A stretch of DNA of 62,988 bases, counting the filler, from Olpidium bornovanus S191 (Eukaryota > Fungi > Olpidiomycota): assembly GCA_017911155.1 (NCBI GenBank). It is 26 parts of 26 records of this genome, joined end to end, with 100 filler letters (N's around TTAATTAATTAA, not from the genome) between each part and the next. Parts side by side here need not be neighbours in the genome. Positions count along the whole stretch, not along the records: positions 48,113 to 52,901 come from JAEFCI010010255.1; 25 more parts are not named here. One strand, written 5' to 3'. The notes under the pieces were generated by a model, which was not told where the DNA came from, did not search any database, and was given only the letters and a program-made list of their open reading frames with translations. This document shows, in pieces, positions 1 to 62,988 of this stretch. Position 1 is the first letter of the stretch; the number at the start of each line of letters is the position of its first letter. Both the position numbers and the translations under genes were made by a program.

Positions 1-24138: not shown

Positions 24139-25260
24139 GTCACATGTGATAAAAGACTCTGAATAATAAACGCATGGGCGATCCCCCCCCCCCTCAAGTA
24201 TGGTTTTAGAGCTGTGCTGTGTATGTAGTGGTGGACCTAGTCCAATGACTGAGAGGTTATCAGCCAAAGGACGTACGGACGCCTGCCAAAAAAAGAAAAA
24301 AAAATGCAAGGCAGCTGCTGGCAGCCGACAAAAAAAAAGGAAAAAAAAAACTATTTTTGTACGCCACCTGCCGGCAGGCCTTAATAAAAAAAAAAATTAA
24401 CCCTGGGTGGGGGCGTCGTCGACGACAGTGGTAACGGCAGCAGGGACGATGCGGCTCGAAAAGAATTTTTTGTCTAATAATTGTTCTGGTTTGCATTCCC
24501 CTCCCCCTCCCTCCCCCTTCCCCCCCACCGCGCGCGCGCACAGGGGAGCGTTGGTCAACACCCAACACTTGCTGCTGTTAGCCATCGTCCCTGTACGCCG
24601 GCGATTTACGAAAACGCTCCGCCGAAAAAGCCCCGCGGGTGCAGGACCACCTCGTGTCGCGCGTTCTTTAATGATCTTTATCTGTGCTGCAAATGATAAC
24701 CGTTAAGAGCCAGTCGCGCAAAACCGAGCAGGCCGCTGAAAAATTGTGGCTCATCTAAATGCAGCCTGTCTGGTGTATACGGAAGCAGCATGAGAAACTC
24801 GCCACCCCTGAGCTCCCGAATAGCGGCGAACGAATTTTGTTCCACCATACAAGAAGCAATACGTCAGCCATGTGGCAAGTCAGTTGAATCTGCTGTTTGT
24901 AATCGTTTTATGGAACCATCTTTATTTGTCCACGCACTCCGAACTCGTGCCACAAAGCCATTTCTTTATGTTCATCCTGTACTTTTTTTTGGCGAAACCC
25001 CCACTTCCCTCCAGCCACGCAATTCCTAGGCTTGGGATGGCCCCCATTCTCCCCCAACTACTCCAGCACCTACCACATCAGCGGACCATCTTGCCTGCAC
25101 TGCACGCCGCTCGCTGCCCAGCTGCCGGAACACATAGTGCATTACGATGCTGGAGCACATACCAGGTATTGGCGCACCAGGATGCCATTAGGAAGCTGCT
25201 GCTCAATTTGCACTTAAAGGCGAAATGAAGCTGGGTGCATTTAAGCCCAATATAGGTTAT

Positions 25261-25297
25261 AAAGGAGTAAACTGAGTTCGCGGCCGACCCGAACCGC
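25261..25297 (+). repeat. Dispersed 37-bp element, copy 1 (copy 2 at 31523-31559)
   Basis: AAAGGAGTAAACTGAGTTCGCGGCCGACCCGAACCGC versus AAAGGAGTAAGCTGACTTCGCGGCGGACCCGAACCGC: 3 mismatches, on different contigs. Confidence 0.8.
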
Positions 25298-25809
25298 GGA
25301 ATTTCGTAAATGGGTGGGAAGGGATGATTTTTGACTGTCGTTTTTGGAGCCAATCAGGCAGATGGCGGAGCGCAAGCACGAGACGCGACGGTGATGAGAC
25401 GTCGTCGGAAACAGAATGTTCATCAAGGTGTATTAAGGGTTGAGGGGGGGGGGGGGGGGGGGGGGGGGGAGGTGGCGCNNNNNNNNNNNNNNNNNNNNNN
25501 NNNNNNNNNNNNNNNNNNNNNNTTAATTAATTAANNNNNNNNNNNNNNNNNNNNNNNNNNNNNNNNNNNNNNNNNNNNCATTCATGTGAAGCATCTTTTC
25601 GTCCGAGAACAAGTCCACTCACGGCACCTTGAGATTGCTCCGATCGCCGAGACCACTAGACACACCAGTGTGTCTAGCCGCGAGTCACGTGACCATCCAG
25701 ATCAAGACCCAGAGTACGGTGTGTATAGTGCGACAGCGTTGGGGGTAAGCCATAGCACCGGCGGATTCCCATCATGCTGTGGCCGTGTAGATTAATTCCA
25801 AGGCCCGGC

Positions 25810-25940
25810 GCCAGTACCGGCGCCACAATAACGGCCTGTGGAATATCTCCGACCCCGCCGCCAGTACCGGCGCCGTAATAAGAGATAGTACAGAATATCT
25901 CCGAGCATGACGCCAGTACTGGAGCCGCAATACTGGATAT
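25810..25940 (+). repeat. Three tandem ~50-bp units upstream of a TATA-like box
   Basis: GCCAGTAC(C/T)GG(C/A)GCC..AATA starts at 25810, 25860 and 25912. The first two units share GAATATCTCCGA. TATATAAAG follows at about 26039. Confidence 0.7.
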
Positions 25941-26769
25941 TGTGCACCGGTACGCGGTACTGCGCACCGGCGGTACGCGCAGCACTATCAAGATCACACA
26001 CCCGCACAACAGCGCAGGCGTAGGCATTAGGCCGCGCCTATATAAAGCGCTACGCACTGCGTACTTTAGATGTAGATCGTGCACAACATCTAAGCATAGC
26101 ATTCCAGATCCAGATCCAGACCTAGAGTCCAGAGCCAGACTCGTGAAATACAATCTCCAGATAGCGCATTGCGCAGATTAAGTACTTCACTTGTTCAACC
26201 TTTCTGATCCGAGTACCGCACCCACACTTCTCTTTGTCGACAATCAAGGAGCAGTGGAACTTTCTACCAATAATCGACGGGTCAGCAATTATTCCAAGCA
26301 TATTGATGTTTGACATTTCCTTTTCAGGGAACAAGTCAAACTGAAAACAATTAAAGTGGAGCTATCCATACGTCAAGTAACACAGCTGACATTTTTACGA
26401 ACGGTTTACCGAAACCTCGTTTTACGGAATGTGTTACTTCATTGGGTCTTACACCCATTGCCACTTAATTTTTCCTTTGATTCATTTATCTCGTTTAATT
26501 GCGATCAAAAGCTCCTCATTTGCTTCCCTCTCTTATCATTCTGAGTTTTCATCGAGGAGGAGTGTTGAATTTTGTGTTGTTTTTCCTTCTTTGTCTTTAC
26601 TCTCGTTTGAACCACAGGCGGTTAGTTAGAACCCCTTAATGTTTAACCGCTATCTACTGGCTTATAACGCGTAAAACTCTCTCTGAGTAAAACGCCCCAC
26701 GGCGGGCACAAAAACCACAGAAAGAAAACGAACACAACGCCCCCCGTGGCAAAAATACATAACTTAACA

Positions 26770-27030
26770 CTACGGTACCCACGAGCTCGAGCTCCTCGCC
26801 CTCCTCGAGCTCCTCTGGATCGGTCGACCCTACGTCGAGGGCCGCCCCTTCACCACCAAGACGGACCACCAAGCTCTGAAGTGGCTTCAGACCCAGCTGC
26901 AGCTCTCCAGGTTGCAGGCTGCCTGGATCGAGCAGCTTCAGAGCTTCGACATGATCATCCAGTACCTGCCAGGGCGACAGAACAGATTCGCCAATATCCA
27001 TTCTCAGCAGCCGGACTATGCCCCTAACTG
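26770..27030 (+). mobile_element. Ty3/gypsy LTR retrotransposon remnant (RNase H)
   Basis: YGTHELELLALLELLWIGRPYVEGRPFTTKTDHQALKWLQTQLQLSRLQAAWIEQLQSFDMIIQYLPGRQNRFA matches the gypsy RNase H consensus ELELLA...TDH..L...RW...L..FD..I.Y.PG..N..AD. Confidence 0.88.
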
Positions 27031-27362
27031 CCCCAAGTGCGCTGCGCGGGCGCTCACGGCCGCCTCCATCACGACAGGCCACGCCGCCATCTCCAACCGC
27101 ATCGCCGCCGCCTCCAACTCAACAACCCATGCTGCGCTTTGGACCATGCGTCGTACGGGGGGGGGGATGTGCTGTAGCACGGCCCTCGAACCGCCCGTCG
27201 ACCGACGCCACGGAAGGCGGGCAGCGGGCGAAGGGCGGCGGGCGAGGGGCGGCAGGCGAAGGGCGCAGGGCAAAGGGCGACAGGCGGTCGAAGGGCGGCG
27301 GCGGCGGCGGGATCGAGGGCAGGACGGCCCCCGAAACCCGCGGGCCGACCAATAGAATAGTC

Positions 27363-27430
27363 CCCCTCGAAGCCCGCCAATCAAAGAGCGCTTCCCCCCT
27401 TCCGCCCTCGAAGCCCGCCAATCAAAGAGC
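27363..27430 (+). repeat. 26-bp direct repeat containing CCAAT
   Basis: CCCTCGAAGCCCGCCAATCAAAGAGC occurs twice (about 27364 and 27405). A third CCAAT lies at about 27349. Confidence 0.75.
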
Positions 27431-27488
27431 TTTTCCCCTTTCCCCCTTCCCCCCCCCCCGCCCCCCCCGGGGAACCCCCCCCACCCAA

Positions 27489-27536
<48 letters not shown>

Positions 27537-27583
27537 ACCCCCCCCCCCCCCCCCCGGCCCATACCCCCCGGGCCCCAAAAAAA

Positions 27584-27618
<35 letters not shown>

Positions 27619-28217
27619 GCGCCCCGACGCGAAAAGCAAATATCCCCTTCTCACCCCTCTTTCCCTCCGAACTGCCCCAATCCATCCGTCCTCCCCCGTC
27701 CGCCGTGCGGCTTTTCGGGGTGTGCTTCGCCGCGCCGGCAAATTGGCAACTAATTCACACCATATTTTTTACGCGTCGGGCTTTCGTGAGAGGTGGGGGA
27801 AGGCGGAAGAATTGGGGTTATTTGGGTGGGGTCTCCCGCCCGTACTGTCCAAGGCCTCGCCAAGGTCGAGCACCTTGCTCCCACGTGTGAGAAACGATAA
27901 ATAAATATGAAAGGTTTGAACGGTTTTCAGGACGCGTTATGCGAGTTCTGCGCTACAAGGCCGAGATAGTATATGTTGTGTGGCAGGTGGGAAATGGCTA
28001 CGACGAGCGACCCGGGAGCAGAAAGGCGGGGGGGGAGGGGGGCGGATGAATCAACATCAATTAAGATTAAACTAAGATCAAACATCAACTAAGATTAAAA
28101 AAGCGGTCGGACTCTGTTAATTTAGAAAAACAATTAAGGAATAACGAGAAGAAAAAAAAAGTTCGCCGGTGTTGATTGAGTTAAAACCCCCTTTTTATTT
28201 TATAGCCCCTTTTTTTT

Positions 28218-28666
28218 TCACGCTGTTGGCGGCAGCATCTTCCTCATCTCCGAGACCAGCTGCGGGGTCTGCAGGCCGCGGGCGTTGTAGTGTTCCAGCG
28301 CGACTGCGCGCGCCTCGGCCGCCTGCCGGTCGAGCTTCGCCATCCGGTGCCGCTGGTGGTAGCGCATCAGGAGGAGGACGTAAAAGGCGAACGAGGCGGT
28401 ACTGAGGGCGGCTCCGATGAAACCGCACACCTGCGCCCACTCGTTCGTCCAGCAGACGCTGGCCCCACCCCGGATGTTAGAAAAACACAGGAAAACCGGC
28501 GATGAGTTAAATAAAAAAAAAAGATGCGGTAAAAAAAATCGTCCGTTTGTATGACCATCGCCCAGCAAAAAGCGCGCGGGCTTTGCGGGCCGTACTTCCC
28601 AACACTGCAGTGCATGTCTCAATCTCCGTCGTCCCCCACTCCTCGATACCCCTCCCCTTTCACCCT

Positions 28667-28724
<58 letters not shown>

Positions 28725-29607
28725 CCCCTCTCACGTCCTATTTCGATGCGTACCCCCAGTACGTGGGCGAGCCACCGGCCGTCCATGCACGTTCGCACGC
28801 GATCTTGAAGATGTTCTTCCCGCCGCCGGCGGCGCCGGACTTGAGCAGGGTCAGGTATCCGGCTCCAAACGCAAATACGCCAAGGAATATCACCGTCACG
28901 GAGAGCTGGAACCCGAGTTCCAGCCGCGATATGGCCGTCCGGATGCCCTTCTCGCCGACGATGTACGTGTAGATGATGTACGAGTTGAAGAAAAAGGCGA
29001 GCACGGCCACGACCAGGAAAAACAGCTGGGCCGTCACGTTGACGCCCGGCGGCCAGAGGGCCGCTTTCGAGTGGAAAAACAAGTGCAGCGCGCGGGAGAC
29101 CGAGGCGATCACGAATACGCTGGGGGGGGGGGGGGGGGGGGGCCGGAATTCGAGATGGTCCGCAGGCGGCCAAAGCGAACACAACAAACGTCAAACTTCC
29201 GAGAGGTGGGCCCCTTCACGTCCCCCCCCTCCTCCTAATAACAGACATGGAGCACACCTGCAGACGAAGTCCAACGTGCGAACCGCAAGGCGTGCCTAGT
29301 TTCGGCGGGTCACCGAGAGATGGATTGGTTAGTGAACCTTCCTTTTTTTTCGATTTTTTTTTATATTTTTTTGGAGGTGGGCGGGGGTTGTGGGGCAAAA
29401 AGCGCGCTGTTCATTTTGCAAAATGTCGCCGCGAACTCTCACGCAACAGCGGCGTGACTTCAAACACCTTACCTTGCGAACCTGATCGTTAAGTACTTCC
29501 GCCTCGTAGATGCGGCGTTTAGCGTCGCCGACGCCGGGAGCGAAGTCAATCTTGATCTCGTCCCGCGGAAGAGGCGTCTGTTGGAGCTCACGCATTCGAC
29601 CGAACAC
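28218..29607 (-). CDS. Multi-pass membrane protein, possibly MARVEL-like; exon structure approximate
   Basis: Exons carry hydrophobic helices (AQLFFLVVAVLAFFFNSYIIY, LGFQLSVTVIFLGVFAFGAGYL, AQVCGFIGAALSTASFAFYVLLL). Splice donor gtaagg at about 29472. Stop at 28218. Confidence 0.5.
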
Positions 29608-31522
29608 CGCCGGGTTTACCAGCGAGAAATCAGAACAAGCGACGTGCCCGTCAAACGGACCGTTTTCCGGCGAGAGAGGCGCAGGCCGCTGTCAAAGTCG
29701 GCGGGGGAGGGGGAAATGGGTGGTGCGTGCGCGCGGGTCCGAAAGGGTGACGGGAGGGAGCGTGTGCGGTTTTCGGGAGTGGCGGCGGAAGAGGCCCGAA
29801 CGGCACGCGACAGCGCATCGCGCGCGGAAACGCGGGCGACGCGGGGTGAGGGGCGCACGCCGGTTTTTTTTTTTTTTTTTGACATGTATTTTATTTTTGT
29901 CGCCTTGGCGCCTGCGCGGAAACCCCCGCCGCTCACGTGACATCAAAGCGCCTGGGCAGAAATAGCCCCTCTCTCTTAGAGGAGGCCCCCAAACCGCCAG
30001 CAANNNNNNNNNNNNNNNNNNNNNNNNNNNNNNNNNNNNNNNNNNNNTTAATTAATTAANNNNNNNNNNNNNNNNNNNNNNNNNNNNNNNNNNNNNNNNN
30101 NNNCATGCGCGTGCCGAGCCACAACGCGTATCTATTCCTTTCCAGCAGCCTTTCCGGCAGCCCAGCCTGTTGCCCCCATTATTTGGTGGCGTCTTGAAAT
30201 TTTTTTTATTATTGTGGTTTTCTCCGTAACAGATTTGGAATTTTTCCACTCTCCCTCCGTACGCCTAACCCTCTTGAGCTTCTCACTTCACAACAGCGCG
30301 CGTCGCTCAGAACTTCGCAGGTGTCCGCGCGGATCCTGGCGGTCGTCCGGGCAGGTCTTGACGGGCGCCCGCGCGGGTTCCGTCCTGCTACCGTCTTCTC
30401 TGCTGGGGCGCACCGCGCGGGCCGTCCTGCGGTCGGCACCCATGGTTGCGGGTTGGTCCCTCTGCCTCGCTTCCCTCCGCGCGGGGTACTGTCACGGAGT
30501 GCGTTGGCGGGCGGGCTGCACACGCGGGGTTTCCGGGGGGCGGGGGGGGGGGTTCTTGAAGAACGTAGACGGTTTTTCGGGGTACGGAGGAGCTCTGCGC
30601 TGCCGGGGCTGTATTTCCGCCGCCTTTGTTTACTCTATATGTGTACGGGAAAATGGACTACGGTCCAGGGGCGGAGAGTGCGCAGTGCCCCTTTACTATG
30701 CCTCCCCCTTTCCAACAATTCTGGGGTTTATTGCGGGAGTTGAGTCCGGGTCACGCGGCCCCGGCCCGCAAGGGTGCCGGTGGTGGCGGTCCCAGACGGG
30801 GTCCGAGGCGCGCGCGCGCATCACACTTCCGTTGTAGTTGATGCTTTTTGCTTTCCCAATCTCCCGCAGAGCTTTAGTGTTCTGCCATGTTAGTTTGTCC
30901 TCTCCGTACTTGCCGATTGTTCGCAACATGGCGCGGCCTGGTTTCGGCAACGCGTGCCGTCCATTAACGAAAGCCCCGTGCCGACAATAATACTATCAAG
31001 AACTACCACCCTCGATCAATCTGCATTGGCTTCAGTCAATACCCTGGGGAAGAAGACTAAGCCACATGGCCAAGTACCCGGGTGGCAGGGTGGGGGAAGG
31101 GAGGGGGATGTAGCGGGTGCCGGATTCATATCCAAAGAGTAGAAAAGAACGCTGAACGCAAGCTCGCAGAGTGGGGGTAAAAAAANNNNNNNNNNNNNNN
31201 NNNNNNNNNNNNNNNNNNNNNNNNNNNNNTTAATTAATTAANNNNNNNNNNNNNNNNNNNNNNNNNNNNNNNNNNNNNNNNNNNNATAAGTATTAACAGG
31301 TGTTTAACGGCTCAAACAAGCAGGCGGACGACTCCGAGTGGGAGGCATCGAAATTAATCTCACGAGCGCCGATGATCGGCCGGAATTTTTTGGCGCGAGA
31401 AACATGCACGAGAGAGGGGGGGGGGCGGGGTCTCCAAGCGGCTTTTGATCAGGTCACGGTGGTCCTCCGTTCTCTTTATCAGAAAAGTACGTTCACCGGC
31501 GGCCTGAGATAAATAAATAATT

Positions 31523-31559
31523 AAAGGAGTAAGCTGACTTCGCGGCGGACCCGAACCGC
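31523..31559 (+). repeat. Dispersed 37-bp element, copy 2
   Basis: Near-identical to 25261-25297. Preceded by TT (TTAAAGG...) and followed about 60 bp later by ACCCTAACCTAAC. Confidence 0.8.
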
Positions 31560-32382
31560 TACTGGTGGTTACCGGTCACGTGGCGTGACGTTACAGCGAA
31601 AAGCGAAAAAAATTCCTGTAGACCCTAACCTAACGGTTTGGGAATAAAAAGGAGAAAAGAAGAACAGAAAAAGAATTAAATAAAATTAAAAGAAAAAGGA
31701 TTAATGTGCAATTTACCCCTAGGGTGAACATCCCGTTGTTCATTTCACTTTTACTAATTTAGTCACGTTGATTGCTGCCCGTGACCTTGTGCTACGCAGA
31801 AAAGCCATTTCGCATTCCACACCACGCACACAACAGAACACACACGCAACGGACACCGTCCCATATGAAACGTTGTGAAACGACAATTTCTGTTCATGGC
31901 CGAGGCTGAAAATAAACATTCCTAAGTTTAAGAGCAGGCCGAAAGGGCTCACAAGGGAGCAGGGTGGAACCAGGGGAGCAATGGAACCACGGGAGGCGCG
32001 GGCTTGGTGGGCATGAGCGGTGGCAGCGGGCTAGCGACGGCAGGGGAAAAAGTTGCTGTCGACGAATCAGATTTGTACATGCATTGGCTTGAAGTAGAAG
32101 AAACGTTTCTTGACCCCGGCAACCTCGAGGGACACTCGCCGCTGACGAAGCAAGGATGCTCGTCGTCGGAAGGAATTGGCAGAACTCCGGGAATTGAACC
32201 ACTGGGGTTTGCTCAGCAGACAAATAGCCGGCGCCAATTCTGGCCCTTTTCCACTGCGCTTGAATGCTCTCAAGCTGTCTCCCGTTCTTCTCTGATTTGC
32301 TCCGCCTGGTCCTTTTTTGTTCTTTCCTCGCATGTAACTTTCGAGGGTGGGGTTGCTCTGCAACGCCGGCCTCTCTCTACAT

Positions 32383-32486
32383 CTCTCTACAACTGCCCAT
32401 AACATACTTTTATACCGCCGTACGACCGTATGACCGTATGACTCTCTACAACTGCCCATAGCATACTTCTATACCGCCGTATGACC
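32383..32486 (+). repeat. Tandem duplication, 59-bp period
   Basis: CTCTCTACAACTGCCCATA(A/G)CATACTT(T/C)TATACCGCCGTA(C/T)GACC at 32383 and 32442. Confidence 0.85.
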
Positions 32487-32999
32487 CCGAGTTATCATCG
32501 CGGTTGCCCGGTTCTCAGTTCCCGTCTGTCAACGATGACAACCCTGGACGGCTGGGCGCCAAGCGATCGATGGCTTTACCTATAAAGAAAGATCCTGGTT
32601 GCCGGCCCCCCAGTGAACTCGCGATCCCCCCACCACCACCACCACCTCCGTGAAACAACACACACAAGCAAACCAATCTTCTGACTCCGGGGCCAAACAG
32701 ACCGCTAACAACGTGGAGGATCGCGAGCTTCCTCGTGCCTCTGACTATCTTAACGCCGTTCCTTCGTTCACGGGATTCTTGGGGTTGCAGGGTTCGCAAA
32801 CTATGCGGAATTCGCTTTTTGTCTTGGCGGGATTCGGCGGATCCCCAAGAATTGTGGGATTTAAAGGNNNNNNNNNNNNNNNNNNNNNNNNNNNNNNNNN
32901 NNNNNNNNNNNTTAATTAATTAANNNNNNNNNNNNNNNNNNNNNNNNNNNNNNNNNNNNNNNNNNNNGACGGGCACGTGACGTCACCGAGCGTCCGCGC

Positions 33000-33031
<32 letters not shown>

Positions 33032-34412
33032 GGGGGGGAAAAAAAAAAAAAAAAAAGGGAAAGAAAAAAAAACCAACGGGAGTGGCCAAGGGGGGGGGGG
33101 GGGGGGGGGGAATTAATGGGATTAAGTAAGTCGATCTCGACGGGGGGGAAAAGCAAAGGGTTATGCAGCAAAGTGACGTCGGCCCGGCAGCCGACGTCGA
33201 CGCCCTCGTGCGGACGACCATTTGGACGCCGACACCAGCTGCGTGGACCACTTCCGGCAATGGCGGAGCTTCCGGCTGGCCCTTCTTCTGACCGGACGAT
33301 TGTCGACGTCCCGCGAACAACACTTCCAAACGCCCGCTTTTCGAGTTGCCGTCGCCGTCGCCGTCGGCACCCGTCATCCTGGGGGACGCAAAGGCCCCCA
33401 CCATTGTCATACCCCTCGCTCAGGTCCTTCTGCTCTCTTCCTGCATGGAGGTCCAAAGGCGCACCAAGTAGTACCGCAGGAGACGAGCCCGCCACTCCTT
33501 CATCCTCCCAGTCTAGACGGCCGCCAATTGGCACCGACGGTGGAGGATTTTCCGGCTTCCCGAGCTAAAGGCACCTTTGCCGCCCACCGATCGCGCGTCA
33601 TCGTCGTTGGTTCTGACCCTCGCCCTTCTCGTCCCGTGGAAGGTGCCCTCGAAGCCCCTGCCGTTACCGCCGCCGCAAACCCCACCGTAGCCTGGGCGGC
33701 GAATGCGAACAACGAGCTGCGGATTGCGGCTGTCGCCTGCGTCGCCATTCCGGTAGCCCCCGACGCGGCAACCACAGCCGCCTGCACTGTCACAACCCCT
33801 CCTTTCAAAGGGCGGGGGCGCCCACCAAAACGGAACACCCCCTGCAAAGAGCAAGGGACGCGCACCAGAACGGAGTCCTCCTTTTGGCAGGCAAGGGGCA
33901 CATACTGGAGAACGGCCTCCCCAACGAAGCACGTGTTGTGGTTCGGGCGAAAAGCGTTTGGTGTTTATTACAGAGGTCGGTGAGGGTTTTATGTACTACT
34001 TATCGATGGGTCACGTGCTCACGTGGCATCGGTATCGATGCAATAGAGGTCGGCATCAGAGGGAGGACATGGGGTGTCGATATGGAAAGGTATAGATATT
34101 TGATAACAGACCAATGAATATTAAAATAACGGTAACACGGGCCATTTCTTTCTTAAAGCTTAACCTAAACCTTAAACATCCATTATGTTTTTCATGGAAA
34201 TTATGAGGATAACCCTGGCATTTGCTCAGGAAATTCACGGAGACGTCAAAATTTTTGGAAATATTGAGCTGTTCTTCCACGGTAAGATTGCACGGTAAGT
34301 GTTTTTTTGTACNNNNNNNNNNNNNNNNNNNNNNNNNNNNNNNNNNNNNNNNNNNNTTAATTAATTAANNNNNNNNNNNNNNNNNNNNNNNNNNNNNNNN
34401 NNNNNNNNNNNN

Positions 34413-36876
34413 AATGTCGAACTGCCGAAACAGTTGCAAAGAACTCAATTTGCGGATAGATTTATGGAAGCCATTGGGGTCGCCGCCGCAGAGCCTGCCG
34501 AGTCCCACGAAGGCAAGCGTTTTGGGGTTCATGCGCTAAGTCTGCGAATTCGGAAACGGAACGCTGTACGGAATCCCGTCTTACCCGCGGGCTTTTGACG
34601 AATTTCACAATAGATGCTGTTGAAATAGCCTTGGAGGCCAAGCGCAACCCGCTCAGCTTTCTCGAAAAGCGAATAAGAAAGAAGTTCAGCGCGACTGTTA
34701 CGGACGAAACCGTTACGGAAATCTCTCCTCACGAGAATGTTCGCCAGCGGGAGGCAGACACTCTCCGAAAACGGAGGCGCAGTTCACATGGCAAAGTAAA
34801 AGAGTCGGTGTCGGATGCTCTTCAACCTTTATCGTCAGCTCATTGCCCCGAAAATAAGCTGCGTTCTTCTGCGGCCCAGCTCACCAAGCAGGCTTCCGAG
34901 TCCTCATCGCAGATGTCGACATCGGCGTGCATGGCAGCCTCTGCCCTTCCTCCGATTGACCCGATGAAAATGGTGACTCCCGCGCGGCCAGTTTCCAAAC
35001 GCCTCCCCGGGTCGTCGCCCCACACCTCGACATCCGCTGGCTCGGCGCATTACGGTTCTCAGACAGCAGCATTGCCCACTTCGGCCCGGCGAAATACGCG
35101 GGGCCTGTCCGACTCCTCAACGAGGGGGTCCGTGTCCACCGGCGAAGTTATTACCACTCCTTCGCCTTCCCGCCCGGGCCCCGCCTCCATTCCTGCAAAA
35201 AAACGCAGAAAACTTTCGGCGACGGTGTCGACACCGGTTGTCGACTCTGGCGAGGCGACCAGTACGCCTGTGACACCTAGGCATGACAAACCTCGTGTTT
35301 TGGTGGAAATTCGGAGTAGAATTTCGTTTTCTGCCAGCTCGCCGGGGTCGCAAGACCAAGATTTTAACGACAATTCGCCAACTGCTAAGCCAATTGGTGA
35401 ATTTTCGGTGGATATCCCAACGGTTCAAGCTTCGTCCCCTCGGCGAAAGTCAATGTCCTCCCGAGGCCCCGTTTTATCATCCCGTGCAGGTAGGAGCAGC
35501 ACTTCCACAGCACCTCCATATGATTCTCCTTGTCGTCGCGTTTCGATACCTAACGAGCCGACTATGCTTCCGGACCAGGCGAAAAGCTCAACGAGGTGCT
35601 GTACGAACTCTTTGCCGCCGAAGATAGTCTGGATGCGAATGATGCTCAAGGCAGGCTCTTGTCCGAAATATTTGTACCGGATGCCAACCCGGATGCAACT
35701 CCGATAGTCACCACGGACTTTCTGAGAAAGGTCGTCAGTCTTGTCAACAAATGCGCTGGCGCAGGCAAGCTGGACCAGGTGGAAGACGGCAAGCTTACGC
35801 GCCTGATGAAGATACTAGACGCGCAAATTCGGGCCGTCGAGTCTCTCGATCTCCCGTTCGGCGAAAATGCAGAGACAGACGAGTGCGACTCGGCAACAAC
35901 GCCCACCAGGCGTAAGTCAAAAGGAAGATGCGGGATGCAGGTTGGCGAGAGGGACGGAGCAGAAGATGACGGCGAAGACGACGAGGCGGAAGTGTCAGAA
36001 TTCGCAGAACAGGTTACAGTGAAGGTCGAGAAAATTCTCAATGGCGTTGAAGCGGCGATCTTGGCCCTTACGATGCTTAGCCAGGCCAAGTTGCCTAAAC
36101 ACGTATGTTTGTACGCGTGTTTGTGTTTGGTCCTCTCTCTCGTTAAGCTGAACTTGTGAACTTTAGCTGTACTCCGAGGATTTGATTGGCGCATGCATCA
36201 ATCTCAGCCGAATTCACCTAGCAAACACAGTTATCCCTGCGCTACGTGCGTCTGCGCTTGTGAAAAATCAGGAACAGTTTGCCGCGAACGGTCGTCAAAT
36301 GATGCAGCTCCGCCGTCTGCTGCGCCACGGTTCGCTTAAGCGCTTGCTGACCGTCGTCATGCCGACTGCGGTCAGCACGCTTTTCCAGCGTCTGTTCGAC
36401 GTGATACAGCTGACGCGGCTGTCCGATAGTCTCGTCGTCTCGGTTGGATATGCGTCTGTGATGCCGTTTTTTGTCGACATGCCAACAGGGGTTACGCGGG
36501 CGTCTGCGGGGCTTGCCGAAGAAAGAACGCTTGACGGCATCCGGCTCGCGTGCCTGGGTCTGTTGAGGACGGTGGGTCTTGCGGAGGTCTTCGGTGTCCA
36601 TTTGCTGCTAACCCCTGCTGATTAGTTATGGTGACCTTGACAGATATTTGCGCATCATCCGGCGCAGAGGAACTGGATCCTGGAAGAGATTATGACTTCG
36701 CTTCTGAAATTGCCCAGCACACCCCGGAATGCTAGGCATTACTGGTATGGTAAATGGCTTGATGTTCGCAAGATGCACTTTTCCTCTAGCCCTTACCGTT
36801 TTCTTCGATTCAGTCTTCCAGACGGAAAAAACGTGCAGATGATATCTGCGTTGCTCCTTCAACTGCTTCAGTCATG
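34413..36876 (+). CDS. SCC2: Cohesin loader Scc2/Mis4/NIPBL, N-terminal half, truncated
   Basis: Long S/P-rich N-terminus. Intron 35490-35578 (branch point ctaac) restores frame into EKLNEVLYELFAAED. Later exons read IFAHHPAQRNWILEEIMTSLLKLP and LPDGKNVQMISALLLQLLQS, typical of Scc2/Nipped-B. Confidence 0.88.
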
Positions 36877-37366
36877 NNNNNNNNNNNNNNNNNNNNNNNN
36901 NNNNNNNNNNNNNNNNNNNNTTAATTAATTAANNNNNNNNNNNNNNNNNNNNNNNNNNNNNNNNNNNNNNNNNNNNCATGTCAGTCACCTTTTTGACGGG
37001 TGACTTCTAAAAAAAAATCTTCAACCCCGCACAACACGTTCTCCTCCCCCTTAGTTGCGCATCGTTTCCGGCAATAGCCCATCGATTTTGATAATGTTAT
37101 TTCATTATCACTTGACCACGCTTGCTTCGACGACCGCCCGAAGCCCCCCCCCTTTTTTCATTCTTCGAAACAATAAACAAACGCGGACGTTCCGAACCTG
37201 TGCGAACGCTCTAAAACCCTACAGACGTGACCTCGCGCTCGTGAATCGCTTGCCAGAATTGAAGGCAGAAATGTGGGAGAAGGAATTTACAGGCCGTGAG
37301 TGGGCTGCTATTTAAGGGGCGAACGGAGCTGCTTAGGCGGAGGGTGATTTGCCAAGGAAATTGGAT

Positions 37367-37720
37367 CAATTGCCGAGGCGTGCCAACATTTTGCCAGGAA
37401 GGTCGCAAATTGGGGCCGGCAATTAGGCCAGCAAAGCCAATGGAGAGAACCGACGACCAATAAATGAGGGCGATCCGTGGGGCTAGGCGGGCCCAGCGCT
37501 TGCCACTGAGAACCCTCCCTTTCCCAAGGCGTGCCCGACCCGTTTGCTCCGTTCGTACTATTTTGTATCATAAACTAGCCAAAGGAAGAGAAGGAAATAG
37601 GCAGCACTTTATTATCGCAACAAGGTGCGAAGGCTGCGGCCGATCACAACCCCGGCCAATTGCCAAGGCGGGCAAACATTTTGCCAGGAAGGTCGCAAAT
37701 GGGGGCGGCAATTAAGCCAA
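37367..37720 (+). repeat. Two ~64-bp direct repeats 290 bp apart
   Basis: CAATTGCC(G/A)AGGCG(T/G)GC(C/A)AACATTTTGCCAGGAAGGTCGCAAAT..GGG..GGCAATTA.GCCA at 37367 and 37657. Confidence 0.85.
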
Positions 37721-38561
37721 CGAAGCCGGCCACCAGGAGTCGGAGGGAGGAGAGAGAGAGAGAGTATGAGAGTGAGAGGGAGGCCGTGACAGGGATCGCG
37801 GTCCTCGAGCGTAACCTTCACCTCCCGCGAAACACCACCGGGCCAGGCTCTGCGTGGGTGATACTGAGGGACTGTGAGTTCGACAAGGCATTTCAGGGTA
37901 TGCGTACATGACTGGGAAAATTTTCTGATATCATAATAGGCTTTGCAAATGCTTTCCGAAGATGAACTGGAATTTTTCCCTCAACATTGACAAAGAATTT
38001 TGTACAACCAACCACAATGATGGATGGAAGCCATTTCCTTCATGATTTCTCCAAGAAAATAAACATTATGCAAGTGTTTGTCTTTTGCTTGGCATGCCAC
38101 CATGATACGCCCTTCCTTTAATTCCGGCGCCACCTGTTCAGCAGGTATACTCTGACGACGCTACCAGCCAGATTACTCTGGTAGTGAACATGCCTTTATG
38201 GAACAATGTGAGCGGGATTCCCCGTTCAGGGTCAGCCGCAAACCTCATGATTCCTCAAGGTAAACCGTTTTGCGAATGCATAAGTACAGTGCATGTCCAG
38301 CTGCTGCAGGGCCTTTTAACATATGTCTGTTTCCATCACAGGTCTGTTCGGCTGAGTAGTCGTTACAGGAGACAATGCATAAGGTCCACTGATGAACATG
38401 ACCAAGCACCCACTAAAAGGCTGGTCCACCTGCTTCAGCCTTTTTTTTTCGACGCGCGGACAAAAAAATCGCGAAGGGGGTGGAGAAGGGGGGCGGGGGG
38501 AGGGGGGTTGTGTGTGGAAAAGTATGCGCAAAGCTCTTATCTGTACGCAAAGCTCTTATCT

Positions 38562-39222
38562 CTAACCGTAACGGACCCGCTCCACCTGGAAGGGCACGCA
38601 AAAAAATTCACGTGAGGACGTTCCTTGGAGCCCAAGTACGTCACCCGCGATTGTCTGTGCGTCACGCGCACAGGGGTTTGGCCCGCACCTTATTGTTGTC
38701 CGTGACGTGGACGTTTAGCCGGTCCTCGACCCAGTCCATGGTGGCGAACGTGTTCGGCTTGAGAATGCGGTGCTTTTCTGGGAGACTGGTGACGTGAAAA
38801 ACCTTTTTTTTTCCGGATTTCGCGGCAGTTTCGAGGGTTAGTACCCGCGCCACTGCTTCCCCCGCTCAGCGCACGGCCGCGAAAACCAGCAAAAAGGTAT
38901 CACAGATCAAATCGTTTGTTTTTCCCGGTGACCGAAATGCGTGGGAGGAGGGAGCGTACTGCGCCCGATCTGTCCGGCTCTTTGTGGCCGCCCGTTCTGC
39001 TCACCGGAGACGGGGAGCGTGTCGCGCGAGCGACCTTCAGGCCCTCAGTCCCTTTTCTCCCCACCCCAGGACCACCCTTCAACCCCCTTCCCCGTCGCGA
39101 GTTACCCTGCACACGCCCACCTGGTCGTCGGACAAACTGGCAGGCTTCACGTCGCCAGGGGATATGAGCGTCTTCCCGATAAGGGCCTTCTCCCAGTGGG
39201 CGACGTCCGCAGGCGTGGGCAT
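38562..39222 (-). CDS. Small potato-inhibitor-I / I78-like serine protease inhibitor (79 aa)
   Basis: Three exons (39222-39121, 38802-38689, 38585-38562) give MPTPADVAHWEKALIGKTLI...LPEKHRILKPNTFATMDWVEDRLNVHVTDNNKVERVRYG*, with the reactive-loop motif P....T.D....RL.V...D...V..V..G. Confidence 0.8.
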
Positions 39223-39426
39223 GGATCGCGGCGTGTGCGTGCGCGAGTGCTGGGCGCGTGCATTCGCCGGTGCGGCGCGCAGGCAGCAAGCACGCAAGGC
39301 GGGCGGGGCCGGGCCGGGCCAGGCAAGCGGCAGGCAGGCAGACCGCGGGGAAGACGGCGCGCGCTCGGTTTCCTCCTCGTGTGACTGTGGACTGTGAACG
39401 TATTTGTGTGTGGAGGAAGTTTCCGG

Positions 39427-39459
<33 letters not shown>

Positions 39460-39466
39460 GGGGGAA

Positions 39467-39502
<36 letters not shown>

Positions 39503-39863
39503 GCAGCCGGGGTATAAAAGGAGCTCCGGGCCCCCCGCCCGCGCGTCCCATTCCCCTCAAACATCGCGTGTCGATAAGGGAGGAGAGACCTTTGGCATCC
39601 CCCTGAAACAAGGACGNNNNNNNNNNNNNNNNNNNNNNNNNNNNNNNNNNNNNNNNNNNNTTAATTAATTAANNNNNNNNNNNNNNNNNNNNNNNNNNNN
39701 NNNNNNNNNNNNNNNNCCCGCCGCCGCCGCAGCCGTGCTCGGGGATCTGACTGACGCCGGAGACGTAAAGGCGGGATTCTCTCTCTTTTTCTTTCTCTCT
39801 CCTTTTCTCGCTCCCTCACCACACGCTCCCCGGACGAGAAGGCTATGTCGCAATAACAAGACA

Positions 39864-41662
39864 ATGGCACCGCGCTCCTTGTCCGCCGCCGGTGCTTTCC
39901 TGGCGATCTCCTTGCTCGCCGCCGTGCAGCTTCTTCCGCGCGCGGCCGACGCGCAAAGCGCCTTCATCCTCCCGGGCAAGCACTTCGTACGTCTTTGCGC
40001 GGAACGCGAAACGCGCGAATTTCCCCTCCCCCCTCCCCCCGGGCGGCGCCGCGTGCGGAAGGCACCACCATGCGCGTGACGAACAACCGCGCTTGTGCTG
40101 ACCGAACCCCTCCTGCGCGCCGTTGCGCACGCACGCGCCCCGTTTGTGTGGCGTTCCCGCTCGCGACCCCGACAACCCAGGCCCTATGCTCCAGCTCGTT
40201 CGAGTTACCGCCGGTGAAAAAGGCCGGCACCAAGACCTCCAAGCCCATGCACTTCAACCACCTTTTCGCAAACATCACCCAGGACTTCCCGAAGTCCACC
40301 GGGGGACAAATGCAAGTCTGGACAATGCCGGTATGCCAAGGGACGATTTGGCAGCCGTGGTGGGCTTTCTTTTTCTTTTTTTTTTTGTTTGCGTGAATAA
40401 GAACGTCGCGCGGAGAAATTCGTGGCGCAAAGCTTTGAGTTCTGCTAAATCGAAGCGGTGAAAGGAAGGACGGGCTGTTTGTACCCCCAACAGCAAGGGC
40501 GATTTGTGCGGTTTGCGTTACCCGGTTTCCAGGCGTAACGCTTCGTTGGGAAACTTTTCTTTTTGCGTACCGTGGGCCTCGGCCAGCTCGACACGTACAC
40601 AAACAATTTTGTCCGGAACGAGACCAGAGATGCGTACGTCAGGCGCGGAATACGGCACGAACTCCCGCGCTCCTTGTTTCCCGAAGCTTTGCCAGCACCG
40701 AACGCATTGGCCCCGTAGTGATGTTGCGTTTCTGGTTGCTGAATCCTTAGTGCAATAGCGGACTCGTACAAAGATTTGAGTTGCCCTAATCTCGTTGCCA
40801 ACTGGTATGGATAAGAACTTTTGTCCCTGAGGTTTGATTTGCTCAAATGTTTCCTTGCCTTGGAAGGTGACATTTCCGCGGGTCGCGTAATTGACGGCCG
40901 CAGCCTTTTTAACGCGACGCTGGATTTATCAACAAATGACACGTGTGTGGTTATCTACGTAAGAATAGGCCGTTGAGTGACTGAGTGAACTTCTTGGACG
41001 GGAGGGAAGTTCAACGGAAATCTCATCGTTTCCGCTCTTCCGTCCAGTCGAATCTCGTCGCCGAGCCTCTCTCCGTTTCCTACTTTATGAAGTTCAGCGT
41101 CTACCAGGAAGAGACAAAGGCCAGCAGACTCCTAAGCAGCGTCTCGGACGTTGGGATTGTGCTGATTACTACAGCAGGTGATTAGGCAAAAGATATCGCG
41201 GTGGTCTGCTAATTTCATGGTTCCACTAGAAGCGCGAGATCAAAGGCGCTAATGCTTTCTCTTTCTTACAAATTTGCAAGCATCGGTCGGATTGCTGCTT
41301 CTTACTGGTGAGCAATTATCCTTCGAATACTTTGCTTGTTCTCCTCCCTTCAGTTCTCACACAACCTCTCTGCAAGTGAGCCTGACGCATTTTTTCGTTT
41401 CCGCTGCTCGGTGTCCGCAGTTGTTCCTTTTGCGATATATGAGAAGCTCCGCTTTCGGTCCGAGGAATCCAAGATGAAGCTCAGGGACCGCCTGGCCAGG
41501 GCGGCGGCTGCCGCGGCAGCCAAGACGACGGGCAGCGGCGGAGCAGCGGCCACGGCTGGTGACCGCGTCCCGCTGGTTGGTTCCGCTAGGGGGTACAAGC
41601 CCCTTGGGGACGAGTATTCCGCGGCGATGGAACTCGAGGAGAGGATAAACCAGGAAGTCTGA
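39864..41662 (+). CDS. Hypothetical type I membrane protein built from many short exons
   Basis: Signal peptide MAPRSLSAAGAFLAISLLAAVQLLPRAADA. Successive GT-AG exons (ALCSSSFELPP..., EGRAVCTPNSKGDLC, DSYKDLSCPNLVAN, SNLVAEPLSVSYFMKF...VGIVLITTAG, VVPFAIYEKLRF...EERINQEV*). Some internal exons are uncertain. Confidence 0.6.
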
Positions 41663-43209
41663 CGTGCCGCTGTGTTGGGTCGGCGGAAGGGAGGTTGCGC
41701 CTGTTTGCATGACTCTATCATCTTTTTTATTGTGCCTTCAATCGCATTATTGATATCGTCGATTATGACAAGGAGCGTATGCACTGCATTCTTGACCCGC
41801 TCGTTAAGGGCTTGACGAAACTTCCCGTACGTCTGGCGCGGACGTCTTGGCGATATCCACTTCGTTTGGAAATCAATATGGTTTAGTCCAGCTGGCACTG
41901 TGTCACTTTTACGTGATATCAATGACACAAGTGCGGCCCATTTATGTTGTGTGAGGTTGTGTCATTCAACTGTCATGGAATTGTCTGCACATCATGCAGG
42001 ATAAAGACTCAGATCACACCGACAACTGAGCTTTTGACTATTTGCAACTGCTGAGGTCCTGATGACGTCGTAACCAGACTACTTATCACGTATCCTCATT
42101 GAGTCAACTTGCATCAAAAGGATAGGAAAAAAAGAACGCAAATTTAAGGGTCAGTCGGGGAGTTATGCTGGTCATCATTCGTATCTTCATGTCAGATCTC
42201 CTGCATGACACATAATCATGCGCTCTTTACAACAACCGGTTTTGCCTTGCGGCCGCCGACCCTACGCAGAGACATGCCGAGTTCATATGCATGTGCAGGA
42301 TGGCACTTGCAATGGAAACTGGCCGTTACTTGAGGCACCAGGCAACGCTGTGCGGTGTTTTATCATGCACCCGGCGCCTTCTTTCGGCGGAAAAGGGCAG
42401 CTAAAACTGCAAAAATGCTTTTCTTCGTACGGACATCATCAGCGAGGCAGCCCTTACAAGGCTTTCTGTCGTCGCTTGTCAGAAAGCTCATTGCTGACAA
42501 AAAAAAACGTCCTTCAGCGCGCGTGCGCGCGATCGCCTTTCCTTACCAGTCGGTTGCATCCTTTACTCACGGAGTGGACCATCCGACGGGTAAGAAGAAA
42601 ACGCGACACGTTCTCCCTCTGGTCCCACGCAGCAGAAACTGCAGCGCATTATTGGGGAGCGGCTGCGTATGTCGAGTAGTCCGCTGGCAGGCACAACAAT
42701 TAGCAGCCCCGATCTGAAATGTACAGATGATATTGCGTCCAGAAAAAAAAAGATCGCCGAAGTGAAGAAGCGGCGTGACGAAGCACAGAAGAAATGCGAC
42801 GTTTCCAATTCGTGAACTCGCGGCCGCTCGCGTAAACTCCCACAATTTGACAACTGTTGTTAAGATCAAGCGCCTGCAAATTCCGACGGCGCCTTATCTT
42901 CTTTATTTTCGTTTCTGGTTTGGCTGCGCACCTACGGCGTACGGGGTTTATCCGAGTTCGTCCGCCCAAAAGAAACCAAACGAAAAAAAGGCCACCGAGC
43001 TTAAGGCGCTCTGCCGGAAACGAGGTCAGAACTGAGAGCTCCGGTTCTTTTGCATGAGGCGACAGCGCGATATTTGGCAGAAGCTTAAAAAAAAACAAAG
43101 TAATGATGTGCGAGTTTTATGTGCATGGTGGTCCCTATGCAAGTTGTATAAAGCGAAAGATTAATTAACAAAAAAAAAGAAGAAAGAGAATAATTAAGGT
43201 GCGAATGAT

Positions 43210-45727
43210 TTATCCGGAGGCCGAATTGGCGTCTGACATGTCGGCGATGCTCATGTCGGCGGGGAACACGGGATCAGTAGATGACGAGGTGTCCAGCCAG
43301 ATGGCGGTCGCAGTGGCGTCAACCTGCAGCGGCGTCGCAGCGAGTGCCTCCTTGCCTGCTGGCGCGGGAGCGTTCGCAGGCGTCGGAGTCGGCGGCACCT
43401 CGGCAGGCTCGTTCTTGGTGGACGCGTCGACGGCCGCCGCGGCGTCCTCCGAAGCCGATTGGGCGGCGCCCGAGCTTTCGGTGGATTTAGGGAAGAAGGC
43501 AGTCGCCCCGCTCCCGTTCGCGACGGCATCGCTCGACGGCGACGGCAACGCCGTTGCGCTCGCCGCGGCGTCGGCGGCGGGGGCAACGGGGGCTGCCGCG
43601 CTTTCCGCGCCGGCGAGAGCGGCGCCGCCGGCTTCCAATCCGCCGGCAGGAGGTTCGGTGGCGGTGGCGGCACCCGTCGCGTTTTCCTCCTCACCGGTCA
43701 AAGCTGCCCCGGCGTCAGGGGTCGAGACGGCCTCCGAGACGCTTTCCGCCGCCGCGGTCGCCGCATCGGCGGCGGCCGCGGAATCGGTGGGGCTGCTGGT
43801 TGCGCTTTCCTCGCCGGCCGAGGTCGGCGCAGCATCGGCGGCGTCGGGCGTCGTGCTCGTCGCGTTTTCCTCGCCGGTCAGAGGCGCCCCGGCGTCAGGG
43901 GTGGGGGAGGGGGTGGCCTCCGCCGCCGCTCCGGCTTCCGGGTCGGCGGAGACGGTGGCGGCCGTGGTTTCGTTGCCGGTCGCAGTCGGCGGGGGGATCG
44001 CCGCTTCCAACGCCGCGCCGGCATGGCCGCCGGCGTACTCCGCCCAGCCGGGGCTTGAACTTTGGCATCCGGCATGATCCTCGCAGGCGGCCGGCGTGGT
44101 CTCGCCACCGCCGTAGTACCCGCTGCTCTCCCAGCCGCCGCTGGCGGGGGTGTACGCTGGGCTCACCTCGCGGCCGCCGCCGTGCTCCCCGCCCCACCCG
44201 CACTTTCCGCCGTCGCAGCCGCAGCTGTCGCACGCGGCGGGCGCCGACGTCTCCACCGCAGGGTGCGTGTAGCCGTGCTCCCACCCGTTCGTCGAGTAAC
44301 GACCCCCGCCGCCGTGCGCTGTCGTCTCGCCGCAGTATCCGGGGACCGTGGTGGTCCACGCCGTCTACGCGGGGAATAAACGGGGGAAAAAAAAAAAAAA
44401 AAAAAAAAAAAAAACCCCCGTTGGGGGGGGGGGGGGAAGGGGGGAAAAGGCCCCCCCCCCCCCCAAAAAAAAAAAAAAAAAGGAAAAGGACCCACGCAAA
44501 AACGGAAGGATATGCGGGTGAAGAAAAAAAAAAACACGAGAATTCCTTACGGTTTCCGTGACGGTTTCCGTGTCGGTCAAATATTTGACAGACGTCACGG
44601 TGGCGACCGACACGTCGGTGGCGGCCTCCGTTACAGTCTCGACGAGCGTGGTCTCCACGGCGTTGTGAACGGTGACCGGAACGGTGAAAACTTCCCTCTC
44701 GATTTCCGTCTCCACGACGGTGTGTAACAAGGTCGTCGGGATGTGCTCGAAAACGGTAGTCCAGATCTTTCTGTAAACCGTGGTGGGGGTGCTCTTGATG
44801 ATCGTCGTGGGCTCCGTCACGGTCGTTTCGACCGTTTCATACTCCGTGAACGTGACCTCCTTCGTGATGAAGCGGTCCACGGTGAACGTTTCGAAAACGG
44901 TGTCCTCCACCGTCAGGAATTTGGCGGAAGGGGCGCTCTCTGTGGTGGTCTCGAATATCGTTTTGTGAACCGTCGAATACACCGAAGCCGTCTCGGTGAT
45001 CGCGTTGTCGACAGTCTTTACGACCGTCTCGATCACGGAGGTCGGCACGGACTGGGTGACGGTGACCGGAGTGGACTCCACGACCGTGGTTGGTTGCCGG
45101 TACGTGACGGTCGCCGACTCCACGACGGTGTTGACCACGGTCTCAGTGCTCGTGACCGTGTTCTCCGCTGTTTCCGTCACCGCGACTGTGAGCGTGTCGT
45201 GGACGGTCTCGACGACGTGGACGGGCTCGGTGACGAACTCGGTGCAGGTCACGGTGTTGTGGACGGTAACGTGCGAAGTCTTCACGACCGTCTCGACGTA
45301 GCCGGCGTCGCACGTGGTCTCCCACTTGTTCACGCCGTATCCTCCGCCGTGTTTGTCGCCGTTCCTGTCCCCGTATTTCCCGCGGCCGCCGTCATTACCT
45401 CCGTAGCCGTCGTTTTTCTCTCCGCCGTAGCCGGAATCTTTCGAGGGAGTCCACCCGCGCTGGTGCGACCCGTCGTTACCGTAGCTCGAACCTGCTTGGG
45501 GGATGGGGTGCCCGATGGGACGAATTGCTCTTAAATCCAGCACCCGGGAGCTCCTTTACCAGGGCAAACTGTTGCGGCGGGCCGAGGGCGGATAGGGGAG
45601 GGGGAAGTCGAAACATACCGCCGGCAGATCCCCCGCGTTTCCATAACGGAGAGACAGCGACTGGACTCGAGAAGCCGATAGGCGTGAAAACCACGGCCAA
45701 GAAAAGAACCACGGACTTTCCGAGCAT
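43210..45727 (-). CDS. Secreted mucin/adhesin-like cell-surface protein (Gly-rich, Thr/Val/Glu-rich, Cys cluster, Ala/Ser/Thr-rich tail)
   Basis: Exons 45727-45619, 45491-44551 and 44364-43210 stay in frame. Signal peptide MLGKSVVLFLAVVFTPIGFS followed by a KR site. About 250 aa of VETV/TVT repeats. Internal repeats STPDAGA(P/A)LTGEE(E)NAT. Confidence 0.8.
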
Positions 45728-46755
45728 GGCGTGCGTGATCAACGGAAAACCGTGAATGTGTGTGTGTATGTGTTTATATGTGTGTGTGTGTGTGTAATGC
45801 TAAAAGCCTGTCCTTTTTCCCAAACGCGTCGGCATTGTTAGCCAAACCAGGGTGGCGGGCCGGCGTTTCCACTGGGGTTGCGCGCGCGCGTGGAGGGGGC
45901 ACCGCCGGGGAGGGTACGCGAAAAGGAGAACGAAAACACGGAAAAGAACCGCCCACCTACAGCGTGCGGATGATTTTCGTCCCACGCGGAAAGAATTACG
46001 TCTGACGCGCTCGGAGGTGGAGCGGAGGTTGGGGCGGTCGGAGGCGAAGATCTGCGCTATGCAAACGTGTGGCTATGCTTGTTGCGAAAAGCGGAAGGGG
46101 CAAAAAAAAAAAAAAAAAAAGTCGTGACCGGATGCAAAAAAAAAGAAACTTTGCGGGTGGAAATGCTGAGGTTTCGGTGAGGCGGTGCGGGGGGGGGGGT
46201 CGGGCGACGCGTATCGCGAACGTGAAGAAGGGAGAGAAAAAAAGAAAAAAAAGGAACCGCGGGTCAAAACGCCCCGTTCAGTTTATCGGCGAGCGGATGG
46301 ACCCCTTTTCTCCCTTTTCCCTCCCCCGCCCCCCCTAGCCCGCTTTCCCCCGGCTTTAATACGTGAGGGAAGGGAGCCTGTGTACTGCACCAGCCCGGGG
46401 CCGGGAGGACCGCCCCTCGTTCCACGGAGGCGGGCGCCGGGAAGCGCGCGTCCGCCTCGGAAGACCGCGGTGGGGTGGGAGGAGGCTATAGCCGACAGGC
46501 GCGTGGGGCCTGCCCAATGGTCCGTTGGCCCGGCGCGCGCGCCGGCCAATTGAACCGAGCCGCGCCGTTTTAATTAAATGCGCGTTTGGCAGAACAGAAA
46601 AACCGCAGCCCCGGCTGCGCGCGAAACACTCCGAGAATTCCGCTTCTTCTCCCAGGCGGCGGACGTGATTGGGCGTTGTCAGCGCCTCTCTGCCCCGCAC
46701 ACGCGCACGCGCACGCGCTCTTTTTCTCTTTTTCTCTCTTGCTTTCTCTCTATCT

Positions 46756-46818
<63 letters not shown>

Positions 46819-46984
46819 CCCTCCCCCCGGCCCCCCCCCCCCCCCTCCGCAAAAGACNNNNNNNNNNNNNNNNNNNNNNNNNNNNNNNNNNNNNNNNNNN
46901 NTTAATTAATTAANNNNNNNNNNNNNNNNNNNNNNNNNNNNNNNNNNNNNNNNNNNNCCCTCCCCCCCCCCCCCCCCCGGGGAA

Positions 46985-47022
<38 letters not shown>

Positions 47023-48112
47023 AGGAGAAATGTCGAGAAAGCATAAACAGCCCGTTCGGGGAAATAACCTCACCGAGCAAGTGCATCCCGCCGCAACGGA
47101 CGGCGGACGATACCTCTCAGTCGGGGACGCGGAAACGCGCGCTGGCCGCCCGTGACGCAACAACGCCCAGGTGAGAATTTTTTCGAGGGCGTCTTACACG
47201 CCGCGCGATCTCGACGCAGCGGCTGGCAGCTCGGCGCTCCAGCCCCATCGTAAACCTCCGCGTGCCGTAACCGGCGGCGACGCGTTCAAAAAAAGCGCGT
47301 GCCTTGTATTGGTGGGGGAGGGAGGGAAGGGGGATGGGGGGATGGGAGAGAAAAGAAAGGGGTGACAAGGAAAGGCGGCGGGCGCCGCGAACGCCCGGCG
47401 AAGGCGGGACAGGCGTTGGCGACGGGCGGGCAGGAAAGATGGAAAGTTTGTTTTTTGGCTTTCGAGGCACCGTAGGAGAAGCAACCCGACGATGCCATCA
47501 TCCCCTCGGTCCTCTCCCCAGCCCCTCACACCCCCCCCCCAAAAAAAGTAAAAACAAAGAAAATAAAAACCGTTGCTCATTTTGCGCATCCGTCGCATTC
47601 ACGCATTCGCCTCGCGCACACACGCGCCCTTCTCAGCAACTCCTTTTGTTTTCGCACGAAGGCGTAGGTTAAAACCTTTGGGTTTCGGCGCGAAACCCAT
47701 GCGGGGGCTGTCCTCGGCCAAACGGCATCGGCGCGGGAAGCTGCAGCCGGCACGCGTGAAATCCTGCGGCCCGGCGACGTCACACCGGGTGCCCAACAAA
47801 TGTCGCACTTTCACATGTGACCCGACGGGCGCTTTCGCGCGGCTCCCCTTCACATGCAGCAAACCAGCGGGCTTCGCTCGGCCGCAAGCATCATGGCAGT
47901 AACCCGAACGCCTAGGCGGCCGGTGCAGGTTCGGGGAAAAAAGTAAAAGAAAAACATCGCGCGCACGGCAGTGTCCGTCTGTAACCTGTTGCGCCCCTTC
48001 TAAACTGGCCACNNNNNNNNNNNNNNNNNNNNNNNNNNNNNNNNNNNNNNNNNNNNTTAATTAATTAANNNNNNNNNNNNNNNNNNNNNNNNNNNNNNNN
48101 NNNNNNNNNNNN

Positions 48113-51100
48113 CATGACCACGTTGCACTCGCGGATTCTCGACCTGATGACGTCGCGGCCGGCGCTGGTGACCAGCGGGCAGCCGGTTATGTCCAGCAGC
48201 TCGAGCTTCGGCGCCATCCGGGCCAGGTAAGTGGCGACGGCGTCGGTCAGCCGCCTGCAGTGGCGGAGCTTTAGTCTCTGCAGCCCCTTGATGCTTTCCG
48301 CAAAGAACGCAATCGCCGAGTCGGTCACAAACGAACAGTGGGAAAGGTCGAGCGATTGGTACGCTTTTGCGTGGCCGTAAGAACGTGTTCCATGTCAGCG
48401 CGGGTGGGGGGTGGGGGGGATGGGGGAGGGGGGGAAACCAAAGCGGGCGAAACGGACGCGCGGCGGTACGGCAGGCGGGGGAGTGGTGAAAATGGGGGAG
48501 GCCGGGAGAGAGTGTCACCTTGCGCGCCCAGAGACAAGTCGTACAGGCCCCCGTTAGTGATGTGGTTGCAAAAAGTCAGGTTTAAGTTTTTCAAGTCTAT
48601 GCGCGCGCGCACGTCGGCGGGCAGGAAGAACACGGCGAATCAATTCGGGAAGTGAAAATGTCAACAAGAAGGAAACGCCTCTCCTTCCTCCCCTCTCGCC
48701 GGCCCCCCCCCCCTTTTCCCTTCCCCCACACCTCCCTCGCCTTCCCCGCCTCCCCCGCCCCGGGAACCGCATAGACCCACGTGTGCAAGAGCCCGCTATC
48801 CACTGCAGGCATTTATCTGAGATCCCGTGGCAGTCGGTGAGATCGAGCGTCTCGATCGCCCGGCAGTGCTTCGCCACCAGATACAGGCCGAAATCCGTGA
48901 TCCGCGTGCACCGACGCAGCCGGATGATTTTAATGGCAGACGCCCTCTCGAAGACGTTCTCCAGGCCGTCGTCCCCGATCAGCTTGCAGTAAGACAGGTC
49001 TAACGACCGCAAACGGACCATGCAGTGCCTGTCGAAGGCGGCGGACGTGATCTGGCCCGAATAGGCGATGTCGAGCTTCAGCAACCTCCCGCACTGGCGC
49101 GCCACGAACCCGATCCCGACGTCCGTCAACTTCCAGCAGTTCGACGCAACCACGGACTCCAGGGACGGGCAGCGCGAGGCCAGGACGGTGATGTCCGCGT
49201 CGTGCAGCATCCAGCAGCCGCTGATGTTGACGTGCACCAGCGACTGCCCCGCCCGAGCCGTCAGCTGGTCCAGCACCTTGGGCGTCAGGTAGTCCGTCAT
49301 GCGGTCGTAGCCGAAGTCGAGGTGCCGCCAGGCCTGCGGGGCGTAGGTCAACCGCCTGGTGTAGTTGCAGACCAGGCCGAACCGCGCACGGTCCCGGGGG
49401 TTCAGGAACCAGGATATGTACAGCACCGCCTCGGCGTCGAGCTCCAGGAGGTTCTGGCAGCGCCGGGTTCTCGGCGTCGCGACGGACGCCTCGGCCTTCG
49501 CGAGAGACTTGTCATGTTTGGACGAGGCAGAGGGGCGCACCTTGCCGTTTCCACCGAAAAAATTTCCGATAGCTTTCTTGAGCCCTCGCTTGAACTTTTT
49601 TTTTTTTTTTTTTTTTTCGCGGGAGGTGGGGAAAGGCCGTCACGGGTGGGTGCAAGATGCAGATTAGTTATTTCCTTTTTTTATTTTTTTTCTTCAAAAT
49701 AAAACAACCCGCACACACTCTCTTTCTCGTTATACTAACCGACTTTTTTTTCGGTCCGGGCTTCCCCTGGGCGGCGGCGGAGGGGAACATCGGATTCTTG
49801 TCGTCCTTCCTGGCGACGTCGAACGTGGAGTGCGACTCGCGGGTCTTCTCCCTCTCGCCTTTGCCCCTGAAGAAGAGCCAGAGCGGGTTCGGGTTCTTTG
49901 CGGGCAGCACGGGGGTCACGGCGAGCACGCCCGAGTCGGCATCGGACGCTCGGGGCGGCGCCCTGCCGCCGCTGCCGGTGCTGCTGCCCTGCGAGATGGA
50001 CGCGCCGGACGATTTCTGCGAGATCTTGGATGGCCTCCGGGGGGACCTCCTCGAAGACCCGGCCGATTCGCCGCCGCTGCCGCATCCTGCGGGGATGACG
50101 ACCTCGTTGGAGTCCTCGCTGGGGGCGGGCTGGTCCTTGTTCGCCCGGTCGTTCATCAGCTGCAGCCGGTTCTGCGCAGCGAGGGATATGGTGGTGTAGA
50201 GGTCCGGGTACTCCTTCAGAGCCGCGACCAGCGCCTCTTTCGAGAGAATCACCAGGTGGCATGTCTCCGTCGACACTCGGATGGATGCCGTCCGAGGAAT
50301 CCGGTAATGGATCCCCACCTGCAAAGTTGAACGGATGGGCGGAGATTGGTTATGCGAAACCGAATTGAATGATATGAGAGGGCGAGAGAGAGGGCGACAG
50401 AGAGAGTGGGGGGGGGGGGGGGGGGGAGAAAGGGGGGGGAGAAAGAGAGAGAGAGAGCGAGAGAGAGAAAGGGACTTCCGTCTAGAACGAACGAAATCGA
50501 AATAGGCTGAAAAGAAAAGAAATATCGGTACTGGAAATAAGCGGAAACAAAATCGGCCCTTACCTCACCGAAGAACGACCCTTCGCCGATGTTGTCGTAG
50601 ACCGTCCGTCCGTCTTCCGAGACCACGTCGATCGCCCCGTGGACAATAAAAAACATCTCCGACGAAACCTCTCCCCTCCGGATGACGTAATCCCCTTTCC
50701 TGCATCCCCGGATCGACGTGTACGCGGCAAGCTGCTTGAGGAAAGGGGTCGGGCAGTCTTTAAACAGTGCGACCTTCTTCAGGCGTTCCGCCGTGGCTTC
50801 CACGTCGTACGCCGCCTGCTTCCCGGCGACGGAGGCGCAGGCGGCGGAGCCCAGCTGCTGCTGCTGTTTGCCGGCCTCGACGTTGTCCAGCACTTTTTTC
50901 AGCTTCGCTTCCCGCAGCGTGACCTGCGCGTAGTTCTCGGCCGCCTTTTTCCTGACCGCCTCTTCGATCCGCGGTTCGGATTTCAGGATGCGGTCCAGGT
51001 CGGCCTTCGCGAGCTCGAAGTACGCGAGTTCCCCGCGGGCGCGGACCGACGCGGTCCGCGGGACGTCGTAGAAGAGGGCGATCTCGCCGAGGAAACCCCC

Positions 51101-52750
51101 CGGGGAGATCTGGGCGTACACCGTCTTCCCGTCGTCAGACACGACCTCCGCGGACCCTATCGCGACGATGAGCATGGCGTGCCCCGGCTCCCCTTTCCGG
51201 ATAACGTACTCGCCGTCGGAAGCGGCCTTCAGCTCGAGGGCGAGGGACATCTCCTGCAGCATGCCGTCGTCGCAGTCCTTCAGGAGGGGAACGGCCTTCA
51301 GCTGCTCACGCAGGACGTCGACGTCCGACTCCACGGCCGCCGACGCCGCGGCCGCCATGGCCGTCCTCGACGATATTGTTTCGAGGCGGGACTTTGCCTC
51401 CGCTTGGATCTTGGCGGCGATGTCCTGCCACCCTTTCAGCACCTCTTCCATGTCGGCGCGCGTCAGCTTGAAAACGTCCAGGACGGAGCTGGCCGCGCGG
51501 ACGGAGGCGGTCCTCTCCATATTAAAGAGAACGCCGACTTCCCCGAAGAACGATCCCGTTTGAATGGTGGCGAACGGGTGCCGCTCGTCGCGGCCGTACA
51601 CTTCCGCGGCCCCTCGCGCGACAAAATACATTTCGGCAGACGTTTCTCCCATGCAGACGACGTCCTCTCCGAGGAGATACTGCTCCGGAATTAATTTCAG
51701 CGCCAAGAGGTGCAAGAACTCTGTATCGCACCCTTTGAACAACGGGACCTAGGGCGAGAAACCCGCAAAAAAAAAAAACGGTTTTGACAACAATTTCTCC
51801 CAAGTTTTCGCGGAGCAATTCTCTCTTTCTCTCTCTCTCTCCCCTTTTCTTTCAACTTTTTTTTTTTTGGGTGGGGAGGGTATGTTTGTTACGCACGCTT
51901 CGAAGGTCTTCGTACGTGATGCCGACCCGAGCTTCGTCCGGAAAATTCACGTTGACGTTTTTGGCGGCCTGCTTCTCGAAAACCGCCAGCCTCTCTTCCG
52001 CGACCAGCTTGATCGCCGCGGAGACCGAGGGGTAGTCTTCCGCGATCTCGGCGAACTTCGCCTTGGTCAGCGCGAGGATGAGGCACTTGCCCCTCGCCCG
52101 GCAGGTGGCGGTGCGGGCGATGTCGAAGAGGAGGCCGATCTCCCCGAAGAAGGTGTCCTGCTGCATGACGTTGACGATGGTCTCCCCGTCTTCCGAGACG
52201 ACCTCCACCTCGCCGCGGGCGACGAAGAACAGAGCGCGGCCCACCTCGCCCTTGCGGATGACGGTCTCGCGGTCGTTGATGATGCGCGGCTGGAGGGCGG
52301 ACACCATCCGGGATATGAACCCCTCGTCGGCGAGGGCTTTGAATATCGGGTGGTTCCGCAGGAACTGCTTCATGCCCTCGCCGCCGCTGCCCTCGGCCTC
52401 CTTCGCGATGGAAGTCGACGACCGGAAAGCGTGCCCGTCCTTCGTGGGCGCGGGGCCCGACACGGCGTTCTCCGCTTGCGGGATGCTTTTGGCCGGCCGG
52501 CATTTTCGCTTCGTGAAGGCCGACTGGCTGAGAGCAAAAGGGCGGAAGCGAGGGCGTAGGTTGCCCGTTAAGACGTCAGTTCGGTCTGCCCGGGGGGAAG
52601 GGGGGAGGGCAAGCGGGGTGGGGGTGGGAGTGAAGGTGAATGGAGCAAGCGAACGAGCTTACGGAGTAAGATTGCTGTTGCTGACGGACGACGACCGGCC
52701 GTTATAAGGCAGCTGGGTGACCGCGGGCGCGCTGGGAGCGAACACTGTTT
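48113..52750 (-). CDS. Protein with four cyclic-nucleotide-binding domains, an F-box and Cys-containing LRRs; ends reach contig limits
   Basis: Spliced exons: about 52527-51897, 51748-50564, 50318-49740, 49540-48781, 48596-48519 and 48363-48113, plus upstream exons. Four phosphate-binding cassettes: FFGEIGLLFDIARTAT, FFGEVGVLFNMERTAS, FLGEIALFYDVPRTAS, FFGEVGIHYRIPRTAS. F-box LLELDAEAVLYISWFLNPRDRARFGLVC..., then 10 or more LRRs (L..LDLS.C..I.D). Confidence 0.9.
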
Positions 52751-53019
52751 CTTGATTGACAATCATCGATGCTCCACAGCCCATGCGGAGGGGGAAGAGA
52801 GGGGAAGGGGGGGGAAAGGGAGGAAAGGTTCTTTTTTTCTATGTGCGTGCGTGTGTGCTTATCTCCCGCAACCTAAAAAGAAAAAAATTCCGCGGTCCTA
52901 ANNNNNNNNNNNNNNNNNNNNNNNNNNNNNNNNNNNNNNNNNNNNTTAATTAATTAANNNNNNNNNNNNNNNNNNNNNNNNNNNNNNNNNNNNNNNNNNN
53001 NAAAAAAAAAACTCGTAAA

Positions 53020-54068
53020 GACTTTCCGGCCGCCCTCCACGCCCCGGACCTCCGGTTCTCTTACGTGCAGGGCATGAACGTGCTGGCGGCGCCGTTCCTC
53101 TACTGCATGCCGGAGCTGGACGCGTTCTTCGCCTTCTCGATGTTCCTCCGGGACATCTGCCCGCTGTACGTGCAGCCCGCGCTGCAGGGGGTCCACTGCG
53201 CGCTGAAGGTGGGGGGGGCCCGGGCGCGGGGGAGAGGGGGGGGTGGGGGGGAAGGTGGGGGGTAGGGGGGGGCGTTCCTCCCCTCCTCCCCCCTTTTTTC
53301 TTCCCCTCTCAACTTTTTCCTTTCATTTTTTAAATTTTTTTTTTGCCACTTCGAAATACCCTTTTTCTTCCCTCTCTCCACTTTTTTTTTCTTTTTTTTT
53401 TTGCCGCTTCGAAATACCTTTTCTTCCCTACCTCCATTTTTCCTTTCCTTTCCTTTTTTTCTTATTTTTTTTGCCGCTTCGGAATACCCGTTTTCTTCCC
53501 TCTCTCCACTTTTTTTTAATTTTTTTTTTTTTTTTTGCCGCTTCAAAATACCATTTTTCTTCCCACTCTCCACTTTTCCTTTCCTTTCCTTTCCTTTTTT
53601 TATTTTTTATTTTTTTGCCGCTTCGGAATGCCCTTTTTCTTTCACTTTTCCTTTCATTTCGTTTCCTTTTTTTAATTTTTTTTTTTTTTTTTTTTTTCCC
53701 CTTCGGAATCCCCTTTTTTTTCCCCCCCCCCCTTTTTCTTTTTTTTTTTTTTCTTTTTTTTAATTTTTTTTTTTTTTTTTTTTTCCGCTTCGGAATACCC
53801 TTTTTCTTCCCACTCTCCACTTTTCCTTTCCTTTTCTTTCCTTTTTTTTGCCGTTTCGAAATATTCGAAATCGTCATTTCTCCCCCGCTCTCGCGCACCG
53901 GCGGGCCTCCGGTTCGGCCCAAATAACCCGCGTCTCCTCCCCACGCCCCCCCCCCCCCCATTCCGCCTCGCAAACAGCTGGTGGACAGGTGCCTGAAGGT
54001 CGTCGACCCGAAGCTGTACTCGTACCTGCACAAGAAGAACCTCACGGCCGAGCTTTACGCCTTCCCTT
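53020..54068 (+). CDS. BUB2: Bub2/Cdc16 TBC-domain GAP (mitotic exit/septation checkpoint), internal fragment
   Basis: FSYVQGMNVLAAPFLYCMPELDAF...CPLYVQPALQGVHCALK, intron 53209-53977, then LVDRCLKVVDPKLYSYLHKKNLTAELYAFP. Confidence 0.92.
53345..53870 (+). repeat. Intronic minisatellite, 8 copies of a GCCGCTTCG(G/A)AATACC core separated by pyrimidine tracts
   Basis: Cores at about 53345, 53403, 53473, 53537, 53617, 53698, 53785 and 53850, usually followed by TTTTTCTTCCC(A/T)CTCTCCACTTTT. Confidence 0.88.
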
Positions 54069-54280
54069 GTGCGTGACGGGCGACGCGGGGAGGCCCCGGG
54101 CCCGGAGCTCCCACGCGCGCAGATTTCTTTTTTTTTTTTTTGGTTGATCCCGTTTTCTTTGTTGCGCGACGCAAAAAAAANNNNNNNNNNNNNNNNNNNN
54201 NNNNNNNNNNNNNNNNNNNNNNNNTTAATTAATTAANNNNNNNNNNNNNNNNNNNNNNNNNNNNNNNNNNNNNNNNNNNN

Positions 54281-54409
54281 CCACTTCCGCTCGTTGCCGT
54301 ACGCGCGCGGAATGTTCGGGGCCTTGGGGAAGAGCGCGATGCGCCCCACTTTCGCCAGCACCGAGGCGACGACGGCGACCGCGAGGCTCACGACAATCGC
54401 GTAGAACAT
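54281..54409 (-). CDS. N-terminus of an unidentified signal-anchor or secreted protein, truncated by gap
   Basis: MFYAIVVSLAVAVVASVLAKVGRIALFPKAPNIPRAYGNERKW: hydrophobic N-terminus in GC3-rich codons. Confidence 0.35.
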
Positions 54410-54586
54410 TTTTTTTTTTTCTTTCCTTTTTTCGTTTTTTTCGTTTTTTTCCACCAGCAGCGGCAGTAGCAGCCGACGGCGGCGACGCGGTGGGGTCCCC
54501 CTCCTTCCCCCGGCCCCCCCGGTTTTCCCCTAAAAAAAGCACGCGTGCCGCCGCACCCACGCCCCCGCACTTCAGAGAGGAGAAAC

Positions 54587-54621
<35 letters not shown>

Positions 54622-55556
54622 AATTAGGAATTACGCGGAAAGACACAAACTTCCGCGGCGCAGCACCAGACTACGGCTGCGCGCTGGGAACAGCTACGTC
54701 AAGAACTGGGACAACTGTTCTACCCACGCGAGTATTAACAAACGATCATGAATAAACTCATGGACCTCACTCAACACAAATGTGATGACGACCTCAAAAA
54801 TTTTATTGAAACTACCAATGTTGTTCAGGCAACTCCCAGGCTGGCGAGACACAGGACTGTAGACCATAAGGTTCTGCTTAAAAAGGCTTTATATTGCGTC
54901 GTTCGAAGCTCTGTGGAGGATCATTAACGGGGGGAACGCGTGGGGTGCGGCTACGGAAGAGGAAGAGTCTTTGGAAAGTCACATGACTTAACGGAACCAA
55001 TCGACAATGACTCTCAACACCTCCCTTCAACCAAACTGCGATAGGAAAAAAAGGCCGGCAGAGACGTCGGGGAGGATGGTAAAAAGGGGGGAAAAAAAGG
55101 AATGATAGAAGGAACGGCGACAAGCCTGAGCTCGAAGGTACATGCAGCGAATTCACTAGAAAATTCATTACGGCATAACAAACTAGCAATATATACCACA
55201 ATATCATCCCGTTTAACAAAAAAAAGACGATGGTTGCAATGTTCATAAAACAGACTGTAGTCACAAAGAAACATTTCTTCCTGATACCACTGTCACATTT
55301 CTAATTTACTTACAGTGAAACATTCTTTTATTATGCATGATTATACGGGATTATTGTGAAACGACTTTTTCCTTTTTTTTCTCTGCTTTTTTCGGAATTC
55401 TTTGAGTAAGTCGGGGGCGCTGATGTTTTCTACTGGCTTTTCACAAGCCCTCTCGCNNNNNNNNNNNNNNNNNNNNNNNNNNNNNNNNNNNNNNNNNNNN
55501 TTAATTAATTAANNNNNNNNNNNNNNNNNNNNNNNNNNNNNNNNNNNNNNNNNNNN

Positions 55557-57124
55557 CATGTCGGTAAGGTGGTCCCGGAGCGTCTGGGCCAGCTCGTTGG
55601 CGTAGTCCAACTTGCGGTTGAGCGTGGCGATGCGCGTGTGCACGTCGAAGGCTTTCGACACGGCGTCGTAGCACTCCTCCAGGCGCGGCTGGCTCCAGTA
55701 AAAGTCGGGCGTGTCCAGAAAGCACTCGGTGTGATTTAGGTTGAGCTGCTGGCGGAAGTTCAGGAGAGCGCCGAGCTTGCAGAGGACGTCGGCGCGGGTC
55801 AGCGGCAGCTTCCGGCCCTCCATCAGGATGCCGGACAGGTGGCGGTTGTCGGCAAGGTAACGGTCCAGGGCCGTCTCCAAGACGGAGAGTTTGGCAGAGC
55901 GGGCAAGGCCATGTGAGAAGGACAGCATCGCCCAGGTCAGATCGACGGTGTTTCCGAGAACTATCGTATCGTTGCGCAATGCGGTGGGTCTAAAACGAAA
56001 ATCGTAGATGGAACCACCGCGGGCGCCTAACCTGGTGAGCCCCGCAGCAGACGAAATTCCACCCTTTTTGTTGGACAGCGACATGTCATGGCGCTGACCG
56101 GATGCCCCCGCGAAGTTACTCACGAGTGCGGATCAACGACGTAATCACAATCTTCCTTCTCGTGCTGCGCAAGCGGTTCGATTTCTACCCCGGGGACCTC
56201 ATTCAGGAGCCGCAGCAGCTTGTCATTTTCGGCGTTGGTCGTGCCCCAGGTAACGATCGTCCCGGACTTGAACACAAACACGTCGCCGGCCGGCCCCGCC
56301 CCCCCGTTTTCGCCCTCCCCGCCGCCCTCGTCCCGCTCTCGCGGGACGCGCACGTGGCAGACCTCGTCGTTGATGAACGGTTGCACGGAGTAGTGCCGGG
56401 ACAGGTGAGCGAGCAGCTTCGCGGCGTCGTACGATTCGGCGGTGCAGAACGCCGTGCACCGCAACGCCTTGTCGATGGGGGCCACCTGAGGGGCCTCCGG
56501 TTCGCCCGCCGACATCCCCTCGCCGCGCGGTTGGCGAGGAGTAGGATTGTCCGCCGATTTCTTCGCGCCGGCCTTATTCGGCGCCTTGGGCTTTGTCAAC
56601 GACCGCGCCTTCGGGAGGGAGCGTCGTCATTACAGGGTCCCTGAAGAACGACACTTTTCGATCCCCGTCCTTCCCCCTCCTCCTCCCGCCCCCCAACAAA
56701 ACGCAAAAAGCCGAGCAGAGGCTCTGCGTACCTTGACGACGGACGTCTTCCTTTCTCGCTTCTTGCCCGCGGCCTCGGCTTCGGCCTCCTGTTCCTGCGG
56801 CGTCGCTGCCGCTGCCGACATCCACCTGCTCCCGCGTGTCCCGGTGGTAGCTCCGGCGGCTCCCGGCGGCAAAACCTTTTGACACGCAAAGCCGGCGGTT
56901 GCGGCGCCGCCGGCGGCCGTGGCGGCCGGAGCCCTCGCTTGAACCGAAAGCGGACGCGGCTGCCCGATCGAAGCGCCCGGGCGGCGGGAAGGCGGCGGCG
57001 CCGGGGCCGCCGCGCGCGCGGCGCCGCGCAGCAGGCGGTGCTGCCACTGCTGCGACGGCAACGACGGGCAGACGGCCCCGCGGATCGCTCTGCACGCGGC
57101 GGCGGCGGCCGGGAAAGCGGCCAT
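55557..57124 (-). CDS. RMND1: RMND1/Mrx10 (DUF155, Rmd1 family) mitochondrial protein, 3' truncated
   Basis: Presequence-like Ala/Arg-rich start. CTAFCTAESYD, VFVFKSGTIVTWG, LSFSHGLARSAKLSVLE, LGALLNFRQQLNL, LDTPDFYWSQPRLEECY..V.K.FDV..RI..LN.KLDY. Two GT-AG introns. Confidence 0.88.
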
Positions 57125-57199
57125 GCGTGTCTCCTGGGCGAGGCGGTCTTCGGGGATTTCCGGGCGTCTTACCGCGGGCGTTTCGGCTTCCGCGCGCGG

Positions 57200-57267
<68 letters not shown>

Positions 57268-57538
57268 NNNNNNNNNNNNNNNNNNNNNNNNNNNNNNNNN
57301 NNNNNNNNNNNTTAATTAATTAANNNNNNNNNNNNNNNNNNNNNNNNNNNNNNNNNNNNNNNNNNNNCATGCAAAGAAATAGTAGGCGCAATCCAAATAA
57401 CAGAAAAAAAAAGCAATCGCCGTGTCATATGTGTTCTTGCGCGCGAGCTGGCAAAAGCGGTCGCACGGATTCTGAAGTGCAGACAACCTGCTGCGCAACC
57501 GAATAGTTGCGTCCGAAAAATGTATTCATACGAGGCTG

Positions 57539-59329
57539 TCACGCCTCGAAGGGGACGAGGGCTTCGAGCACGGCGATTTCCAACTCTTCCAAACCAATTC
57601 TTGCCTGGTGCCTCGCGAGCTCGTCCGCGTCGAGGGCTTCCACGTTCCGCAGCGCGACGGCGGCGCGGCGAATGAGGTCCTTCGGGAACGCGCCCAGCAC
57701 GTCCGGGCCGAGGCCCCGGATAAGGAAGACGAGAACGACCGTCGCCGCTAGGAAACATGGAGGTCGCGTTTGCGCGCGGGTCGTTTACGGAAAAAAAAAA
57801 TGCGCGGTCGTGTTAACCTTTGAATGGTCTGATCGGCAGCAGGGGAGCCTCGGGAGGACAAAGCGGGGGAACACGTACCTCTTCGTACAGACTGGCCCTC
57901 CTCCCCCTCGCCGTTTTCGAGAAGAAGCAGATCACACACGTAGTTCACGATGTCGTGGTGCAGGCGCCCCAGCGAGTGCGGGCAGGTCTCGCACGCGACG
58001 GCAAGAATTGACAACGCCGATGCCCGCAGATGCCGCTGCTTCTCCTCCAGCAGGACCGCGAACAGAGGGGAGACCAGCGACCGAACTTTCCGCGTAAAGC
58101 GGCGCGGTCAGGCCGAACGGGCCAAAAAAGGTCAGAGAACTTCGCAGCGCGAAACGGAAAAATCCGCCGCTGTATAAAGCCAAATTTCCCCAACCGCCTT
58201 ACCGTATTTTCCGAGGGCTGTTCCGCACCTCCTAACCGTCTGCAACAGCGCCTCGCCAATGCGGAGCCGCGCATCCAGCTGCTTTCCGAGGACGCCAGTT
58301 CCGCGGTAAAGCTCGCCGAGCTTTTGGATGATGCGCTCCCCTTGAGTGTCTGTTAACGCTGACAGGCATCGGGTGGCGTTTAGATAGATAAAACTGTAAT
58401 GTGGTTGAATGGCGAGCATCAACAAGTATTCAACACCCGTAGCGCCGCACCTACAATCAAAGTCCCCACCTGTCCTCGTCTTGAATCGCATTCACAAATA
58501 TCTCCAAAATCCTGTCGACGACTTTCACCTTGCGCGGCACTTCCACAACAGGACACAATATGTGACTCTTGCGTCCGGCATCATCACTGCCGCTCCCAAT
58601 TTCGAGGTGTTCATCTATCACAGGGTTGCGCTCCAGTACCAACTCCCGCAGAAGAGCCAGACCGTGGGCTCGCACGGGAAGAAGGCTCTCCTCGATCATC
58701 GAGCACGCGGAGCGGAACCTCTCCAGTCCCTGCTGTACAGCGTCACTCCCCGTAGATTTCAGGGACAGGCCAGCGACGGTTCGCGTCAGGACCGCGCCGC
58801 GTACCTCAGCGGCGGACTCTCGCAGCACGGAGGAAGGGTTGTCGGCAAAACGCGCAAGAAGTGGCAAAGCTGCCTGTAGAAGTCCGAGGTCTTGGGAAGT
58901 CAGGTCCTTGTGCTCTGCGTAAAGTTAAACAAATCAGGCACCGAGTAGGTATTAAGGGAAGCGCAGGATTTCGGTAAATTTCACTGGTCCTTACCAGCAA
59001 CAATGGCGGCCGTCATACTCATCGCCAACAACAACGTGTCCTCCTGCAGCCGATTCTCTTCCTCAACAACCCGCATCATCTCTTCTTCTTCTTGCTCATC
59101 CAACCCGCTGACAATGTCAGCGAACATCCTGGGTGCCCCTCCAAAATCGCCAGTTGCCGAATTTCGAGCATTTAAGCGCTCCGTTCGCGCTTCTAGCATC
59201 CGCTCTTCAGGGTCTTTCCAGCTCTCCAAAATGCTGACGGCGACGCTTAGCATCTGGGTAGGACGCTTTAAAATAGCCGGTCCAAGACTTTGAATCATCG
59301 CCGCCGCAATGCTGAGGATAGTGACCATA
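57539..59329 (-). CDS. RTP1: RNA polymerase II assembly factor Rtp1 / TANGO6, C-terminal part, 5' truncated
   Basis: ESLLPVRAHGLALLRELV, IFVNAIQDED|SFIYLNATRCLSAL, DARLRIGEALLQTV and C-terminal AATVVL..LIRG...DADELARHQARIGLEEL. Confidence 0.82.
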
Positions 59330-59500
59330 CTGCGTTTTTTTTTCCCAAGGCAGGTTTTCGTGCAATAAAAAACCAGAGCAAAAGCGTGAGCTGAGCCATG
59401 NNNNNNNNNNNNNNNNNNNNNNNNNNNNNNNNNNNNNNNNNNNNTTAATTAATTAANNNNNNNNNNNNNNNNNNNNNNNNNNNNNNNNNNNNNNNNNNNN

Positions 59501-59745
59501 CATGCCTCATCGTTGATCGTCATAGCTTCCAAGGCTCCTTGTTCCACCGGCGTGCTGACGTGGTTTGCATCCATCATCCCGAAGCATATTAGGATTTGCT
59601 CTGCTTAGTAGCGTTGGTCCATTATGAGCGATCCGTCATCCATCTTGCGGATCCTGATACCAAGTATGAAGGACAGATCCCCTCCATCTGACATTTTGAA
59701 TTTCTTCTCCAGGTCGTTCTCGAGCTTAGAGCGCAAAAGAGCAAC
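59501..59745 (-). mobile_element. Ty1/copia reverse transcriptase remnant
   Basis: LEKKFKMSDGGDLSFILGIRI...LIMDQRY*AEQILICFGMMDANHVSTP matches RVT_2 (F.M.DLG....FLG..I...L.Q..Y...IL..FGM.D.KP..TP). Contains an in-frame stop. Confidence 0.85.
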
Positions 59746-59934
59746 GTGTTTCCTTTTTTTTTCAGAACGTACGGTTTTTGTTTTCCCGTTCGGCGGTTTT
59801 TCCATTTTTTTTTTTGTTTTCGGACGTATCGACGCGGTTTTCGCGAGACAGCTCGGGGGTCCCCGCGTCTTGCTTTTCGGTTATCAATGCGGTTGGAGAG
59901 GAATTCGGGTCGCGTGGGGTGGGGCCGGTCAAAG

Positions 59935-59979
<45 letters not shown>

Positions 59980-60612
59980 GGGGGCCCGTTTTGTGGCTGC
60001 CTCTAACGTTCCTTTTCCGCGTCGGCGCGCGTCGGCGCCTTCCCCCCCCACCACGCCCGCCGGCCGCGTATGCCGCGAATGGGGACGCAACAAACTCGTG
60101 CCGGTCGGTTTTTTGGTTTTTGTTGTTTTTTTTTTTTTCGAACAAAACCGTCGGGCCCCCCCGCTCCCCCCTCCCTTTCGACCAAACCCCTCCCGCAGAT
60201 CAAAATCGTCGAAACGACGAAACGACAAAACGACAATAAAAGAGAGAAAAAAAAAGACAAACAAACGAAAAGAAACAAAAAAAAGAGGACGACGCGCCCT
60301 CGCGGCAGAACCGCCTTCGACGCGGCGCAAACGACGCGGAAGCTTTTCGCAGTAAATAATTTCGGAACAATCATAAAAGTCGCCCTTCCCTTGGCCCGGG
60401 GACGAGGGAGGATAGAGAGAGAAAGAGAGAGAGGGAGAGAGAGGGAGAGAGAGCAGAGAGAGAACATCGCCCTGCCCATGCTCGGACGCAAAAAAAAACC
60501 GCGCGCCCCGCCCCTTCCCCCTTCTCCTCCCCCGCTTCACCCGGCCTCCCCCCTTCCTCCTCCCACTTCCCCCCTTTCTCCTCCCGTGCGAACATCCCCC
60601 CCCTTTTCCCTC

Positions 60613-60881
60613 CTAGACCACGCTGCCGGAGATGGACGGCCGCCCGCTCGGCCGGTTCGCGGCGTCCGAGGCGCGCTCGTACGCCGCGCGCACCTCCTTG
60701 AGGAGGGCCCTCGACCGAGGTATGTGCCGCCTCAGATTGTCGCTGGCCAGGACCGCCTCTGCGGGGAAGGAAGAAAAAAAAAGGGCGGAGGAGGAGGAAA
60801 AGGAAAAGCGGAGTGGAGCGGGTTCGTCGCGGCCGGCCCCGTCGGTCACGCAAGTCACAAAGCAATACGGTAGTTGGCGCG

Positions 60882-60913
<32 letters not shown>

Positions 60914-62988
60914 GGGGGGGGGGGGGGGGGTGGGCGGGAGGCGAAAGGTGGGACGTGCAGAATTTCTGCGACTCACCGAGGTTTTTCTCGACGAGGCGCA
61001 GCCTCTTGTCCACTGCGTGCATCATGTTCTCCAGCTCCTCGGTGTCGCCCGGCCACGGCGGGAGCGGCTGCGGGACGCGGCGCTGCTGCTGCTGCTGCTC
61101 GTAGAACGCGAGGCGGCCTCCCTCCTCCTCCTCCTCCTCCTCCTCCTCCTCCACCCCTTCGCCCGCCGGCGGCAGTTTGGCGCCGCCGCCGCCGCCGCCG
61201 CCCCGCCGCCGCTGCTCCGCGGCGCGCCTCGGGGACCGACGGCCCTGCGCGGCCTCCTCGCGCTCCCGCGCCCTGGCCCAGCCCTCGGCCTCCTCCATCC
61301 GCGCGACCGTCCGCACCTTTGCGGCGAACGTCGGCTCGGCGTAGCGGACCGCGGGGAAGAGGCCGCCGCCGTCCGCCCCGCCGGTGCCGCGGCTCGTCGC
61401 CGCCGTCGACCCGCGCCAGTGGTACACCGGGTTCCGCAGCGCCGCCCGTAGCGCCCGCACGGCCGCCTGGATCTTGGTGGGGAGCGGCGGGCCGGCGTAC
61501 GGAGCCCCGAGGATGTCCTCCGCCGCGAGCTCGTCGCGCCCGGCCTCCGCCAGGTTCTCGCCGTCCCGCTCCGACGACCGGCTCTCCTCCGCTGCGCCTC
61601 CGGCGGCGTTCGCGTTCTCGCTCTCCGCTCCGCCGCCTCCGCCTCCGCTACCCGTCACGAGCTCCCCGGAGGTGATGTGCACGCTCGTCAAGAACGTGCG
61701 GTCCTTGGCCTCCGGCTCGTAAACCAGCACGTTCCGACTCGCTTCGCCTCCGCCGTCGGACGCCGCGGGAGCCTGCTCGCGGACCGCGCCAAGCTCCTCC
61801 TCCTCCTCCTCCTCCTCCTCCTCCTCCTCCTTCTCGTTTTCCAGTTCGCCGTCCTGCGTCTCCTGCGAAGTAAATCCCGGCAGTCTCCGGAGGCCGCCCG
61901 GCTTCCTGCCGAATCCGCCGCCGAGCCCGCCGCCGGCTCTGAAGCCCGGGCAGCCTCGCCCCGCAAACGGCCCTCTCGCGGCTTCGCCCTCTGACGGCAA
62001 ATCTCTTCCTGCCTCCTCCTCCCCCGCCGCTTCTTTCGGCGCGCCTTCGTCCCCGGATCGCCGCCCGCTGCCCGGCCTTCCGCGCTCCTCGTCGTCCCCG
62101 CGCGCGGCCTGCCCGAGCATCTCGTCGATCCTGGCCTCGGACATCTTCGGCGGACTCCTAGCCACAGACTCGTCCACGCTGATGAAGTCGTGGTGGTTTG
62201 CCGGCGCCTTGATTCCGTCGCGGTGGCGACGGAGCCTGCTCTTCCAAGACTGGAACTTCGGCAGCCCCTTTGGTTTCGAGAACACCACGTCGGCCACCTG
62301 GATGTCGTAAAACGTCGGCAGGACGATCAGCGGGTCAAAGTTCGACAGGTGCATCGGCGTCGACGGCCTGTCTGCTTTGGTGTCGAACGCGTCGAAGGCG
62401 GGCGGCAAACACTGTCAGGGCGCGCGAGGTCCGGGGTCCTCGAAATTTCGGCGGTCGCGTGCAAAGTTCACAAAAGCCTCCCCGACGAGACGCGGAAGGG
62501 TCCGCCGAGCAAACCGGAAAACACGCCGCGTTTACCGCTGAATTGCTCCTCTCAGGCCGGCCGCCGGCCCACGCAAAACGACAAATTCCCGACCTGGGAC
62601 AAAAGGCTGGTTCGCGGGCGGCGCGCCGCGTCGGCATCGTCGGACGTTTTGGACAACGGGGTTCCCTTCCAGGTAGAGTTTTCGAAGGACGGGGAGGGGG
62701 ACGACGCCCATGAGGTGTTCTTCCGTTCTGATGCAGTTGAACGCCAGGGACAGCTCCTCGAGGCACAGGAAGCCGTGGTACGACAGCGAGGCATCTTCGC
62801 GGAGAGACCAGTCCTCGTTGTGCAGATCGGATATCGACAGAAACTTGACGGAATTTATGTGGTTGTGGTTCAGGTTCAGGATCCTCAGGCTGCGTGTGCG
62901 CGAGAGGCGCACGAGCGAAAGGGACGGTCAATGATCAAAATGAACCCCGTTACGTAGGCTATCGCGGCGCCGGAAACACGGATCATGA
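60613..62988 (-). CDS. XRRA1: XRRA1-like LRR protein, 5' end beyond the window
   Basis: LRRs LRILNLNHNHI and FLCLEELSLAFNCIRTEEHLMGVVPLPVLRKLYLEGNPVV resemble XRRA1 (FP.LETLSLAYN.I..E..V..V..FP.L......NP). Downstream LPTKIQAAVRALRAALRNP and C-terminal coiled-coil exons; stop at 60613. Confidence 0.6.

What the first reader, a model, noticed from the sequence alone, without database searches (positions are those of the whole stretch)
48113..52750. Candidate cyclic-nucleotide-gated ubiquitin ligase receptor: 4xCNB + F-box + LRR
Seen: after removing canonical introns, one ORF carries four tandem cyclic-nucleotide-binding domains, a disordered linker, an F-box and a long LRR_CC solenoid like FBXL substrate receptors. 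Every phosphate-binding cassette keeps the Gly-Glu and Arg that bind the ribose and cyclic phosphate. Established: the residue after the Arg is Thr in cGMP-activated PKG and in CNG/HCN channels but Ala in PKA. Here all four read R-T-A, compatible with cGMP binding. cGMP signalling is known to drive zoospore phototaxis in Blastocladiella (CyclOp). Inference: an SCF adaptor whose substrate binding or stability is switched directly by a second messenger, analogous to auxin/TIR1, and so a kinase-independent cNMP-to-proteolysis pathway. I recall CNB-F-box-LRR proteins with fewer CNB domains being annotated in other fungi, but I know of no functional characterisation. The four-domain version may be a zoosporic-lineage form.
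Basis: partly seen in the sequence, partly recalled or inferred. Interest (0 to 1): 0.78.

Follow-up and report, generated by a model that had tools for sequence, protein, structure and literature searches.

The report
Four-cNMP-domain F-box/LRR protein of Olpidium
This is a real, expressed gene of the root-parasitic fungus Olpidium bornovanus that joins four cyclic-nucleotide sensor domains to a ubiquitin-ligase substrate-receptor module; the family is widespread in swimming-spore fungi and related to Aspergillus FbxA, but nobody has tested whether the nucleotide actually switches the ligase.

Summary
The minus strand carries a 7-exon gene of at least 1220 codons, cut at the piece's 3' edge. 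It encodes four cNMP_binding domains, each with a Gly-Glu...Arg-Thr-Ala cassette, then a ~190-residue disordered linker, an F-box and about 11 FBXL-type LRRs. A single 3951-nt spliced contig, and contigs from a second study, join all exons exactly at the predicted GT..AG introns, so the CNB and F-box/LRR parts are one mRNA.

The piece is the 4789-bp Olpidium bornovanus contig encoding KAG5457335.1 (hypothetical, partial). That deposited model lacks exon 1, exon 6 and 8 residues.

The 4xCNB-F-box-LRR architecture is conserved in more than 30 zoosporic fungi, and each CNB position forms its own clade. Terrestrial fungi have a 2-CNB relative that includes A. nidulans FbxA/Fbx19. FbxA has been recovered with SkpA/CulA and has xylanase and catabolite-repression phenotypes.

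The cGMP inference is not supported. R-T-A also occurs in SthK (cAMP-activated, own knowledge) and in the Ascomycota homologs, and the CyclOp guanylyl-cyclase system is reported absent from O. bornovanus. The Olpidium F-box is divergent (sub-threshold in Pfam, Leu-Asp for Leu-Pro). Gating of the ligase by cNMP remains an untested inference.

Verdict: new variant of a known kind, moderately interesting.

The parts
52785..52901 (-). 5' UTR (visible part)
   Evidence: The RNA contig covers it and runs 29 nt further. There is no upstream ATG, and an in-frame stop precedes the ATG.
52663..52784 (-). Exon 1. It holds the start codon and the N-terminus MGCGASM, a myristoylation/palmitoylation-like motif. 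This exon is absent from the deposited model.
   Evidence: (joint 52663/52527).
51897..52527 (-). Exon 2. It holds an N-terminal low-complexity region and CNB1 (domain at about 51987-52373; cassette FFGEIGLLFDIARTA).
51383..51917 (-). CNB2. It spans intron 2 (51749-51896). Cassette FFGEVGVLFNMERTA.
50930..51313 (-). CNB3, within exon 3 (51748-50564). Cassette FLGEIALFYDVPRTA.
50163..50794 (-). CNB4. It is split by intron 3 (50319-50563) inside the cassette: FFGE | VGIHYRIPRTA.
49454..50162 (-). Disordered Ser/Gly/Lys/Arg-rich linker. It covers the end of exon 4, intron 4 (49595-49739) and the start of exon 5. It includes SSRRSPRRPS, which the deposited model dropped.
   Evidence: conservation about 0.1; pLDDT about 30.
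49313..49453 (-). Divergent F-box (NLLELDAEAVLYISWFLNPRDRARFGLVCNYTRRLTYAPQAWRHLDF).
   Evidence: Pfam is sub-threshold. The FBXL2/FBXL17 alignments run through it. The family F-box profile hits FBXL17 at 1e-9 and Skp2 at 1.5e-8. On its own it gives only E 0.066 or worse. AF2 predicts three helices.
48113..49312 (-). FBXL-type (cysteine-containing) LRR solenoid of about 11 repeats, in exon 5 (to 48781), exon 6 (48596-48519) and exon 7 (48363-48113). It is cut by the piece's edge.
   Evidence: FBXL2-SKP1, TM 0.63.

Best explanation
This is the Olpidium bornovanus member of a conserved zoosporic-fungal protein family. The family has four tandem, position-specific cyclic-nucleotide-binding domains, a long disordered linker, and an F-box followed by an FBXL-type LRR solenoid.

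Shown here: the gene is real, it is spliced as one mRNA, and the architecture and the nucleotide-contacting cassette residues are conserved across Chytridiomycota, Monoblepharidomycetes and Olpidium.

Inferred:
(1) The F-box docks the protein onto Skp1-Cul1, so it acts as an SCF substrate receptor whose LRR face binds the substrate.
(2) All four CNB domains bind a cyclic nucleotide. cAMP is more likely than cGMP in this organism.
(3) As in PKA-R, PKG and Epac, the ligand-free CNB array holds something in check. My committed guess is that it docks in cis on the F-box/LRR module, or on the linker. Nucleotide binding would then move the B/C-helix lids and release the receptor, giving a kinase-independent route from cNMP to ubiquitylation. 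The direction of the switch (activation or inhibition) is unknown.
For: Gene and transcript. One 3951-nt contig spans all exons, and a second study bridges CNB4-linker-F-box.

Domains. The deposited model of the same contig is P0001, with 4 cNMP_binding stretches at 6e-65.

Family: the same 4xCNB+F-box+LRR architecture occurs in Borealophlyctis, Zopfochytrium, Quaeritorhiza, Thoreauomyces, Globomyces, Gonapodya, Lobulomyces, Rhizophlyctis, Spizellomyces, Polyrhizophydium, B. dendrobatidis, Synchytrium and others. CNB1-4 are each monophyletic with 95-100 support.

Ligand competence: the cassette Arg positions R157, R308, R460 and R633, together with the G-E pairs, are among the few invariant or at least 90% conserved columns.

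SCF role: FBXL2 at 9e-36. The F-box-only family profile hits only F-box proteins solved with Skp1. Foldseek gives TM 0.63 to FBXL2-SKP1 and 0.58 to FBXL17-SKP1. Orthologs pass the Pfam F-box cut-offs. The 2-CNB relative FbxA/Fbx19 was recovered with SkpA/CulA (PMC9744329).

Autoinhibition analogy: the best structural match of the CNB array is the four-CNB regulatory array of Plasmodium PKG (7e-31). Long helices follow each CNB.
Against: No tool here measures nucleotide binding, Skp1 binding or gating.

The Olpidium F-box is below the Pfam cut-offs. It has Leu-Asp in place of the canonical Leu-Pro and Thr in place of the conserved Trp. On its own it is not significantly similar to solved F-boxes (E 0.066).

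The CNB array and the F-box are separated by an unconserved, predicted-disordered linker of about 160-190 residues, whose length varies from about 80 to 270 residues among orthologs. Rigid allosteric coupling is therefore unlikely, and cis-docking is pure inference.

The AF2 pTM is 0.37, and no inter-domain confidence was available.

The passages found for the published FbxA work report no cAMP dependence.
Confidence: 0.55

Rival explanations
1. The protein is an SCF receptor, but the CNB array is not an allosteric gate. It is a second binding or targeting module. For example, it could hold a partner in a cNMP-dependent way, as PKA regulatory subunits hold catalytic subunits, and deliver that partner to the SCF. 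Alternatively it could control localisation or oligomerisation while the LRR works constitutively.
For: A long, unconserved, disordered linker separates the two modules. The closest CNB relatives include PKA-R and PKG tandem domains that act through protein-protein contacts. The Olpidium N-terminus has an acylation-like MGCGAS motif, which suggests membrane targeting.
Against: No partner is known. The MGC motif is not seen in orthologs, including the transcript-derived sister P0002. No PKA-like inhibitor or pseudosubstrate site is conserved ahead of CNB1.
Confidence: 0.25
2. In the Olpidium lineage the F-box has decayed. The protein would then no longer assemble into an SCF and would act as a cNMP-regulated LRR scaffold independent of ubiquitylation.
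For: The Olpidium F-box is sub-threshold in Pfam and not significant alone against the PDB. Olpidium and its sister P0002 both lack the conserved Trp, and both lack the Leu-Pro.
Against: All six weak PDB hits are F-box proteins, aligned in register. AF2 predicts the three helices at pLDDT about 84-88. Most chytrid orthologs also lack Leu-Pro yet pass the Pfam cut-offs. The segment is retained in frame and in position.
Confidence: 0.12
3. The CNB domains are structural relics that no longer bind cyclic nucleotides, as in the cAMP-independent PKA regulatory subunits of trypanosomes.
For: Nucleotide binding was not measured. CNB folds that bind other ligands exist in the PDB hit list (T. brucei and T. 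cruzi PKA-R).
Against: The Gly-Glu and Arg of every cassette, plus the Thr/Ser-Ala that follows, are conserved in all four positions across more than 20 species. This pattern is expected only if the phosphate-ribose contacts are under selection.
Confidence: 0.06
4. The architecture is an assembly or annotation artefact that fuses two neighbouring genes.
For: The source is a metagenome-derived, fragmented assembly, and the deposited model is partial and imperfect.
Against: One spliced contig spans everything, and a second study bridges the junction. The same architecture appears in more than 30 independent genomes.
Confidence: 0.02

Closest known systems
Aspergillus nidulans FbxA (= Fbx19) and its Dikarya/Mortierellomycota relatives (2 x cNMP_binding + PF16643 cNMPbd_u2 + F-box + LRR)
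   Same: The order is collinear: CNB, unstructured linker, F-box, cysteine-type LRR. BLASTP of P0001 against FbxA aligns the CNB pair (7e-29 and 8e-27) and the F-box/LRR part (1e-17). Dissophora's first CNB is sister to the CNB1 clade. The cassettes also read R-T-A. FbxA/Fbx19 was recovered with SkpA/CulA and is nuclear (PMC9744329). Its deletion lowers xylanase secretion and disturbs catabolite repression (PMC8359064, PMC5468973, PMC6838226).
   Different: FbxA has two CNB domains, not four. It has a Pfam-defined cNMPbd_u2 linker that is not detected here. Identity is only 22-32%. Orthology as opposed to paralogy is not settled. No test of cNMP binding by FbxA was found.
Zoosporic-fungal 4xCNB-F-box-LRR proteins already in databases (e.g. 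B. dendrobatidis and Polyrhizophydium 'SCF ubiquitin ligase complex subunit'; Clydaea and Rhizophlyctis 'Cyclic nucleotide-binding domain-containing protein')
   Same: The architecture and the four orthologous CNB positions are the same, with 31-48% identity over nearly the full length. This is the family to which the gene belongs.
   Different: Olpidium and its sister P0002 have the most divergent F-box. Olpidium has an MGCGAS start that is not seen in the others. I found no paper describing this family.
Metazoan FBXL2/FBXL20 and FBXL17 (SCF substrate receptors solved with SKP1)
   Same: The F-box plus LRR_CC solenoid matches at 9e-36 and 4e-26 by sequence and at TM 0.63 and 0.58 by fold.
   Different: These proteins have no CNB domains, and they carry canonical Leu-Pro F-boxes.
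Apicomplexan cGMP-dependent protein kinase (PKG), four tandem CNB domains
   Same: It is the only solved proteins with a four-CNB array, and it is the best structural match (7e-31 over about 620 columns). In PKG the array autoinhibits a C-terminal effector domain (established knowledge).
   Different: The effector in PKG is a kinase, joined without a long disordered linker. One PKG CNB is degenerate (own knowledge), whereas all four look competent here. Identity is about 16%, so this is an analogy and not membership.
Plant hormone-gated F-box/LRR receptors TIR1 and COI1
   Same: The concept is the same: a small molecule controls an F-box/LRR substrate receptor. There is weak LRR similarity to COI1 (2.6e-4).
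   Different: In TIR1 and COI1 the ligand sits in a pocket on the LRR itself and glues the substrate. Here the presumed ligand sites are in separate N-terminal domains. The resemblance is in possible function only.

Membership tests
cNMP_binding (PF00027) domain | Profile match above Pfam's curated cut-off | tested here: met
   Exon 2 scores 66.8 bits and exon 3 scores 137.8 bits, against a cut-off of 27.5. P0001 gives four stretches at 215.7 bits. A local HMM finds four complete domains.
cNMP_binding (PF00027) domain | Phosphate-binding cassette with Gly-Glu and Arg | tested here: met
   All four cassettes read G-E...R-T-A. The Arg is invariant or at least 90% conserved in the family.
cNMP_binding (PF00027) domain | Actual binding of cAMP or cGMP | not testable with these tools
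   This needs ITC or fluorescence binding on recombinant domains.
cGMP-selective CNB domains (PKG/CNG type) | Sequence determinants that discriminate cGMP from cAMP | tested here: inconclusive
   Thr after the Arg is shared with SthK, which is cAMP-activated (own knowledge), and with the Ascomycota homologs. CyclOp guanylyl cyclase is reported absent from O. bornovanus (PMC9616733).
F-box proteins (SCF substrate receptors) | F-box motif recognised at curated threshold | tested here: inconclusive
   Olpidium alone scores F-box-like 21.4 (cut-off 24.3) and F-box 16.8 (cut-off 20.5), and E 0.066 against the PDB. At family level the profile hits FBXL17 at 1e-9 and Skp2 at 1.5e-8, and orthologs pass the cut-offs.
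F-box proteins (SCF substrate receptors) | Binding to Skp1 | not testable with these tools
   The evidence is indirect only: the relative FbxA/Fbx19 was recovered with SkpA/CulA (PMC9744329).
FBXL class (F-box + cysteine-containing LRR) | LRR_CC solenoid directly C-terminal to the F-box | tested here: met
   FBXL2 at 9.4e-36 and FBXL17 at 4e-26. AF2 gives 10 regular beta/alpha repeats at pLDDT 84-96. Foldseek TM is 0.63. Atlas feature score is 0.97 to the FBXL20 cluster.
Zoosporic-fungal 4xCNB-F-box-LRR family | Four CNB domains, each orthologous to the same position in other members, followed by F-box and LRR | tested here: met
   In the domain tree CNB1-4 are each one clade with 95-100 support, and Olpidium falls inside each. 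Full-length profile score is 1347 bits.
FbxA/Fbx19 family of terrestrial fungi | Two CNB domains | tested here: not met
   There are four here. FbxA, Oleoguttula and Dissophora have two.
FbxA/Fbx19 family of terrestrial fungi | PF16643 cNMPbd_u2 linker | tested here: not met
   No PF16643 hit in exon 4, exon 5 or P0001. It is present in the Aspergillus and Oleoguttula proteins.
FbxA/Fbx19 family of terrestrial fungi | Collinear homology over CNB pair, F-box and LRR | tested here: met
TIR1/COI1-type ligand-gated F-box receptors | Ligand pocket formed by the LRR domain | not tested
   Only marginal LRR similarity (COI1 2.6e-4). Here the presumed ligand sites are in separate CNB domains.

The most novel reading that the evidence does not exclude
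Fungi possess a direct, kinase-independent path from a cyclic nucleotide to ubiquitylation. In this reading the CNB array of this protein family (four domains in zoosporic fungi, two in FbxA of moulds) binds cAMP or cGMP and thereby switches an SCF substrate receptor on or off. That would make it the first second-messenger-gated F-box protein outside the plant hormone receptors. It would also give a molecular reading of how FbxA ties carbon sensing to catabolite repression.
Probability: 0.35. Interest if true: 0.8.

Novelty: new variant of a known kind. Interest (0 to 1): 0.5.

Why it matters
Cyclic nucleotides are known to act through kinases, exchange factors, channels and transcription factors. 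A ubiquitin-ligase receptor read out directly by cNMP would be a further effector class.

The family is conserved from chytrids, including the amphibian pathogens Batrachochytrium, to Aspergillus. Its mould member already has carbon-regulation phenotypes and an SCF association, so the idea is directly testable in tractable organisms such as A. nidulans and Spizellomyces punctatus.

The four-to-two CNB difference coincides with the split between zoosporic and terrestrial fungi. Olpidium, the closest flagellated relative of the terrestrial fungi, keeps the four-domain form.

The work also corrects the deposited gene model by adding exon 1, exon 6 and 8 residues.

Tried and rejected
1. Raw RNA-seq runs X19 and X13 carry the same species label as the holders, yet 0 reads laid in about 6% of each run. 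This is no test of expression, because the organism may not be present in those runs. The spliced evidence comes from Logan contigs of runs whose RNA status is a guess, although intron-less joints at GT..AG sites show they are transcript-derived.

3. Four literature searches for CNB + F-box in fungi, cNMPbd_u2 or PF16643 found nothing relevant. The FbxA link came only from a protein name. The primary FbxA paper (pmid 22142781) is not held. Assis 2018 does not mention Fbx19.

4. The long top hits of the representative search (P0003, P0006, P0008, P0009, P0013, P0014) are unrelated multi-LRR proteins.

5. The plus-strand ORFs of 180-351 aa have no Pfam match and are antisense shadows of a GC-rich gene.

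6. The full-length AF2 run gave no usable inter-domain information (pTM 0.37), so the cis-docking idea could not be tested.

The deposited model P0001, which lacks exon 1, exon 6 and 8 residues, served as the full-length proxy.

8. Absence from Blastocladiomycota and Neocallimastigomycota rests on word-prefiltered searches of 8000 candidates and is weak.


Full report
**What is in the sequence**

The piece 48113-52901 carries one gene on the minus strand. From the raw sequence and the ORF list I placed seven exons: 52784-52663, 52527-51897, 51748-50564, 50318-49740, 49594-48781, 48596-48519 and 48363-48113. They are separated by six GT..AG introns, and the frame stays continuous over 3660 nt, i.e. 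1220 codons. The last exon has no stop codon and is cut by the piece's edge. The first ATG follows an in-frame stop, and no ATG lies upstream in the visible 5' UTR.

**Transcript evidence**

Laying public runs on the piece gave one 3951-nt contig in X1 (depth 53). It contains all seven exons joined exactly at the predicted boundaries. The joints are 52663/52527, 51897/51748, 50564/50318, 48781/48596 and 48519/48363.

The exon 4/5 junction falls in a poly-T tract that the tool skipped. The contig has exactly the 8 letters there that my acceptor at 49594 predicts.

The contig runs 29 nt beyond 52901 and 145 nt beyond 48113. Contigs of a second study (X4) bridge exons 3-4-5 and exons 5-7.

Two raw RNA-seq runs with the same species label gave no reads at all. 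That is no test, because the organism may be absent from them.

**Domains**

Pfam finds:
- cNMP_binding once in exon 2 (1.8e-18);
- cNMP_binding three times in exon 3 (1.2e-40), where the third stretch is the N-half of CNB4 and is completed in exon 4;
- LRR_6/LRR_4 plus a sub-threshold F-box in exon 5 (F-box-like 21.4 bits against a cut-off of 24.3; F-box 16.8 against 20.5);
- LRRs in exon 7.

The four cassettes read FFGEIGLLFDIARTA, FFGEVGVLFNMERTA, FLGEIALFYDVPRTA and FFGE|VGIHYRIPRTA.

Exon 5 matches FBXL2 at 9.4e-36 and FBXL17 at 4e-26, with alignments that run through the F-box. By language-model features it sits with the FBXL20, FBXL15, EBF, COI1 and Skp2 clusters (0.94-0.97).

**Identity**

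The representative search with exon 5 returned P0001, which is KAG5457335.1, 'MAG: hypothetical protein BJ554DRAFT_2684, partial [Olpidium bornovanus]'. It lies on a contig of 4789 bp, which is exactly the length of this piece. Exons 2 and 3 are exact substrings of P0001, and nearly all of exons 5 and 7 are too. The piece is therefore that contig.

The deposited model starts inside intron 1 (no exon 1), skips exon 6 (one LRR), and drops 8 residues (SSRRSPRR) from exon 4. The RNA contig keeps all of these.

**Family**

Sixteen of the seventeen long hits whose F-box lies at residue 600-950 carry cNMP_binding, mostly four stretches, plus LRRs and in most cases a detectable F-box. A word search with P0001 and a profile search with the 22-sequence alignment A2 extend the family. 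It reaches Rhizophlyctidales, Spizellomycetales, Rhizophydiales (including B. dendrobatidis and B. salamandrivorans), Chytridiales, Cladochytriales, Polychytriales, Lobulomycetales, Synchytriales, Gonapodya and Olpidium.

Sources call these proteins 'hypothetical', 'Cyclic nucleotide-binding domain-containing protein' or 'SCF ubiquitin ligase complex subunit'.

A maximum-likelihood tree of 59 CNB domains puts each of CNB1, CNB2, CNB3 and CNB4 in its own clade with 95-100 support, and Olpidium falls inside each. The four-domain array is therefore ancient and position-specific. It is not a recent expansion.

No member was seen in Blastocladiomycota or Neocallimastigomycota. That absence rests on word-prefiltered searches and is weak.

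**Relatives in terrestrial fungi**

Dissophora (Mortierellomycota), Aspergillus and Oleoguttula have two CNBs, an F-box and LRRs. In Ascomycota the linker between them is the Pfam family PF16643 'cNMPbd_u2'.

More than 1400 such proteins exist. Among them is 'protein fbxA [Aspergillus nidulans FGSC A4]'.

The alignments are collinear over the CNB pair and the F-box/LRR part. Dissophora's first CNB is sister to the CNB1 clade.

The literature on this relative says:
- FbxA equals Fbx19. [quoted passage not shown]
- fbxA deletion reduces xylanase secretion and impairs catabolite repression (PMC8359064 and PMC5468973, citing Colabardini 2012).
- N. crassa Fbx-19 is phosphorylated, and its deletion is allyl-alcohol sensitive (PMC6838226).

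None of the passages found mentions the CNB domains or a test of cAMP binding.

**Is the F-box real?**

Most family members, including this one, lack the canonical Leu-Pro. Olpidium and its sister P0002 also lack the conserved Trp of 'VCxxW'.

A profile of only the 51-column F-box segment hits solved F-box proteins almost exclusively. The hits are FBXL17 1e-9, Skp2 1.5e-8, FBXL5, FBXL3, FBXW7, FBH1, beta-TrCP and Cdc4.

The Olpidium segment on its own reaches only E 0.066, although all six of its hits are F-boxes aligned in register.

AF2 predicts three helices there at pLDDT about 84-88, followed by ten regular beta/alpha repeats at 84-96. Foldseek matches FBXL2-SKP1 (TM 0.63) and FBXL17-SKP1 (0.58).

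I read this as a genuine but divergent F-box. Skp1 binding by the Olpidium protein is inferred, not shown.

**Are the CNB domains ligand-competent, and for which nucleotide?**

Only 25 invariant and 52 nearly invariant columns exist in the 1152-position alignment. They include the cassette Arg of all four domains (R157, R308, R460, R633), several G-E pairs and T-A. That argues for selection on the ribose-phosphate contacts in all four sites.

The cGMP reading does not hold up:
- The closest solved CNB by sequence is SthK, whose cassette is ...PRTATVRA. SthK is a cAMP-activated channel (own knowledge).
- The Ascomycota homologs also read R-T-A, and those fungi are not known to use cGMP (own knowledge).
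- PMC9616733 reports that the CyclOp rhodopsin-guanylyl cyclase and the BeCNG1 channel were not found in O. bornovanus or B. dendrobatidis. Both have this protein.
- Blastocladiella, where CyclOp works, yielded only a CNG channel in the profile search.

cAMP is the more economical guess. Only binding assays can decide.

**How it most likely works**

Shown: one polypeptide with four apparently competent CNB domains and an FBXL-type module, conserved for several hundred million years (a rough figure from my own knowledge of fungal divergence dates, not measured here).

Inferred from the family's relatives and from established CNB mechanics (PKA-R, PKG, Epac): the ligand-free array restrains an effector, and nucleotide binding releases it. 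The best structural match of the array is the four-CNB regulatory array of Plasmodium PKG (7e-31), which autoinhibits a C-terminal domain.

Several results argue against tight coupling:
- The linker is about 160-190 residues long, with alignment identity about 0.1 and occupancy about 0.5.
- The linker has pLDDT about 30, and its length varies among orthologs.
- The AF2 pTM was 0.37, and no inter-domain confidence was available.

I therefore commit to 'cNMP-regulated SCF substrate receptor, probably by release of a cis-inhibitory contact' at roughly 0.35-0.4 for the gating step. The main rival is that the array is a separate partner-binding or targeting module.

**Novelty**

The gene is already deposited as a hypothetical protein. 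Its architecture is catalogued in many genomes, and a two-CNB relative has a name, phenotypes and an SCF association. I found no description of the four-CNB zoosporic form in the literature, and no test of nucleotide gating.

I rate it a new variant of a known kind. Interest is moderate, and would be high if gating were shown.

Noticed in passing
window 52663-52784 (minus), exon 1: The transcript-supported N-terminus reads MGCGASM. This fits the N-myristoylation pattern (Gly2, Ser6) with a Cys3 that could be palmitoylated, as in G-alpha and Src-family proteins. It is absent from the deposited model and is not seen in the annotated N-termini of orthologs, including the transcript-derived sister P0002.
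   Followed up: partly
window 48519-48596 (exon 6) and about 50034-50057 within exon 4: The deposited model KAG5457335.1 skips exon 6 (one 26-residue LRR). It also removes 8 residues (SSRRSPRR, which holds two RRxS-like kinase motifs) from the linker. The RNA contig keeps both.
   Followed up: yes
beyond window 48113; orthologs P0002, P0007, P0152, P0154, P0158 C-termini: Orthologs share a tail of about 50-100 residues after the last LRR. It has a recurring motif (roughly V..D.P...RG....P....P[KR]A.EV....F.SGP) that matches no Pfam family I saw. In Olpidium it lies past the piece's edge.
   Followed up: no
window 49961, 49988, 50839, 52707 and about 48595: There are single-base differences between the RNA contigs of both studies and the window. 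At least the one at 49961 changes a linker residue (Ala to Ser). These are presumably strain polymorphisms.
   Followed up: partly
window 48380-48480, 48690-48770, 49587-49628, 50382-50477, 51816-51853 (introns): The introns are packed with homopolymer and purine or pyrimidine tracts (G-runs, GA repeats, a 26-nt T-run next to the exon 5 acceptor). The read-laying tool skipped three of them as repeats.
   Followed up: no
P0002 (Logan, 4659-nt contig): This is an unnamed, apparently transcript-derived protein of 1267 aa. It is 48% identical over the full length and is sister to Olpidium in all four CNB clades. It is probably from another Olpidium-like organism in a public run.
   Followed up: partly
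P0321 Irineochytrium (1708 aa), P0316 Dinochytrium (2316 aa), P0157 Polyrhizophydium (1560 aa): Some chytrid entries fuse the 4xCNB-F-box-LRR architecture to further domains (a protein kinase; many WD40-type families). These may be gene-model fusions or real variants.
   Followed up: no
PDB hit 9ya0_MA: The best solved-structure sequence match to exon 3 is Toxoplasma PCR12 (TGME49_219070), a 2736-residue protein with tandem CNB domains (1.4e-29).
   Followed up: no
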